Sequence record: PP813861.1
Length of the DNA stretch: 64,000 bases
Reading direction: 5' to 3' (one strand)
Under the pieces are notes generated by a model. The model worked only from the letters and a program-made list of their open reading frames with translations. It was not told the DNA's origin and did no database searches. Positions within the stretch are counted from its first letter, which is position 1. Every line of letters starts with the position of its first letter. Of the stretch, positions 1-64,000 are shown piece by piece. The position numbers and the translations under genes are program-made.

Positions 1-1443
1 TAGTGTTGCGTATTCTGGTGACATATCGGTAATAAAGCCATTAACTAAAGATATAATCTCATTTGCATCATCACGAGCACCTTTCCAAATAGCTTTAGAC
101 CTACGTAGCTCCATGTCCTCAATGCCCTGTGCAACCTTCTTCAGTTGTTCAAGGACATCTTTTTCAGCTTTAAATAGATCACCTAAACGACGAATAGCTT
201 CTTTATTAACTTCTAATGTTTTACGCACTTCAACAGGAGACCTTGGCTCGATCGTGATTGTATCTGGACCATCACCATGTTTATCTTCACCAAGTCGTGG
301 AGCATATTTATCTTTCTGGAATGTAAGTTTACTATTACCAGGTAGAGAAGTATCTTTTACTTTATCTAACTGATTAGCTTCACCAATAAATTCAAAAGCC
401 TCTTTAAACTTATCTAGTTCATTATCTTCTAAGTCGTAGTCTTTAATTAATTTAACTACTTTATCAATGTTTGATCTAGCTATATTTGGCCATTCTTTAG
501 CTAGAAATTGACTAACTTTTGTTTCATTAGTTAAATCGTCTAAAACAAATTCATCACCAATGAATAACATTTTAGGATTGTCAATTTTAATTGACATATC
601 AAAATCAGGTGTTACCCTTTCATTTGATACGGTTGGCTTATTGATTAAACTTTTCGCTTTTTCAATTAACTCATCAGTTTTATCTTCAACTGATTTGATT
701 CCAGTTAGTATACGCTGAGCAGCTAATTTCGCTTGTTCAATAACATAGAGTATTAAAGCTAATATCTTTTTACCTATACTTTCAATACGTTCTTTTATTT
801 CTTCTTGAGAAATATTTACAAAACGCATAGCGCTGCTAGGGGTTGCATTAAAATCTTCAATACTAATCTTTTCAAAGCCGATAAGCTTATCAATTGATTC
901 TAATGTAACGTGCATAAAAGCAGCTGATTGTTTAGTAATACCTCTATCACCAGCGGTATTTAATAAATCTATAAAACATTCTAAACTAGTACGCGCATGC
1001 AGTAATTGATTTAGCTGATATGTCATGTTTTGAGATGGAGGTGTATCATACGCAAAGATATTTAAATGATCATCATCACTATCTAAATCTTTACCATCCA
1101 CTGGTGTAGGTCTATTATCAGGACTTTCTCGGGTATCATGGGGTGATGCTGGATATTCTTCTGATGCGACGTATGTTTTACCAAATGAATCAACTTCAGT
1201 AACTAAACCACGATCTGATTTCCAATGGATATTAGGTTTATGTGCTTCTTCAACATCTAACCCATTATTAGTTGCTTTTACATCATTTGGTAATTCATCA
1301 ATTAATTTGGCAGCTTCTTCTGGTTCTTTAGATATTTGCTTGTCGTCTGTAGCAGCGTGCTTTAGTTTGGCTTTCGCGACTTTTTCTTTTACTTCGACAA
1401 CACCATAACCTTCTAAACTATCAAGTAACTTATTTAAGTTCAT
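1..1443 (-). CDS. Inner-head (ejection) virion protein, gp94-like, paralog of the gp93 family; runs off the window edge
   Basis: Not in the ORF track. ATG at 1443 (MNLNKLLDSLEGY); the lines I checked are open toward base 1. Contains GITKQSAAFMHVTLESIDKLIG and ISQEEIKERIESIGKK, matching GISRQAAAFMHVGMESIDRILG and ISLEDLKEKLKEAGKK of 1513..2820. Confidence 0.85.
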   Translation of the reverse strand, partial: MNLNKLLDSLEGYGVVEVKEKVAKAKLKHAATDDKQISKEPEEAAKLIDELPNDVKATNNGLDVEEAHKPNIHWKSDRGLVTEVDSFGKTYVASEEYPASPHDTRESPDNRPTPVDGKDLDSDDDHLNIFAYDTPPSQNMTYQLNQLLHARTSLECFIDLLNTAGDRGITKQSAAFMHVTLESIDKLIGFEKISIEDFNATPSSAMRFVNISQEEIKERIESIGKKILALILYVIEQAKLAAQRILTGIKSVEDKTDELIEKAKSLINKPTVSNERVTPDFDMSIKIDNPKMLFIGDEFVLDDLTNETKVSQFLAKEWPNIARSNIDKVVKLIKDYDLEDNELDKFKEAFEFIGEANQLDKVKDTSLPGNSKLTFQKDKYAPRLGEDKHGDGPDTITIEPRSPVEVRKTLEVNKEAIRRLGDLFKAEKDVLEQLKKVAQGIEDMELRRSKAIWKGARDDANEIISLVNGFITDMSPEYATL

Positions 1444-1475
1444 TTACAATTCCTCAAGAATACTTAATTACATAG

Positions 1476-1508
1476 CATAAGAGGAACCCCGAAGGGTTCC
1501 TCATTATG
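1476..1508. terminator. GC hairpin flanked by CATAA/TTATG
   Basis: GAGGAACCC-CGAA-GGGTTCCTC between the gp93-like stop and gp94-like start. Confidence 0.7.
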
Positions 1509-1512
1509 TTTG

Positions 1513-2820
1513 TTACTTCTCATCATTCTCAGGTGCTTTAGAAGTTTCTTTGCCGTACGCAGCTAATTCATGTTTAACAATAAATGTATACTGCGCAGCG
1601 AGGCATTTAGCAATATAGTTAACTAGTGCACTATTATCAATACCACCAATATTCAGTGCATCACGCGCTGTTTCTTTTGACATGCCTGCTTCGTCAGGAT
1701 TCCAATCAGCTAGGGCCTTTTCAAGATTCTCAGCAATCTTGTAATCAATCTTATTAAAGTCCTGTAGTTTAATAACAAGACCTTTAAGAATATTAAGATG
1801 TGCTAAGATTTTACTCGGTGCACGGACATCAACTTCAACTTCATGTAGATCCGTTTCCCCATCACCCTCAACAACTTCCCACTTATTCACACCTGACTTA
1901 GAAGAAGTAACTTCTAACTTAACATTACCAGGAGCTTTCTCAACGGCTTTATTAATATCTTCAGCCATCTTAGCTTGTAAATCACTGGTGACTTGATCAA
2001 TATCAATAGACTTGTCACCTTTGAGATAACGTACTCCAAGTTCGCCATATTTCCTAAGAGCAGATACATACTGAGTTGAGAATACAGTCATGAAGTCTGC
2101 AATAGTCTTCGGATTATTTGCAATAAAGCCACTACTAGATACCATATACTCAGAAGGAGTGAACTTAATCTCTTCTTTCTTTAGATCACCGGCTTTGAGT
2201 GATTTAATAGCATCAATAGTTTTAGTAATACGCATATCGAGTGCAATCAGCTTAGGATTAAAATCTTTAATCTTCTGCTTTATCATTGCAACAATCTTCT
2301 TGATAATCTCTAAAGCTTTCTTACCTGCTTCTTTTAGTTTCTCTTTGAGATCCTCAAGAGAGATAACAGCTGCTTTCTGAATAGCGCTGCGTGGAGAAGC
2401 ATCGTAATTCTCAAGCGCGGCAGTGAGTCCAGATTTTCCAATACCTAGGATACGATCGATTGATTCCATGCCAACATGCATGAAGGCAGCTGCTTGTCGA
2501 GAGATACCATCTTCACCAGCTTGAAGTAAAAGACCTTGGAACTTTTCAAGTGCTTCTTTAGCATCTTCAATTAGCCCTAATTCATCTTCAGCTTGAACAA
2601 TAGTTACTTCAGTATCTAATGCAGTTGGTTGAATAGCATCATCTGCATCAAGAACTTCTTCTACGGGATTATTTTCAATCTGATCTACTTCTGCTAAAAC
2701 GGATGATACATCAGCAGAAGTTTTATTTTCAACGACTAATTCAACATCACCATGAATCGTAGTGCCTTGATCTTCAATTGATTCAAGTGATAGTTTGTCT
2801 AGCATTTTAAGTAGAGACAT
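1513..2820 (-). CDS. Inner-body/inner-head protein, phiKZ gp93-like
   Basis: 435 aa with an acidic propeptide and SLE/ALE motifs typical of head-protease (gp175) substrates; synteny. Confidence 0.8.
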   Translation of the reverse strand: MSLLKMLDKLSLESIEDQGTTIHGDVELVVENKTSADVSSVLAEVDQIENNPVEEVLDADDAIQPTALDTEVTIVQAEDELGLIEDAKEALEKFQGLLLQAGEDGISRQAAAFMHVGMESIDRILGIGKSGLTAALENYDASPRSAIQKAAVISLEDLKEKLKEAGKKALEIIKKIVAMIKQKIKDFNPKLIALDMRITKTIDAIKSLKAGDLKKEEIKFTPSEYMVSSSGFIANNPKTIADFMTVFSTQYVSALRKYGELGVRYLKGDKSIDIDQVTSDLQAKMAEDINKAVEKAPGNVKLEVTSSKSGVNKWEVVEGDGETDLHEVEVDVRAPSKILAHLNILKGLVIKLQDFNKIDYKIAENLEKALADWNPDEAGMSKETARDALNIGGIDNSALVNYIAKCLAAQYTFIVKHELAAYGKETSKAPENDEK

Positions 2821-2825
2821 GTTAA

Positions 2826-4148
2826 TTACCTTACCTGGGAGGGATTATTTACTTGTTCTTGCGTAGGTCTTTGAATTGGACGCTGGTAAGCTTTTAATTC
2901 TAACTCGGTCACGAATACTAGTCGACCCATTACTCTGACTAAACCAGCAAGAGCATTACTAAAATCTGTTACAACGCGACTTACATTATTGATCATTAAT
3001 GTAATTGAATTAATGATATTTGAGATAGCAGGGATGCCATCAGGTGCATCAGGATCTTGAACTTTTGCTTGACGATTTCGCATATTAGATTGTTGTGCCC
3101 GAATCCTACCAGCTTGTTGACGATTAGTCTCGGCTAACTGCATTAACCTACCAAATTCAAAATCTAGTTTAGTTGCATAATCTTTTCTAGCATCTATACG
3201 TTTAGCCATTTCGCTTAATAATACTAACCGTCTTCCAATTGAACTCGTATCATTAACCTTAAAGGTATTGTTACCTTCAGGTGCATCCTTCATAGTAGGA
3301 ATAGTATAAAACTTAAAGGCAAAATCACGGACAGTATTTACTAAAAAATCCCAATCCCTGATCTCTTCAGTCTGTGTTTCAGTTGGCCCTGCGCCAAATA
3401 AAGTCTTATTACCTTGAACTGGCATACTACGATAAACTGTAGAACTTACTCTAAATCTATCATCTTTCTTAATAGGTACTGCACCCTTCATCCAGTTCTT
3501 AACATTAAACTTACTAAAGTCTTGTGCAGCTCTATCAGTCCATTTTTCATCAAATGATAATTTCCTAAGGATATCCGCTACAGATTGGATATACAAGAGT
3601 AGGGATTTATCATAGAAAGCTATCAAGTTGTTAACTTGCATGAGTATCGGATCAACTGTAGTCGGTTCGAATTTACCATCAATACTAAATCGTTTAGTAT
3701 TTTTAAATTTTAATTCTTGCTTAAATGGCTCATGCTTAATATTTTCAGCTCTTTCTAAAAGCATGTTTATTCGTTCAAGAGTACGTTGATTACCTTGTGT
3801 AATAACACGTGCATACTCTTTTAACTCATCTCGATGCTTTGCTTGGGATTTTTTCATTTCATCCCAGGTATTTCGTGCTGTCTTAGATAGGTCTTCTAAT
3901 GACACATTCTCAGTTTTTAGAATGTGTTCACTAACAACATCTTGGTTATCTGCATATTTTTGAAATAAGCCATCGGTATAGGTTTTAACTAAAATGTCTT
4001 TTTCAGTGCATTCTAATCTACTTTGAATATCTTCAATTGATGGCAATAATTCTTTTAGATATCCATCGCATGTAGCGATCATATCGACGGGGCTGTCCCC
4101 GTCGATTGATTCAAGTAAGACCGAATGACTAAGTGAATTATTAGTCAT
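2826..4148 (-). CDS. Virion head protein, gp92-like
   Basis: 440 aa, LLE/SLE motifs in the N-terminus; position in the head-gene cluster. Confidence 0.7.
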   Translation of the reverse strand: MTNNSLSHSVLLESIDGDSPVDMIATCDGYLKELLPSIEDIQSRLECTEKDILVKTYTDGLFQKYADNQDVVSEHILKTENVSLEDLSKTARNTWDEMKKSQAKHRDELKEYARVITQGNQRTLERINMLLERAENIKHEPFKQELKFKNTKRFSIDGKFEPTTVDPILMQVNNLIAFYDKSLLLYIQSVADILRKLSFDEKWTDRAAQDFSKFNVKNWMKGAVPIKKDDRFRVSSTVYRSMPVQGNKTLFGAGPTETQTEEIRDWDFLVNTVRDFAFKFYTIPTMKDAPEGNNTFKVNDTSSIGRRLVLLSEMAKRIDARKDYATKLDFEFGRLMQLAETNRQQAGRIRAQQSNMRNRQAKVQDPDAPDGIPAISNIINSITLMINNVSRVVTDFSNALAGLVRVMGRLVFVTELELKAYQRPIQRPTQEQVNNPSQVR

Positions 4149-4157
4149 AGATAGTCC

Positions 4158-4703
4158 TCAGTCCTTATCTATTACTTCTACAGATCCAAATAGTAGATGT
4201 AGGGTATACATTAGATCATTCATACCGTTTTTGTGTTTAACCCAATTCTGGATCATTGAAACAGTATTTAGATCTAATTTTAACTCATTAAAGAGAGTAG
4301 CAATTTCAGCGCGCGGTTCAATGAGTTGTGCACCAGCATCTGGTTCAGTAGCTAGTAACATTGGCCATTGGGTAATTGAAATACGTCGATGACCCGTAGC
4401 AATGTATCGAACAGTATCTAATAGGAATTGATAATTATAACTATCGATATTACTATTATTGTCCTGTAGAATAAACCAATTATAGTTTCCGCTAAAAAGA
4501 CGGATAGCACAAGCTAGGACTTTCTTATGGAATTCCCAATATGCCGTTTGTGCAGGAAAGTTGGTAAAGATAAGATATAGTTCTTCAACTTGAGGATCAC
4601 CGGGACGAGCAGTGAACCGTGAAATGGCCTGTTGTTGACCACCTGAGTAATTACGACCAAATGGGCGTACAGCATTAGTTGCTGGCATATCAATGCCCTC
4701 CAT
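4158..4703 (-). CDS. Virion-associated hypothetical protein, gp91-like
   Basis: 181 aa ORF coupled to the upstream gene (stop/start overlap at 4703). Confidence 0.6.
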   Translation of the reverse strand: MEGIDMPATNAVRPFGRNYSGGQQQAISRFTARPGDPQVEELYLIFTNFPAQTAYWEFHKKVLACAIRLFSGNYNWFILQDNNSNIDSYNYQFLLDTVRYIATGHRRISITQWPMLLATEPDAGAQLIEPRAEIATLFNELKLDLNTVSMIQNWVKHKNGMNDLMYTLHLLFGSVEVIDKD

Positions 4704-5635
4704 TAGTGACCAAGAGATAGTAGATCACGATGGTTAGCAAAGAACTCAGATGCGCGATCTTGGATCATACCTAGGCGATAGTTATAATCAGAGATACGAA
4801 TTTCATACTCTTTAATAAGCTTCTGTAGGCGTGCATCCACTTTACCATTACTTTGCATTTCCCGCATTTCTTGTAAACGTAGCTGAAGTGCAAGGAATTC
4901 TTGCTCAGCTTCTTTAAAACGTTCAACCTGATACTCAGCTAAGAACTTGCCAAATAGCACGAACGGGTTCTGACGAGGTGAGAAGCCATCCATGTTAAGT
5001 GGATCACGTTGAGCTATAGAGAGAGCACTCACAGCTACATCATAAGTACCTTCATTGACTTCAGCACTAGATGCACGGCTTAAGCGTTGTTTCAGTTCAT
5101 TAGTCTTAAGACTCATTGCTGGATACAGAGTAATGAATTGCGCCATATTAGTGTATAGCCATTCTTTCTCAGCACGAGATGATTTTAATTCAGTAGCCTT
5201 ACCTAATTTCATTGCTTCTTGTGCAATTAGATTTAGTAGTAGTTTACGGCCATAACGAATATAGAAACTAAGACCATCAACAAAACGTAACATGTTTGCA
5301 CGGTCAAAGGTTAGATTAGAGTTAGTAAACTGAATAGCAAATAAACGCCGGATTTCGCTTTCGATCATATCAAAGCTACCACGAATATTTGAAAGAGTAT
5401 CCAGTACTAGTTTAATCGGTTCAGTATTAAAACTAATCGCTCGCCGTAGTTCAGTAGATAACCGCATACCTAAATCTGATTTAAGTTGCATATTACCAAA
5501 TACTTCACCTACATCGTCAATAATTGGTGCGAGAGTTGCATCATATTCTTCACGTAATGAACGGATTTGATTTAATAGTTCACGACGTTCAGTAACTGGT
5601 GCGAGTTCACGTACATAATCAATAATTCTCATCAC
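4703..5635 (-). CDS. Abundant inner-head protein, gp90-like
   Basis: 310 aa, helical; synteny with gp89. Confidence 0.75.
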   Translation of the reverse strand: MMRIIDYVRELAPVTERRELLNQIRSLREEYDATLAPIIDDVGEVFGNMQLKSDLGMRLSTELRRAISFNTEPIKLVLDTLSNIRGSFDMIESEIRRLFAIQFTNSNLTFDRANMLRFVDGLSFYIRYGRKLLLNLIAQEAMKLGKATELKSSRAEKEWLYTNMAQFITLYPAMSLKTNELKQRLSRASSAEVNEGTYDVAVSALSIAQRDPLNMDGFSPRQNPFVLFGKFLAEYQVERFKEAEQEFLALQLRLQEMREMQSNGKVDARLQKLIKEYEIRISDYNYRLGMIQDRASEFFANHRDLLSLGH

Positions 5636-5642
5636 TCAGTCC

Positions 5643-6806
5643 TTAAATATTGGTAGACATGGTTTTATTCATCATTTTAAAGATCTCAGTGATATCCGGA
5701 CCTTTATTCTTTTCAGCCATTTTAATTTCATCAAGTCGGTGAGATGTAGATAGATCAACCCCACGATGATAAATAGTTACTCGCTCATAACGGTCATCAA
5801 TAACAACAAGCATCATTAGATAGCTATTGTCAAAGATCTTTTGCCGAGTGGCGAAATCATCAATACGACCATAAAGAGAATTAGAAGCAGCTTTAAGAGT
5901 TGAAGTTGATACAATCGCGATATTTGATGCATCTGCTAATGAAACCGTACCACTGCGAACTGATTGTTTCCAGTTGTTACGGCGGCGATCGGTGATTTGT
6001 TTATAAACACCTGATTTATCATTCATTAGAATGCGATAATGTTCATCGATCATATCTTGACCTAGAACGAAGTCACGCCAGAATTTAATTTGACCAGTTT
6101 TTACTAGAAATAGGCGATGTAGCCAAGTATCTCGTCCACCAGCACTAAAGATGTGCGCAATAATCTGAGGACTAACAGCGGCTGGAATTAAACGGATCAT
6201 AACAGGAATTTTAGCTTTCTGCTTTCCTGATTTAACATCAACGTTAACCAGCTTACCAACGGCAAGGTTTTCAACTTCATAAATCTTTTGTGTATCACCA
6301 CTAGAAATACTTTGTGCACTTGTACTTTCGTCATTCGCTTCCATTGAAGCTACCCAACGCTCATGTGAGTGTTCAGCGACGATATTTGGTAAATGCACAG
6401 GCTTCTCAAAAGACTCTAATGAAGGAAGACCATCAGAATACTCTTCGGCAGAGAATACACTAGTGCGAGTTACACCTGTACGGTTAGGATTAATAGTATC
6501 GAATACTTTTAAAGTATCAATCTTATCCACACCTAGAAGCATATTAACAGCTTGTAGATAATAACCAGTAAAAGACGATGAAACAAATTTCATAACGTCT
6601 TTCATGTAAGGTTGATCAACTAAGGTTTGGTCTACGATGACCAATGGTTCAACACGAGTTGGACGTGCTAGATCGGTTAGAGAAGAAATCTCTACACCAT
6701 TTTTAGTGGCTTGTAGGACAGTCTGCATTAGACCACGTACACCTTGATCAGCAGCAACAGTCATCAGAGCAGAACTTACTGCTCCGGCGATTACAGGTAA
6801 TGGCAT
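5643..6806 (-). CDS. Inner-body protein, gp89-like
   Basis: 387 aa with SAE/SLE/SME processing motifs near residues 120-160; divergent from gp88. Confidence 0.75.
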   Translation of the reverse strand: MPLPVIAGAVSSALMTVAADQGVRGLMQTVLQATKNGVEISSLTDLARPTRVEPLVIVDQTLVDQPYMKDVMKFVSSSFTGYYLQAVNMLLGVDKIDTLKVFDTINPNRTGVTRTSVFSAEEYSDGLPSLESFEKPVHLPNIVAEHSHERWVASMEANDESTSAQSISSGDTQKIYEVENLAVGKLVNVDVKSGKQKAKIPVMIRLIPAAVSPQIIAHIFSAGGRDTWLHRLFLVKTGQIKFWRDFVLGQDMIDEHYRILMNDKSGVYKQITDRRRNNWKQSVRSGTVSLADASNIAIVSTSTLKAASNSLYGRIDDFATRQKIFDNSYLMMLVVIDDRYERVTIYHRGVDLSTSHRLDEIKMAEKNKGPDITEIFKMMNKTMSTNI

Positions 6807-6842
6807 TTTTCTCTTCCTATATGGGTTTGCAGAGAGTTATAA

Positions 6843-10814
<3,972 letters not shown>

Positions 10815-10817
10815 GGT

Positions 10818-10848
10818 CATAAGCCCTCCCCTAGGGGAGGGCATTATG
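10818..10848. terminator. Bidirectional hairpin between convergent genes
   Basis: CATAA-GCCCTCCC-CTAG-GGGAGGGC-ATTATG. Confidence 0.75.
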
Positions 10849-10855
10849 TTGTATT

Positions 10856-12145
10856 TTACATTGCATAACCACGTTTAAAGTCATCGATGACTTTATCAAA
10901 TCGACGCTGCCATTCGCGAATAGCATCATTGAAGCCATGGATCTTATAATCTTCACTAACTACTTGTGCACACTTACCATAATAGTTAAGTACGCAACTA
11001 GCTGCTAGATATTGTGCTTGAGAATATTCAAACATCGTATCAGTAATACGACGCATACCTTCAAGGGAAGTGTTGATTAATTGAACAGACTCACCAATAG
11101 CATCAATAGTTTCTTGACTATAATTACGTGATAGTTGCTTTAACTTACGTAGAGTATCACTGCTATTGCGATATGCTTTTAACAAATCATCAAGTGGTGC
11201 GACAAAACGATCTTTTAACAGATGTGAGTTTTTCCAGAAATTCTTATCAGGGAAATCTGGAATGCTTGAACGATCAGGATACACTGTAGATAGTTCATTG
11301 CACCGGGTAGCTAGTTTACCAATCTCACGGATATTAGCGATAGGCATAAGTGCACGATAATCATCACCATTGTAATTAACATATTCAATGATAGTGCCAA
11401 CTAGCTTTTCCATTGTACCTAGTTCAGTACGTGCTTCATTATTAATATTAATGATTTCTTTCTGGTAGTATACACTACCAAATGCAGCAGCATATACACG
11501 ACTAGCTAGGATTTTAGGATCATCAATGATTGATTGTGCAATTGCATCAAACTTTTCTAGTAGCGCATCCTTTCGATTACCTAATCGATTTTTAACTAGT
11601 AACTCTTGAAAGAGAGTACGTGCTTGATCAACTGCCCGGACAATCTTTCCATAACGAGTTGCTACAACAACATCGCGCTTCTTAAAATCACTAATCCAAC
11701 GCATCAGCTTAGCAAATAGTTCCATTAGTTTCTCAAACCAAGTCTTAAGAGTATTAATGATGGTAGCCATCACTGCCTCTTGAGAAATAGTCACATTAAG
11801 AGTACTACGGGTTGGTGTAAACATAGAAGCATATTGCTCAAGTGAAGCTACTGCTTTCTTAGGAGCTTCAAACCCTTCAGTGCTCATGCGCTTAACTAAT
11901 GCTCGAATACCATCAACATCTGGTTTTGATACGCCTTCAAGTTTAGTGATTGCATAAATATCAGATAGCTGATGAATCGCTTCGACAGCTACACACATCT
12001 TAGCTAAAATTTCAGGAGCCGAGGCACTTGAAACAGTCTCTTCTTCGCCTTCAACCATCTCTGGTTGGTTCTCATCAAAGAAAAGTTTTTCCTCTTCGAC
12101 ATCTACTTCTTTAACATGAGACATGGGTTTAACCTCACTCATCAA
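10856..12145 (-). CDS. Virion head protein, gp86-like
   Basis: 429 aa, acidic N-terminus with STE/SLE/SQE motifs. Confidence 0.65.
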   Translation of the reverse strand: MMSEVKPMSHVKEVDVEEEKLFFDENQPEMVEGEEETVSSASAPEILAKMCVAVEAIHQLSDIYAITKLEGVSKPDVDGIRALVKRMSTEGFEAPKKAVASLEQYASMFTPTRSTLNVTISQEAVMATIINTLKTWFEKLMELFAKLMRWISDFKKRDVVVATRYGKIVRAVDQARTLFQELLVKNRLGNRKDALLEKFDAIAQSIIDDPKILASRVYAAAFGSVYYQKEIININNEARTELGTMEKLVGTIIEYVNYNGDDYRALMPIANIREIGKLATRCNELSTVYPDRSSIPDFPDKNFWKNSHLLKDRFVAPLDDLLKAYRNSSDTLRKLKQLSRNYSQETIDAIGESVQLINTSLEGMRRITDTMFEYSQAQYLAASCVLNYYGKCAQVVSEDYKIHGFNDAIREWQRRFDKVIDDFKRGYAM

Positions 12146-12584
12146 TACTACCGATTAATTGATTTAATGCATTACCCATGTCTGCTTGGATACGGTTATA
12201 ATCTGGGCCATTAACAACGGCAGAGACAATATTGATATCATCGACAGTTAGATAATCATTAGCGGTATCAGATGTCAGTACAGCTTTGACAAGACATGGA
12301 TCAGTAATACCGTTGATAAGACTTTGGCGAATGCGAAGAATATTGTTAAAATATGTTACGGCTAGTTTAGTATCAACTGCAATATTCTCATTAACTTTAC
12401 TTAAGATTTTCTTAAATTTAGCAACAGCTTTATCCTGTTGTTCATTGAAATCAAGTAAAATCTCAAATGGAATCTGTAATGCCACCGCATTAGCTAGGAG
12501 CATTGCGCGGGTTTTACGATCAGAACCACCTAAGTTAGGCAGTTGCTTTAGAATACGGGAAAGTTCAAAACCTAATTGTTGCAT
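12135..12584 (-). CDS. Virion protein, gp85-like
   Basis: 149 aa, overlapping the gp86 start; synteny. Confidence 0.6.
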   Translation of the reverse strand: MQQLGFELSRILKQLPNLGGSDRKTRAMLLANAVALQIPFEILLDFNEQQDKAVAKFKKILSKVNENIAVDTKLAVTYFNNILRIRQSLINGITDPCLVKAVLTSDTANDYLTVDDINIVSAVVNGPDYNRIQADMGNALNQLIGSIDE

Positions 12585-12595
12585 GATTTTTCTCT

Positions 12596-13837
12596 CTATT
12601 TAGTTAAGCGGTAGGCTCTTACAAATAAGTCATTATTTAATAGACTTTCTAAAGTATCTTCTAATTCAGTAGCCCGTTTATCTTTACGACGCCGGGGACT
12701 AAGGAAATCTAAAATTTTATCAAAAATGGTCCACTCATTAGCTAAATCATTTATCAATGAATCAATTACTTTAATGTCATCATCAATTCCTGGTTTTAGT
12801 GATGAGTCCTTTACCCATTTAAGTTGTGCTACTAGATCTTGTTTAATTTTCATTAAACGTTGTCGTTGTTTGTCATAACGTGAACTAATTGGATCATATC
12901 CAACTTTTAAATTACCGGCAATGATACCTAGTGTAACAGGTAAACCAATGATCATAAATAGACCTTTGAATACCTCAGCAGTAATATGGCTAGAAACAGA
13001 TTTATATTCACGGTCATTATAATACCGACCTGATTTAGTTAATGCCGTTGCCAGTGGCCTTCCATAACCTAATCGAGTGGCGAATAAATCAGCTAATTGT
13101 TCATCGCGTTTACGTGATTGAACATCACCAGTTAAATGCGGACGTTGCGCTTTCTTAAATGATGATAGAATGACTTTACGAATATTTCCTTCAGTCCTAT
13201 CATTAGCAAACTTCTCATAATCGGCTGGATCAACGTTTTTCTTTAACCATGTTTCATCCAATAATTGAATCTTATACTTATTAGCTTTCCTACCCTGTAA
13301 GATAAGTATACCTTCAGTAAGTGCATAGTTAAGATAGACGTAGTCACCCATTGTAGCCAGTGTTTCCCAACAATGCCCAATTTCATGTAATGTAATGGCA
13401 GTAGCTTCTGCTATACTAACACGGTTAATAGCCGATAATAAACCAATAGATAAACCGACCTTGTATTTAAAAGTTGAAACAGCCTCACCCGTAACTTTTA
13501 AATTTGTTAAATCAATATTAATGAATGTATTGACACCTTGCTCAGTTGCTAAAGTAACTCGATTAATATTGTCAAATTTACTACCAGTATGTCCAACTGT
13601 AAAGGATGTGTATGCACCACCCATTATACCCTGATCATCCAGGTGTGTAAACTCTATATTCATATTGAGGATCTTAGAAACATCATCACTCAGTGACCTA
13701 AAATCATTAATATCTATTCTCTGTTGATTATCTAATTTATCACGAATCTTGGTTAGATGTTCTTCGATCAATGGACCTAAGTCACGCTTAACATTCACAT
13801 CTAACACTTCATTAGAGATTTCTATCGTATGTAGCAT
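12596..13837 (-). CDS. Virion protein with zinc-metallopeptidase motif, gp84-like
   Basis: ITLHEIGHC (HExxH) plus downstream DEQLADLFA (ExxAD), a gluzincin-type signature. Confidence 0.65.
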   Translation of the reverse strand: MLHTIEISNEVLDVNVKRDLGPLIEEHLTKIRDKLDNQQRIDINDFRSLSDDVSKILNMNIEFTHLDDQGIMGGAYTSFTVGHTGSKFDNINRVTLATEQGVNTFINIDLTNLKVTGEAVSTFKYKVGLSIGLLSAINRVSIAEATAITLHEIGHCWETLATMGDYVYLNYALTEGILILQGRKANKYKIQLLDETWLKKNVDPADYEKFANDRTEGNIRKVILSSFKKAQRPHLTGDVQSRKRDEQLADLFATRLGYGRPLATALTKSGRYYNDREYKSVSSHITAEVFKGLFMIIGLPVTLGIIAGNLKVGYDPISSRYDKQRQRLMKIKQDLVAQLKWVKDSSLKPGIDDDIKVIDSLINDLANEWTIFDKILDFLSPRRRKDKRATELEDTLESLLNNDLFVRAYRLTK

Positions 13838-13938
13838 TTTATATCTCTACCAGTATTAATTTATAATCATAAAGATAAGGCTGCGTTGTATAGAATTCAA
13901 TCTTATGCACTACGTATTATAAAAGAGGCGCACACAAA

Positions 13939-15453
13939 ATGTTTGAGTTATTGTTGTCTTCTGGACTAACAAATACGCCTATATATTCCGATCCTTATCC
14001 AGGTCCTAAAACACTGATAGCTGGGACAAGGGAATTAGGTTTGTATGGTGAAACAACATCTTCAGAATTATTTGGTTATGATGATGCAGCTAAATTAGTT
14101 AATATGACATTTGGAACAGTAATCAATGATGGACAACCATGGTTAAAGTTCTCTAATAAAAATGTTACTTGTTACATACCAAAGAAACCAGCTCGTAAAT
14201 CAATACAAAAATCACGGCTTAATAATGCCGGACTCCGTAATGGTGACTATGAAGTTAGATTTATGGGGAACATTTATAAATTTGGTTTATTAACAATGGC
14301 TGGTGCCACATCAGAATGGCAAAGGTTACTTTATAATGTTCACGTATCTAATTTAAATGGTGCTAACTGGCCTTATAAATTTACAGATAATGACTTAGGT
14401 ATTAACCAAGCGGTCGCTGGTGGTATTAGCACTGATGGTACTACTAACTGGGGAAGAGACCCAGGTAGTGATCCAGTTAATGACCAGCTCTATCGTGGCT
14501 ACTATGCGATTGATATAACTAGCTCGTCAAGTAGTGAAACGGGTGCTGCAACCCAAGGTTGGCGTCCAGTGGTTTATGCTAGTGGTACATATCCATTCGT
14601 TAAAGATAATGTTATTAAACTTACTGATTTTGAAACTGATAACGAAATGGCAGCAGGTGCCCAAATAGGTAACTTAGTCTATTATTACGGTGGTAAGAAT
14701 AATGCTAATACTGCTCTACGTACACTGAATTTAGTCACGGGTAAGTTAACAACATTACAACCAACTGGTACGCCTATAGCAGTTAAACAATGCTCGGCTG
14801 TTGCATTTAATGGTAAAGTATATTTCTATGGTGGTGAAAGTGCCACAGATGGTGTACTTACTAAAGATATGCAGTGTTATGATCCTGCAACTAATACATG
14901 GGAAATAAAATCACCAGGCACGATAGCTTGCCGGTATGCACGTGGAACTAGTCTTAATGGGTTAATCTACATATTAGGTGCAGCTGATACAACTGCGACA
15001 AATAATCGTGGATTTACATTAATGTACAATCCAACTACAGATACATATACCAGTGGTGCAGCATTTAATGATACTGGGGAATATACCCAAGATTATTCAG
15101 TGAGTATTTATAATAATAGCGTATGCGTTATTGGTGGTACGGTTGGTGCTGGTGTTAATACTGGAATCATATCGTACAATCAAACCAACAATAATTGGTC
15201 CAAACCAATAACTACAGGTATACCTCTTGGTGCAGCTATTAATATACGCCCATCTGGTGAACTTTATGTAATCGCTGGTGAAAATCAAAATAACGCACCA
15301 ATTAAGTATTATGAACCACGATTAGCACGATGGATAAATTTAGGTAATTTAGAAACTGGTTTAGTGGATGCAGGTTTTGCCAATACGTTTAATAATGACG
15401 GTAAGATTTATGTTCTAAACGGTAATCAGAATTTAAAATACCAAATTAGTTAA
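13939..15453 (+). CDS. Kelch beta-propeller virion protein, gp83-like
   Basis: Repeated Kelch blades (VYYYGGK, VYFYGGE...YDPATNTW, IYILG...YNPTTDTY, VCVIGG...YNQTNNNW) after an N-terminal PGPKTLIAG domain. Confidence 0.8.
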   Translation: MFELLLSSGLTNTPIYSDPYPGPKTLIAGTRELGLYGETTSSELFGYDDAAKLVNMTFGTVINDGQPWLKFSNKNVTCYIPKKPARKSIQKSRLNNAGLRNGDYEVRFMGNIYKFGLLTMAGATSEWQRLLYNVHVSNLNGANWPYKFTDNDLGINQAVAGGISTDGTTNWGRDPGSDPVNDQLYRGYYAIDITSSSSSETGAATQGWRPVVYASGTYPFVKDNVIKLTDFETDNEMAAGAQIGNLVYYYGGKNNANTALRTLNLVTGKLTTLQPTGTPIAVKQCSAVAFNGKVYFYGGESATDGVLTKDMQCYDPATNTWEIKSPGTIACRYARGTSLNGLIYILGAADTTATNNRGFTLMYNPTTDTYTSGAAFNDTGEYTQDYSVSIYNNSVCVIGGTVGAGVNTGIISYNQTNNNWSKPITTGIPLGAAINIRPSGELYVIAGENQNNAPIKYYEPRLARWINLGNLETGLVDAGFANTFNNDGKIYVLNGNQNLKYQIS

Positions 15454-15459
15454 CGAAAT

Positions 15460-15488
15460 AAACCCTCCCGTAATGGGAGGGTTTTATG
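15460..15488. terminator. Hairpin between convergent genes
   Basis: AACCCTCCC-GTAAT-GGGAGGGTT followed by TTATG. Confidence 0.75.
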
Positions 15489-15556
15489 ATGTGTCGAAGT
15501 TTATGTTAGCAGTAATGATCAATTGATAATATTTAATTAGGAATACCTTCCATTTT

Positions 15557-15925
15557 TTAATATCCTTCATTAAGTAGTTCTGCTAGAGCACGTGCCTGTG
15601 AAATATCAGTAGAAGCAAAAACATCAGAAAGATAGTTATCATGTTCTTTTGCATTCTGACGCAATTCATCCATTAGATGTTTATTAGATACCGCCCATAC
15701 TTTCCACAGATTTTTATAATCATCATATTTGGGATTATACCCGTCTAGTGGTGGTTTTCCTTTACCAGCTTTCCAATGGTTGGAGTATATGCGATATCCT
15801 TTACAATCTAACTGCCAAGCTTCCTCAATTGTTCTGCCATCAGGAAGCCTTGCGTAAAGAGCCGAGAATCTTTTGTCACCAACAGATGAACATTCATATC
15901 CTCCTCGGCGCTTCCACTGATATAT
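15557..15925 (-). CDS. Unlisted 122-codon ORF with an ATA (non-canonical or mutated) start
   Basis: Open frame (I/M)YQWKRRGGYECSSVGDKRFSALYARLPDGRTIEEAWQLDCKGY...SQARALAELLNEGY*. It fills the gap exactly, and ATA overlaps the gp82 stop as TAATA. Confidence 0.7.
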   Translation of the reverse strand: MYQWKRRGGYECSSVGDKRFSALYARLPDGRTIEEAWQLDCKGYRIYSNHWKAGKGKPPLDGYNPKYDDYKNLWKVWAVSNKHLMDELRQNAKEHDNYLSDVFASTDISQARALAELLNEGY

Positions 15926-17841
15926 TACTTTGGGTTCTTATAGGTATTAATAAACTTCTCTAGCAGGGTGTCCATTTTAGGAGCACCCATGATCTTCTGT
16001 GTGATTTCAATAGCATTAACCCTACCACCTGTTAAGTTTACGCCAACTTCACGGCGATGGTGTTCACTAATTCCTTCCATCATTGAGAATTCCATCACAC
16101 ATGTTTCACGTGCAATATTTAGAATCTGACTAACGTTAGGATATGTCGACACGATGTCAAGGTCGGCGATATGACAGAAGATTAAGGTTTTATAATTCGG
16201 TAAATCTTTAACACACTGCAATCCATTTGGACCTGCCATGTATGATGGTAGTGTAACAATCCAATCATTATGGCCAATAACATATTGATCAAGTTCATGC
16301 ACCATCTGATCTGAACTTGAACCAATGACACATGGCTCTGGTCTATTCAAATACCAGAAGTGCATATCGTCACATAGTCGTTTTGGGTTAGAACTAAAGT
16401 TCTTATAGTCAGATGCCTTAGAGAATAGACTTATAGAGCGACCAAGGTCATTTACTTGTTCATCAAGTTGTTCTAGTCGAATGGAGTCGATGATGTTATA
16501 AAGACCATATTTGATTTTATGCTTAGTCTGCATCTCACGGTGCCAATCGATACCACCAAGATGTGCAGTTTCTTTAAAGGTTAACTTACCAAATTCCATT
16601 ACATATCTAATAGAATCACCATAGGTAAAGTTATCATTTAATATAAAATCATCCACCGGTACCCATTCATTACTACCTACATTTTTAATATATTTAGTAA
16701 TAACGCCGCCTGGTCGGTCAACTAGTTGTTTATTAAAACCTTCAATAAAATCTTCTAAGTCCTTATCATTTTTAATGGTCGTGGATTTATCGATGTTTAG
16801 TTCTTTTCTAAGAATAGACTCTAACCGATAGTTAGGATCACGTCCTTTAGCTAATCGAGTTACTCGATAAGTTGACATAGAATCGATACATTGAAAACTA
16901 GAGGGTGCTGTAATCCAATGCCATTGATCCTCCGGTCCTTTAGATTTAGTGACCCCAGATGCAGTGGTGGTCATAGGTTCATCAATCTTAAAATGGAAAT
17001 ACCTATAATTCTTAGGTACCGATGGATCAGAAAAAACATCAGCTGGATTAACACCATAGTGTTCTAATGTTTTTAAGATTCTACCAATGTCGAAGCTAAT
17101 ATTCCAGAATGCGAAGAAATCTGGTTTCCAGGTATGTAGTCGTTTAAAACATTCAATAATAATATCTACTGGTGTTTCAACAACCATTACTTCAATATCT
17201 AGACCACGTTCTTTAATTAGATGTGATAATACCTCTTCTTTTTGTGCTTGTTCTAATGTCTCTTTCACTGGATCTTCAATATCACTAACCCATCGTTTTA
17301 AATAGGCTAAGAAAGCTTTGTTCTTATGTGTGACTGACATACAGATAATCTGACCATCGTTCTCAGCTTCATAAACGTTGGTTTCGATGTCACCACCAGC
17401 AACAGTGTTTAGAGAGATTAGACCAGGATAACGTTCTTGATAATCATGCTTCAGATAACAGGTTGAACTAACATCACTGCCATATAGGTAAGGACTACGC
17501 GCTAGTTGACGAAGAGATCTAGCCGAATAGTCACCTAGGATTTTACTAATCTTACGTTTCATGTCAATTTGAGTTGACATGTATTTAACTAAGTTACGCT
17601 CATATTCGTAATCTTTCTTTTCTTTATGGTTACGCATTCCTTTTGCGGTAATCCAAAAAGGACGCTGGTAGTTTTCCCACATCCTTAAATTATTTGCAGT
17701 TGTACCATCTTCAAAATGAATTCGTTCTTTAACGAAATGTGCATCTGTAAACTTACCAAATTGATCAGTACAATAAGTAATATGTTTGGCTTCAATGCCC
17801 TTAATCTTTTTCTTATTTGTAACCTGTTGTTCATTAGACAT
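15925..17841 (-). CDS. DNA polymerase exonuclease (RNase H-like/DEDDy) subunit carrying family-B motif A, gp82-like
   Basis: ExoI GGDIET, ExoII FWNISFDIG, ExoIII YNIIDS, then DLDIVSTYP (DxxSxYP). Confidence 0.85.
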   Translation of the reverse strand: MSNEQQVTNKKKIKGIEAKHITYCTDQFGKFTDAHFVKERIHFEDGTTANNLRMWENYQRPFWITAKGMRNHKEKKDYEYERNLVKYMSTQIDMKRKISKILGDYSARSLRQLARSPYLYGSDVSSTCYLKHDYQERYPGLISLNTVAGGDIETNVYEAENDGQIICMSVTHKNKAFLAYLKRWVSDIEDPVKETLEQAQKEEVLSHLIKERGLDIEVMVVETPVDIIIECFKRLHTWKPDFFAFWNISFDIGRILKTLEHYGVNPADVFSDPSVPKNYRYFHFKIDEPMTTTASGVTKSKGPEDQWHWITAPSSFQCIDSMSTYRVTRLAKGRDPNYRLESILRKELNIDKSTTIKNDKDLEDFIEGFNKQLVDRPGGVITKYIKNVGSNEWVPVDDFILNDNFTYGDSIRYVMEFGKLTFKETAHLGGIDWHREMQTKHKIKYGLYNIIDSIRLEQLDEQVNDLGRSISLFSKASDYKNFSSNPKRLCDDMHFWYLNRPEPCVIGSSSDQMVHELDQYVIGHNDWIVTLPSYMAGPNGLQCVKDLPNYKTLIFCHIADLDIVSTYPNVSQILNIARETCVMEFSMMEGISEHHRREVGVNLTGGRVNAIEITQKIMGAPKMDTLLEKFINTYKNPK

Positions 17842-17911
17842 TGCTATAACCTCAGCACATATTGATATTTATCTACGTACTATATTAGTGCCTAGTAAAA
17901 GTAATAATCAG

Positions 17912-17941
17912 CATAAAGCCTCCCCTAGGGGAGGCAATATG
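17912..17941. terminator. Hairpin after the gp81-like gene
   Basis: CATAAA-GCCTCCC-CTAG-GGGAGGC-AATATG. Confidence 0.7.
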
Positions 17942-17942
17942 T

Positions 17943-19364
17943 TTACATACCAGCTTTCTGCCGGAAGAAGTGTAGAACGAGTTGCCGCTTACCTTCAGGG
18001 ATGAAACGTGCAAGATAGTTAATATCTACCTGATAAAGCGCATCTGATACATCACTAGTAAATAGGCAGAATAGAGTAAGAAGATTAATGTGTGCTTCTT
18101 GACGGTTATTCTGAGTAGGTAGAGTAGCAACAAAACGAAGTGCGTTAGATTCACTAAATAGAGTATTACGATTTTTCTTAACGAAATCAAAGATAATATC
18201 CATGCCTGATTTAAAGCCTTCAATATCTTCGATTGTCATTACGTAGTTGAATACATCATCTAGTTTCTTTTGTGCATCGCCACCACGTTCGATAGTGATA
18301 TAGTCACCAGGTTTAGCACCAGTGGCAAACTGCTCTAGACGAGATTCGATAAATACTTGGTTCATTTTGGTCATACCTTTACGAAGTACAGGTTCATTAG
18401 ATGTTGATTCACTATTCAAGATTTTAACTTCCCCGGTTGGTTTAATATCATCTTTACCAGAGAATACTTTCCATTGTTCAACAATAGTTTCAATATCTTG
18501 ACTAGTGGTAGGTAAGAATAAACGATCGCGTAACTCAATAGCAATTTTAAAATCTTTTATCAGATTACTATTTTTAATAAGTCCTTCAGCCCAGTCTTCA
18601 AGCTCTGCTGTCGTCCAATCGGTAGGTGGAGCATTATCACGAATAACACTATTAACCCAACTACCACGTAGTGTTTTTGGTGGAGTAATACCTTGTTTAA
18701 CAAAATCAACCACTTCTTGGGTAGACCAATCTAGTGGAATATCACTAGTGTGAATACGCAGTTGCTTGACTAATTCTTCAAGCTTGATACTGTCTTCAGT
18801 ATTGCGAATATCTTGTTTCAGAGTATCTTCATTAACTACCGGTACAATTACTTCCTCAGTAGTCTCATTCTCTTTAGCCCTTTTAGTTAAAATATCATCA
18901 GCAATATCGGCAATATCATTAACTACACCAGTTAGACGATGGTTAGCAGCATCGATTAGTTCATCATCTGACCATTCATCATAAGGACGATATTTACGGG
19001 TTGGGTCAAATACAAAGCTACCGAGTTCAGTTTTACCTTTAGCAATGCCATCATTGGTAAACCATTCAATGACGTTTTCATCTGTCCATGTTTCAGGAAT
19101 ATCATGGTCAGTACGCAGTGCATTTACATTAACTTTAGCTAATTCTGAGGTATCGTTAACTGTATTAACTGAAGAATTAATATCATCTGCTGTAGCATAT
19201 ACTTCCTCAGGAGATACTAATTCAATATTTGTTAATCCTCGACCAATTTCAGAAGTTGGCTTATCTTCAGTTACTTCTGATAAAACTTCGTCTTTGGCAA
19301 TAGGTTTTTCAGGTAAACGATTGAGTTGAGGAAACTTTCCAAATCGTTGATTCTTTTTAGACAT
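17943..19364 (-). CDS. Hypothetical protein, gp81-like, with an internal tandem ~50-aa repeat
   Basis: 473 aa with two IPxxW[ST]...KTxxG...W[ST]xxEL units. Confidence 0.7.
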   Translation of the reverse strand: MSKKNQRFGKFPQLNRLPEKPIAKDEVLSEVTEDKPTSEIGRGLTNIELVSPEEVYATADDINSSVNTVNDTSELAKVNVNALRTDHDIPETWTDENVIEWFTNDGIAKGKTELGSFVFDPTRKYRPYDEWSDDELIDAANHRLTGVVNDIADIADDILTKRAKENETTEEVIVPVVNEDTLKQDIRNTEDSIKLEELVKQLRIHTSDIPLDWSTQEVVDFVKQGITPPKTLRGSWVNSVIRDNAPPTDWTTAELEDWAEGLIKNSNLIKDFKIAIELRDRLFLPTTSQDIETIVEQWKVFSGKDDIKPTGEVKILNSESTSNEPVLRKGMTKMNQVFIESRLEQFATGAKPGDYITIERGGDAQKKLDDVFNYVMTIEDIEGFKSGMDIIFDFVKKNRNTLFSESNALRFVATLPTQNNRQEAHINLLTLFCLFTSDVSDALYQVDINYLARFIPEGKRQLVLHFFRQKAGM

Positions 19365-19426
19365 TACTAGTTCCTTTCGGGTTATAATCTAAATAATGGA
19401 GAAGCTGAGTAACTTCTCCATCTATT

Positions 19427-20785
19427 TTAACTGATGCGATCGCGATAAGACCATTTAACAGTCTTAAGAACAGCACTGTGCATTTTAGACATGAAGATGG
19501 ATAGGAATCGACCACCAACACCTGCTGCTGCTGCCGGTATGCCATTAGGATTCTCTGACATTTGTTTACCCATACAGACAGCACATACGTTCTTACCTCT
19601 ACCTATTACACCATTAGCTGGATCACCACCGGCCTTACATGTCATTGGACCACGTAGTTCAATCTCAGTGCCAACTAGTTCATCAATATTAGTTTCTTCA
19701 ATAAGGATAGATTTCCCATTCTTAACATAAGACAAGCCAATGAAATCTTTCTTATTAAATTGGTGAACAGTAGTTGGAATACCTATCCATGTATTGCAGT
19801 CTTCCATAATAATCCTGACTGTACCAACCATTCGATAAATCGTTTTAGTTGACTCACCGCCAAGGGCTGTTTGTGCACCACGGTTATATGAACCATAACG
19901 TAATGAGTTATTCATTACTGGCATATGGTCAGTGTCAATGCCTTCTTCCAATGATTTACCGATATATTCAACTGATGTACCATCTTGGAATGGCGCTTCC
20001 CCACCAAACATACCAAATACTTTCTTACGCACGCCACCAAATAATTTACTATGTTTAGTGTCATAGAACTCATAAGAAGGATCGTCTTTTAGATAGTCCT
20101 CATCTAGCTTGATTAATGCATTACCCATTTCTGCAATAACAGCCGGATCATCTAACCGATCTTTATATTTCTCTTCTAGTTCTTTGCGTAACTTATCTCT
20201 GTCTGGTGCAGAGGTCATTGATTTCTCAGTAATGGATGTTACCAAGGTACTAGCATATGCTGGCAATGCTAAACAATGATCTGCAAACATCCGATATTGC
20301 CATACATATAACTTACCATCAGTTGCACGCGGTGGATTATCATCATCAATTGGATCATCGATCATGCGGTTAAGAATTTCTTTCTCAACTTTACCAATAT
20401 CGAAATAACCAGATTGGAATGGGAACAGATCACCAAAAGGTAAACATAATACTAAATGGTTAACAAAAACGTTACCATAAGTTGTTCTTAATGCACCTGG
20501 TCCTTTATAGTTTTCAATTTCACCAGGTTGTAAAATGAATTCATCTCGAAATGCTAATGGTTGTTTACCTTCAATATAATCGTCGATATAAACAACTTCA
20601 TCATTAGAATCGCCTTCTTTATAGAAGAACATTTTACCATCTTTGAAATATGGCTTGTATAGATATTCACCACCATCATTTGGGTTATAAACGATATTAA
20701 ATAAAACGTTAACCCATGCTCGTTTCTTATCTAATCCAGCATTGATACCCATTAGAAAATAATCACGTAATTTCATTAGTATCAC
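19427..20785 (-). CDS. Virion RNA polymerase beta-prime-like subunit (C-terminal part), gp80-like
   Basis: 452 aa; YGSYNRG...TALGGE, EDCNT and the C...VCAVCMG Zn site; FMSKMH trigger-loop-like motif; synteny. Confidence 0.85.
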   Translation of the reverse strand: MILMKLRDYFLMGINAGLDKKRAWVNVLFNIVYNPNDGGEYLYKPYFKDGKMFFYKEGDSNDEVVYIDDYIEGKQPLAFRDEFILQPGEIENYKGPGALRTTYGNVFVNHLVLCLPFGDLFPFQSGYFDIGKVEKEILNRMIDDPIDDDNPPRATDGKLYVWQYRMFADHCLALPAYASTLVTSITEKSMTSAPDRDKLRKELEEKYKDRLDDPAVIAEMGNALIKLDEDYLKDDPSYEFYDTKHSKLFGGVRKKVFGMFGGEAPFQDGTSVEYIGKSLEEGIDTDHMPVMNNSLRYGSYNRGAQTALGGESTKTIYRMVGTVRIIMEDCNTWIGIPTTVHQFNKKDFIGLSYVKNGKSILIEETNIDELVGTEIELRGPMTCKAGGDPANGVIGRGKNVCAVCMGKQMSENPNGIPAAAAGVGGRFLSIFMSKMHSAVLKTVKWSYRDRIS

Positions 20786-21653
20786 CTATGCTATTTAAAA
20801 TCTTTTTAGCTTCATTTTCCATAATAGATCGTTCAATATTGTTAGATGTGAAATCATCTATAATACTCATTACGGTTCTACTAATTTCATTCTGTTCAGT
20901 ATTTGAAATTAATACCAATCCGACAATTTCTTTAGCAACTTCAATAGGCGTCATAGCATCTAATGGGCCAAATGAAATTTGTAATAGGTCATCAATATTC
21001 CTTTTACCAACACGTAATCCTGCATTAACTAGTTCCATAGCTAACTTAAATGATGCCCGCGTATGAATACGAATAAGGCGATTAATTAAATTAATCCGTT
21101 CGACATTACTTACATTGCCATATGCTTGACCACGGGTAGTAAGTACTGACTGAATAAATGATGTAATATTACTAATAAGTGTTGGTGATACACTTTCAAT
21201 TAAGTCAATAATATTTAAGAAATCTACACTTGTATCGATAAGTTCTACCAGATGTGCTAACGTCTCTTCGGGTGAATATTCGGCTAACAGAATATCATTC
21301 ACTTCATCTGGAATAATGTAATCTTCTAAACTAAGGAGTGTATTAACAACAGCTTGCCGTTCAGCCTGAGTTGCTTCATCACTAATTTTAATAAGATGTT
21401 CATTTAGAATTTCATCTTGTGCAATGCGAATGATATCATCAATGCGAGAAAGAAGCATTGCATTATCTGAGATACCTGATTGAATCTGACATACTGTATT
21501 TAGTTCATCTAGAGCTGCAACATAATTGATCTTTTCAAAAGATGCTACACAGTCTAGGATAACTTCTTTACGCTCTTCATGTATAAGAGGCGTAAGATAA
21601 CTATCAATGAAATCTTTCATGACGATATCCTTTTTATACGGAATTATTAACAT
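20763..21653 (-). CDS. Hypothetical (virion-associated) protein, gp79-like; likely start at MKDFID
   Basis: 296 aa helical ORF overlapping the gp80 start. Confidence 0.65.
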   Translation of the reverse strand: MLIIPYKKDIVMKDFIDSYLTPLIHEERKEVILDCVASFEKINYVAALDELNTVCQIQSGISDNAMLLSRIDDIIRIAQDEILNEHLIKISDEATQAERQAVVNTLLSLEDYIIPDEVNDILLAEYSPEETLAHLVELIDTSVDFLNIIDLIESVSPTLISNITSFIQSVLTTRGQAYGNVSNVERINLINRLIRIHTRASFKLAMELVNAGLRVGKRNIDDLLQISFGPLDAMTPIEVAKEIVGLVLISNTEQNEISRTVMSIIDDFTSNNIERSIMENEAKKILNSIGDTNEIT

Positions 21654-21789
21654 AGGGTTGGACAGATAGTTATTCTTTAATATAGTGTAAAATTACCAAA
21701 TGTGTTAAATATATGTTGAACTAATCATTTTTCATTTGTCAATTTATATTGGCAAATATTAAATTAAGCCTCTATCGGAGTATAACAAG

Positions 21790-22284
21790 ATGTCAAATAA
21801 AGCTAAAGAACCAACTCTAACTAAAGAACAGGAAAAGACGCTACGTCTATTTGAACGTGCAGTTGGAGCATCAGCTGCCGCAGCTGATCATATTCTTAAC
21901 CGCGATGGTTGGGATGTTGTCAATGTACTAGCAGGTTCTGTAGGTAAGCGTATTCTACAAACTGAAGTATTCATTAATCCAGTTATTAATAAGATCAATG
22001 AAATTATTCCGACGTTATCTGATCCTACTGGATTCCAAAAGAACCTACAAACAGTTATTGCTGACCTTAATCGACTAACTAAAATTATCAGTGTCCTATA
22101 TGCACAACATCAAGGTAAGGTTGGTCCGGCAAATAATGAAGATGAGCTAAAACTCATCGGTGAGCTTGTTACTAAATATACTGGTATTGAAGGTGCTATT
22201 GAACGCGGTATTGATGGTGTAATCCTAGCGATGATCGGCACTCTTCGAGAAGCTGGTTGGGACGAAAAACTAATTCAACAATAA
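21790..22284 (+). CDS. Hypothetical protein
   Basis: 164 aa, SD-like GGAG upstream, strong phage codon usage. Confidence 0.75.
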   Translation: MSNKAKEPTLTKEQEKTLRLFERAVGASAAAADHILNRDGWDVVNVLAGSVGKRILQTEVFINPVINKINEIIPTLSDPTGFQKNLQTVIADLNRLTKIISVLYAQHQGKVGPANNEDELKLIGELVTKYTGIEGAIERGIDGVILAMIGTLREAGWDEKLIQQ

Positions 22285-22295
22285 TGGAGTTTTAA

Positions 22296-23897
22296 ATGGC
22301 TACTGCTGACTTCGATAATGAGTACGATGATACTCCAGAAGAGAATCTACTAGATCAAATTGATGAGATCAATGCGCAACACGATCCTGACTCTAGTATT
22401 GAAAATAATGACGAGGTGGAAACTCCACCTTTCGTTCCTGATCAAAAAGAAATTAAACTACGTATTCCACGTAATGCTAAAACTGGAAATATTCGGGATG
22501 CTTCTGAACCGGCTATTAAAGACAGTGCTAGCATTCTTACTTTGCTACGTGAGAACCCCCAGACTGTTTATGATTTCCTGGATCACAATAAAGAACTATT
22601 TAAAGCATTTGCTGATAATAAAGTAGATGACACTAGTGATGGTGTAAAGTGGACAGCTGCTATTCTGGAGGGCTTAGCTCACTCTATTGTTGAAGATTCG
22701 CCAATTGGTGCAACTGCCCGAGAAGGCTCTGAATGGTCTAGTGAAATTCCTTATGGTGAAAAGATCATTCGACCTGGACGACCTGTATTTAATACCAGTG
22801 GTCGTAAAATGACCGATGATGAAACTCTAGTTTTCCTAACACGTAAAGCTAACATCGGTACGCCATATGATACTTTCCTACCTCATTCAGGTATTTGGGT
22901 AAAACTACGTGCACCTACTGGTACTGAAGTAGCTGCCCTACAAGCACGTCTAGCACAATTAAAGATCCGGCTAGGCGCTGAATCAAAAGGTATGCTGTTC
23001 TCAAACATGGCAGCTGTGTTACTTAACATGGTTAGTAGTTTAGCACTTGCATGTGTTATTCAATCCAACTATAAGTTCAACACCCCAACTGATCTAGAGC
23101 ATGTTATCTCAGTAGCTGATGAGCCGTTCTTGCATCACGCACTAGCGGCGACTATGTATCCAGATGGATTTAATTATAGTTATCCATGCATTGCAGATGC
23201 CAATACATGTAACCATATTGAAACAGCGAAACTTAATATGTCAACGCTTGTTCAATATGATCTACTGGCATTCTCAGAAGAACAAAAGAAATATATTGCA
23301 CGTAAGTTTAATGCATGTACTGAATCTGATCTTAAGACTTATAAAGAAGGATTCCGTATTGAAACTCAAGTAACTGAAATGTTTGGTGACGTTGGTGTTG
23401 TTCTTGAGATGTGTACAATTGCTGATCGCCGAGAGTCTGGTGATAGTTGGATTAACTCAATTATCGATATGACTCAAGGTAGTTTTAATGAACCAGTCGA
23501 TGGTCCGCAACGTTCTCAGTATATTGCACGTTTACAAAAGATCTCTATTGCCCGTCAGTTCTCACATTTTGTTAAAGAAATTAAAGTACGTGAAGATGAC
23601 GATGGTGAAAGTTCTGAGGATAATATCCGCACTGCAACTACTAACCGTGAAACTATTGAAAAGTTCTTAACTAATATTCTATCCACACCGGAATATAATG
23701 ACCGCTTTATTAATGCGGTAAGTAACTTTATTGATTCACAACTAATTGGCATGATTGCAATTACAAGTTGGAATTGCCCAGTATGTGAGTCACCTGCCGC
23801 TACTAAATTTAAAGAACGTTTCCCACACCTAATCCCTATTGACATGCTGTCAACTTTTTTTACTTTGGCGGCCTCGAAGTCAAACCGGATGGTGTAG
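22296..23897 (+). CDS. gp77-like protein; putative baseplate-hub/tail assembly chaperone
   Basis: 533 aa; LPHSGIWVKLRAP and WNCPVC recall T4 gp26/gp51-type proteins (recalled resemblance); ends 12 codons after a T7 slippery run. Confidence 0.6.
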   Translation: MATADFDNEYDDTPEENLLDQIDEINAQHDPDSSIENNDEVETPPFVPDQKEIKLRIPRNAKTGNIRDASEPAIKDSASILTLLRENPQTVYDFLDHNKELFKAFADNKVDDTSDGVKWTAAILEGLAHSIVEDSPIGATAREGSEWSSEIPYGEKIIRPGRPVFNTSGRKMTDDETLVFLTRKANIGTPYDTFLPHSGIWVKLRAPTGTEVAALQARLAQLKIRLGAESKGMLFSNMAAVLLNMVSSLALACVIQSNYKFNTPTDLEHVISVADEPFLHHALAATMYPDGFNYSYPCIADANTCNHIETAKLNMSTLVQYDLLAFSEEQKKYIARKFNACTESDLKTYKEGFRIETQVTEMFGDVGVVLEMCTIADRRESGDSWINSIIDMTQGSFNEPVDGPQRSQYIARLQKISIARQFSHFVKEIKVREDDDGESSEDNIRTATTNRETIEKFLTNILSTPEYNDRFINAVSNFIDSQLIGMIAITSWNCPVCESPAATKFKERFPHLIPIDMLSTFFTLAASKSNRMV

Positions 23898-24358
23898 TTA
23901 ATGATCTGAGATATAGTCGTCTTGAGGCCACTTTCAAGGAAGATAGTGGTCACATCCTACATCCAAACTTTGGTTATGATAAGTTAACTGAAGATGATAC
24001 ACATTTAGATAGACTATTATCGACAGTAGGGGCAGTAAGACCGTCTACAGCAGCACGTTTAACAAGAGAAGCATATCTACTTGATTACGATATCGGTTCA
24101 CCAGAAAACGGACCCATGTGGTTAAATAAGGTAAATCCTAAAGAGGACTTTATCGAAGGTGGGTTGAGAAGGAGACTGACTAGAGATTTCTTCAAGTATA
24201 AAGTAGGTAGCTTATCTAATATGTCATTAACTGAATTCTTTGAATTAGCTTATTCTGAGGTAGAATACATAATTGAATTATGTAGAAATATTACCCATAA
24301 TGAAGCTGTTAATAACAATAACCAGTTAAATGAATTAAACAAGCCGTTAACTAAATAA
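23843..24358 (+). CDS. Start-less 172-codon frame, probably reached by a -1 frameshift from the gp77-like gene (the track shows only 24116..24358)
   Basis: Open from the TGA at 23840-23842 to the TAA at 24356-24358. There is no ATG/GTG/TTG in the first 91 codons, and it overlaps T-TTT-TTT at 23855-23861. Confidence 0.7.
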   Translation, partial: HAVNFFYFGGLEVKPDGVVNDLRYSRLEATFKEDSGHILHPNFGYDKLTEDDTHLDRLLSTVGAVRPSTAARLTREAYLLDYDIGSPENGPMWLNKVNPKEDFIEGGLRRRLTRDFFKYKVGSLSNMSLTEFFELAYSEVEYIIELCRNITHNEAVNNNNQLNELNKPLTK

Positions 24359-24371
24359 AAAAAAATAAAGA

Positions 24372-24404
24372 CATATCCCCTCTCCATATGGAGAGGGGTT
24401 TATG
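24372..24404. terminator. Bidirectional hairpin
   Basis: CATAT-CCCCTCTCC-ATAT-GGAGAGGGG-TTTATG between convergent genes. Confidence 0.75.
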
Positions 24405-24409
24405 TCGCC

Positions 24410-24553
24410 TTACTTACGTGCAAAGCTAGCTACAAGACCTTTGATAGCTAGAGCGACCATCCAGGCCGTTAACCCCTTCATTGGGCGGATATCAACCCGT
24501 TCTTCGATATCCAGATTGCCCTCACTATTGATTACCTCAATTCGTACTTGCAT
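24410..24553 (-). CDS. Unlisted 47-aa small protein with a hydrophobic C-terminus
   Basis: AAGGAG-6nt-ATG; MQVRIEVINSEGNLDIEERVDIRPMKGLTAWMVALAIKGLVASFARK*, ending at the hairpin. Confidence 0.7.
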   Translation of the reverse strand: MQVRIEVINSEGNLDIEERVDIRPMKGLTAWMVALAIKGLVASFARK

Positions 24554-24648
24554 GGTCTACTCCTTATCAGGGTGGGATATGATATTCAAAAGTCTTTTGA
24601 TATAAAGATGGCATATTACCCCACCAATAAAAGGCGGGGTAATATTTA

Positions 24649-24843
24649 TTAAACCATCAGATATCCTAATGGGAATAAAGCAAAGAAGCCATATAAAACA
24701 ACAAGCAGTGTCTTTTGGCGAACATACCGGGATTTAATACTATCTTTATCTAAGTCAAACTTGACATAAAGATAAATCTGATAACTTTTATATCCCATAC
24801 TAGCCACAAGGGCTATTACTATAAGTTGACACAAAAAGACCAT
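24649..24843 (-). CDS. Small two-TM membrane protein
   Basis: 64 aa with two hydrophobic segments. Confidence 0.6.
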   Translation of the reverse strand: MVFLCQLIVIALVASMGYKSYQIYLYVKFDLDKDSIKSRYVRQKTLLVVLYGFFALFPLGYLMV

Positions 24844-24898
24844 AGTGGGATGCTCTTATTATTAGAGAACAATGATCAATTGTTCTTACATAGCATGT

Positions 24899-25090
24899 CT
24901 ATTTAATATGCATGATTATCATATTAAATAACCACAACCCTAACATAAGGGTAAACATACTGCAAATCAAGCCACTTACAATCATTGCTTTTTGTTTGAT
25001 TGTTTTAGCAGCAGCAAGAAATATAATTGAAGTTATTAATCCACTAAATGCAATTAATAGTGGTACTAAAAATAACAATACCCGAGCCAT
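24899..25090 (-). CDS. Small two-TM membrane protein
   Basis: 63 aa, almost entirely hydrophobic; GAGGTG upstream. Confidence 0.7.
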   Translation of the reverse strand: MARVLLFLVPLLIAFSGLITSIIFLAAAKTIKQKAMIVSGLICSMFTLMLGLWLFNMIIMHIK

Positions 25091-25102
25091 ATAGACACCT
25101 CA

Positions 25103-25375
25103 TCAAAATAGATAAGTTGTACATGTCAGTGAATAGTTAGTCCAGCAACTAACAATAGTACTTACCCATATGGTAACTAATACAATGCTTACGGAGAGAA
25201 AAAGCATAGCGTACTGGCATGCACTTTTATTAAAGATATCTTTAAACTCAAGATATGTTTTAATAATAAATATCAGCATGCATGTTAGAAGAATATCAAC
25301 TAAGATCAAAGTACTGACTAGAAGCCATGTTGCACCAAAGATCTGATCAACTGTATACATTATTTCCACTCCCAT
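25103..25375 (-). CDS. Small two-TM membrane protein
   Basis: 90 aa with two hydrophobic segments. Confidence 0.65.
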   Translation of the reverse strand: MGVEIMYTVDQIFGATWLLVSTLILVDILLTCMLIFIIKTYLEFKDIFNKSACQYAMLFLSVSIVLVTIWVSTIVSCWTNYSLTCTTYLF

Positions 25376-25499
25376 AGTTTATAAGCTATAACTACAATTG
25401 TAATCATAATCAATTTTTTCTTCATTGTAAATATCCTATAGTTTTATCACATTTGTGATATACTGTTTAAAATGCTTTAAATACAAAAAATAAAAAAAG

Positions 25500-25535
25500 C
25501 ATAATCCCTCCCAACTAAGGGAGGGATCATTTATG
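25500..25535 (-). terminator. Hairpin after the helicase gene
   Basis: CATAA-TCCCTCCC-AACTAA-GGGAGGGA...TTATG, with a T-tract downstream on the minus strand. Confidence 0.75.
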
Positions 25536-25542
25536 CCATTTA

Positions 25543-27156
25543 CTATAAACGCATCATGCGCATACTTTTAGTTTTACCCATGAAATGATTTTCTTTATTT
25601 CTAGCGTATCTGCAATGATGAGGTATGTTATTACAAACCATGAATGTTAACCTTGGTATTACATCAGGCCAGTTCTTCAATGGTCTTAGTCGTCCAAGAA
25701 TTTGGATGCTGTCCTTTTTAGAGTCAGTTGCTTGTAATAGAATAACTTCCCTTAAATTCCTAATATCAACACCAGTACCAGATGATTTAATAGTTGATAC
25801 AGTGATATCATTAGTCATTAATCTATCATACGGACTACCCGAAACATGTCTATTAATCTGAAGATCTGGATATTGTTTCTTAAGATAAGCTGTCAGTACA
25901 TCGATAAAGTTTACAGTCGCGCATAATAGCAAACATTTCTGACCTTCAATACGATCCTTTATATAAACGCCATCTACAATACGTTTAACCATCTTTAAAT
26001 AGAAGTCTAGTCGCCTAGGATTCTTCATCATTACTGTTTCATAACGAGCATGGTTATATGTATTTTTAAATGGAGTTAAATAGTCCTTAGGTTTAATAGT
26101 TGGTTCACTATACAACAAGCCAATAACATTGATGTATGAGTCATATGCAGGTAACCTACACTTTGTAGTAGCAGGTAGCATGACATCAATCATTTTAGTA
26201 ACAAACTGATTACCAGTGTATGGGGTAGCTGATAAATAGATTTGTTTATTGACATTGGTATATAGATCAGTACGAAATACTAATCCTGGATCTTCTTGAA
26301 TCTCATCGTTGATCTGCCAACCTGCTCCAATAACCTCATGGAATCTAGGTGGTGGTACATTAAATCCAACTACATCGATTTTTTCACCTAATCGTTCAAA
26401 AGTATCGATATATGCACGGTATGTTGTAGAACTAATGAGAATAATTTCAACACCCTCTAAATCATTCTCTAGGCCGCGATTAATTAGATTCTGTAATTCA
26501 GCAGATCCTGATACTTTTAAATATTTTATACCTAGCTGATCTTCATAACCAACAAATGTTTCTTTTAATGCTTTCTCCCAAATACCGAAATATTTAGGTG
26601 GAATCATAACAACACCACGTTCTTTCATTACTGCAACTGAAGCTAAACTAGTTAAGGTTTTACCTTTACCAGTCTGTAAATCAACACGTGCTGAATGTAA
26701 ATGTGGTCTTAGAATATCTTCGCGGATGGTTTCCTGATAATCCCTTAGAACATAATGTTCAAATAAAGTATAGTCTACTTTAACAGCTGTTGGTACAGGA
26801 ATATCTACAATTTCAATTCTAGTAGATGGTATATTCTTATCGGCCAGATAATTAATAAGTTCTTGAAGACATTCACGATGGATGAATACAGATTTACCAT
26901 CTTCTGTTTCACCATAATATTTTTTCTTTATTTCCATTATGGTGCGTTGACCAGGTATCTTCTTAGGTTCTTTTAAAACCAGTTTATTAAGATATCCAGT
27001 CATCTTTAAGTATGTTTCCCGATCGTAACCGGATAAACGAACACCATGGGTGTATCGTTCTGCTGTAAGAATCGGTTTCATAAAAAAATCAACGATCGGT
27101 AAGGGGAGCAGTGCTCCCCAAACCTCACGTCCTCCACGTCTATCGCAGTTTACCAC
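25543..27156 (-). CDS. SF2 helicase, gp75-like (likely start 27081, MKPIL)
   Basis: Q motif LRDYQ, Walker A QTGKGKT, motif II NDEIQ, motif III LSATP, motif VI QILGRLR. Confidence 0.9.
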   Translation of the reverse strand: MVNCDRRGGREVWGALLPLPIVDFFMKPILTAERYTHGVRLSGYDRETYLKMTGYLNKLVLKEPKKIPGQRTIMEIKKKYYGETEDGKSVFIHRECLQELINYLADKNIPSTRIEIVDIPVPTAVKVDYTLFEHYVLRDYQETIREDILRPHLHSARVDLQTGKGKTLTSLASVAVMKERGVVMIPPKYFGIWEKALKETFVGYEDQLGIKYLKVSGSAELQNLINRGLENDLEGVEIILISSTTYRAYIDTFERLGEKIDVVGFNVPPPRFHEVIGAGWQINDEIQEDPGLVFRTDLYTNVNKQIYLSATPYTGNQFVTKMIDVMLPATTKCRLPAYDSYINVIGLLYSEPTIKPKDYLTPFKNTYNHARYETVMMKNPRRLDFYLKMVKRIVDGVYIKDRIEGQKCLLLCATVNFIDVLTAYLKKQYPDLQINRHVSGSPYDRLMTNDITVSTIKSSGTGVDIRNLREVILLQATDSKKDSIQILGRLRPLKNWPDVIPRLTFMVCNNIPHHCRYARNKENHFMGKTKSMRMMRL

Positions 27157-29173
27157 CTTTAACTAGTAAGTCATATGGATGGTCATTCCTCATCTTGTTA
27201 AGGAAACTGCCTGGGTTATTTAGTGGCTCATGCTGCTTTTCGAAAGCCATCGCACCACCTAAACTACGACATTGCATTAGCCTATTATATTTTTCAAATT
27301 GACCATTAATGCCGGGTTTAGGTAAACGATAGTCTCGATATTGAGCTGAACGGATCATCATAGCGTATATCAAGATCTCACAATGGGAAATATTAAGGCT
27401 AATCTTTTCATTAGCCATTGTTGCAAATACAGGTAGTGCTTCAATTGGTGACTTGTAGTTTTTAAGATACGTTTTAGATGTATATCCAACTTTCTCAGTG
27501 CTTAGTTTACCTGCCTCGGCTGAGTCACTACCGGAATGTAAGAAACTTTGGAATCGTTTCATTACTTCATACATGTTTACGTGCTTATTTGGTAGCGTTA
27601 AGAATGGTAGGTTAAAATCAAAACCACGAAGACTAATGACGATATTGTCTCGCTGATCTAGTTCCCAACGGACCATCTTAATATGCTTTAGCATTTCAAT
27701 AGATAGACTAGCCCTACGGTTATACAGCGACACAGTCAGAACATCACCACATTCACCATTCACCTCATCATCATAGACTAGGGCCAGGCTGGTTAGTTCA
27801 GTAGCTGAAGTAGCTGGATATGCAGTAAGGTCATCAATCATTAAAATGTCAGCAAGGTTTTCTGCCTCTGACCGTGCGATTACTAAACGATAATCCTTCT
27901 GAGTAAGTTCTTTCTTTAGATATAGTGTCTCTGGGATTTCACCTGTTCTTAAATAATTACTTTCAATTTTGCCAAGTTTATATTGTTCTACAGCAGAAGA
28001 CGCATCGGTGTGTTTAGTAGACAATACTGCTGAAGTAATTTTGTCACCCATCGATACGGCAGCAACCTGACCGATATTAGTTCCTTTTGGAATATTGATA
28101 CCTAGTCGGCCATAACAAGTCATACAGATACCCTGACTATCTGGATGATTACATCCAAATACAGACCTGAATTTCTGTTTAGTTCCAATTAGGTGTGTTT
28201 CATTTCCACGGATCCAGTCTAGTTTACCATCTTCTTTTTGATAATATTTTCCTTTGAATGCTTTTAAAGTTAACTTAGTTACAGGATACTCAGCTAAGAT
28301 TGTGGTCTTACAATCACCAGGATGTAGCCTTTGGACATATTGTGCAATAAGCTGAGATTTCCGGTTAAAGTATTCAGTTACTCGCAGTAGTTCTTTGTTA
28401 TATAGTAGTGCTTTAGTACCTGAACGAGATTCAATCATATTCTCATACAGATTCCAAATACCATCAATATAACCAGTTGTTACCGGATATTTAAAGATAT
28501 CTGAGTTAATGTCAGTTGGAAAGCCCCGCCAAGCAAATGCTTGTAGAAGCTGTTCAGTTTTCTGAGTACCAGAACGAAGACCTTCAATGATGCTGTTACC
28601 AATGAATTGGGTAGGATCATTAAATACTTCTTTGACTTTACCATAACTAATTTTTTCGATACCATAAGTAGTTGGTTCGATATTATGGTTAGCCTCACGT
28701 ACCTTGGGATGATTATATACTTCAGCAATATCAAACATCGACAAGGTTGCTAGATATTCAGACAGTTTCACAGTGGTCTGATTATACAGCCAGTTCTTAC
28801 CTTCAATAGCCAGTTTAGATAGTACTTCAGGATCTACTGTTTCACCTGACCAATCATAGATGTTCCAAATAGCCTTATTTAAATGCTTAACCATGGCCTT
28901 AGATGTTACTCGGCCACCTTCAACATTTAGATAATCTTTAGGGTTATCAGTTAAGATGCGATTGAAATCGATATGGTGATCAGATGGAATTGGGCAATCT
29001 TTATAATGTTTAAGAGGATACCAACACAGAACGGATAATTTGGTAATACGGTCAACTGACACAACCGTTTTACCATCATCAAATTCGATTAGATGCCATT
29101 CTGAAGGGAGTGACCATAAATCATCATAACTTAGATTTAGAAGATCACGCGCTTTATAACGATTAAGATTCAT
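27140..29173 (-). CDS. Non-virion RNAP beta-prime C-terminal subunit, gp74-like
   Basis: 677 aa; WRGFPTD, bridge-helix-like YFNRKSQL, Zn site CNHP...CMTCYG, VLSTKH. Confidence 0.9.
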   Translation of the reverse strand: MNLNRYKARDLLNLSYDDLWSLPSEWHLIEFDDGKTVVSVDRITKLSVLCWYPLKHYKDCPIPSDHHIDFNRILTDNPKDYLNVEGGRVTSKAMVKHLNKAIWNIYDWSGETVDPEVLSKLAIEGKNWLYNQTTVKLSEYLATLSMFDIAEVYNHPKVREANHNIEPTTYGIEKISYGKVKEVFNDPTQFIGNSIIEGLRSGTQKTEQLLQAFAWRGFPTDINSDIFKYPVTTGYIDGIWNLYENMIESRSGTKALLYNKELLRVTEYFNRKSQLIAQYVQRLHPGDCKTTILAEYPVTKLTLKAFKGKYYQKEDGKLDWIRGNETHLIGTKQKFRSVFGCNHPDSQGICMTCYGRLGINIPKGTNIGQVAAVSMGDKITSAVLSTKHTDASSAVEQYKLGKIESNYLRTGEIPETLYLKKELTQKDYRLVIARSEAENLADILMIDDLTAYPATSATELTSLALVYDDEVNGECGDVLTVSLYNRRASLSIEMLKHIKMVRWELDQRDNIVISLRGFDFNLPFLTLPNKHVNMYEVMKRFQSFLHSGSDSAEAGKLSTEKVGYTSKTYLKNYKSPIEALPVFATMANEKISLNISHCEILIYAMMIRSAQYRDYRLPKPGINGQFEKYNRLMQCRSLGGAMAFEKQHEPLNNPGSFLNKMRNDHPYDLLVKGGKLR

Positions 29174-29203
29174 TATTTACCTCTTGTATTATTAAACCCC
29201 TGA

Positions 29204-30127
29204 TCAATGATCAGGGGCATATTCTAATGCAATACCACTACATTCAAGCAGGTGATCAAACATAGCTACTGGGCGAGATCCACCAAATGGAATCTTTTCA
29301 CGATCAACTGCAACTGGTACAGATGAAGGTTTTTCTGCTGTTAGCCAAGACTCGATAACCGCAGCATGCGCCAATGGGTTATTAGTTTGGTCTAAGATTT
29401 CAGCAGTCGGACCTGGACCAACTGTACAGTTATATGACCGAGTTTCAGATTCACCGAATGATCGAATAGCTGTTTCTCGACCAGGAGTACTAGCCCTATC
29501 AGCGTTGTTTAACTTAGAAGGTAGACCAAATGGTTGTGTTTTTACAGATGCTGCTGCTGACCAGTCTTCACCAATCTTTTCTAGTAGCATCATGTAAAGT
29601 GGACCCATTAAGACATTGTCTTTAGTTGTTACCCACTTACCAGCTTGATCTCGATAAGATACCTTTCCATAGTGTGGTCGATACTTATCACTATTAATTA
29701 ACTTATTAACTGCTGCCATTAGATCCACTGGATCATCGACTGGTGCGTAGATATATGGAAACCCATCCATTAGTACTGTTTTAACATGTTCTGCTGGATT
29801 TGGGTGTTCCATCATTTTACTATGCATTGTTGGAGCAATGATCTCATAGAAACCTAATAGTTCTTTAAATGCATAATCAACCCATTGGGTGTTACTCATT
29901 ACACTATTTAGCTGTTGCTGGGTTGGTTTAGCATGTCGATCTAGTCCAGCTTCAACGCGTAGGCGTTGAGCTAGATCTCGTGCAGCTGCGCCAAAACCAT
30001 GTTCATAAATTCGACCATAATTTGAACGACGCATAGTTGAACCACCAAAGATAATTAGATCTGCCCTATTACCATTTTCGTCAATAGGCATATCTTCATC
30101 TTCCATTACCTTACAGATGACACCTTT
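29204..30127 (-). CDS. Non-virion RNAP beta C-terminal subunit, exon 2 (gp73)
   Basis: Begins KGVICKVMEDEDMP immediately after the intron terminal G; completes the HGGKGV motif; GESE motif present. Confidence 0.9.
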   Translation of the reverse strand, partial: KGVICKVMEDEDMPIDENGNRADLIIFGGSTMRRSNYGRIYEHGFGAAARDLAQRLRVEAGLDRHAKPTQQQLNSVMSNTQWVDYAFKELLGFYEIIAPTMHSKMMEHPNPAEHVKTVLMDGFPYIYAPVDDPVDLMAAVNKLINSDKYRPHYGKVSYRDQAGKWVTTKDNVLMGPLYMMLLEKIGEDWSAAASVKTQPFGLPSKLNNADRASTPGRETAIRSFGESETRSYNCTVGPGPTAEILDQTNNPLAHAAVIESWLTAEKPSSVPVAVDREKIPFGGSRPVAMFDHLLECSGIALEYAPDH

Positions 30128-31345
30128 CGTTATGTTCAGGTAAGTTCGCTACGCTTACCCCGCCTCTCGTATTGCAGGCAGCTGCATGTCGCCATGCAGA
30201 CCAGACTATATCTTGACCTTCACCCTAGGTGGTCAGGCCCCTCCCATTTCCACTCGCTTGAGTGTACTCCGCGTAACCGGATAGTCGTTGAACGTTCAAT
30301 CCATTTCTGGAAAGCTTCGCTGCTGATTGTCTCAATGAGATGTCCCAGCAATTAGAGAGGATTTACTTGACTCTTTCGAAATCAAGCAGGCAATTTGAAA
30401 ATATCCATCCATCCAGTTTTCCACCATTTTTTATCCGATGTTTAATAACTGAACGGTCTACATTGAAGTGTTTTGCGCAACTAGTTAATGACATAAATCC
30501 AATACATTTATTATTTTTGATAGCTTGTATGAATTGTCTTTTACTACCAGCTGTAGCTCTATGTACTCTATATTGTTCTTCAATATAAGAGTCTCTTACT
30601 ATAAATTTATAAGCTGGATATTTCTCTGCTGCGTACTTTGCAAGACCAGGAATTGATCGCCCATATGGACTATCGTAAAGTTGATAAGTTTTTAGAAAGA
30701 CTACAGTAGAGTATAATTCTTTAGCTGTATTATTCTGATCAATAACTATCACCATATATCGTGATGGTTTGACAAGTTCTGTTCGATGTTCATAAAACCA
30801 CGGGGTGGTTTCATTTGCATATTTGAACTCAAACTTACCTGCGATCAACTTACCAAACATTTTCGGTTTTAACATTGCATATGGGGTATCTTTTGAAAGA
30901 CCCATATATGCACATGCCTGGGCTATTGAATTAAATGCCATTACTTGTTTAGTATAGAAGCATCTAATATAACAAGCAATAGGATCACGTCTCAACCCAG
31001 TATTAACGGCATGGTAGTTATTACCCGAATAATCTGTCCATTCTAAATTCGTATGATAATTGTTGAGTGTATTACCATCTTTATGATTTACTACTGTAAA
31101 ATTATCAGGGGAATTATTTTTTATCCAAGCTAAAGCTACTGCTCGGTGGACAGGTAATGTTCTAGTTAGTGATCCACGAAAGACACTAACTACTTTGTAA
31201 CCATTCAGTAAAAATGGAGATAGGATTAAATCTTTTTCTATAGATTTAATTACTCCATTTTTAGTTACAGTATAGTTTTCATAACCTGGTATTACTCTAA
31301 ACTCTTCATTCATCTCATCTCCTAAAAGATGGATGGATATTAATT
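30128..31345 (-). mobile_element. Group I intron with homing endonuclease in the nvRNAP beta gene
   Basis: P AAUUGCUGG, Q AAUCAGCAG, R GUUCAACGACUA and S AAGAUAUAGUCUG elements. The 5' exon ends in U and the intron ends in G; splicing restores DFHGG|KGV. Confidence 0.92.
30363..31313 (-). CDS. Intron-encoded HNH homing endonuclease (NUMOD4-HNH-NUMOD1 type), gp72-like
   Basis: FRVIPGYENY (NUMOD4), VHRAVA...NHKDGNTLNN..NLEW (HNH), C-terminal HTH-like repeats. Confidence 0.9.
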   Translation of the reverse strand: MNEEFRVIPGYENYTVTKNGVIKSIEKDLILSPFLLNGYKVVSVFRGSLTRTLPVHRAVALAWIKNNSPDNFTVVNHKDGNTLNNYHTNLEWTDYSGNNYHAVNTGLRRDPIACYIRCFYTKQVMAFNSIAQACAYMGLSKDTPYAMLKPKMFGKLIAGKFEFKYANETTPWFYEHRTELVKPSRYMVIVIDQNNTAKELYSTVVFLKTYQLYDSPYGRSIPGLAKYAAEKYPAYKFIVRDSYIEEQYRVHRATAGSKRQFIQAIKNNKCIGFMSLTSCAKHFNVDRSVIKHRIKNGGKLDGWIFSNCLLDFERVK

Positions 31346-32524
31346 ACCACCATGAAAATCAGTCATCTTAAAAGCACCAGCTGGCATCTTCTGAGCTTTA
31401 TAGGTTACTTCAACTCGCCATTCATCCAGTGGATCTAGTCGATAGAATCGAGATAGTTTACGGACATTATCAGGTTGAGGTAGGAACATCTGTGCAGTTA
31501 CAATAAGACGTTCAAATTCCTCAGTGATATGTAGATCATCTTTACGACGTGCTAATAGACCACGATAAATCTTTAATAGTTCTCGATAATAACTGCTAAG
31601 ATGAGTATGATATTTAACTAATTGTGCATCCATCCCTGTTGGAGTAGGGGATGGATTTACACGCTCATCTCGCCAGATATCAATATCAATAACCTTCGCA
31701 CCAGGTGTGCCAATAACAGCTCTATCGAAAGTTCTATCTAGTGTACGAAGTGCCCTAGGAGTCATCTCGGCAGGAGCTAGATCATCATCATGGTCACGGA
31801 TGGCGAAGATTACGCCATCTGGTCGGATAACATCACCAATGTCTGGGAATGGTTTATAGACCTTATCATCGCCATACATGTTTAAGAAGAAAGCTTTCCT
31901 ACCAGCATTAGCTACAGCCGTGCTATAACTAGTTGGCATCATCCTTTTAAGGAAATTCTTATTAGCTACAAATCCATCTTCAATGGTACCTGCGGCAGAT
32001 AGGAATACAACATTAGCATTAACACCCATCCCTAAAGTACCATCTTTCTTAACTGCACCAGACTGTGCAATTACTGTGTCTTTAGAGAACATTTCATTTG
32101 GGGCAATGGTTTCCCACACTTCTCGATTCTTTACAAGTTCATAACCAAAGTCTTGGTGATGACTCATGTACTCGGGAACATGTAAGACACCAATGGTTTT
32201 ATATTTGTCAAAATAGTTTTCGTAGATAATAGTTGTTACCGGGTTAGATCTAATACTGTCTTTACCAATACCCGTTGGATATTTTCTAAGAACATGTAGT
32301 ACACGACAATCCTCAGGAAAACGAACATCATGTGTATACTTGGCATACTCTAATTCAGCACCCGTTAGGAAATAACGCGATTCATTTCCATTTACTTCTG
32401 GTGCCTGGCCAATATGTGTTACAAACATAGCACCCCGTGCAGATGAGGTAGTGCCATACCAAGGATCTAAACCAGTATGTCCTAATAGGGTTAGATCAAT
32501 TTCACGTTTACCTAGCTCAGCCAT
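31346..32524 (-). CDS. Non-virion RNAP beta C-terminal subunit, exon 1 (gp71)
   Basis: SSARGAMF, GVNANVVFL, IEDGF and terminal KMTDFHGG; the track ORF reads two codons into the intron. Confidence 0.9.
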
Positions 32525-32636
32525 TTTGTTTATCACCATTAATTAGACAAGATGCAGTACTACTATATTTCTTATTTGCACTGTTTTTAGCTATAACCTT
32601 TTGTGAGACTTCAATGTCTGGTATCACCAATTTCAT
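32517..32636 (-). CDS. Unlisted 39-aa leader ORF overlapping the gp71 start
   Basis: Perfect SD AGGAGGT then ATG; MKLVIPDIEVSQKVIAKNSANKKYSSTASCLINGDKQNG*; overlap ATGGCTGA. Confidence 0.55.
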   Translation of the reverse strand: MKLVIPDIEVSQKVIAKNSANKKYSSTASCLINGDKQNG

Positions 32637-32662
32637 ACCTCCTGTTTACTAATTACAAATCA

Positions 32663-32687
32663 ATGATATAGATCTTAAATAAAATTT
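32663..32687 (-). promoter_or_regulatory. Early-type phage promoter
   Basis: AAATTTTATTTAAGATCTATATCAT, a variant of the phiKZ early TATATTAC motif. Confidence 0.7.
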
Positions 32688-32688
32688 A

Positions 32689-33063
32689 TTGGAATTTGTT
32701 ATGGCATTCACACTGTTAGCTAATCAGCCAGATTCAGGTGAATCTGTTTATTATGAACCAGGGTTCAGATTAATTATTGAGACTCATTTGAATATCTTAC
32801 GTAATGTCAGATCCACACGTATTCAAATTCCACCTGAACTGTATTACCAGTTCGAAGGAAACTTTTATGGATACATGGCAGAACGCCGTGTCAATCCTGA
32901 TATGTGGTGGATTCAAATGCGTGTTAATGGTTTAGTTAGCCCTTATGATTTTGGTAAAGTTCTAAGGGATCCTTCAGCTAATGATTACACCAGCTATTTA
33001 ATCATACCGAATAACGACATGATTCAACACCTCGTTAGCCTATATCAAACTAAAAAGTTTTAA
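32689..33063 (+). CDS. Small protein, candidate T4 gp53/LysM-like baseplate component (likely start MAFTLL)
   Basis: FYGY...DMWWIQMRVNGLVSPYDF resembles the gp53/gpX pattern Yg...lwW.i...N.i.dP.df (recalled, not searched). Confidence 0.45.
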   Translation: MEFVMAFTLLANQPDSGESVYYEPGFRLIIETHLNILRNVRSTRIQIPPELYYQFEGNFYGYMAERRVNPDMWWIQMRVNGLVSPYDFGKVLRDPSANDYTSYLIIPNNDMIQHLVSLYQTKKF

Positions 33064-33069
33064 AGCAAG

Positions 33070-33099
33070 CCAGGGGACCCTTAGGCCCCCTGGTTTATG
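33070..33099. terminator. Hairpin between convergent genes
   Basis: CCAGGGG-ACCCTTAGG-CCCCTGG then TTTATG. Confidence 0.65.
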
Positions 33100-33104
33100 C
33101 CGTA

Positions 33105-34496
33105 TTACAGTAGACGCCCCATCATTTGGTTTCCACCTAGATTCATCATCGCGGTGTTACCATTACCAGCTAGAGCGGGGTTTAGTGCTTGCGCAAATCC
33201 ACCATCCATCGGCATTTGATTGCCCATGAGTTGCATCATTTGCGGATGCATATTAGCCATCATTGGTTGCTGCGGCTGCATCATCCCAGGCATTGCAAAG
33301 TTATTGTTCATCATAACAGGTTGTTGCATCATTCCTGGTTGAGCAAATTGGTTTTTCTGCCCAGCATTTAGAAGATCTTGGATAGATGCTTTATTGCTAG
33401 TTTGAACTTGCTGTAAGGGACGTTGAGGTGCCTGAGTCATTGCTACTGCTTGACTCATGGATGGATTAACATTCACAGTTGTGCCTACTGGTACACGAGT
33501 AGAAGTAGTTTGTTCTTTAGCAGTATTACCCACTTTAACTACATTATCTTTTTTCTGGACAGGGATTTGGGCAACTGGGTTTACAGTTTCAGAAGCTTCT
33601 TCTTCTACTTCATTACTGACTCCTTCATTACCATCAAGAGAGGGGATCTCACGTTGCATCTTTGCAAAATCAGCAATCACCTTCTCATCAACTTTTGAAT
33701 AAGGTTGAATAGCATCATCGAAGATCAGGCGATACTTATCAATAACACTATTTAGTTGAGTAGTGATTTTGTTAAATGCCTGGATAAGACATACAAAATA
33801 AGGTGCTACCCGCTCAACTGTTCCTGCTGAATATTCAGTTGGTGAATCACCAAATGGTACAACTAGTTTAAATAGTTCGATTAGAACTGGCCGCTGTTTC
33901 TTAGGTACATTTACTCCAAGGATATCATCTTTAGAATAAAGATCCTCTACGATAGGGAACCGAATAACGCAGATACGGTTAACTGTCTTCCCATCAAATT
34001 TACCATTTGCTTTTAGATACACGCTTACAAAACGTGAACGTTTTTCAGCAGCTTTGACAACCTTATTAAACCACTCAATGGTATCTGGCTTAGCACCGGA
34101 TAGTTTCTTTAGGAAGTCTGAACATTCTGGTGGAATGTCTTTATGCAGAGTGGAGTCGGCAGCTACTTCTAAAATACGTGAAGTAAGATACTTCACAGTA
34201 AACATTAGATTAGCCTTAACTTGACGCTGCATATGCTGTAGTACTTGAGAAGTACCTAGCCGAGAGATCTTTTCAGATAGCGGGTGGAAGGCGATGTAAT
34301 CATCGCCTAGCCCTTTACGAAGCCAATCTTTAGTAGGTACCACTAGTCGCTTACCATCTACCTTTGCAGGTGCAGGTCGACCAAGTGGATCGAGAATACT
34401 GATCATATCCTCTTCACCTACTTTGTATCGGAAAGCAGGTAATACTTGATCACTATAGAACTTGGAAAGAGAAATCGTAGGCATTGTTATCACCAA
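33105..34496 (-). CDS. Conserved nucleus-locus protein, gp70-like, with a Q/M/N/P-rich tail
   Basis: 463 aa; low-complexity C-terminal ~110 aa; synteny next to picA. Confidence 0.75.
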   Translation of the reverse strand: MVITMPTISLSKFYSDQVLPAFRYKVGEEDMISILDPLGRPAPAKVDGKRLVVPTKDWLRKGLGDDYIAFHPLSEKISRLGTSQVLQHMQRQVKANLMFTVKYLTSRILEVAADSTLHKDIPPECSDFLKKLSGAKPDTIEWFNKVVKAAEKRSRFVSVYLKANGKFDGKTVNRICVIRFPIVEDLYSKDDILGVNVPKKQRPVLIELFKLVVPFGDSPTEYSAGTVERVAPYFVCLIQAFNKITTQLNSVIDKYRLIFDDAIQPYSKVDEKVIADFAKMQREIPSLDGNEGVSNEVEEEASETVNPVAQIPVQKKDNVVKVGNTAKEQTTSTRVPVGTTVNVNPSMSQAVAMTQAPQRPLQQVQTSNKASIQDLLNAGQKNQFAQPGMMQQPVMMNNNFAMPGMMQPQQPMMANMHPQMMQLMGNQMPMDGGFAQALNPALAGNGNTAMMNLGGNQMMGRLL

Positions 34497-36126
34497 ATTT
34501 AGGATTGATTTGAGCAGGTTGAGCTACAGGATGTTGATACGGTTGCATGTTAACCGGCTGACCACTACTGTTTAGAATGTTTTGTTGAGTCTTAGTTGGG
34601 ATAACATTCTTAACAAGATAGGTAAGGTCATTAGAGATCATAGCCGGTGCAGATGCATCCCGAGTAATGACTGGACTAAACAGACTATCAATGAAGGTCG
34701 GTGCGATGAATCGTTCTACCGATTCATGATTTAGACTGATATCAATAACAGTATCACCAGCTAAGTCAGAGTGCATGGAAATTTTAAACGGAATCTGGTT
34801 ACCATAAGAGATACTGTTAATCGCATCGGTAATAAGACGACGTTCAAAGTCATTAATCTGTGGAGTCATATCAATTCCATCCATGATACTCCTGGTACCA
34901 TTTGGATGCATTTCGAATAGATAGTTATTCGCTCCATGTCCATTTGTAATTGCAAAGGAGGTTACCCGGAAATAGTTATCCATCATGATTGCTGGAACTA
35001 CTTGTGCAAGTAGAGATGCTGCAACAGTGTGATGATCTGCACCACCCCAATGCATGGAATGCTCTGCTCGGTTAACGAAGCGTTGAGAATTACCATTATC
35101 CATACCAGCTTTAACTACACCATCAACCAGTAGTTCAGGGAATACTCGTTGTAGGTCAGCCAGTGTAACAAAGCCACGTTCCATGTAATTGCAGCGTTCT
35201 TTTAGAATGCGCATGAACATATTGGAATGGATATCTTGATTTCGAAGTACAGCAGATGCATCGCCTAGCATCACTTCATCAGAGACACCTCCAAAGATAT
35301 TATCGTTATCATTATTAGCCATCTCAGCTTCTTTAACAGAATGCTGCCATGCATTAAGAGTACTAGATAGATAACGAGTAGGAGAAGTATCACGGCGATT
35401 TGAATATTGGAAAGTACCTGCTTCACCAACACTGGAACGTTGATCAATGATCCGGTCAAATACGCCTTGATGTAGTCCAGTTGATTCAATGCGTTTAGCT
35501 ACTTGCATCGTTTGCTGAATTTGGAAAACATCTTCTGGTCGTTGGAGATATGATGAAGTTCCAGTATACATGCTAAACCCGTTCTGAGGGATAGTAATAT
35601 CACTCATGATATCGACGGGTGCAAGGATCTGGTTAGAACCTAGGATATGTGCTTGTTTGACTACACCGAACTCAGTTGGTCGTTGGCGCTCTACAATAAC
35701 AGTTTCACTATTAAAATAGATACGCATGTTAGGATCTAGACTATTGCTAAGCGGACTAATAGAGCAATGGTCAGAGCAACCAAATAGAATCCGGCAAGTA
35801 CGGGTATTACCAAAGAAACGGTTATTCTCCCATACTTTCATCATGAACCTAAACCGGCGCTCACCCCAACCATTGACGATAGGGACTTCACCTTGAGTTT
35901 GAGCACGTGGTGCAATCACATCAGCTGCAATTTGCTGCACAGCTGCAACACCTAGATTACGACCATCATTAGTTGCTTCTTTTAAACGTTCAATAGAGTT
36001 CTCAGTGACCTCTACCGTAAATGGTCGAACATGCTCAGGTTGATAAGTACCAGTCTGTACTAGAATGAATGATTCAATCTGTACTTCAGTATTACCACCC
36101 ATTGCTGAATTATTAAAACCTAACAT
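34453..36126 (-). CDS. picA: Phage-nucleus protein-import factor PicA/Imp1 (gp69)
   Basis: 557 aa; QTGTYQPEHVRPF and GWGERRFRFMM motifs; position between the sigma-like gp68 and gp70. Confidence 0.8.
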   Translation of the reverse strand: MLGFNNSAMGGNTEVQIESFILVQTGTYQPEHVRPFTVEVTENSIERLKEATNDGRNLGVAAVQQIAADVIAPRAQTQGEVPIVNGWGERRFRFMMKVWENNRFFGNTRTCRILFGCSDHCSISPLSNSLDPNMRIYFNSETVIVERQRPTEFGVVKQAHILGSNQILAPVDIMSDITIPQNGFSMYTGTSSYLQRPEDVFQIQQTMQVAKRIESTGLHQGVFDRIIDQRSSVGEAGTFQYSNRRDTSPTRYLSSTLNAWQHSVKEAEMANNDNDNIFGGVSDEVMLGDASAVLRNQDIHSNMFMRILKERCNYMERGFVTLADLQRVFPELLVDGVVKAGMDNGNSQRFVNRAEHSMHWGGADHHTVAASLLAQVVPAIMMDNYFRVTSFAITNGHGANNYLFEMHPNGTRSIMDGIDMTPQINDFERRLITDAINSISYGNQIPFKISMHSDLAGDTVIDISLNHESVERFIAPTFIDSLFSPVITRDASAPAMISNDLTYLVKNVIPTKTQQNILNSSGQPVNMQPYQHPVAQPAQINPKFGDNNAYDFSFQVL

Positions 36127-36142
36127 AGAACTACCTCAATTA

Positions 36143-37726
36143 TTACTGATTAAGTTTACCCAGATGAATTACCAGTTCGGTGATCACCGACTTAATTGTG
36201 GCCGGTACAACAAGGACTTTATTCTGAGTTACCTGTTCTGCTTCTTTGAATAAACGATCGGGTCCATGATAGATCCAGTTACTAGATCTAATGGATGCAT
36301 GTGCAGATTGCACAGCAATGCCCGCAATATTTACAGGTGCTACTGGAACACCATTAATAGCTCGCTGTTGTCGTTGATGTGGATAAAGCTCATCCATTAC
36401 GTCCTTATATTTAATTTGAATACGTGTACTATTACGTGGTTGAATGGACATTGCATGTTCACCACTATAATACAACTCTACTTGCATAAATACAGCAACT
36501 TGTTGGAAACCCCAATGCCACATTAGTGACTGAGCTGCTGCCAACAAATGGTTAACTGCATTTTTATTAATGTGGCTGAATGCTCTTGCAGGGAAAGCTT
36601 TGTGCATCACCCATTGTGCAAGTAATATCTGGTGTGGATAGATATCTTTAGTAGCTGTAACTGCAACGCAATCTAGACATTCCTGAATTAACTCTACTGG
36701 GACAGTGTCATCGATTTTGTGAACCAGTTTAACTACATCAAGAGCATCTAAGTTATAAGCTACGATATCACCAGGAGTAACTCGCTGTTTAGTTTTATGC
36801 GATTCGATAAATGATGTTTTATCATCATCATCAATACCACCTTTATCTGGCCGTTTATCATTAACCCGGTCAGCAGTTGATCGTTCAGCAGGGTTTAGAT
36901 TTGACTTAACATATCTAAACATATTTGAAACGATGGAATGTGAGGTGGCATCGTTTAATGGTAGGATGGTTAATCGCCTAACCATAACTTTAGCCTGTAA
37001 GATATCCGGCACTTCAGCTGAACTCATACCTCTATAAAGGTTGGCTAAGGTGGGTGCTTCATCTTCTACACAAAACTTAACATATGCACTTAGCTTATCA
37101 TAAGCTGTTTCTACTGGAGTTCCATCAATTGATATTTCATCAACAGGCCAATGGTTAACCTCACAATCCGAGATGAGACTAATTACTTCACACTCTTTAT
37201 GCATTTCCTGAGAAGTGCCCTGATCAATAAACTCGCCCCAAATAGGTACTAAAGGACGAAGAGCTAGTGATACAGATGCAAGGTTAATATAGTCATGTTT
37301 CAGATATGTTTGATCTGGTCGATTATATCGTGAATCATCAGTGATAACTTCTTCAATATCTACTGGAATATAAAGTTTACCAATAGTTAGTAGCCATCGC
37401 CGAAAACTATTCATCGGCATGGCTTTATACATCTCTTTGATGTAATAGGATAGACTCATTGCAATCCTCATCGGATCCATAGCCATATCCATGATCTTAC
37501 GAATTTCTACATAACAATTCCAGATATGTTGTTGTGTCTCAGCACTTAGGCCACTCCAATAATCATTGATTTCTTGGAATACTCGTTGTTGATCTTGTAC
37601 ACGGATTTTACTATAAGCCGTAGTTGTCCAAGTTAAACGTTTACCATTGTGCTCTGTAGCCACTTCAGTAAAACCAGTACCTTGAACTCCTGTAACGATG
37701 ATTTGCATTTTAACCTCTTTTACCAA
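36143..37726 (-). CDS. Non-virion RNAP promoter-specificity (sigma-like) subunit gp68 (likely start MQIIV)
   Basis: ~520 aa, TYLKHDYINL...LRPLVPIWGEFI; synteny. Confidence 0.85.
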   Translation of the reverse strand: MVKEVKMQIIVTGVQGTGFTEVATEHNGKRLTWTTTAYSKIRVQDQQRVFQEINDYWSGLSAETQQHIWNCYVEIRKIMDMAMDPMRIAMSLSYYIKEMYKAMPMNSFRRWLLTIGKLYIPVDIEEVITDDSRYNRPDQTYLKHDYINLASVSLALRPLVPIWGEFIDQGTSQEMHKECEVISLISDCEVNHWPVDEISIDGTPVETAYDKLSAYVKFCVEDEAPTLANLYRGMSSAEVPDILQAKVMVRRLTILPLNDATSHSIVSNMFRYVKSNLNPAERSTADRVNDKRPDKGGIDDDDKTSFIESHKTKQRVTPGDIVAYNLDALDVVKLVHKIDDTVPVELIQECLDCVAVTATKDIYPHQILLAQWVMHKAFPARAFSHINKNAVNHLLAAAQSLMWHWGFQQVAVFMQVELYYSGEHAMSIQPRNSTRIQIKYKDVMDELYPHQRQQRAINGVPVAPVNIAGIAVQSAHASIRSSNWIYHGPDRLFKEAEQVTQNKVLVVPATIKSVITELVIHLGKLNQ

Positions 37727-37741
37727 TGTAGATACATGTTA

Positions 37742-37766
37742 GTAATATAGATCTCAAATTTTTTTT
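37742..37766 (-). promoter_or_regulatory. Early promoter of the gp68-picA-gp70 operon
   Basis: AAAAAAAATTTGAGATCTATATTAC, with an exact TATATTAC. Confidence 0.8.
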
Positions 37767-37833
37767 AGTATAACGGCATTTAGTACTGAGGGCATATCGG
37801 TGCCTACTTCGAGAGTAAGCACCGAAATATGTT

Positions 37834-38574
37834 TTAGAAGGAAGGCATATCCTCATCAAAAGCTGAGTCATTATAACTATTATTAGCCGGCTTAGCATAA
37901 CTATTATTGCCGCCGTTGTTATAGTTATTGCGCTGACCACCGTTATTGTAACCGCCGCTATTACCATTACCCTGATTGAAATTAGCAGGGTTAGATACAC
38001 CTTTAGCATCTGGATCGAATTCAGTTACTAGAAGATGCATTACTAGTTTATATGCGGGGTCTAGGAAACCGTATGCATAAGCATCGGACATTTCCTTAGG
38101 TGATAGTTGACTACCATCTGCTTTGCGGATATCATGGAATTGGGATGGGCCAAAGAAGAATTTGATCTTTGGACGATCAGGTTGAGTGCTTAGCACTGCG
38201 ATGTAAATTCGACCATCTTGTGCACGGCCAACATGTAGCTTAGAAAGCTCAATAAAATTATCACGCTTCTTACCAGCTACGAAGTTATTGCGGTAAACAA
38301 AGACACGTTCAGTATCTTCAGTTTTACCTTCAATTAAGTCCATTGCAAACTTAATGAAACATGCAAAGGTTGCTAGGTCAGTATTGAACTCAATTTTACC
38401 ATGGTCTTTATCACCAGGTACATTAGTACGAACAGTAACCCGTGGTTGGTTTTTAAACAGACCAAAACGCAGCGTCGGTCGTTTTTGAGAACCCTCACAT
38501 GGTTTGGCATGTAGCCAAGTATTCATTACATTAAAAGGGTTAACTACGGGTGCATTAGACTGCTGTTGTGACAT
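37834..38574 (-). CDS. chmC: Nucleus-associated nucleic-acid-binding protein, ChmC-like (gp67)
   Basis: Folded N-domain plus a G/N-rich disordered tail; sits two genes upstream of picA, as I recall for ChmC in related phages; ends FDEDMPSF. Confidence 0.7.
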   Translation of the reverse strand: MSQQQSNAPVVNPFNVMNTWLHAKPCEGSQKRPTLRFGLFKNQPRVTVRTNVPGDKDHGKIEFNTDLATFACFIKFAMDLIEGKTEDTERVFVYRNNFVAGKKRDNFIELSKLHVGRAQDGRIYIAVLSTQPDRPKIKFFFGPSQFHDIRKADGSQLSPKEMSDAYAYGFLDPAYKLVMHLLVTEFDPDAKGVSNPANFNQGNGNSGGYNNGGQRNNYNNGGNNSYAKPANNSYNDSAFDEDMPSF

Positions 38575-38661
38575 GATGTGATAACTCCAAATTAAAACTA
38601 GATTCTTTTTAACTAGATGGGAAATGATTTCTACGTAATATTATCGCAACAAGTATTTCTT

Positions 38662-39492
38662 CTATTTGAATTTCTTGTATGCTTCTTTTAACTCTTTAGA
38701 ACCATAAGCAGTAATGTCATGATGAACTTTATCTGGTGTTGTTAATCCTGTCCATTTTCTAGATTGTGCCAATTGTTTTAACTGTGCACGAATAGCTTTG
38801 TCTTGTGGTTCAAGTAATTGTTTATCGCCAAATATCTGTATAGCAAATGATGTAAAAGGAAATGGAGTATCTTCTTTTAAACCATTTAGTTTAGTATACC
38901 ACATGTTGTATGTCTTTATTTTGCCCGTATGGGATTCCAATAAAAGAAGTCTATTAAAATGGGGTTTCCATAATAATTCATGTGGGAAATGGGTTAATAG
39001 TAAAACAGTACCTTCAACCTTTGGAGGTTTATTAGATATTTCCATTGTAGTTAAATCTGTATCTTTTAACTTCTGGTATAGTTCAATTGACACAAATCGT
39101 TCATAAACATCATAAGCTAATTGTTGCGGTGTTCGTGATACTTTAAATGTAGCTTTAGGGAATAACCACTTCACTGCATCTCGACCAGTAATGTAATATT
39201 TTACAGTTGCTTTTATCCCCGATTGCCGTAAAGCAACCGGGATTGTTTGTGCTTCTTGAAATAAAACATCGACTGCTGCAACCAAGTTAATATTAGTTTG
39301 TTGTTCAGACTTCATAGCCTGCCACATATTTCTTGCAAGAGTACGGACATTAATCCATATTTCTTTAATAGACTTAACATCAGTTGGTTGTCTAGGCTTT
39401 TGTGGATGTGTTCCTATAAGCCCTTCGAGAGCAAAAGAAGTTCCAATGCTAATCGGAATATTAGCACCTACATCTCTCTCGATAATATCCAT
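38662..39492 (-). CDS. Conserved hypothetical protein, gp66-like (possible nuclease fold)
   Basis: 276 aa between sbcD and chmC; synteny. Confidence 0.65.
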   Translation of the reverse strand: MDIIERDVGANIPISIGTSFALEGLIGTHPQKPRQPTDVKSIKEIWINVRTLARNMWQAMKSEQQTNINLVAAVDVLFQEAQTIPVALRQSGIKATVKYYITGRDAVKWLFPKATFKVSRTPQQLAYDVYERFVSIELYQKLKDTDLTTMEISNKPPKVEGTVLLLTHFPHELLWKPHFNRLLLLESHTGKIKTYNMWYTKLNGLKEDTPFPFTSFAIQIFGDKQLLEPQDKAIRAQLKQLAQSRKWTGLTTPDKVHHDITAYGSKELKEAYKKFK

Positions 39493-39504
39493 TATTATTG
39501 CCTT

Positions 39505-40671
39505 TTATTTGAACTCTGTCAATAATCCCAATACCCGCTGGATCTGAGCAGCGTCCGCTGTAAATTTTTCAATATCTGGAATAATTAAATCAGAAATACT
39601 TTCTGGAGTTATATCCAAAAATTCTGATAAATCAAAATTCTTTAGGCTATCTGACACAGTATTTTTCTTTGTAGTAACTTTTTCAATTAAGATACTCCAT
39701 GAAAAATTAGGATATTCATTTTGAAATGTATCGAGATCACCAGTAGCTACATCACCTGGATTACATCTTAACCTAATTGCAGAGTTAGTTGGTAGTGTCT
39801 TGATATGTTCTTTAACAGTGTAATTAAGTTGCTTAGTATCCATTCCATGGACATTCAAAGTATCGTATCTACGCGCACCCTTATTCTCAAGGAATGTAGC
39901 AGTCCATTCGCCATTTTCTTTTACCACAACATCAAATAATCCTTTTGGAATTTCATCGCTGTGACTTAATCGGTCAAATCCACCGGCAGCTAAAATGCGT
40001 TCATAGATAGACATCTCATGAACATGTCCACCATTGATCATATATTTAGTTAATGCTAAATATTCGTCTGGATCATGTGTTGGCTCCTCCACAATACTTG
40101 GTAGCTGATGTTTAAATGCCCCATGTAAAATAGTAAAGTCAACTTGAGATATACCTTTCTTATGCATTAAATCTTTTACTTGATTTAAAGTCTCTGATGT
40201 GGATGGATTCCATTTATCAGGGACATAAAGGAAATATGCATCTAGTTTCTCAATATACTCAATATCGAGAATCTTTGAATAATGCAAATCAACTTTAATA
40301 TTTGCATTATTTTTTTGTTCTACGAAAAACTGCATTTGCCCACGGTCATGTGATGGGGTACCTTCAACAATACGGATCATTACATTATACATTTCACATT
40401 TGTAAAGAAGTATTGTAATAAATCTATCAATTGCGTATGCAGCTGGATCGCCATTGTTTAATTGACGATCAAATAAATCCCCTGTAATAATCAACATATC
40501 AATATCTTTTAAAATTGTATCAGGGACAGTTTTCCAAAAGTTATTGATGATTAATTCAGTAGGAGTTTGGCGATGCCCCATATGGACATCGCCTACTGTT
40601 AAATATCGAAATATGCCAGGTTTCTTTGTTTTATCAGTCTTCATATTCGTCACCGTAAACACATTCATCAT
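39505..40671 (-). CDS. sbcD: SbcD/Mre11-like metallophosphoesterase nuclease, gp65-like
   Basis: GDVHMG, ITGDLFD, GTPSHD, LHG and GHVH motifs. Confidence 0.9.
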   Translation of the reverse strand: MMNVFTVTNMKTDKTKKPGIFRYLTVGDVHMGHRQTPTELIINNFWKTVPDTILKDIDMLIITGDLFDRQLNNGDPAAYAIDRFITILLYKCEMYNVMIRIVEGTPSHDRGQMQFFVEQKNNANIKVDLHYSKILDIEYIEKLDAYFLYVPDKWNPSTSETLNQVKDLMHKKGISQVDFTILHGAFKHQLPSIVEEPTHDPDEYLALTKYMINGGHVHEMSIYERILAAGGFDRLSHSDEIPKGLFDVVVKENGEWTATFLENKGARRYDTLNVHGMDTKQLNYTVKEHIKTLPTNSAIRLRCNPGDVATGDLDTFQNEYPNFSWSILIEKVTTKKNTVSDSLKNFDLSEFLDITPESISDLIIPDIEKFTADAAQIQRVLGLLTEFK

Positions 40672-41266
40672 TCTCAGGTGTATCTACTTGCACACCTCCA
40701 GATTTAGATGAAGATGCATTCGGTAACTCATATAACGGAGTACCATCAGTATTTTTTAATACCCGACCATATGCTGCTAAGATTTGGATTAACACTTGTA
40801 GAAGTTGTTTTTCCAATGGTTCATTATAAACACACCGCTCTAAGAATTGAGCTGCTTCTTTAGCAAACCCACCGCGTGGATTGCGATTATGTTCTTTATT
40901 ATAATAATCCATTACATTAGAAATACTAGCAACATTCTCACCAGATGAGATTGCAACACTTGGACGAGGATAAAGTGCTGGAACTGTAAAAAGTACAACT
41001 GCTTCTTTGGTATTAACACTTGCTACACGTAATGGATTTGATAGCTCATGAACATATTTACGATATTCATCTAATGCACCAGGTGCCCACGGACATTCAA
41101 GTAACGGTAATATATTCTTTACAAAAACGTCCTCATGGACAATAGGTATCTCTTTCTGATGAATGCTAACCATGGCTTGCATTGCATCCATGATCATGTT
41201 ATCGCTATCTGTAACTCTAGTGTTCGGTTCCGGAGTTGCCATCTTCTTTACCCATAACTTGTTCAA
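40634..41266 (-). CDS. Conserved hypothetical protein
   Basis: 210 aa with an acidic tail, in the operon. Confidence 0.7.
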   Translation of the reverse strand: MNKLWVKKMATPEPNTRVTDSDNMIMDAMQAMVSIHQKEIPIVHEDVFVKNILPLLECPWAPGALDEYRKYVHELSNPLRVASVNTKEAVVLFTVPALYPRPSVAISSGENVASISNVMDYYNKEHNRNPRGGFAKEAAQFLERCVYNEPLEKQLLQVLIQILAAYGRVLKNTDGTPLYELPNASSSKSGGVQVDTPENDECVYGDEYED

Positions 41267-41774
41267 TCTGTTGTTTAGTCAGAGTAGTGATGATATTGAA
41301 ACGAGCTTCTTCTTTGTTTTCCATTAGTTGAGGATTACTATTTAGGTAATCAATCAACGCATCGCAGTTTTCAGTAGTGAACTTATTAGGTGTTCCAACA
41401 GTAGCAAACATATAACCTTTATCACCGCCTTTACGAACAATGACTGATTCCATATGTTCTTTCTGATTAACCCCATCTACTTCAACTAGTGAGAATACTG
41501 GTTTAGTATCACCACTGATAGCTCGCATTGCATCATCAACTTCATGTCGAATACTTTCACCCATATTGCAAAGAATGTCTGCAAGAACTCGACTAACGCG
41601 AATATTAAATGTTGCAGTTTCTTCAGCTTTAACTTTTACCAATTGTTGGAAAGCCTCATCTGCAACTCTAGCATGTTTCGTTAGATTCCTAACTGTTACT
41701 TCTAGCATATGAATTCGTTTTAATAGCATGGAGTTCATAGCTTCGCTTTCATTTTGTTCAACTTCACTAGTCAT
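41217..41774 (-). CDS. Hypothetical protein with an N-terminal coiled coil
   Basis: 185 aa abutting the upstream stop. Confidence 0.7.
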   Translation of the reverse strand: MTSEVEQNESEAMNSMLLKRIHMLEVTVRNLTKHARVADEAFQQLVKVKAEETATFNIRVSRVLADILCNMGESIRHEVDDAMRAISGDTKPVFSLVEVDGVNQKEHMESVIVRKGGDKGYMFATVGTPNKFTTENCDALIDYLNSNPQLMENKEEARFNIITTLTKQQIEQVMGKEDGNSGTEH

Positions 41775-42212
<438 letters not shown>

Positions 42213-42224
42213 TTAAGTTAAGAT

Positions 42225-42242
42225 GGGAGCCAAATGGCTCCC
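42225..42242 (-). terminator. Hairpin
   Basis: GGGAGCC-AAAT-GGCTCCC with a nearby A-run on the plus strand. Confidence 0.55.
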
Positions 42243-42290
42243 TTTATATTACTTGATACATACAGTTAAATACTTACATTAACTAGTATA

Positions 42291-42803
42291 CTAATATTTA
42301 CATGCAATTAGTTCAATGTGATACACAATAACAGCATCTTCTTTTTTCTTGAGTGTACTTGTTAAAACGATATCGTGTTCAGTAACACATGCATGTACAC
42401 TAATGGGTCTGGTAGTAATTTCACTACTTGTCCCTGAAAAATGGGTTGTAGCTACATATAGCTGGGTATCATCAATTAACCCATTCGGATCTCTACCAAC
42501 ATGTACAAATGGTGGTCTGTTAGCCACCTTAGGATAGTCGTCTTTAATAACAAGATGGCCATCTTCAGATGGGTAAGCATAGTCATATCCAGTCACATAG
42601 ATACGTAGAGTACCATTTTTAAATGCTTCTTTAAGATAAGAATATTCTTCAAGATTAAAACGAGTTGAATCAACTACAGCAGTAGTTAATTTAAGAATAG
42701 GGTGCAGTGGCATTGATGGGTTATTGTGCTTAATTAATAGCATCGGTATTTTCCTTAACGTAATAAGCAATATGTGGATGGTTCCACAATGGACTCTCAT
42801 CAC
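42291..42803 (-). CDS. Hypothetical protein (likely start MLLIKH)
   Basis: ~150-170 aa ORF in the operon. Confidence 0.65.
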   Translation of the reverse strand: MMRVHCGTIHILLITLRKIPMLLIKHNNPSMPLHPILKLTTAVVDSTRFNLEEYSYLKEAFKNGTLRIYVTGYDYAYPSEDGHLVIKDDYPKVANRPPFVHVGRDPNGLIDDTQLYVATTHFSGTSSEITTRPISVHACVTEHDIVLTSTLKKKEDAVIVYHIELIACKY

Positions 42804-43065
42804 AAAAACTATAACTATGTATTTCCTCGCCAGTATCTAATTTAACAGAGACCACTTCACCTTCAATAACTGTAAAAATAAATTTAGTATCAGGTGAAAC
42901 ATAATCACCAGTTACATAGTCATTATCAGGAAGATACAATAGTCGTGTTTGATTATCGTGTTTAAGTTCTATTCCATCTGTACTATTAAAATACATATAT
43001 CCCGTACCATCTGGACTTTTTTGAAACATCTTTAGTTTATTTGGTACGAGTAGATCAATTGACAT
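42730..43065 (-). CDS. Hypothetical protein
   Basis: 111 aa, GGAGAG SD. Confidence 0.7.
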   Translation of the reverse strand: MSIDLLVPNKLKMFQKSPDGTGYMYFNSTDGIELKHDNQTRLLYLPDNDYVTGDYVSPDTKFIFTVIEGEVVSVKLDTGEEIHSYSFCDESPLWNHPHIAYYVKENTDAIN

Positions 43066-43087
43066 AGATCTCTCCTAAACGATAGAA

Positions 43088-43110
43088 GAGAGCCCCTGTA
43101 CGGGACTCTC
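43088..43110 (-). terminator. Hairpin after gp59
   Basis: GAGAGCCC...GGGACTCTC. Confidence 0.55.
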
Positions 43111-43116
43111 ATTTAT

Positions 43117-43728
43117 TTAACCTAGAAGATTACCTACGACTGAAGTTGGATCTTCTTCACCTGCGTCTAGATGCCCATCAATAGCATTCCACATACGGAT
43201 GATGTCAACTTTTTCATGCAGACTAAGTTTACGATCACTCTTGATATCTTCGTGATAGTTTTTATAACCGAATTCTTTCTTATCGGTATACATAACTCCA
43301 TCCATCACGCGACGATAATCAAACTGTCGTTCACCCACCGCATCACCTTGGATGTTATTATAAGAACCACCATATCCATCAACTTCATTATTAAGATACA
43401 TAGTTCTTAGACGCTCATGCGCCATAACCCAACGTTGCATAATCGGACCAGCTGTTTGTAGTTCAGCTAATGTCTCAAGATACACAATGTTGTTAGACTG
43501 CCATAAATTATCTTTCTTTGTGGTTAGATTCCGCAGTGCTTGAACAGCAGCTGATTCACTAATCATACTGTACATATTTTGTGCAGTATTGAAAAAGCTA
43601 GCAGCAGCAGTTGACATAGTTGAACGCAATGCCTGGCTACGCTCACCCAACCATTGAGTTGTTTGCTGTGTAAGATGGCCACCTGCACAGATGTCCAATA
43701 GGTCTACACCATGTGCATCTACAATCAT
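43117..43728 (-). CDS. Conserved Chimalliviridae core protein, gp59-like
   Basis: 203 aa, LQTAGPIMQRWVMAH...DGYGGSY...FDYRRVMDG; GAGGTG SD; synteny. Confidence 0.75.
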   Translation of the reverse strand: MIVDAHGVDLLDICAGGHLTQQTTQWLGERSQALRSTMSTAAASFFNTAQNMYSMISESAAVQALRNLTTKKDNLWQSNNIVYLETLAELQTAGPIMQRWVMAHERLRTMYLNNEVDGYGGSYNNIQGDAVGERQFDYRRVMDGVMYTDKKEFGYKNYHEDIKSDRKLSLHEKVDIIRMWNAIDGHLDAGEEDPTSVVGNLLG

Positions 43729-43797
43729 TATTCACCTCAGATACTGTACTCATATACCCAGCATAGATTAAATGGATGTTGCATAATAGATTACCCC

Positions 43798-43980
43798 TTA
43801 AAGCTTAGAGATCATTTCGACATATGCATCGACAAACCTACTGTTTACCACTACATCACCATTCCCACGAGTAATATATCTCCCAGTTATCATGGCTACC
43901 GATCTGGCTTCACGTTCATCTCGTTCAGCTTGTGATAAACGTTCCGGGTTACGTCGAATAATTTCACGAATATTAGACAT
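43798..43980 (-). CDS. 60-aa hypothetical protein inside the repeat-bounded cassette
   Basis: AAGGGG SD and its own early promoter. Confidence 0.7.
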   Translation of the reverse strand: MSNIREIIRRNPERLSQAERDEREARSVAMITGRYITRGNGDVVVNSRFVDAYVEMISKL

Positions 43981-44011
43981 TGGATATTCCCCTTATCACT
44001 ATTGCACCTTA

Positions 44012-44035
44012 GTGATATAAATCTGAAATTGAATT
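44012..44035 (-). promoter_or_regulatory. Early-type promoter
   Basis: AATTCAATTTCAGATTTATATCAC. Confidence 0.7.
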
Positions 44036-44102
44036 CAGTGTAACTTCACGGCACAGCTGTTCAAGAGATCCACACCATGGGCGTCTATAATCATTATACA
44101 CT

Positions 44103-44528
44103 TCAGTTATTGGCTGTATATGACCAACATAGATTAAACGGATGTTGCATAGGTAAGTTAAATGTATCTAGTTCCTGACCGATCCAATTGACAGCTTTTG
44201 TAACACCTTCAACAGTTACAGTTAATTCAACATGGATATCATGTTCAGGTGCAGTCACCACAATAGTGATTGGATCATCATGTTTAATACGGAATCCAAA
44301 CTTAGGGTGATGGAATCCCGCATACTCACCTTTAGTATTTTCTAGAATACATTCAAATAGATTAGTTTCTTTATTAAATTTAAATGTAACTAGTTTATCT
44401 GAATCTTTAAGTAAACCATTATCCCCAAATACATTGAACCGATAATGCTTATGGCAGATACCAAGTGTTTTTGGTACATCGTGGGAATTATCGATTTGCT
44501 TAGTACATTCATTACATTTACTATTCAT
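44103..44528 (-). CDS. Hypothetical protein
   Basis: 141 aa, AAGGA SD. Confidence 0.7.
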   Translation of the reverse strand: MNSKCNECTKQIDNSHDVPKTLGICHKHYRFNVFGDNGLLKDSDKLVTFKFNKETNLFECILENTKGEYAGFHHPKFGFRIKHDDPITIVVTAPEHDIHVELTVTVEGVTKAVNWIGQELDTFNLPMQHPFNLCWSYTANN

Positions 44529-44540
44529 CCTTATTTACCT

Positions 44541-44924
44541 TTAATAAATTTGCTTATCAAAAGAGCAATTAATTGGGATAGTGATAACTTCATTAGTAAC
44601 TACATGTTTGCCTGTCTTTTTAAAGAATTGGGCAAATTTTGAAGTAGCTGGAATTACAAAGGTATCATCCCGATCATTATTTGACATATTGTACAGAGTA
44701 AATTTACCGTCTAAATCAAACCTAATTTGCCATTCAATATCACGTACTTTGAAATCTATACCAAACCTTAAGTGATCATCAATCAATTCAGAACCACCGT
44801 ATTCATAAGCTCCGGTGAAATTCCAATTAATTTCTGCGAATTGGAAAGTTACAGGATGTTCGCCATATTCATCTTGTATGTAGTAACCATCATGAGCTTT
44901 CCAATAGATGACTAAATCATGCAT
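44541..44924 (-). CDS. Hypothetical protein
   Basis: 127 aa, GAGG SD. Confidence 0.7.
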   Translation of the reverse strand: MHDLVIYWKAHDGYYIQDEYGEHPVTFQFAEINWNFTGAYEYGGSELIDDHLRFGIDFKVRDIEWQIRFDLDGKFTLYNMSNNDRDDTFVIPATSKFAQFFKKTGKHVVTNEVITIPINCSFDKQIY

Positions 44925-44943
44925 GCTACCAGCCTCAAAGAAA

Positions 44944-44970
44944 TAATAGGGGAGTCTAACTCCCCTATTA
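44944..44970 (-). terminator. Hairpin after the nvRNAP beta-prime gene
   Basis: TAATAGGGGAG-TCTAA-CTCCCCTATTA. Confidence 0.7.
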
Positions 44971-44972
44971 AT

Positions 44973-45194
44973 TTATTTTGCTTTTAGCCATTCTTCTAAT
45001 GGCGGTAAATACTTCTCATGTGCCCAGTTAATAATTGTTTCTACAACAGGACCCTGTAATTCAAGGTTACCTGAGATTTCATGTGGTTCATCAATAGATA
45101 GAACCCATGTATGTGGAGCAATGCGTTCAGTTGCTTTAGTTAAATACACATCAGGCATTAACGTAAGATTCAATTGATCGCCGTCAAAATCAGC
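44973..45194 (-). CDS. Non-virion RNAP catalytic beta-prime subunit, exon 2 (gp56.1)
   Basis: Starts ADFDGDQLNLTLMP directly after the intron terminal G; the track ORF is truncated at 45173. Confidence 0.92.
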   Translation of the reverse strand, partial: ADFDGDQLNLTLMPDVYLTKATERIAPHTWVLSIDEPHEISGNLELQGPVVETIINWAHEKYLPPLEEWLKAK

Positions 45195-46570
45195 CGTTAT
45201 GTTCGGTATCAGTCGTTAATTGATACCCGCACCATTACGTGCAGCTCTAGCTCTCGCTAGAAGACCAGACTATATCTTCACCCTTCCTCTCGGAGTGGGG
45301 TGTCTCCCATTTCGGATCACTTGATCCTACATCCTATTTCTAGGACCGGCGCACCTGGTGCCGTAATAGTCGTTGAACGTTCCACATATTACAATTAAGT
45401 AATTTAGCGGCTTCGCTGCTGATTGTCTCTACCTAATCATTTTCAAACATTCGCACTTACTGTTTCCAGTTATGCTGTAGTTGATTAGTCTAATGAGAGT
45501 TTCCAGCAATTAGAGAGAACTCAACCCAATGATTACTCATTGGGGGAACTAGACTTGATTAACTTAATAAGGTATTTATCAAGCACCCCATTCTTTTCAA
45601 AGATTGCTCTTCGAATAGTATTCGGATGCTTAATACCGACATCTCTTGCAAAGTGTGGAATACTTGGATACACTTTGGTAGTGTTCAAGATGGTGTCAGT
45701 TACTTCAATTGGAGTGCCTTTTCCATTACTAGGTTTTCCAAATGAGGCTTCAATTTCTTTCTGAGTATATTTAGGGAAATCTTCAGGATTAGCAGTATAT
45801 GAGAATACCAGACCATCCATGATTTCCTTACTACCTCTAACTAGATGGTAATAGGCTTTATTACGTTTAGTACCTAGTGCAAGTTCCATTTCTGCTAAGT
45901 TATGAAACACATGTAATGTCTTAGTCTTATAGTCTAAAACATAAACTGTCTTGGTACTTTCACGATCAGCAATCTTAGTCTCACCGGTAATAAATTCAAA
46001 TGTGAATCTATTTCTATACGGCTTAGTCTTATGGTCACGTATAATAACCCAAACCGTATTTTTATTAACTCCTAATGCCCGAGCAAGTTCATTCATCGAG
46101 TAATAAGTAGTCTTTTCACCAGTGGTAACATCAGTTGCAATTACCCGTCTATTTTCTTTTCTTAATCCATTTTTGTAAGCATGCTCAATGTTTTCACCAC
46201 GAGTCATCCATTCCAAATTGGATGGTAAGTTATTATGTTTGTTGCCGTCTTTATGATTGACTTCATATGTTGGTCCAGGAGATGGACCATGGAATGCAGT
46301 ACAAATTAGAATATGCGCTCCCTTACTTTTTGATGTCTTTTCATCATTTTTTGCACCGATATTGAGATATGTCCCAATTGATGTTTTAGTAAGGAAGAAA
46401 TTACATATTCTATTTAACCGCTTATGACGAATTGTTCCTAGGTTACTAGCCTCATAAGCTGAGTATCCAGGAATATCTCGCCATTCAATTTTAAATGAAG
46501 CCGGATCAAAGACGGACACTACTCCGTTTTGTTCCATTGTCTTTTACCTTATTTGGTTATTCAATTGTCC
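45195..46570 (-). mobile_element. Group I intron with homing endonuclease splitting the NADFDGD catalytic motif
   Basis: P, Q, R and S elements at 45503-45512, 45410-45429, 45366-45382 and 45262-45278; exon U and terminal G; splicing gives KAPN|ADFDGD. Confidence 0.93.
45533..46537 (-). CDS. Intron-encoded HNH homing endonuclease, gp56-like
   Basis: WRDIPGYSAYEASNLG (NUMOD4), NHKDGNKHNN..NLEW (HNH) and three NUMOD1-like HTH repeats. Confidence 0.9.
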   Translation of the reverse strand: MEQNGVVSVFDPASFKIEWRDIPGYSAYEASNLGTIRHKRLNRICNFFLTKTSIGTYLNIGAKNDEKTSKSKGAHILICTAFHGPSPGPTYEVNHKDGNKHNNLPSNLEWMTRGENIEHAYKNGLRKENRRVIATDVTTGEKTTYYSMNELARALGVNKNTVWVIIRDHKTKPYRNRFTFEFITGETKIADRESTKTVYVLDYKTKTLHVFHNLAEMELALGTKRNKAYYHLVRGSKEIMDGLVFSYTANPEDFPKYTQKEIEASFGKPSNGKGTPIEVTDTILNTTKVYPSIPHFARDVGIKHPNTIRRAIFEKNGVLDKYLIKLIKSSSPNE

Positions 46571-47815
46571 ATTAGGCGCTTTAAGGCATAAAACTGACAT
46601 GCTGATAGAATTATCATTAATGTCATCTTTTACTTTAGTAATAAAGAATTGCTGCGTAGATCCACGTTGAAGCGTTGGATTTCGGTGAAAAGTACAACCC
46701 ATCCCTTTATAAGGGGCTGCTTCTGCAATTAGCTCTTTAAATAGATCTGCAATGATTTGGTTATATTGAAGTACATTCTCATATACAAATGAGAATGCTT
46801 CACGAGTTGTCATGTTAAACTTTGCTTTTAGTTTATTGGTTAGATGATACTTTAATAATTGACAACCTACCCCCCAAGGGATATGTAGTTCATCATAATC
46901 ATGCGGGTCACTAATAGAAGTGATTACTGCACGTGCCGTAGCGTTGAGACGAGCACCAAACATGTGACGCCGAGCAAGACCAGGCTTTTGAGCAATTCGT
47001 GATTTTGCGTAGATCTCGTAGAACTGGCCATATAGTCTTAGTCCTCGCATAGTCCTATTCTGAGCTTTAATTGGACTAAGTGGTACAGATGATGCATCAA
47101 TACTAGCGAAGGTTAAGGTAGCATCAATTGCTGCTTCAATTGGTTTATCTAAGTAAGTACCAGATGTGGTTGATTCTGCTACGAAACAGAGTTTAGAAGG
47201 AACTGGTAAATATTTAGGGAATAACTTATCTTTATTCTGAGCAACGAATTGAGCGAATTCGGATTTATTATTAGAGATAATATTTGCATCTAGTAGGAAT
47301 TGGAAGATCTCATTGAAATTATCAATGAAGTGATTTAATCCTCTTTCAAATCCTCGATGCAGTAGCCTATCTACTTTCCTGCGTGTTTCCTTAGAACCAA
47401 TAGATTCTACATCGTATCGATAAGAAGTATCAGTTAGATATGCTAAGAAATCGAATTCTTTAGTTACTAGATATCCGGTTAGCATAATGATTAAACGTGG
47501 GTTAATTAGGCTACGTACATGTTTTGGTGTACGAACCCACATTGATGGTTCGATAGGGCGGCTAGAAGTATTGACAACTGGAGTATTACAAATATCACAG
47601 ATTACTCCGAGTTTATGTGCGTCTTCGATTGCTCGACAATCACAGCTTACACTACTTTCAATTGCTTCTGAATCTTGGAAATGAGAATAGAAATGTCTAT
47701 CAAATTCTTCTTTCTCATCTGAGTTACTCGTATTGTAATCATTGGCATAAATTCGTTTACCCGTAAATTGATCATGAACTTCATTATGATCAACAACTTT
47801 GGCATAAAGACCCAT
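46571..47815 (-). CDS. Non-virion RNAP beta-prime N-terminal subunit, exon 1 (gp55)
   Basis: Zn finger CDC...CDIC, KPGLARRHMFGAR, ARAVI, RNPTL...KAPN. Confidence 0.92.
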
Positions 47816-47840
47816 ACCAAACTCCTATTTATCGATTAAC

Positions 47841-47883
47841 AAAAAAAGGAGATATAAGCGGCCCCCGAAGGAGCCGCTATATC
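47841..47883 (-). terminator. Intrinsic terminator closing the chmA plus ncRNA unit
   Basis: GATATAGCGGCTCC-TTCG-GGGGCCGCTTATATC followed by a T7 tract on the minus strand. Confidence 0.85.
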
Positions 47884-47885
47884 AG

Positions 47886-48209
47886 TTTTTACAATGGACC
47901 ACCAACGGAGCCTGGCCCGAACCTAGCGTCATCTACAAAGCTTAACCTCCGCTCTTCTCTGTAGCACATTGGCACTAGTCTCATTTACCATCCATTGTAG
48001 TTTTTGATCACACGTCACCTTTTGAGTAACTCCTTTCGGTTAAGTGATCTATCATCCTCGTGTAGTGATAGGTCGACCTAGACTAAGTCCACTAGTCGAT
48101 TACTTCACGGAACCTACTCCTAACCATTATCACCGAAGTGAACCAGGGTCGCAGTATTAGAATCGGGATGTTACTTATTTAACATCCCTATCTACCGAGG
48201 TATTTCCTA
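47886..48209 (-). ncRNA. Candidate structured non-coding RNA (or structured 3' UTR) downstream of chmA
   Basis: At least 8 helices, one GAAA-capped stem and a 7-bp pseudoknot; G-U wobbles favour the minus strand; no credible ORF. Confidence 0.65.
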
Positions 48210-50090
48210 TTAGTACCAGGTACCCGGTGCATTATAGGAAGGAGCGCCGTAAGTTTGACCCATGCTGCCAGCCATGCCAACTTGTGCACTACCAGAAACA
48301 GCCATGTTACCCATACCGGTGTAACCAGCGAAGCGCTGTTGACCGAAGTTGGTAATTAGGTTTTCCATGGTTACAGTTACACCAGCTGCTGCTGCTGCGG
48401 CATCCATTGCGGTGATGAATTTCGGGTTAAAGGTTAGACGACGAGCACGACCAGTATAGGTAACGTTACCTAGGTACATCTTGTCGAAGCCTTTACTGTT
48501 ATTCATACGACGCACAATGTGGTCATTACCTACCTGAGTAGCATACCAGGTCTTCCACTCTTGGTCATTACCTTCAGACATGTTCATGGCACCTAGAACG
48601 TCGAGATCACGACGGTCGCTTAGTTCACCATGCTCATCAGTGTAGTGACCGAGGTCTACTTCATGATGGTTGTCAAAGATAATCGGACCAGCTTCAGCTA
48701 GATTATAGAACTGACGGAAATCAGTGCCGTATAGGTTAGTTAGAGCTTGGAAGATCAGACTAACTGCACGAGCTTGGTTTACGCCACCAGCTGCATCTAG
48801 GACGACTTGCTCAATAGCTGAGTTGTCTCCCATTGGATCGACATCGATCTGGAATGCAGGGTTCTGGTTAACCATCTTGTTCATTAGCATTACGAAGTTG
48901 CTGTCGTCTGCCATGAATGCTTCGGTGCGAGTTTCAATCGCTTTACCTAGCTCTGAGTAATAACCAAGTGCACCAATATCACGCATCTTACTAGTAGCGA
49001 TCTTCGGCATTAGAGTACGAGCCCATGCCTGAGATGCAGTTGCACGATACGCGTTACCAAGCGCGAACAGCCACATTTCTAGAGTCCATGCTTGGATCCA
49101 GGACGCCTTACGAACGTCAGTAATAACGATGTAAGGAGTGAACTGCGGAGGTAGAACTGCACCAGGTAGAGTTACGCCAAACATGCCTTGTTGCTGGCCA
49201 GTGGTCGGAGTCCAATGTAGATCTACGAATAGACTAACTTGGTTTAGCTGGCTATCGGTATCATAGAACTCGTTCTCAGGTACGTTGGTTTTCTTACCAC
49301 GGCTAGTGGAGATGACCAGGTCAGAACGGATCGGATTACCACAGCTATCTTTAACCGGAATACCATTGTAGTCTAGATTGCAGGTAAGCTGTTCGTTTTC
49401 TGCTTTGATGTGGGTCGCAATAGAGAACGGAGTCTCATTGTTACGACGCGCAATAGCATCTTCACAGATATTAACGGATTCAACTAGTAGGTTCTTAACA
49501 GCTAGTTCATCTTTGAAGTCGAAGTCAGCATACACTGCACGTGGACCGGCAGATAGTACTTCTAGACCAGGGATGTTGTAACGGTTCCGTAGGAACTCGC
49601 CGATCTTGCTCCAGTATTGAGCAGTGAATACATCACGCGGTAGTACCTTCTCTTCAATGATGTCATCAGTTAGACCATTGTTGATTTTGTGGGTACGGGG
49701 ACGGATGCGAGTACCAGGTAGGTTATCGAGTACTAGAGTACGAACGAATGCCTTCATGGAACCATTGATATCTTTAGCTAGTTTAACAATGAGTAGACCA
49801 GCCATACCCACTTGTTGTGCATCGCGATCGAAACGATGGATATCGAAGTCATCAGGTAGGTCCTGATGGCGGATTGCTTCTTCTTTTACTTTAGTGAATA
49901 CTTGTAGGGCATCTGCTGAACGAGCATCAGAGCCATCTAGCCGACCAGAGCGACGCATTAGATGGTTAATGCCAGTAGTGGACCCAGGTGCGCCAGCCGG
50001 ACGTTGAGCTTGACGTTGTGCAGTGGGTTGCGGAGCCGGAGCGGTAGCTTGAGTTTGAACGGTGCCGATTTCGTTTTCGTTAACAGCCAT
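48210..50090 (-). CDS. chmA: Chimallin, the major phage nuclear shell protein (gp54)
   Basis: 626 aa with a disordered Q/A/P N-terminus and ChmA-like C-terminal tail; highly biased codon use; directly upstream of gp55. Confidence 0.92.
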
Positions 50091-50162
50091 TTTAAATACC
50101 TTTACGATTATGGTTTCTTGATCAAGAAGAACCTAAGTACTTAGTATACTAGATTCAATTTA

Positions 50163-50186
50163 GTAATATAAATCTCAAATTTTTTT
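50163..50186 (-). promoter_or_regulatory. Early promoter of chmA
   Basis: AAAAAAATTTGAGATTTATATTAC about 70 nt upstream of the ATG. Confidence 0.8.
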
Positions 50187-50401
50187 CATTACAACATAGA
50201 CGCTATAATCTGCTATCAGCAGATCGTAACGAACACTATGTTCACTACATATTATTACAATCTGAGTATTATTTATTTTTCATCTTACAATTTCCATATC
50301 TTCTTTTTTGAGTTTATGGGTATAAAGTTTGAATCCAGAAACTAATTTACGTCAGTCCTGTATTAAATAATAACTATCAGTATTTTTATAAAATGCAGTT
50401 A

Positions 50402-50767
50402 TCATTTACTTCGCATATACTTACGAACTGTTCCAAAAAGAGAATGATACAGTTTGTATAGTTTACTAACTGGATCAACTTTATTATTATCAGTTGTATC
50501 AAATTTAGCAATAAATGGTGAATGTGCCGAAGCAGATGTTTCATTTACTTTAACTACACTACCAAATCGATATGCGACTAATACCTTTATTAATTCCTCA
50601 TGGAGTTTAGTAGCAGTTGCTAATGGATTGGGATCATTAGGATCTATCTTAACCCTACGCTCGACATTGAAAAAGTTTACTACAATTTCTTTGCTAGTCA
50701 TGTATACAGTAAGATCTTTGTTATTACCTAAATATAGTGGCGGATCTTCAACATTATTTTTAGCCAT
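50402..50767 (-). CDS. Hypothetical protein, gp53-like
   Basis: 121 aa, AGGAA SD, early promoter upstream. Confidence 0.7.
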   Translation of the reverse strand: MAKNNVEDPPLYLGNNKDLTVYMTSKEIVVNFFNVERRVKIDPNDPNPLATATKLHEELIKVLVAYRFGSVVKVNETSASAHSPFIAKFDTTDNNKVDPVSKLYKLYHSLFGTVRKYMRSK

Positions 50768-50808
50768 TGTATATTCCTATTTGTAATTACTACTGTTGTT
50801 ACCAAACT

Positions 50809-50833
50809 ATGATATAGATCTCAATTAATTTTT
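50809..50833 (-). promoter_or_regulatory. Early-type promoter
   Basis: AAAAATTAATTGAGATCTATATCAT. Confidence 0.7.
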
Positions 50834-50848
50834 AATCGGATAATAACC

Positions 50849-51940
50849 ATGTATAATTTATTTAAGAATGCTCCGTCACGTAAATTGGGGCAGGTGGTTG
50901 ATCCTAACATCCATTATATCCGACGAATCTACGCTGAGCAAATTAGGGACGTTAAAAGTTATTATAGACGGGCACCGAAGTATGTTGAATCTAAAAACAT
51001 ATTAGCACAAATGATTCGACATTTTAACGTAGAGTTACTAAGTGATGATGCTACTTTTATAAAGAACGTGGACGATCGTTCACGTGCTATTATTCGTTCA
51101 TTTGGTATTACATCATCTTTAAATAAAGGTAAGGTTCATGTAGGTGGTGTTACACTTGGTCCTCAAACTGAAGAAGTTCTAGTATCCACATCAGAGAGCT
51201 TTGATCTAAAAGATCTAAATAAAACATGGTATAAACTTTCCCCTGTTACGTATCTGTATCATACACGTACTGATACTAATTTACCTATCATGAACAATAC
51301 CACACAGGGTAGAGGCTATGGTGTAACTCTAGTAAATATACCAATGCTTCTTGTGATGTACCGTTACTGGTATCGATGGCAAGTTGAGAAGAATCCTGAT
51401 GAAGTAGAAGACACTTATAGGTTTATAGGATCATTTGTATTGCCAAATATGGTTGACTCTTATTTAGATATTTCTTTCTTTAATAGGTTAGCAAGGAATG
51501 CTTTAGATATTAAAAATCCAACATTCCCTATACCGCATCCATTTTACATCACTGATATGAATCCACGTATTGATAAACTATGTACAACTATCAATAGAGA
51601 ATCCATATTAAAAGGTGTAGACATGGAAGGTTTATCATGGATAACACCAGCTATCGTACAATCTAATTTGTTCGATATGATGCGGCTCCCACGAGAACCT
51701 ATTAACAGGAATAATGAATGGGCTTATGTATTGGCTCGCACACCCTTCATTAAGTATCTTGTAGGGCAGCTTTTAAAGAATACTGGTTATGATCAATCTT
51801 CTGTTAACACTGTATTAATTGATCTTATAGAAGCATCTAATGATCAAGCATTTAAGCAACAAGCAAATAGTGAGTTTGTAAAAGCTCAACAGGCACAAGT
51901 TGATTGGATGATAGATGCACTTAAAAGAAAAGAAATGTGA
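50849..51940 (+). CDS. Conserved virion-associated protein, gp52-like
   Basis: 363 aa; synteny between the polymerase and chmA. Confidence 0.7.
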   Translation: MYNLFKNAPSRKLGQVVDPNIHYIRRIYAEQIRDVKSYYRRAPKYVESKNILAQMIRHFNVELLSDDATFIKNVDDRSRAIIRSFGITSSLNKGKVHVGGVTLGPQTEEVLVSTSESFDLKDLNKTWYKLSPVTYLYHTRTDTNLPIMNNTTQGRGYGVTLVNIPMLLVMYRYWYRWQVEKNPDEVEDTYRFIGSFVLPNMVDSYLDISFFNRLARNALDIKNPTFPIPHPFYITDMNPRIDKLCTTINRESILKGVDMEGLSWITPAIVQSNLFDMMRLPREPINRNNEWAYVLARTPFIKYLVGQLLKNTGYDQSSVNTVLIDLIEASNDQAFKQQANSEFVKAQQAQVDWMIDALKRKEM

Positions 51941-51975
51941 CATAAACCCCCTCCTAAATTGGAGGGGGTTATATG
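51941..51975. terminator. Bidirectional hairpin
   Basis: CATA-AACCCCCTCC-TAAATT-GGAGGGGGTT-ATATG. Confidence 0.75.
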
Positions 51976-51983
51976 CCGTTTTA

Positions 51984-52706
51984 TTAGAAATTACCTTTCT
52001 TCATTTTAGAAAGTAATTTTCTACGTTCAGCTCGGTTAATTCCTGGGATAGCTGGTAATAGCATTTTATTACTAAACTTACCTGGCTTGCGGTCATGATT
52101 TAGTAATTGATCAACTACAGCTTGGTCACTGCTTTTAACTCCATTATCCATTTCATCTAATGGGTCCATAATAGCTTTAGCAGTCAATCTTAGATGAGTA
52201 ACTAGTTCATCAAATGAACTATCGGTATTAATAAGTTGTTTATCAACACCTTCTTTAAGAGCTTGTTTAATAGTTACGTCTTTTACCAGGATATTATCAC
52301 ATTCCCAAAGAGTTGTATGATGGGTATTTAACATTAATTCAAGTGAGACATTATTGTAATCGTTGTCAGCACTTGAGTGCCAATTGAATTCATCAATATA
52401 GTCATTTAGACTCATTAACTTTGGTGGTTCGTTACTAGAGGTAATTAAACCAATTGGTTGAACATCATCTAGTGAACTTTTATCACTAGTAATTGCAGTT
52501 GTTTCAGTAGTAACATCAACTTCTTTTAATTCGTTGGTATAAGTTACATATACTAATTCTTCACTACCGTCATCCAAAAGAACATAGGCTGTTGCTTTGG
52601 TGGAATCATCAGGTGCTAATCCATGGATCCTAATACGATTATCATTTACTAATTTACTATAATCATTCCAGGTAATTACGCGGACTTCTTTATTCTCTTT
52701 CATCAT
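51984..52706 (-). CDS. Hypothetical protein
   Basis: 240 aa, acidic, with a basic NRAERR tail. Confidence 0.7.
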   Translation of the reverse strand: MMKENKEVRVITWNDYSKLVNDNRIRIHGLAPDDSTKATAYVLLDDGSEELVYVTYTNELKEVDVTTETTAITSDKSSLDDVQPIGLITSSNEPPKLMSLNDYIDEFNWHSSADNDYNNVSLELMLNTHHTTLWECDNILVKDVTIKQALKEGVDKQLINTDSSFDELVTHLRLTAKAIMDPLDEMDNGVKSSDQAVVDQLLNHDRKPGKFSNKMLLPAIPGINRAERRKLLSKMKKGNF

Positions 52707-52866
52707 TAGTTACCTCTTTTAATTTGTCTTTAATATAACTTCGGATAAATGCTCGTTTTTCTTCACGAGTTAACCCAGGTGGAGCGGTTGGTAATGTGAT
52801 AGTACCACTGTTAATTGCCTTCTTCATCCGATCTAAGTCAAAATTAAATTCGGTATGATTTGTCAT
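52690..52866 (-). CDS. Small early protein (start MTNHTEF)
   Basis: DLDRMKKAINSG...PGLTREEKRAFI; promoter upstream. Confidence 0.6.
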   Translation of the reverse strand: MTNHTEFNFDLDRMKKAINSGTITLPTAPPGLTREEKRAFIRSYIKDKLKEVTNDERE

Positions 52867-52902
52867 TATATTGAACCATATTAAGTTAGTAATTGGCAAT
52901 CA

Positions 52903-52927
52903 GACTATATAAATCTTAATTATTTTT
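52903..52927 (-). promoter_or_regulatory. Early-type promoter variant
   Basis: AAAAATAATTAAGATTTATATAGTC. Confidence 0.55.
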
Positions 52928-52932
52928 TAGTA

Positions 52933-52960
52933 TATAAGCCTCCCACTAGGGGAGGCTATA
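52933..52960 (-). terminator. Hairpin after the DNA polymerase gene
   Basis: AGCCTCCC-ACTAG-GGGAGGCT core, followed on the minus strand by the AT-rich promoter. Confidence 0.65.
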
Positions 52961-52964
52961 TTTC

Positions 52965-55160
52965 TTAATAGAAGTCAGAGATGAGTCGATCGTTATTTTT
53001 ATCAATAAGGAAAATACCTAGGGACTCTAAGGTTAGATAGAATACACCCATAGTGTTTCCAATGATTGTTCTAACGTCAGCAACACGCGTAATAACTTCT
53101 GGAATACGACCAGTTTCTACTACTGTACTAGGAATATGGAAATCACCAATACTGGTTTTATTTTCTTCAGTAACCCATGCTTGAATACGAGCAGCTAATT
53201 TCTTATCTTCGATACCATCAATCCATTCTTTGATCGCAGTTTTATTATTAAGAGTAACTGAGATCTTTACATGTGAATAAGGTGGATCACCAGCTTCACC
53301 AAATGACGGAGCAAATACAGTCTTCCACACCAATCCCTTTTTATGAGTTGAGTTATCTTCAGATTTATAAGATTCAGGTCGTTTAGTTTGACCACTTGTA
53401 AGATACTCGGCTTTACCACTTCTAACAGACTCAATAATTTCTCTTTCGATATTACCGGCTTCTTTTAGAATTGAAGCTAAGTCGATTTTCTCTTCAGCCT
53501 TTACCGTCTTAATAATATCTTCCATGAGTTTTTTAGCACGACTATTAATCTTCTTAGGTACTTTACTATCCCTTAGCCCCACGCCTTTAATCTCCATCCG
53601 AGATTCATTAAACATCACCCCTTCTTGGGCATCCTGTGATGCAAAGTAATGTTTAGAACGAGTAGTTAAGGCCAGTACTGCGAAATAAAATTCGTTCTTC
53701 ATTGCAAATAGACGAAGCTTATCTTTAGATACACCCATATTAGCGGATTGAATCGCTAAGATATGCATAACTACTTCAGATACTAGAAACACTAGTGCAA
53801 ATACTAGTCGTTTAGCTTCATTGCTAAAAGTTACTTTACCAAAGAATTCCTCAACCCACCATTGTAATGTAAACATAGTGGAGTCAGTATCTGAAATAAC
53901 AGCAGCTCGCCTATATACCGTTGGAAAAGCATGAATACTTGATGGTACACATTTAGTCAAGAAGAAAGCTTCAATCAATAGACGATATTCATTAAGAGTT
54001 TCAGCGATATTTCGACCAGTTGCAAAAATTTGATTCAGTGTATCTGGATCAGATTCTTTTAGTTTAGCTTTAGATCGACCTTTAACAGTATCAAAGCAAA
54101 TAAAGCTAGCCAAAAGATCCATATCACCATCATAAGTTGAATATTCTTCTTCAGTGATGATTTGTTCTTTTGTTCCAACCTGGCTTAATTTAATTAGAAA
54201 GCTCTTGATTAATTCTTTATTGTATTTATATAAGTGATATAGATCACCTACATACATAACTGCTGCTCGTTCGACTGGTGTCATCCCAGTAGCTAGTTTT
54301 AAAATCTGTGCCGTGTAATACTTATTTTGCCAATAGTGTTTAGTTGAATAAAGAACCATATCAACTACTTCTTCTGGCGTTGGGCAATGTAGATTAAAAT
54401 TAGTTACTGCTTTTTGAATTAACTCCATATCAGCTACATTAATAATATTTACTAAATTAGCTTTTGTGATTTCCGGAGTATAATAATGCCTATTACCCAT
54501 AATGAATTTTTCATTATTTGAGTTAGCATAAGAGGTACCAGTTCTACAAGTAGATGTTAAACTAGAGTGTGTGGACTTATAATAAAGAATAGTGGCAGCA
54601 GATACCGTACCTCCTGAATATGAGTTATTGTTAATTTTGAAGTTTTCTTGTTCACCTTTACGTACTTGTGCAAGTTCTGTTTTAATTTGTGAATTCTCTT
54701 TATCGCCGGCCTGTAGGAAAGCAGCTGCTTCACGTTCAGCCTGCATCTGCTCACCTTTAACACGCTTACGGTTTTTCACACCTTCGGCAATATAGATGGA
54801 GTGCGTAGACTGTCTAACAGACTCTGGTAAATATGCGGTCATTGATGGAGATAATAATAGATTCTGTTTCTTAACACGGTTAAGAAAAGCCATAAATGAA
54901 ACCGTCTTTAATTCCCTATCACCAAACTTATTTTTATCTAGAATAGTTGCTAATGGATTACGAAGTGCATATTCGCCATTTTGACGTAATTGTTCTTTAA
55001 CAAATTCTTTACATTCTTCTAAACTAATATTTAATTCATCTTTTGTCATTAATTGAAGATATTTGGCATTATCATCAAGACATGCATTAATGATATCAAT
55101 ATCACGATGGTAATCATTGACATCTTTTAAAAACGGATTTGGTTGGGCAAATGCGGTCAT
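52965..55160 (-). CDS. Family-B DNA polymerase catalytic subunit, gp50-like
   Basis: Motif B QENFKINNNSYSG, motif C VISDTDS, thumb KHYF...EIKGV; lacks exonuclease and motif A. Confidence 0.9.
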   Translation of the reverse strand: MTAFAQPNPFLKDVNDYHRDIDIINACLDDNAKYLQLMTKDELNISLEECKEFVKEQLRQNGEYALRNPLATILDKNKFGDRELKTVSFMAFLNRVKKQNLLLSPSMTAYLPESVRQSTHSIYIAEGVKNRKRVKGEQMQAEREAAAFLQAGDKENSQIKTELAQVRKGEQENFKINNNSYSGGTVSAATILYYKSTHSSLTSTCRTGTSYANSNNEKFIMGNRHYYTPEITKANLVNIINVADMELIQKAVTNFNLHCPTPEEVVDMVLYSTKHYWQNKYYTAQILKLATGMTPVERAAVMYVGDLYHLYKYNKELIKSFLIKLSQVGTKEQIITEEEYSTYDGDMDLLASFICFDTVKGRSKAKLKESDPDTLNQIFATGRNIAETLNEYRLLIEAFFLTKCVPSSIHAFPTVYRRAAVISDTDSTMFTLQWWVEEFFGKVTFSNEAKRLVFALVFLVSEVVMHILAIQSANMGVSKDKLRLFAMKNEFYFAVLALTTRSKHYFASQDAQEGVMFNESRMEIKGVGLRDSKVPKKINSRAKKLMEDIIKTVKAEEKIDLASILKEAGNIEREIIESVRSGKAEYLTSGQTKRPESYKSEDNSTHKKGLVWKTVFAPSFGEAGDPPYSHVKISVTLNNKTAIKEWIDGIEDKKLAARIQAWVTEENKTSIGDFHIPSTVVETGRIPEVITRVADVRTIIGNTMGVFYLTLESLGIFLIDKNNDRLISDFY

Positions 55161-55329
55161 TTCACATATCTCTCAGTATACTTATTTTTAATTATAGTGA
55201 ATGATTTCTCTCTCTTTAACTAAAAAAGAAAAGGAAAGAATGGGTACCCTATACGGGCACCCTAAATTGAGAGGTAGCACATCAACTTACATTCACATTA
55301 GATGATGTAAGCAAGTAAAAATAATACAA

Positions 55330-55360
55330 CATAAAAGGAGCCATAATGGCTCCTTTATAG
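55330..55360 (-). terminator. Hairpin
   Basis: AAAGGAGCC-ATAAT-GGCTCCTTT. Confidence 0.7.
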
Positions 55361-55786
<426 letters not shown>

Positions 55787-55811
55787 CTAAAATAGTTGGT
55801 TACATAGGGTA

Positions 55812-56195
55812 TTACTCATCTAGTAATACAACTACACCAAACAGACCTTTTGTATCCATTGGCACTGTAATTAATACATGTCCATTTGGATATTTTTCTT
55901 TAAAGCTATTGATAAAGTCGGTACAATATTCAATAACATATCCTTTAGTAGAATAATTCTCTAACTCAATATCTTCGTCAGGATCATCAAATGAGTCATG
56001 TCCATACATCAGCATATGGATATATATGTCATTATTAAGCGTATCCATATAACTTAACTTACGTGATTCTTCAAATAAATCAAGTGGTGTTGGACAATCT
56101 GGATATATCATTCGTTTTGTATATTCACGAAGCAAATGTTGCGAATATATTTCTGACTCTTTAGATTTAAATACGATAAATACTCGTTTTTCCAT
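55812..56195 (-). CDS. Hypothetical protein
   Basis: 127 aa, AGGA SD. Confidence 0.7.
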   Translation of the reverse strand: MEKRVFIVFKSKESEIYSQHLLREYTKRMIYPDCPTPLDLFEESRKLSYMDTLNNDIYIHMLMYGHDSFDDPDEDIELENYSTKGYVIEYCTDFINSFKEKYPNGHVLITVPMDTKGLFGVVVLLDE

Positions 56196-56207
56196 ATCGG
56201 TTCCTAG

Positions 56208-56240
56208 TAGGAAGCCTATGTGAACCGATAGGCTTTCCTA
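56208..56240 (-). terminator. Hairpin
   Basis: AGGAAGCCTAT-GTGAACCG-ATAGGCTTTCCT. Confidence 0.55.
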
Positions 56241-56267
56241 TTTACGTCAATTGTTAATATGTGTCAC

Positions 56268-56804
56268 TTAATCCACATCATTGTAGCAGTCCATACCAAA
56301 GTCTTCACCTTCTAGAATATAACCTTGATTATGTTGATCAACTGCTATTGATTGGATTCTTTCTACACCATATCCATTCTGATAAAGATACGCTATTTCA
56401 GATTGTAGTTTACTAGCCAGTGTTTTACACACAGCTGCAAACCACATATTAAGAATACTCAATGCATATTTATCTTGCATAATCACAGGCGCTACTGATG
56501 GAAAGTATTCTTGTAAATAATAGTCAACCCCTATAATTGGTTGAGTAGGCTGTTGTGCTAGAAATTCAATATATGCATTAATCGCCTGATACCATAACTG
56601 TTCTATAGATTGGTGTTCAGTATATGGGTAAGGAGTATTGTAAGACTTATTGACAACTACATCAGCCATTTTATTAACAATGGGCCAGATATCACTGATG
56701 TTAATAACTACGAAACTCGTCATTCCTTGTTGGCCTGGAGTTATGTTATTAGCATCATTTATCCGCTGCATTTCTTGTTGTCTATAAAGAAGTGGATGCA
56801 TCAT
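56268..56804 (-). CDS. Hypothetical protein
   Basis: 178 aa, ATGA overlap with the upstream gene. Confidence 0.7.
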   Translation of the reverse strand: MMHPLLYRQQEMQRINDANNITPGQQGMTSFVVINISDIWPIVNKMADVVVNKSYNTPYPYTEHQSIEQLWYQAINAYIEFLAQQPTQPIIGVDYYLQEYFPSVAPVIMQDKYALSILNMWFAAVCKTLASKLQSEIAYLYQNGYGVERIQSIAVDQHNQGYILEGEDFGMDCYNDVD

Positions 56805-57235
56805 GTTTGAGACCTCATAACTAATTTAGTTACCATCTTATATTTATCTACTTCTATACATTTAAGACTAGTAATAAGATTACCTGCTTGAATAACTTGT
56901 TTTTGGATTATCTCTAAGAAATCAGTTCCAAATAAATCCAATACCCTTTCGATAATCTCAGCAGATCTTAAGTGCCAATTGATAGTATTAGGATTTCCCT
57001 GATGATCAAATACCATCATGCTCATCGGTCTATCTGGTTCTATATAGGTATCGCTTAAGTAATCTTCTAACCATTGCTCTAAAAAGGTAGGCCAATCTAA
57101 TCTCTGCCAGTGGTTAAAGTATTCTACATATGCTGCTAGAAGTCTATTGATACACCACAGTACAAAGTCAGTCGGTTCATCTACACCTAGCTCTTCCGTA
57201 AAAGAACGCGGTTTCAAAATTAGCAACAATTGCAT
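56801..57235 (-). CDS. Hypothetical protein
   Basis: 144 aa, GGAG SD. Confidence 0.7.
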   Translation of the reverse strand: MQLLLILKPRSFTEELGVDEPTDFVLWCINRLLAAYVEYFNHWQRLDWPTFLEQWLEDYLSDTYIEPDRPMSMMVFDHQGNPNTINWHLRSAEIIERVLDLFGTDFLEIIQKQVIQAGNLITSLKCIEVDKYKMVTKLVMRSQT

Positions 57236-57692
57236 ATTGACTCCACTCTTTACCAGTGACTATAGTTAATAGAACAACTTTGTTATCTATTACACTAATG
57301 AACTTATAGTCTATTAAATTCTTCGGTGTTCTATGTAGTAATTGGATTCCAGTTGTATAGAACAAATTAATGAACTCATCCCAATCTGGACCATTTCCTA
57401 GTTGTATTGATATATCCACAAAAGGAATAACCGTATTATCCTGTTGTAATTTAGACATCATCTTAACAACCCATTGAGTTAATAAGACGATGACTGTAGC
57501 TTCATCTTTATTTGTTAGGTAAGTAAATTTCTTTATCAATGTGATTAATTGTGGGAATACCACTTCGATTGGCAATACATATACCAGACGTTGTACTTCC
57601 TCCGATGTACAATCCATCTCGTGCTTCTGTTTCATACCACAGTTCCTTAGTATTTGTTGGAATGAGGTGCATGATCTGCTCAGCACCCTCAT
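57177..57692 (-). CDS. Hypothetical protein (true start probably internal, MDCTSE)
   Basis: ORF in a tightly overlapping array. Confidence 0.6.
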   Translation of the reverse strand: MRVLSRSCTSFQQILRNCGMKQKHEMDCTSEEVQRLVYVLPIEVVFPQLITLIKKFTYLTNKDEATVIVLLTQWVVKMMSKLQQDNTVIPFVDISIQLGNGPDWDEFINLFYTTGIQLLHRTPKNLIDYKFISVIDNKVVLLTIVTGKEWSQYAIVANFETAFFYGRARCR

Positions 57693-57960
57693 CGAGAAGT
57701 TCTATTAGTTTATGCATGAAATGAATGTCTTTAGCATATTCATAGAACATTTCTTCTTTAACGACCATTTGCATAAGCTTCTGTTCTGCCAATGCAACAA
57801 GCAAATGCATTGCTTCGATATAACTAATATCTAAAAAGTCCAATACAAATCTTAGATAGTTATCATCTTTAATAAGTTTACTTTTAGTCGCTCTTAGTAA
57901 AAAACGAGGTTGTGGTGTGGGTAATGGTGACGTATAGATCTTCTGGTTTCTCAGTATCAT
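57508..57960 (-). CDS. Hypothetical protein
   Basis: 150 aa ORF in the overlapping array. Confidence 0.55.
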   Translation of the reverse strand: MILRNQKIYTSPLPTPQPRFLLRATKSKLIKDDNYLRFVLDFLDISYIEAMHLLVALAEQKLMQMVVKEEMFYEYAKDIHFMHKLIELLDEGAEQIMHLIPTNTKELWYETEARDGLYIGGSTTSGICIANRSGIPTINHIDKEIYLPNK

Positions 57961-58273
57961 AAATAACCCTATTTAACTGGATGTTACCAGCTGATGGTAG
58001 AACTACCCGGTTAGAACAATTATACAGATAAGTTGTTAAATCAATATCACAAATATCCCTATAACCCAGCATCTGATTAATTAGTTCTATGACATCATTA
58101 GATGTGCTACCCGATGCCCTCTCAGACGCTGCTGCCAATACAATTGTTAATGCATATTCTGCACCAATACTATTTTTTATAGATTTCCAAATATCAGAAT
58201 GTTGATCTTGTACAAAAGATCTTACTTCCATTCTGATACACATTGATGTGTCTTTATCATTAGATATGTTCAT
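57884..58273 (-). CDS. Hypothetical protein
   Basis: 129 aa, AAGG SD. Confidence 0.6.
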   Translation of the reverse strand: MNISNDKDTSMCIRMEVRSFVQDQHSDIWKSIKNSIGAEYALTIVLAAASERASGSTSNDVIELINQMLGYRDICDIDLTTYLYNCSNRVVLPSAGNIQLNRVIYDTEKPEDLYVTITHTTTSFFTKSD

Positions 58274-58294
58274 TATAAAAACCTTATAATCGGT

Positions 58295-58323
58295 ATAAAG
58301 CCCCCCATAAGGAGGGCTTTATT
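58295..58323 (-). terminator. Hairpin
   Basis: TAAAGCCCCCC-ATAA-GGAGGGCTTTA. Confidence 0.6.
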
Positions 58324-59396
58324 TAGTATAGATTATTTTCTAAAATGTATCGCTCAGCTTGCGCTCGCTGATCATCAGGTAAATAATCACCACGTTGATA
58401 TTCAAATACTAATTTCTCAATAGGATAAGTTGCATTCTTATTCTTGTATACAGAAATTACATAGCTATGATACTCTAGTTCATACTTAACGTCATGCTCA
58501 ATTCTGGTTGAAAAATATGCCATGTTAATAGAACTAACTAGAGGGCTAATATATTTCTCTTCAAATAGTAATAAATTATCAAGTCCTAAACTTGCAAAGA
58601 AATCATGGTTAACCTTAGGTATTAGATAAGATACTTTAATATTACTATATTGTTTAACAATTACACCAATAAGTAATGCAGTTAACTGTTCTTGAATATA
58701 TTCTACTGCGATGTTATATGCATGGTTAGTGGTGATGTGGTCTTTATTTAAAGTATAGCTACCACCATTAGCAAGAGATAGCTGAGTTTTACGCCTAGAT
58801 TCGTAGATACTATAACCTAGTGTTTGTAAATTAATTCTGTCAAAGCCATGGAAGAATGTACGGAGAAATTCACTAAATAAATAGTTTAATGGGTTCAGTA
58901 GGTTAAGTGATACCACTGCATGATCATCACCATTATCAATCCCATGGACACGATCATATTCCGCGATACGATAATCTTTGCCACTGATTAAAGTTATAAC
59001 TGAACCAGCTTTAACTACATCCCATTGGATCCATGTACCGCTATCGATATATTTAGCTACTTGTTTATAGATATCTAGATAGATAGTTTCTAGATAAGGT
59101 AGTTTCATTAGATTTTCTACCCAAGCAACTTTATTACTATCTACGTCAGTTACAGCACAATTAAAAATAGCTGCTGCCATCTTAAGATTGGTGTACTGGT
59201 CTTTGGCTGTTTTATATGAAACTAAACTCTCTACTATATTTTCAACCATTAGATGTAAAAACTGTTGAGCCACATCTTTACTCAATTTCACCCCAATCGC
59301 TTCATCAATTGAAGCTGAAGCTGTAAGCTGACCTAGTAAATCGTATATTGCTTTTTCTTGGTGGCGCGTATCAAGTACAATGAGCTTATTCGACAT
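58323..59396 (-). CDS. Hypothetical protein
   Basis: 357 aa, GGAG SD. Confidence 0.8.
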   Translation of the reverse strand: MSNKLIVLDTRHQEKAIYDLLGQLTASASIDEAIGVKLSKDVAQQFLHLMVENIVESLVSYKTAKDQYTNLKMAAAIFNCAVTDVDSNKVAWVENLMKLPYLETIYLDIYKQVAKYIDSGTWIQWDVVKAGSVITLISGKDYRIAEYDRVHGIDNGDDHAVVSLNLLNPLNYLFSEFLRTFFHGFDRINLQTLGYSIYESRRKTQLSLANGGSYTLNKDHITTNHAYNIAVEYIQEQLTALLIGVIVKQYSNIKVSYLIPKVNHDFFASLGLDNLLLFEEKYISPLVSSINMAYFSTRIEHDVKYELEYHSYVISVYKNKNATYPIEKLVFEYQRGDYLPDDQRAQAERYILENNLY

Positions 59397-59409
59397 TATA
59401 TTTCTCCAA

Positions 59410-59838
59410 TTAATTTTTTGGAATAGCGATCCAAACTGTGTTCTTTAACCGATAAAATATTACAAACTTACCTGCATTTACTCTAGGTATAATTTTTAAT
59501 ATATCCCAAAGATCAGATGCGGCCTCATGATTATCATGAAACCATTGGATTTCTTGAGGGGTGTTATTTATTGGATTATATCCAGTAGTATACATGAATT
59601 CAAAAGAGTCAATAGAATATTTAAAGAAGTCATCAATTAAGCTGTCCTCTACTGATTTAAATATATGCTCTAATGTACCATAGTCATCTGGATGTATTCC
59701 AAAGCTTTGGCACCTAATTGCTAAACGAGCATTTATTAGCTCTTTTGGCGATCTTGGTACTAACTTGGCTATCACCCTCGTTACATCTATTACATACAGG
59801 TCAGCTACTTGGGGAGTAGTCACAGTACAATCTCTCAT
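59410..59838 (-). CDS. Hypothetical early protein
   Basis: 142 aa, directly behind an early promoter. Confidence 0.7.
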   Translation of the reverse strand: MRDCTVTTPQVADLYVIDVTRVIAKLVPRSPKELINARLAIRCQSFGIHPDDYGTLEHIFKSVEDSLIDDFFKYSIDSFEFMYTTGYNPINNTPQEIQWFHDNHEAASDLWDILKIIPRVNAGKFVIFYRLKNTVWIAIPKN

Positions 59839-59853
59839 TAAATGTTCAGGAAC

Positions 59854-59878
59854 ATGATATAGATCTAAAAATATTTTT
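59854..59878 (-). promoter_or_regulatory. Early-type promoter
   Basis: AAAAATATTTTTAGATCTATATCAT. Confidence 0.7.
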
Positions 59879-59965
59879 AGTCAAATCTGTTCGTGGTAAG
59901 CCGATGTATATTATACCTTAGTTGGGTATTATCTCCATCGAAAAAACGCGTACAGCGCATTATAG

Positions 59966-60775
<810 letters not shown>

Positions 60776-60793
60776 AAAAAATAAAAAAAAAGA

Positions 60794-60825
60794 CATAATG
60801 CCCTCCCATTGCGGGAGGGCTTATG
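60794..60825. terminator. Bidirectional hairpin
   Basis: CATAAT-GCCCTCCC-ATTGC-GGGAGGGC-TTATG. Confidence 0.75.
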
Positions 60826-60883
60826 CCATTAAGATAATATCTAAATAACACTATATTTAAAAACATACTGGTATAACCCATCA

Positions 60884-61189
60884 TCAATTAATACTGTTGA
60901 GAATCTTTTTGATGAGATCACCAGGTGCAATACCAATACCTGAACAATACCGTCTAAAGTTATTACACGGTTGACATGCTTTCTTTTCAACGATATTTAA
61001 TTCAAAGCAAATATTGCCACGTGAATCTAGAATGGATATAAATGCTTTGTTACCTGTTACGCGATATGTCTTACCGAATACAACAGTTGTTTTATATGCA
61101 AGGCTATTCATGATTATTCCTTTAACATGGATTATTATCATGTTTGTAATATAGCCTTTAAATGTATTTAAATATTTATTAAACCCCAT
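60884..61189 (-). CDS. Small hypothetical protein (start probably MNSLAY)
   Basis: C-terminal CxxC...C; AAAGGA SD before the internal ATG. Confidence 0.55.
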   Translation of the reverse strand: MGFNKYLNTFKGYITNMIIIHVKGIIMNSLAYKTTVVFGKTYRVTGNKAFISILDSRGNICFELNIVEKKACQPCNNFRRYCSGIGIAPGDLIKKILNSIN

Positions 61190-61466
61190 AGCGATGAGCT
61201 ATATATGTTTTTAATACCTCATATGCCTTATCAGTTGCCATGGAACTATTGACAAAATCAGAATGATCAATCTTAATAATCTTACCGAATGAATCATAAT
61301 CGATAGTTGTAACTGCTATTCGATCACTATCACGGATCAATAGTTTATTTTTATTTAAAACAAAAATATTCCATTTCTCGCCATCGGCTAAAATAACATC
61401 CTCATCTTTAAGATTAAGACGAACAAACTGTTTTACATAAATACTTAACTGAGCAACTGTTGACAT
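61179..61466 (-). CDS. Small hypothetical protein
   Basis: 95 aa. Confidence 0.65.
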   Translation of the reverse strand: MSTVAQLSIYVKQFVRLNLKDEDVILADGEKWNIFVLNKNKLLIRDSDRIAVTTIDYDSFGKIIKIDHSDFVNSSMATDKAYEVLKTYIAHRYGV

Positions 61467-61777
61467 AATGATTTCTCGATATCTGTTAATGAAATAATCA
61501 TATCTTGGACATTGATGGTAATAACATTTTTATAAGTTAAATAAGTTGGATATGAACCCATAAATGTAATAGTCCCACAGATATGATTTTTATATCTAAT
61601 ATCAACACATCCGTCATATCTCCAGATAAAATCAAATGATCCTTTAGTGTGGTGTTCAAGTGAAAGAATAGAACCACTAACTAATTTAGGATATTGTTCA
61701 AATTCAGACATTACATAATCTGCCAGTTCCTTAACCTCAGGATAATCAATCAATAATAGCATATACGTAAATCTCAA
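61445..61777 (-). CDS. Small hypothetical protein
   Basis: 110 aa, overlapping neighbours. Confidence 0.6.
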   Translation of the reverse strand: MRFTYMLLLIDYPEVKELADYVMSEFEQYPKLVSGSILSLEHHTKGSFDFIWRYDGCVDIRYKNHICGTITFMGSYPTYLTYKNVITINVQDMIISLTDIEKSLCQQLLS

Positions 61778-62247
61778 TTAGTTAATATAACACCCCATCC
61801 AGGGTGGACTCTTTCGAAAAATGGTAATGTATTATTTCGTATACTGTCTGCATCAATATTTGGAATGTGGATGGTACAACAGTGGGGGTTACTGTCAATC
61901 TTGAAATAGAAATTATCTTTTAAATCTTCAACCTTGGATGTTTGTAATGGATATAAAATACCATTCCCCCAAACATACCAACGTCTATACAGCTTATCGT
62001 TTAACCGCTTCTCAATAACCGAATGCGATTTGAAACGAGGAACTCGCAAACGCATCCCGTTTACTTCAGCCCATTTGTCTACCCGATCATAGCTAATAAT
62101 TCCATCCTTAACCATTACAAAGATAAATCCCTCAACTATGTTGGGGAGACGAACTACGTGTTTCAGAACCATAGTAAACGGAGATAACGTCAGATCAAGT
62201 TCAGCTGCCATTTGCTCGTCGAGCTTTTTAGCAGTGTTCTTTGCCAT
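61774..62247 (-). CDS. Hypothetical protein
   Basis: 157 aa, AGGAG SD. Confidence 0.75.
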   Translation of the reverse strand: MAKNTAKKLDEQMAAELDLTLSPFTMVLKHVVRLPNIVEGFIFVMVKDGIISYDRVDKWAEVNGMRLRVPRFKSHSVIEKRLNDKLYRRWYVWGNGILYPLQTSKVEDLKDNFYFKIDSNPHCCTIHIPNIDADSIRNNTLPFFERVHPGWGVILTN

Positions 62248-62286
62248 CGGTTATCTCCTAATATACAGATTATTAATTATCGCTAG

Positions 62287-62769
62287 TTATTTAATATCTG
62301 CAAAATTCTGATTTACTTTACCCATAAAAATACCATCGGCTCTATCGTCATAATAAAGCTTCCCTGCTTTAGCATTACATAGAACTCCATAAATGTGACC
62401 ATTGTAACCATCAAAATTAAATAAAGATGGATTATGCGGTACATGAATGAATCCCATTTTATCGCACAGAAACTTAGCTACAGCAGCCGATCGGCTAATA
62501 CCTGCCTCACAGTGTACGAATAGGTGTTGACCCTTACCAAGAGCTTCACAGAAGGAAATAATACGTTGTGCATGCCGATGATCAAATAGATCATAAGAAG
62601 AATCAACATAATCCTCAATGTCATCAACATTGATACGTAAATAATTAAGATGTTTTGCTGAATAAAGTGGGACTCTACCTTTCTCCAGTAGACAGATCAT
62701 ATTTCTAGGGGAATAAAATGATTCAGCTACATGCAAAGGAATATAAGTAACTGTATTTACTGGTTTCAT
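62287..62769 (-). CDS. Putative PTP/dual-specificity (CX5R) phosphatase
   Basis: FVHCEAGISRSAAVA P-loop, with an upstream acidic VDDI loop. Confidence 0.8.
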   Translation of the reverse strand: MKPVNTVTYIPLHVAESFYSPRNMICLLEKGRVPLYSAKHLNYLRINVDDIEDYVDSSYDLFDHRHAQRIISFCEALGKGQHLFVHCEAGISRSAAVAKFLCDKMGFIHVPHNPSLFNFDGYNGHIYGVLCNAKAGKLYYDDRADGIFMGKVNQNFADIK

Positions 62770-62784
62770 ATTACACCTCGTTAC

Positions 62785-62815
62785 AAAAAAAATAAAAGGA
62801 GCCCCGAAGGGCTCC
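62785..62815 (-). terminator. Intrinsic terminator after phuZ
   Basis: GGAGCCC-TTCG-GGGCTCC followed by TTTTATTTTTTTT on the minus strand. Confidence 0.8.
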
Positions 62816-62823
62816 AGTATAAG

Positions 62824-63807
62824 TTAATCGAATACAAGACCACTACTAGTTGCTTGGTCATCCACATCTAGAGTAGACTGACGCTTACGCATATTAGCTT
62901 TGGCTCGATTCATCATTTCACGACGTTCTTCTAATCGCTTACGAATATCTTCAATAGATAGGCCATTGATCACAAAATGCATTTGATCGAAATCATATTT
63001 TTCAGGATCAGCATAACCAGTAGTACGAGTTAGAACTGTACTAATTGATACATCGCGATCAGGATCAGTGTATAGTGAAGCAATAGAAATTGGATCCAAA
63101 ATAGCCTGAGCTTCTTGACGATCGAAACACACGTGTAATTGGACAGTCTGTACAGGTACATCATGGTGCTTATGGAAGTGTGCCCAGTTAGTGATATCCA
63201 TTAGATCAAGACTTTGGTGTTCTTGATTAAATAGAATTACTAGTGCATTTAGTACTTCAAGAATGTTTTGGTTCACCATTGATTGCGGTACACCTTCAAC
63301 ATTCTCATGATAGTTAATAATCATCGGAACTTTACTAACAGAGGAAACCCCTTCAAACGTCTTAAGGCTACCACTACTATTTCGAAGACTAATATCACTG
63401 TCGTAAGATCCAATGACCACACTTACAACTACTTCACCTTGTTGTTGTAGATGACTGACAAGGGAAGGACCAATAGTTGAACCAGAAGCACCACCCATTG
63501 AATACACTACAATGTTAGCATCCCCTGCTGGGAAATGATGGGCAATGGCAGGAATATGTGCAGAGATTAGTTCTGCGGCTGCCTTACGATCTTTACCCAT
63601 ACCGATAGCACGTTTACGTGCAGTCTGGTCAGCTAGCTTAGTATCCGCTTCAATAATGATCGTATTATCGTCAGTATTGTGTTTGTGTTTATTCTGTACA
63701 CTGGTATCAATGTAGCAAACATCCTCATGATAACCATGGAATAGTTCACCAATACGGAAACCAGCACCACCACAAAAGTAAATTCGAGTTTTTACTTTAG
63801 ACATCAT
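62824..63807 (-). CDS. phuZ: Phage tubulin PhuZ (gp39)
   Basis: FCGGAG, tubulin signature SMGGASGS, IDTS, and the PhuZ C-terminal tail ending SGLVFD. Confidence 0.95.
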   Translation of the reverse strand: MMSKVKTRIYFCGGAGFRIGELFHGYHEDVCYIDTSVQNKHKHNTDDNTIIIEADTKLADQTARKRAIGMGKDRKAAAELISAHIPAIAHHFPAGDANIVVYSMGGASGSTIGPSLVSHLQQQGEVVVSVVIGSYDSDISLRNSSGSLKTFEGVSSVSKVPMIINYHENVEGVPQSMVNQNILEVLNALVILFNQEHQSLDLMDITNWAHFHKHHDVPVQTVQLHVCFDRQEAQAILDPISIASLYTDPDRDVSISTVLTRTTGYADPEKYDFDQMHFVINGLSIEDIRKRLEERREMMNRAKANMRKRQSTLDVDDQATSSGLVFD

Positions 63808-64000
63808 TACACCTCATTGTGATTAATATAATTTCATATACCAACTTGTAAATGGTATTAGTGCTTAAAAGTAACGATCTCTTCATGAGTTCGTTCTTGA
63901 TGAACAATTAATTCATTAACCACTTTACCAATATCTGATTTAAATTCGATTACCATCTTATCTCGACACATGTATGTTTGCCAAGTACCACCAGACTTAA

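Follow-up and report, generated by a model that had tools for sequence, protein, structure and literature searches.

Organization of the gp77 locus

The window analyzed here is a stretch of 64,000 nucleotides from sequence record PP813861.1 and originates from Pseudomonas phage vB_PaeM_FBPa36, a phiKZ-like phage. Open reading frame A (ORF A; positions 22296-23897, plus strand) encodes a protein of 533 amino acids which corresponds to phiKZ gp77 (PHIKZ077), 201phi2-1 gp136 and Goslar gp081. Prichard et al. (2023) list this family in their Table S3 as jumbo-phage core gene cg18. The ATG of ORF A is preceded by a GGAG Shine-Dalgarno sequence at the usual distance, and a homolog of gp78 (21790-22284, plus strand; 164 amino acids; phrog_14050, function unknown) is its conserved upstream neighbor on the same strand.

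ORF A codons at 23853-23864 read ACT TTT TTT ACT and contain an in-phase run of seven T's at 23855-23861 (plus strand). This run forms a slippery heptamer, T TTT TTT, in the X XXY YYZ phase and spans phenylalanines F521 and F522. The second of these codons is followed by 11 sense codons and the stop of ORF A. The -1 frame is closed upstream by a TGA at 23840-23842 and is open from 23843 to a TAA at 24356-24358, a total of 171 codons, such that both frames are open over 23843-23897 (plus strand). A preliminary description of this DNA considered the long stop-free run unlikely to arise by chance, and we calculate a probability of about 8e-6 for 171 open codons at 38% G+C. The first ATG, GTG or TTG of the -1 frame is an ATG at 24116 (codon 92), and the 91 preceding codons have no start, which would occur by chance with a probability of about 0.012 at the same G+C content. 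The coordinates originally reported for ORF A, the T7 site, the -1 frame and the 91 start-less codons all hold.

We refer to the -1-frame extension from the slippery site onward (23861-24358, plus strand; 165 codons and a stop; phrog_12109, function unknown) as B. The 80-amino-acid ORF annotated in GenBank at 24116-24358 (plus strand), a homolog of PHIKZ076.4, is called from the first ATG of the -1 frame. This ATG has no good Shine-Dalgarno sequence, with a weak GGA 3 bases upstream, and the annotated ORF is most likely just the tail end of B. Immediately after B, at 24377-24398, is a G+C-rich palindrome that can form a hairpin and has T runs on either strand; its terminator-like character suggests that it closes a single A/B transcription unit. 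The whole recoded gene would thus extend from 22296 to 24358 on the plus strand and be expressed as a unit that yields two products, and both the synteny and the frame relation are kept in all related loci. Two genes are annotated in all 19 GenBank records inspected and a frameshift in none of them.

Conservation of the frame relation

The slippery site and a -1 open reading frame of 149-180 codons were identified in all 88 readable related loci, where loci that did not run off their contig were counted as readable for the length of the -1 frame. These comprise 16 named phages with hosts among Pseudomonas, Ralstonia, Escherichia, Salmonella, Erwinia, Serratia, Vibrio and Aeromonas, one locus from a sea squirt and 71 IMG/VR loci, with protein A identities down to about 21%. 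The relatives compared include 201phi2-1, PhiPA3, Goslar, SPN3US, RSF1, PCH45 and Ea35-70; in PhiPA3, 201phi2-1, SPN3US and Goslar, which had been named earlier as informative for conservation, the site and the -1 overlap are both present. In related loci the upstream -1 stop may abut the site, and ORF A stops 8-44 codons past the in-frame TTT TTN. Past the site, the +1 frame reaches 100 codons in just two loci and the 0 frame in none. Judged from these comparisons, phiKZ-like phages, Chimalliviridae phages and their relatives retain the slippery site, the -1 relation and a start-less B of coding character, in line with the original proposal of a -1 frameshift extending the gp77-like protein.

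Some sequencing chemistries make frequent errors in homopolymers, and the split could in principle reflect a sequencing error or a recently frameshifted pseudogene. The earlier description had pointed out that homologs carrying a single fused ORF would indicate such an error. No fused A-B homolog was found among the best 150 of 1,236 database representatives, in which matches end no more than about 30 residues from the C-terminus; all of these 150 stop soon after the site, hence there is no fused ORF among them. Furthermore, in 47 phiKZ-level genomes sequenced independently of one another, both frames align over their full length. Four phiKZ-level genomes compared at the T run all have seven T's, and the length differences among these four lie in an intergenic A run after 24358. 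Since the same arrangement occurs in 47 genomes, the T7 run is not a sequencing error, and every distant relative, down to about 21% identity, shows this arrangement as well. We therefore assign practically no probability to artefact or decay.

Constraint on the slippery site

An in-frame TTT TTN is kept in all relatives except one lineage, L036, which has GTT TTT, and F521 and F522 of protein A are invariant. All 55 lineages use TTT for the first phenylalanine of the site, compared with a TTT share of 33% elsewhere in the gene (307 of 930 phenylalanine codons); the corresponding log10 P is about -33 if each lineage counts as independent. For the second phenylalanine, 39 of the 55 lineages have TTT and 16 have TTC, a choice that the heptamer rule allows. 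The heptamer is a canonical X XXY YYZ in 40 lineages and begins with G or A in the remaining 15, which implies imperfect P-site re-pairing in these 15. Family-wide, the shift can be placed within the Phe-Phe codons and at most 8 further codons.

Transcriptional slippage is an alternative way to produce the long protein. According to this explanation, stuttering of the phage RNA polymerase at the T's changes the run length in a fraction of the mRNAs, which are then translated normally. Uninterrupted stretches of six or seven T's occur in the window and in most relatives, and T7 could support such slippage in FBPa36; the non-virion and virion RNA polymerases of phiKZ are unusual enzymes, and the failure to detect a ribosomal stimulator (see below) also speaks for it. 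Homopolymers with productive transcriptional slippage are usually longer, however, and the run is down to five T's in PA1C, the Noxifer clade and L036, in which the phase and the -1 ORF are nevertheless kept. These five-T lineages fit ribosomes better than polymerase slippage. Transcriptional slippage also predicts a long homopolymer in all members regardless of phase, whereas the run is always in heptamer phase with its first codon constrained and its last base free, a signature of tRNA re-pairing. Overall, we consider transcriptional slippage quite unlikely.

Coding character of the extension

Tblastn matches to B were obtained in distant Pseudomonas phages at 34-40% identity, from the site onward. 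In the family alignment, protein conservation of B also begins at the site with Tyr/His, then Pro, then Pro-Glu, and no conservation is seen in the -1 frame ahead of the site. Downstream of the site both frames are conserved. A third-codon-position bias was observed in B including its start-less part: in the stretch after the stop of A and before any ATG, substitutions at the three codon positions number 71:47:181 (p = 6e-23). The pair L074/L077, which has 100 codons without ATG, GTG or TTG, still shows 13:7:42 substitutions by codon position. By its substitution pattern, the start-less part of B evolves as coding sequence.

These results bear on the possibility that A and B are two separate genes, with B initiated at a non-canonical codon or reinitiated after the stop of A and the overlap incidental. 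The two-gene annotation in all inspected GenBank records agrees with this possibility, and some relatives do have a start-like codon 8-25 codons past the site. Family-wide, however, the first start-like codon of B is scattered from 8 to 135 codons past the site at positions that are not conserved, and the methionine at 24116 in the window is leucine in most relatives. A conserved independent start of the downstream gene, which the preliminary description had raised as evidence against a frameshift, was thus not observed. In the -1 frame no start codon was found between the upstream stop and the site, and the start-less stretches of 91 codons in the window and 100 codons in L074/L077 are conserved and coding-like in their evolution. 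Independent genes would also be expected to vary in their relative frames, yet the -1 relation occurs in every locus. Two separate genes are consequently a very improbable explanation.

Stimulatory elements and the 0-frame product

No strong downstream stem had been noticed in the initial inspection of the sequence, and our searches agree with this. Thirteen single folds of the downstream RNA gave z-scores of +1.1 to -3.0, mostly near zero; RNAalifold predicted zero shared pairs in 18 Pseudomonas-clade sequences, and an Rfam scan gave no match. A Shine-Dalgarno-like stimulatory motif upstream of the site was not found either. Stimulatory elements are common at -1 frameshift sites but not obligatory. 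The lack of a detected stimulator suggests that the efficiency of shifting may be low, or that it depends on an undetected element such as a pseudoknot, the nascent peptide or a phage factor.

The 0-frame tail of protein A is short (8-44 codons past the site) and B is kept as universally as A, as would be expected if nearly all ribosomes shift, the long protein alone is functional and the 0-frame tail is a by-product. The tail is itself conserved, however, with Leu at +2 in 53 of 55 lineages and Lys/Arg at +6 in 51 of 55, and it was modelled as the end of the C-terminal helix of protein A. High efficiency normally needs a strong stimulator, of which we found none, and a plain fused ORF would be expected in some lineage, which again was not seen among the best 150 of 1,236 representatives. 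Such a near-obligatory shift is accordingly improbable to a high degree. Since the 0-frame tail and the -1 continuation are each conserved, both products are probably used.

Taken together, gp77/cg18 is very probably decoded by a programmed -1 ribosomal frameshift at the T run. Most ribosomes would stay in frame 0 and terminate at 23897 to yield the 533-residue protein A. A fraction would slip back by one nucleotide with the tRNA-Phe pair on TTT TTT (23856-23861, preceded by a T) and read the -1 frame to 24358. The predicted product would consist of residues 1-522 of A followed by the 165-residue, largely helical B, which by arithmetic (522 + 165) amounts to 687 residues. If A is a hub assembly factor (see below), the frameshift would equip a fixed minority of its molecules with an additional domain for interactions, in the manner of lambda G/GT in tail assembly. 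We infer both the ribosomal nature of the shift and its efficiency.

Family and possible function of protein A

Protein A belongs to phrog_4585 (function unknown). A confident AlphaFold2 model was obtained with a pLDDT of 78 and a pTM of 0.81. Foldseek searches of this model against BFVD matched predicted structures named 'Baseplate hub assembly protein, T4-like' with E-values of 3e-5 to 3e-3 and a probability of 1.0, at target TM-scores of 0.5-0.58 and rmsd values of 7.5-11 Å, with predicted structures on both sides of the comparison. Foldseek against the PDB gave no match to a solved structure, and no PDB chain with a sequence match to A was found. At the level of sequence profiles, Pfam PF12322, which includes both T4 proteins, matched no protein among 20 A-family members even at E <= 1; T4 gp51 and gp26 scored 177 and 216 bits, respectively. 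NCBIfam gave no match for A. Alignment with hhalign reached probabilities of 48% with gp51 and 20% with gp26, over 27-49 columns only, in a CPxC segment. The likeness of A to T4 gp26/gp51 proposed in the preliminary description is therefore supported in part, by a resemblance between predicted folds; PF12322 membership does not support it and the profile comparison is weak.

Around the gene lie gp78 and gp79 together with small ORFs, the helicase gp75 and subunits of RNA polymerase. No tail tube or tape-measure gene is annotated within 3-10 kb around the gene, and the gp77 gene lies outside any tail or baseplate cluster. In 201phi2-1, gp136 and gp135 are recorded without the note 'identified using mass spectrometry', which is present for their neighbor gp138. 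Nothing was found for gp77 in the Grad-seq supplement. As suggested by the structural models, A may conceivably act in assembly of the baseplate hub, with a T4 gp26/gp51 fold and without being part of the finished virion, and the frameshift would then give a minority of it an extra domain; we put this forward tentatively.

The model of B is helical but of low confidence (pLDDT 58), and a structure search with it matched its own family only. Relatives of B with known function were not found in Pfam, NCBIfam, PHROGs, the PDB or by hhalign, and a motif of tape-measure chaperones that had been suspected in this tail found no counterpart in the Pfam, PHROGs, PDB and hhalign comparisons. We also considered whether B completes a split gp51-like domain; hhalign places the C-terminus of A at the C-terminus of gp26 and leaves B unmatched, and this idea was rejected.

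Comparison with known recoding systems

The arrangement at gp77 resembles lambda G/GT and P2 E/E' in several respects. In these systems, and in the reading proposed for gp77, ribosomes shift to -1 at a slippery heptamer as they approach the 3' end of a gene of morphogenesis type; the second ORF is start-less, and two products have a common N-terminal part. The arrangement is also kept where the sequence is not, and a strong stimulator is not needed. Xu, Hendrix and Duda are said to have described in 2004 a tail-assembly-chaperone frameshift that is conserved in long-tailed phages. Membership of gp77 in the lambda G/GT family, as first suggested, does not fit our results. Chaperones of the lambda G/GT type are roughly 100-150 amino acids long and protein A has 533; their gene pair is located between the tail tube and tape-measure genes, whereas gp77 lies next to gp78/gp79 and a helicase/RNA-polymerase block. 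Neither A nor B matches tail assembly chaperone families in Pfam, PHROGs or NCBIfam. No tape-measure link emerged for the gp77 candidate pair.

Protein A is similar in its predicted fold to T4-like baseplate hub assembly proteins, the group of T4 gp51/gp26 (PF12322), and a CPxC motif is located at the sole profile-aligned segment. In the virion data consulted, no trace of A was seen. T4 gp51 and gp26 are hub assembly chaperones, gp51 being absent from the virion. T4 gene 26 also has two products, but these arise by an internal start according to its annotation, and no frameshift is annotated in the T4 genes inspected. Protein A is twice as long as these proteins, is not encoded beside hub genes and falls outside PF12322.

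Classical examples of -1 recoding are T7 gene 10A/10B and the tau/gamma forms of bacterial dnaX. They are similar to the situation proposed for gp77 in that slippage to the -1 frame on a heptamer rich in homopolymer sequence fixes the ratio between two forms of one protein. In dnaX the shift shortens the product and is flanked by strong stimulators, whereas the gp77 shift lengthens the predicted product. T7 10B is a capsid protein, and both T7 gene 10 and dnaX are unrelated to gp77 in sequence or context.

Implications for nucleus-forming phages

No published description of a gp77/cg18 frameshift was found by full-text literature searches, in which 'gp77' matches refer to the gene numbering of other phages, and a 2025 review of nucleus-forming phages mentions neither frameshifting nor recoding. 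A broader scenario is that the frameshift is universal and ancient in cg18 of all phiKZ-like and nucleus-forming jumbo phages and makes a baseplate-hub assembly factor in two forms. It would then be a second, independent invention of a 'frameshifted chaperone pair' in a family unrelated to the tail assembly chaperones, operating without a recognizable RNA stimulator and possibly with phage ribosome-binding factors. We regard this scenario in its entirety as rather doubtful.

Should the frameshift be real, the nucleus-forming jumbo phages have a misannotation in one of their 68 core genes, in the inspected records and probably in many more. PHIKZ076.4, 201phi2-1 gp135, Goslar gp082 and SPN3US gp40, among others, would then be the C-terminal domain of a longer form of gp77 and not genes, and 60 to 90 N-terminal residues of this downstream 'gene' would be absent from protein databases. 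A deeply conserved recoding site would be added to a group of phages for which we found none described. Naturally occurring variants of the site, with T, G or A in front of TTT TTY and with runs of T5 to T7, may prove useful for studying -1 shifting without stimulators. The frameshift would also provide a testable handle on an uncharacterized core protein, which is possibly the missing hub-assembly chaperone of these phages.

Organization of the A/B locus

The window is identical to the phiKZ-like jumbo phage Pseudomonas phage vB_PaeM_FBPa36 (PP813861.1; 100% identity, coordinates unchanged), and 46 further phiKZ-level genomes match the region at 95-99%. In GenBank the region holds two hypothetical proteins (22296-23897 and 24116-24358), whose phiKZ counterparts are PHIKZ077 and PHIKZ076.4. 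The first is ORF A (gp77; 22296-23897, +, 533 aa), which reads ACT TTT TTT ACT at 23853-23864 and thereby carries a T7 run (23855-23861, +) in X XXY YYZ phase, followed by 11 sense codons and the stop of A. Between 23843 and 24358 the -1 frame (+) is open; a TGA at 23840-23842 closes it upstream, and its earliest ATG, GTG or TTG is at 24116 (codon 92). The Shine-Dalgarno sequence at this ATG is unconvincing; the start of A has GGAG at the usual distance. A 171-codon open run would occur by chance with P ~8e-6 at 38% G+C. A preliminary description had proposed that a programmed -1 ribosomal frameshift joins A to B, its -1-frame extension (23861-24358, +), and its factual statements on coordinates, T7 phase, frame limits and first start were all correct on re-reading.

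Directly upstream of A, on the same strand, lies a gp78 homologue (21790-22284, 164 aa, phrog_14050, function unknown). It occupies this position in nearly every phage inspected, JM-2012 having a metallophosphoesterase instead. Since the gp78 homologue often abuts or overlaps the start of A, it is likely a functional partner of A. At the other end, an A run comes right after the B stop, and beyond it lies a palindromic hairpin (24377-24398) of nine pairs, rich in G+C, with T runs flanking it on both strands. The whole stretch (24356-24398) resembles a terminator acting in both directions, placed between A/B and convergent minus-strand small genes.

A homopolymer sequencing error was rejected, as both frames are intact in 47 phiKZ-level records: queries with A (to 23894) and with the -1 frame (from 23843) gave end-to-end matches in 47 of 47, and T7 was present in all four phiKZ-level genomes fetched. 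One- and two-base length differences among the latter are confined to the intergenic A run past the B stop.

Conservation of the site and of the -1 frame

Tblastn with the -1 translation found matches of 34-40% identity in PA1C/PS119XW, Psa21, PhiPA3, Phabio, Noxifer, 201phi2-1 and others, starting at query residues 1-6, within the overlap, and covered by two annotated genes. We compared 16 named phages (201phi2-1, PhiPA3, PA1C, Psa21, Phabio, Noxifer, RSF1, Goslar, SA002, Ea35-70, PCH45, SPN3US, Halocynthia phage JM-2012, Vibrio phage Yong XC32, Aeromonas phage LAh10, and the phiKZ-level Wadjak 2 and AttikonH10) and added 71 IMG/VR loci, retrieved by a search with the alignment of the family. 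The arrangement is uniform: an in-frame TTT TTY lies 8-44 codons ahead of the A stop, and the downstream ORF overlaps A in the -1 frame, which is open for 149-180 codons counted from the site. The T run and overlap are thus present in the phiKZ-level phages, PhiPA3, 201phi2-1, SPN3US and Goslar, for which the preliminary description had suggested a check. Four loci outside the TTT TTY pattern have T TTT TTG (three) or GTT TTT (one) and -1 ORFs of 162-175 codons. Among 81 automatically scored loci, at least 100 open -1 codons were found in 80, the remaining locus running off its contig; 100 open codons occurred in the +1 frame of two loci and the 0 frame of none. The window for the shift is narrow, with a -1 stop abutting the site in some lineages and the 0-frame stop 8 codons on in others, and the T run is the only conserved slippery sequence within those bounds.

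Single fused homologues would have spoken for a sequencing error. Searching 1.84 billion cluster representatives gave 1,236 relatives of A, and none of the best 150 is a fused A-B ORF, the A match ending at most ~30 residues from the C-terminus. The 20 closest database proteins have 485-633 aa. Lengths of A relatives (453-656 aa) vary mainly in the part corresponding to residues 1-41 (22296-22418), an acidic, predicted disordered stretch that is the least conserved of A.

All 19 GenBank records inspected have two separate genes and none has a joined CDS. The annotated B start differs in every phage, giving B lengths of 80-155 aa, and in AttikonH10 (locus L003) short minus-strand ORFs are annotated inside the B coding region (3290-3400 and 3455-3547). 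These look like gene-caller artefacts arising from the missing start of B.

Selection on the slippery site

In the protein alignment F521 and F522, the Phe residues encoded at the site, are invariant. Once redundancy was removed at the 80% identity level, 55 lineages remained, and all 55 use TTT as the first Phe codon, whereas at the other Phe positions of these genes TTT accounts for 307 of 930 codons (33%; log10 P ~-33 with lineages taken as independent, which is overstated yet still overwhelming). The second Phe codon is TTT in 39 and TTC in 16, and just ahead of the two codons stands T in 40 lineages, G in 11 and A in 4. These counts indicate that the site is under selection at the nucleotide level, in the codon pattern that tRNA re-pairing predicts: once shifted, the A-site tRNA would have to meet TTT, whereas the last base would be free and the first would be helpful and not essential.

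Polymerase slippage on T7 is possible in vB_PaeM_FBPa36, but several lineages (PA1C; Noxifer and relatives; locus L036) have T5 only and the run stays in a fixed phase, which favours ribosomal slippage. Folds of the downstream 80 nt from 13 phages gave z-scores of +1.1 to -3.0, Psa21 alone standing out; RNAalifold found no shared base pairs 3' of the site in 18 Pseudomonas-clade sequences, and Rfam gave no match at the site, bearing out the earlier impression that there is no strong downstream stem. In the Pseudomonas clade (loci L004-L009 and L017-L041) a G or A frequently stands ahead of the T run, and the 25 bases 3' of the site show unusual conservation, for which dual coding accounts at least in part.

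Probable translation of B

Over the whole of B, the third codon position takes most substitutions in moderately diverged pairs. The same holds between the A stop and the first ATG of either partner, where substitutions by codon position are 71:47:181 (chi-square p = 6e-23) and codon differences are 130 synonymous versus 80 non-synonymous. One pair of relatives (L074/L077) has 100 codons without ATG, GTG or TTG, yet shows 13:7:42. The first start-like codon varies between lineages from 8 to 135 codons past the site, and the Met at 24116 is aligned with Leu in most relatives, so a conserved independent start of B was not found. The substitution pattern indicates that B is translated where initiation is impossible.

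Past the site, frame 0 has Thr in 38 of 55 lineages, Leu in 53 and, six codons on, Lys/Arg in 51, and frame -1 has Tyr/His in 47, Pro, then Pro in 31 and Glu in 34; upstream of the site no conservation of the -1 frame was seen in these lineages. Both frames appear to matter past the site. The site lies within the last helix of the A model (residues 517-532) and the -1 frame supplies proline, so the shift would swap the end of this helix for a proline-containing linker and domain B. The central proposal, a -1 frameshift at the T run, is strongly supported by the conserved site and frame and the start-less coding B; confidence in recoding is high on these comparisons, and the long product is predicted from it.

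Possible function and relation to known systems

A and B belong to phrog_4585 and phrog_12109, both listed as 'unknown function'. A corresponds to core gene cg18 (Goslar gp081, phiKZ gp077, RAY gp267) of Prichard et al. 2023 (PMC10299810, Table S3), a 'hypothetical protein' that also occurs beyond the chimallin-encoding phages; B is absent from the part of the core list inspected. Sequence searches of Pfam, NCBIfam and PDB gave no match. The 201phi2-1 record has a mass-spectrometry note on the neighbouring gp138, not on gp136 or gp135.

The preliminary description had likened A to the T4 gp26/gp51 hub chaperones. AlphaFold2 gave a good model of A (pLDDT 78, pTM 0.81; residues 1-41 disordered), which matched no solved structure. 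Among predicted viral structures its own family came first, with one member labelled 'Baseplate protein', followed by 'Baseplate hub assembly protein, bacteriophage T4-like', 'Baseplate hub assembly chaperone' and 'baseplate hub subunit' (hub-assembly matches E 3e-5 to 3e-3, target TM 0.5-0.58, predicted structures on both sides). T4 gp51 and gp26 (NC_000866) are both in Pfam PF12322. When the profile of a 167-sequence alignment of A was compared with gp51 relatives, 49 columns around a strand-plus-CPxC motif aligned at a probability of 48% (E 2e-4); with the C-terminus of gp26 it was 20% over 27 columns. No segment of A other than the CPxC pair was so aligned with both. C298, C305, C494 and C497 are nearly invariant, which suggests a zinc site. 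The likeness is thus carried by predicted-structure matches, against an empty Pfam result, no solved-structure match and low profile probabilities; the chaperone analogy is plausible and family membership unsupported. A hub-assembly role is our best available guess for A, and a tentative one. The model of B is low-confidence and helical, and matches its own family.

PMC3004832 lists T4 gp51 and gp26 among the chaperones of hub assembly and has gp51 as essential, missing from the particle and of unknown mechanism. T4 gene 26 (locus L087, 7803-8429, -) has an annotated second internal product, 26', with the C-terminus common to both, so two forms also occur in another member of the candidate fold family, by a different route.

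Lambda G/GT and P2 E/E' combine a late -1 shift with a start-less second ORF, giving two products with a common N-terminal part. The proposed decoding of A/B would follow the same logic. Unlike lambda G/GT, A/B has no annotated tail tube or tape measure gene adjoining it in the 3-10 kb fetched and no sequence-family relation to tail assembly chaperones, so membership in the G/GT family is supported neither by gene neighbourhood nor by sequence. By analogy A/B would work like G/GT, but it is not a G/GT.

In the full texts searched, including a 2025 review of these phages, we found no description of a frameshift at A/B; subscription papers on the 201phi2-1, phiKZ and SPN3US proteomes lay outside them, and the result is a literature absence, not proof of novelty. 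Recoding at A/B should be a solid point of interest for phage biologists and can inform annotation at once.

Follow-up and report, generated by a model that had tools for sequence, protein, structure and literature searches.

The chimallin gene chmA is the best-studied and most strongly expressed early gene of phiKZ, the model nucleus-forming phage, and the long non-coding spacer behind it raises the question of what it encodes and why it is kept. The literature trace of the 320-nt RNA that lies there is a one-sentence eCLIP remark in PhiPA3, and the RNA has neither a name nor an Rfam family. We examined it in a window of 64,000 nt taken from record PP813861.1, the genome of Pseudomonas phage vB_PaeM_FBPa36, a phiKZ relative that is ~98% identical to phiKZ. 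The spacer between chmA, whose product matches PF25677 and is 99% identical to phiKZ-group ChmA, and gp55 is 394 nt long (47816–48209). It ranks first among 59 intergenic gaps in 50 kb (14–64 kb of the record), in agreement with a preliminary description of this DNA that had called the spacer far longer than most. The UAAUAG that ends chmA (Table 1) is also found in phiKZ, PhiPA3, the Logan metagenome contig L033, L018 and L021, and gp55 has its own Shine-Dalgarno sequence, AGGAG (47826–47822). A 14-bp hairpin with a UUCG loop, followed by a run of U residues, forms an intrinsic (Rho-independent) terminator 6 nt beyond the end of the 3′ domain; a simple terminator scan missed it because the U run begins 3 nt past the bulged stem. 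The same design of UUCG hairpin and U run is present 3′ of chmA in nearly all chimallivirus loci examined. Position, strand and terminator thus agree with the earlier proposal of a minus-strand RNA between the chmA stop and a strong terminator, and on that strand the spacer folds overall into three domains, namely two junctions (one four-way, one three-way) and a 3′ domain of 110 nt, with the terminator after them.

Table 1. Features of the chmA–gp55 region, in the order in which they are transcribed.
Feature	Position	Strand	Basis or remark
chmA (PHIKZ054, chimallin, 626 aa)	48210–50090	minus	annotation and PF25677
Tandem stops UAA UAG closing chmA	48207–48212	minus	sequence; structured RNA begins directly after
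5′ domain, four-way junction	48056–48200	minus	MFE and alifold
P1 closing helix	48200–48196/48060–48056	minus	both-side change U-A to C-G
P2	48194–48191/48161–48158	minus	both-side change A-U to U-A
P2a hairpin GGGAUGUUA / UAACAUCCC	48165–48188	minus	three covarying versions
P3 arm	48156–48115	minus	tip UCAC-UUCG-GUGA (UUCG tetraloop)
P4 arm, contains UCGACU/GGUCGA	48108–48065	minus	both-side change U-A to C-G
Central three-way junction	48006–48049	minus	MFE equals centroid
3′ domain X, 110 nt	47890–47999	minus	helices 11–13; both-side changes in outer helix and helix 12
Outer helix of X	47999–47990/47899–47890	minus	A-U to G-C in Pawinskivirus
Helix 12	47982–47972/47929–47919	minus	covariation
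Hairpin 13, invariant 16-nt loop AAGAGCGGAGGUUAAG	47966–47957/47940–47930	minus	model
Candidate pseudoknot arm 1, AGCGGAG (hairpin 13 loop)	47947–47953	minus	complementary to 47910–47904
Candidate pseudoknot arm 2, CUCCGUU	47904–47910	minus	alternatively loop and stem of nested hairpin
Intrinsic terminator GAUAUAGCGGCUCC-UUCG-GGGGCCGCUUAUAUC, then UCC and U7	47841–47883	minus	-22.4 kcal/mol, z = -5.8
gp55, nvRNAP beta subunit (exon 1)	46544–47815	minus	annotation; 3′ of terminator

The spacer does not encode a protein. Substitutions between genera are spread over the three codon phases without periodicity (16/20/17, p = 0.78), indels are 1–3 nt long, and every frame on both strands contains 4–12 stops. 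ORFs of 31–38 codons occur in the spacer, and pharokka-style records place "hypothetical protein (x2)" there, but these ORFs are not conserved and the 31-codon ORF has no start codon in other haplotypes, leaving a small protein-coding gene next to no credibility. Nor did known RNA types account for it. Rfam 15, searched up to E = 10, returned no family for the spacer or for its PhiPA3 and phiHQ versions, the best scores for the spacer being 12–18 bits against thresholds of 40–100 (E of at least 1.7). The search was sensitive, since the same library recovered two group I introns in the window (45245–45570 and 30182–30408; RF00028 at 79–85 bits). ARAGORN detected no tRNA, tmRNA or tRNA-like gene at 45000–51000 of the window or in L002, L005, L033 and L048. 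The scans therefore uphold the earlier reading that no known riboswitch, tmRNA, RNase P or intron motif is present. Homing endonucleases and group I introns do occur near the spacer. An origin of replication (R-loop primer) is less likely, as the GC skew does not turn at 48 kb and its cumulative value falls throughout the window. Because it is structured, non-coding, on the chmA strand and bounded by the chmA stops and its own terminator, the RNA is best classed as a functional 3′ UTR or a 3′-UTR-derived ncRNA, the same class that had been put forward in advance.

The case for structure rests on comparative evidence, because single-sequence fold z-scores were modest (-1.8 to -2.6). We aligned 15 colinear phiKZ-like and Pawinskivirus sequences and derived a structure model of 114 pairs, in which 98.2% of cells contain standard pairs. 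Changes on both sides of a pair were found in 8 pairs (31 cells) compared with 0–2 pairs in six controls with slid partners, and the covariation score was 0.103 against 0.007–0.037 in the same controls; none of 500 shuffles reached the observed score. Alignment of the spacer across relatives, which had been proposed as a check on the helices, thus found them conserved, with compensatory substitutions beyond controls, as expected of a conserved structured RNA. Most of the both-side changes may be single events, because they separate the two genera; independent compensatory events were found in W10-2, HPP-Temi, 124.01, PhiPA3 and L033. Twelve pairs pass via G-U intermediates, whose plus-strand counterpart would be C-A; this assigns the RNA to the minus strand, and fold energies likewise favour the minus strand; an argument from G-U wobbles had already restricted the structure in this way. 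The loops of the RNA are invariant in the alignment and, together with the compensatory changes, indicate selection on the RNA itself. The spacer is a non-coding, minus-strand, multi-domain RNA selected for both its structure and its loop sequence.

All of the complementary segments listed in the preliminary description were located where it had placed them, and most belong to the model. In the 5′ domain, the 9-bp hairpin at 48188–48180/48173–48165 is P2a, which reads UUA/UAA in the phiKZ group, CAG/CUG in Pawinskivirus and ACG/CGU in PhiPA3, and the UCGAC/GUCGA helix gains support from an A-U to G-C change in P4b that is seen in W10-2 alone. The proposed CUAUCA/UGAUAG helix is probably wrong, judging from the aligned sequences: it breaks in W10-2 and HPP-Temi, contains a U-U mismatch in Pawinskivirus, and is incompatible with P1 and P4, both of which show clean covariation. 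The four-way junction recurs in PhiPA3, where P3 is isostructural but tipped by GAAA and P4 is expanded, with an 8-bp helix (GUGGUAGC/GCUAUCAC) at its base.

The central three-way junction is the most widely shared module of the RNA. It is built from a GAUCAC/GUGAUC closing helix, a UUAA joiner, a CC-GAAA-GG mini-hairpin, a GUUACU/GGUGAC hairpin and a GU joiner. The closing helix is ACCAC/GUGGU in PhiPA3 and AGUUA/UAACU in L033, full covariation that secures the suggested enclosure of CC-GAAA-GG by GAUCAC/GUGAUC, and the hairpin is GUUGC/GCAAC in HPP-Temi, the only sequence with an A-U to G-C change there, and CAUGC/GCAUG in L033. The ChmA of L033 is 55% identical to that of phiKZ, and its 205-nt spacer keeps the junction, with closing helix and hairpin wholly replaced around a conserved UUUACCGAAAGGA. 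A long-range GAUCAC/GUGGUC pairing given by RNAalifold was dropped in favour of this local junction, which covaries in PhiPA3 and L033.

In domain X, the outer helix changes as the table indicates, and covariation supports both the inner helix that had been drawn at 47978–47973/47928–47923 (part of helix 12) and the hairpin at 47964–47957/47940–47933 (part of hairpin 13); within the phiKZ group, helix 12 occurs in G-U, G-C and U-A variants, as in 124.01. The 7-bp pseudoknot predicted between the hairpin loop and CUCCGUU fared less clearly. The complementarity is present, with -8.8 kcal/mol for the 7 bp alone and -12.2 kcal/mol for the best duplex between loop and segment, which is two pairs longer, but 3.8% of shuffled loop/segment pairs equal this duplex, and a nested hairpin (47916–47912/47905–47901) competes with it. 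Covariation cannot test the pairing (helix 14) because both arms are unchanged in 15 of 15 sequences. By inspection, the closest equivalent in the diverged X copy of PhiPA3 is a pairing of 5 bp, GUGGG/CCCAC, no more than chance would give. The pseudoknot in domain X is a plausible candidate.

By blastn we set the window against the syntenic 50 kb of PA1C, which yielded 18 kb of alignable sequence and 719 fully aligned 200-nt windows. Identity to PA1C was 66% (nt) and 49.5% (aa) for chmA, 68% (nt) for gp55 and 85.5% (nt) for the spacer. The median identity of the 200-nt windows was 0.665; the top 13 of the 719 (0.825–0.87) all fall in the spacer, and the best elsewhere reached 0.79. Nowhere else in the 18 kb that could be aligned is conservation as high as in the spacer, which surpasses ChmA itself. 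Co-conversion by the nearby group I intron and HNH endonuclease was rejected as the cause of this island, because the intervening gp55 exon 1 has an identity of only 68% and because PA1C lacks this intron.

The history of the RNA does not follow that of the protein. ChmA of PA1C is 65% identical (aa) to that of PhiPA3 and 48% to that of phiKZ, whereas the PA1C RNA is near that of phiKZ and aligns with that of PhiPA3 merely in patches, so that the RNA tree contradicts the ChmA tree. The 64-nt core of domain X in T2P, PA7 and W10-2, all Phikzvirus, is 95–98% identical to that of PA1C but only 86–88% identical to that of FBPa36, which shows that parts of the RNA have crossed from genus to genus. 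The high identity of the spacer may thus derive partly from recent intergenus exchange rather than from constraint alone.

The RNA was found in ~50 phiKZ-like genomes at 95–100% identity and in Pawinskivirus (PA1C, HPP-Temi, PS119XW, BRkr and HHBS36_1) at ~85%, and it is partial in phiHQ and patchy in PhiPA3. Searches with nhmmer, with R1 (a covariance model built on domain X) and with a regular expression for the motif placed it solely in phiKZ-like phages, Pawinskivirus, PhiPA3 and L033, and neither nhmmer nor R1 found it in other chimallivirus loci. Among 18 IMG/VR chimallivirus loci, 17 lack it and PhiPA3 alone has it, although nearly all of the 18 keep the layout of chmA, terminator and gp55, usually with a spacer of 12–150 nt. 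It is also absent from four Logan/ENA lineages with ChmA 59–64% identical to that of PA1C and spacers of 77–98 nt. A ChmA-guided scan of IMG/VR covered 20 loci and recovered the RNA in PA7 and PhiPA3 only, and DNA-pattern scans of IMG/VR and metagenomes for further relatives gave chance matches only. Most other chimalliviruses do without the RNA, which is thus not a core feature of the region downstream of chmA, and because lineages close in ChmA also lack it, it is not needed for chmA expression in general. Among the sampled phages with a known host, the carriers are P. aeruginosa phages only. In all ~60 carrier genomes the RNA, which we call module A, is located in the chmA 3′ UTR and nowhere else; within the window, domain X gave a single R1 match, and R1 and the motif search found no paralogues.

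Its three domains are largely autonomous. L033 retains the three-way junction and lacks domain X, whereas PhiPA3 carries an X-type domain at the tip of P4 (R1, E = 5e-4, with compensatory changes) in addition to a diverged one in the usual place at the 3′ end. The ChmA of phiHQ is identical to that of PA1C, but its RNA has, instead of the 5′ domain, an unrelated element, module B, which also occupies the chmA–gp55 spacer of P. syringae phage Psa21 and has a covarying helix of its own. In Ralstonia phage RP13, module B adjoins a tRNA-Leu gene and so works away from chmA. Phages like 201phi2-1 bear another conserved set of hairpins, module C, in the chmA 3′ UTR. Since a domain can be exchanged, doubled or dropped, each is likely to bind its partner independently of the others. 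The absence from most chimalliviruses, the modular exchange between genera and the conservation far above that of chmA are features additional to those of the preliminary description. Conservation above ChmA, trade between genera and limitation to one host species (among sampled phages of known host) point to a strong and specific selective role.

Our preferred explanation, which we hold tentatively, is that the spacer serves as a structured 3′ UTR of the chmA message, co-transcribed with it and acting as a protein-binding platform. The spacer would be transcribed with chmA as part of the dominant early transcript, ending at the terminator, and the folded domains and invariant loops would offer a sequence-specific platform to one or more phage RNA-binding proteins. 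The resulting RNP could guard the 3′ end of the message or govern its handling, and might outlast the message as a stable 3′-UTR fragment. ChmC is the sole candidate partner for which data exist. In PhiPA3, eCLIP of ChmC gave RNA peaks between chmA (gp53) and gp54 (Enustun et al., NAR 2024, PMC11077065), in the orthologous spacer (HQ630627.1, 41455–41969, 515 nt), so that 45 min into infection its RNA exists in the cells and can be crosslinked to ChmC (PMC11077065). The idea, raised in the preliminary description, that the RNA scaffolds ChmC has some experimental footing because of these peaks; its other suggestions, localisation of the chmA mRNA, mRNA export and self-cleavage, gained no support from our analysis. 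The same study found that ChmC binds phage mRNAs broadly and detected no motif for it (PMC11077065), and the peaks may therefore merely reflect abundance. Papers on phiKZ using dRNA-seq, Grad-seq and ONT-cappable-seq name other ncRNAs only, so that the RNA may not build up as a stable species of its own. RsmA-, Hfq- and CrcZ-like motifs and loops resembling Shine-Dalgarno sequences (AAGGAG, GGAGGU), sought by eye, were either not enriched or not conserved in PhiPA3. Binding to ChmC, or control over what becomes of the chmA message, would make the RNA a handle on mRNA management around and outside the phage nucleus.

A somewhat less probable explanation is that the RNA acts in trans as a host-specific ncRNA and exploits the chmA 3′ UTR as the best-expressed early site, being released by processing, for example at the A-rich linker 48005–48000, and serving to draw off, in the way of a sponge or decoy, some factor of P. 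aeruginosa (for instance an RNase, a defence protein or an RNA chaperone). The restriction of carriers of known host to P. aeruginosa phages (phiKZ-like, Pawinskivirus and PhiPA3) fits this, as does the lack of the RNA in lineages that are intermediate by ChmA. The conflict between the RNA and ChmA phylogenies, with a 64-nt piece 98% identical between T2P and PA1C, fits an exchangeable accessory module, and the unrelated structured modules at the same site in other lineages and the position of module B beside a tRNA gene in RP13, away from chmA, point the same way. Confinement of module A to the chmA 3′ UTR in all ~60 carriers is harder to accommodate. Rfam gave no complementary or mimicked sequence, and mimicry of the host was rejected because an invariant 20-mer has no exact copy in 185,579 bacterial genomes; the literature reports neither a target nor a processed species. 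Acting in trans, the RNA would represent a new kind of early phage RNA weapon.

An extension of the trans-acting scenario, which we consider fairly unlikely, would make the chmA 3′ UTR a privileged "expression slot" for structured RNAs traded between phages, occupied by module A here, by module B in phiHQ and Psa21 and by module C in 201phi2-1-like phages. Module A would then be a host-specific, trans-acting RNA of early counter-defence or takeover, abundant within minutes of infection, when the nucleus is still to form, and would neutralise or hijack a P. aeruginosa factor.

Control of termination seems improbable as the main role. Like a put element or an attenuator, the RNA would regulate how much transcription continues past the terminator into gp55 and the nvRNAP operon and so set the ratio of ChmA to nvRNAP. 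Read-through must occur, because chmA has been described as part of a six-gene operon; the gp55 counterpart in 201phi2-1 (gp107) has no reported promoter of its own; and the 3′ domain stops 6 nt short of the terminator stem. By inspection, GAGCGG in the loop of hairpin 13 can pair with CCGCUU in the 3′ arm of the terminator. In PhiPA3, no mutually exclusive pairing of terminator and antiterminator is conserved. Because chimalliviruses without the RNA keep the same layout of chmA, terminator and gp55, read-through control does not need it, and an attenuator could make do with much less than three domains and 320 nt.

Still less probable is a selfish or neutral mobile RNA module that sits at a recombination hotspot and brings the phage no benefit. 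Domain swaps, one duplication, mosaicism across genera and the homing endonucleases and group I introns nearby are what such an element would leave, but the spacer contains no transposase, endonuclease or intron core, the low identity of gp55 exon 1 between spacer and nearest intron speaks against co-conversion, and the compensatory changes and invariant loops indicate that the RNA itself is under selection. That it is catalytic, for example a new self-cleaving ribozyme, is very improbable: the multi-domain fold, the invariant junction and loop nucleotides and the possible pseudoknot would suit one, but no Rfam ribozyme family matched even at E = 10 in a library that found the group I introns, and a conserved cleavage site is not in evidence.

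As a kind of element, a structured phage ncRNA embedded in a 3′ UTR is already known, and the RNA family described here is new to the literature. Its nearest counterpart is the RNA under the PhiPA3 eCLIP peaks, which has both junctions, X-type domains and the terminator in common with the RNA of the window and differs in its length of 515 nt and in the extra X domain within P4. For these peaks, Enustun et al. present read coverage and the suggestion of "small regulatory RNAs" only, and give no boundaries, structure, conservation or family (PMC11077065). The phiKZ 3′UTR_PHIKZ298 (Gerovac 2021, PMC8545117; Putzeys 2024, PMC10914365) and ncRNA1/2 of PAK_P3 likewise lie 3′ of a coding gene, share its terminator, are structured and have no reported promoter of their own. 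They are ~100–210 nt long with two stem-loops and were found by expression, whereas the spacer RNA has ~320 nt and three multi-helix domains and was found by sequence. What sets it apart is its size, its modular build of three domains, its exchange between genera and a conservation that exceeds that of the essential genes on either side. ROOL and GOLLD are also large, multi-domain, phage-borne RNAs of obscure function with covarying helices, but they stand free near tRNAs and show no match to the spacer RNA in sequence or structure by Rfam; the latter is smaller and lies inside an mRNA 3′ UTR. Unlike the group I introns of the window, which match RF00028, the spacer RNA has no match, carries no endonuclease gene and interrupts no gene, but it resembles them in being structured, in lying within the same gene cluster and in its link to horizontal mobility.

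The core of the X domain (helices 12-13), the 3' domain of the spacer RNA between chmA and gp55, occurs within Phikzvirus as two haplotypes (columns 236-299 of A3, the alignment of 15 colinear phiKZ-like and Pawinskivirus spacers; window 47919-47982). One of them, carried by T2P, SL2, PA7, HUST_1 and W10-2, shares 95-98% identity with Pawinskivirus and just 86-88% with FBPa36 and phiKZ, a pattern that indicates recombination between genera inside this 64-nt tract. Besides the spacer, only two short stretches, listed below, exceeded 80% identity to the Pawinskivirus member PA1C in a 45-kb comparison. PhiPA3 has a second copy of the X core, inserted with its own outer helix, AUUGCA/UGCAAU, and followed by a hairpin.

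A second conserved RNA-like element, module B, is unrelated to the spacer RNA (module A) and was found in the phage collection only in phiHQ, Psa21 and RP13. It has one covarying helix, in the versions CCCAG/CUGGG, CUCGA/UCGAG and CCAGA/UCUGG, which encloses an invariant UGUGUUAUAAAACUUACGGUGAUGUAA-like core, and the phiHQ copy had no Rfam match. The Psa21 copy is overlain by an annotated plus-strand ORF. The chmA 3' UTR of 201phi2-1-like phages (loci L016, L018, L019, L021 and L022, the last being 201phi2-1) contains a third conserved element, a hairpin whose stems covary (CCACAUCU/AGAUGUGG and GACACC/GGUGUUC), and L019 and L022 have an additional GGGAUC-GAAA-GGUCCC hairpin.

Features in the window and in comparison phages
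Feature	Location	Strand or sense	Details
Group I intron 1	window 45245-45570	(-)	Rfam, 85.5 bits; HNH gene 45533-46537
Group I intron 2	window 30182-30408	(-)	Rfam, 79.1 bits; HNH gene 30363-31313
PA1C-like stretch	window 33054-33109		57 nt, 87.7% identity
PA1C-like stretch	window 63747-63804		58 nt, 82.8% identity
Second X-domain core (helices 12-13)	PhiPA3 (L002) 2759-2831	minus	at P4 tip, 5' domain
Module B	phiHQ (L005) ~2911-3214	minus	replaces 5' domain
Module B	Psa21 (L048) 2365-2799		fills chmA-gp55 spacer
Module B	Ralstonia phage RP13 (L049) ~2500-2700		adjoins tRNA-Leu
201phi2-1-like element	first ~200 nt past chmA stop		hairpin, conserved loop ACCUAAAUACUGGMUAAA

Nearly all chimallivirus loci share a common chmA terminator, seen in the regions downstream of chmA in L014-L033, in which a UUCG-capped G+C hairpin is followed, in this order, by a short YCUCY spacer, U6-7 and a G; in many of these loci chmA ends in tandem UAAUAG stops. 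The G+C content of chmA is 47% (window 48001-50000), compared with ~36% in the remaining window, and is likewise elevated in the spacer RNA (43-46%), the RNA strand of which is G-rich.

Both group I introns in the window, located by Rfam scan, are accompanied by an annotated HNH homing endonuclease. Intron 1 appears to split gp55, the nvRNAP beta subunit gene. In PA1C, PhiPA3 and most chimalliviruses the product of this gene is ~480-510 aa long, compared with 423 aa in the window, where exon 2 may correspond to a 61-codon ORF at 44973-45158. HNH_3 genes also directly follow the gp55 homologue in the Logan metagenome contig L033 and in locus L037.
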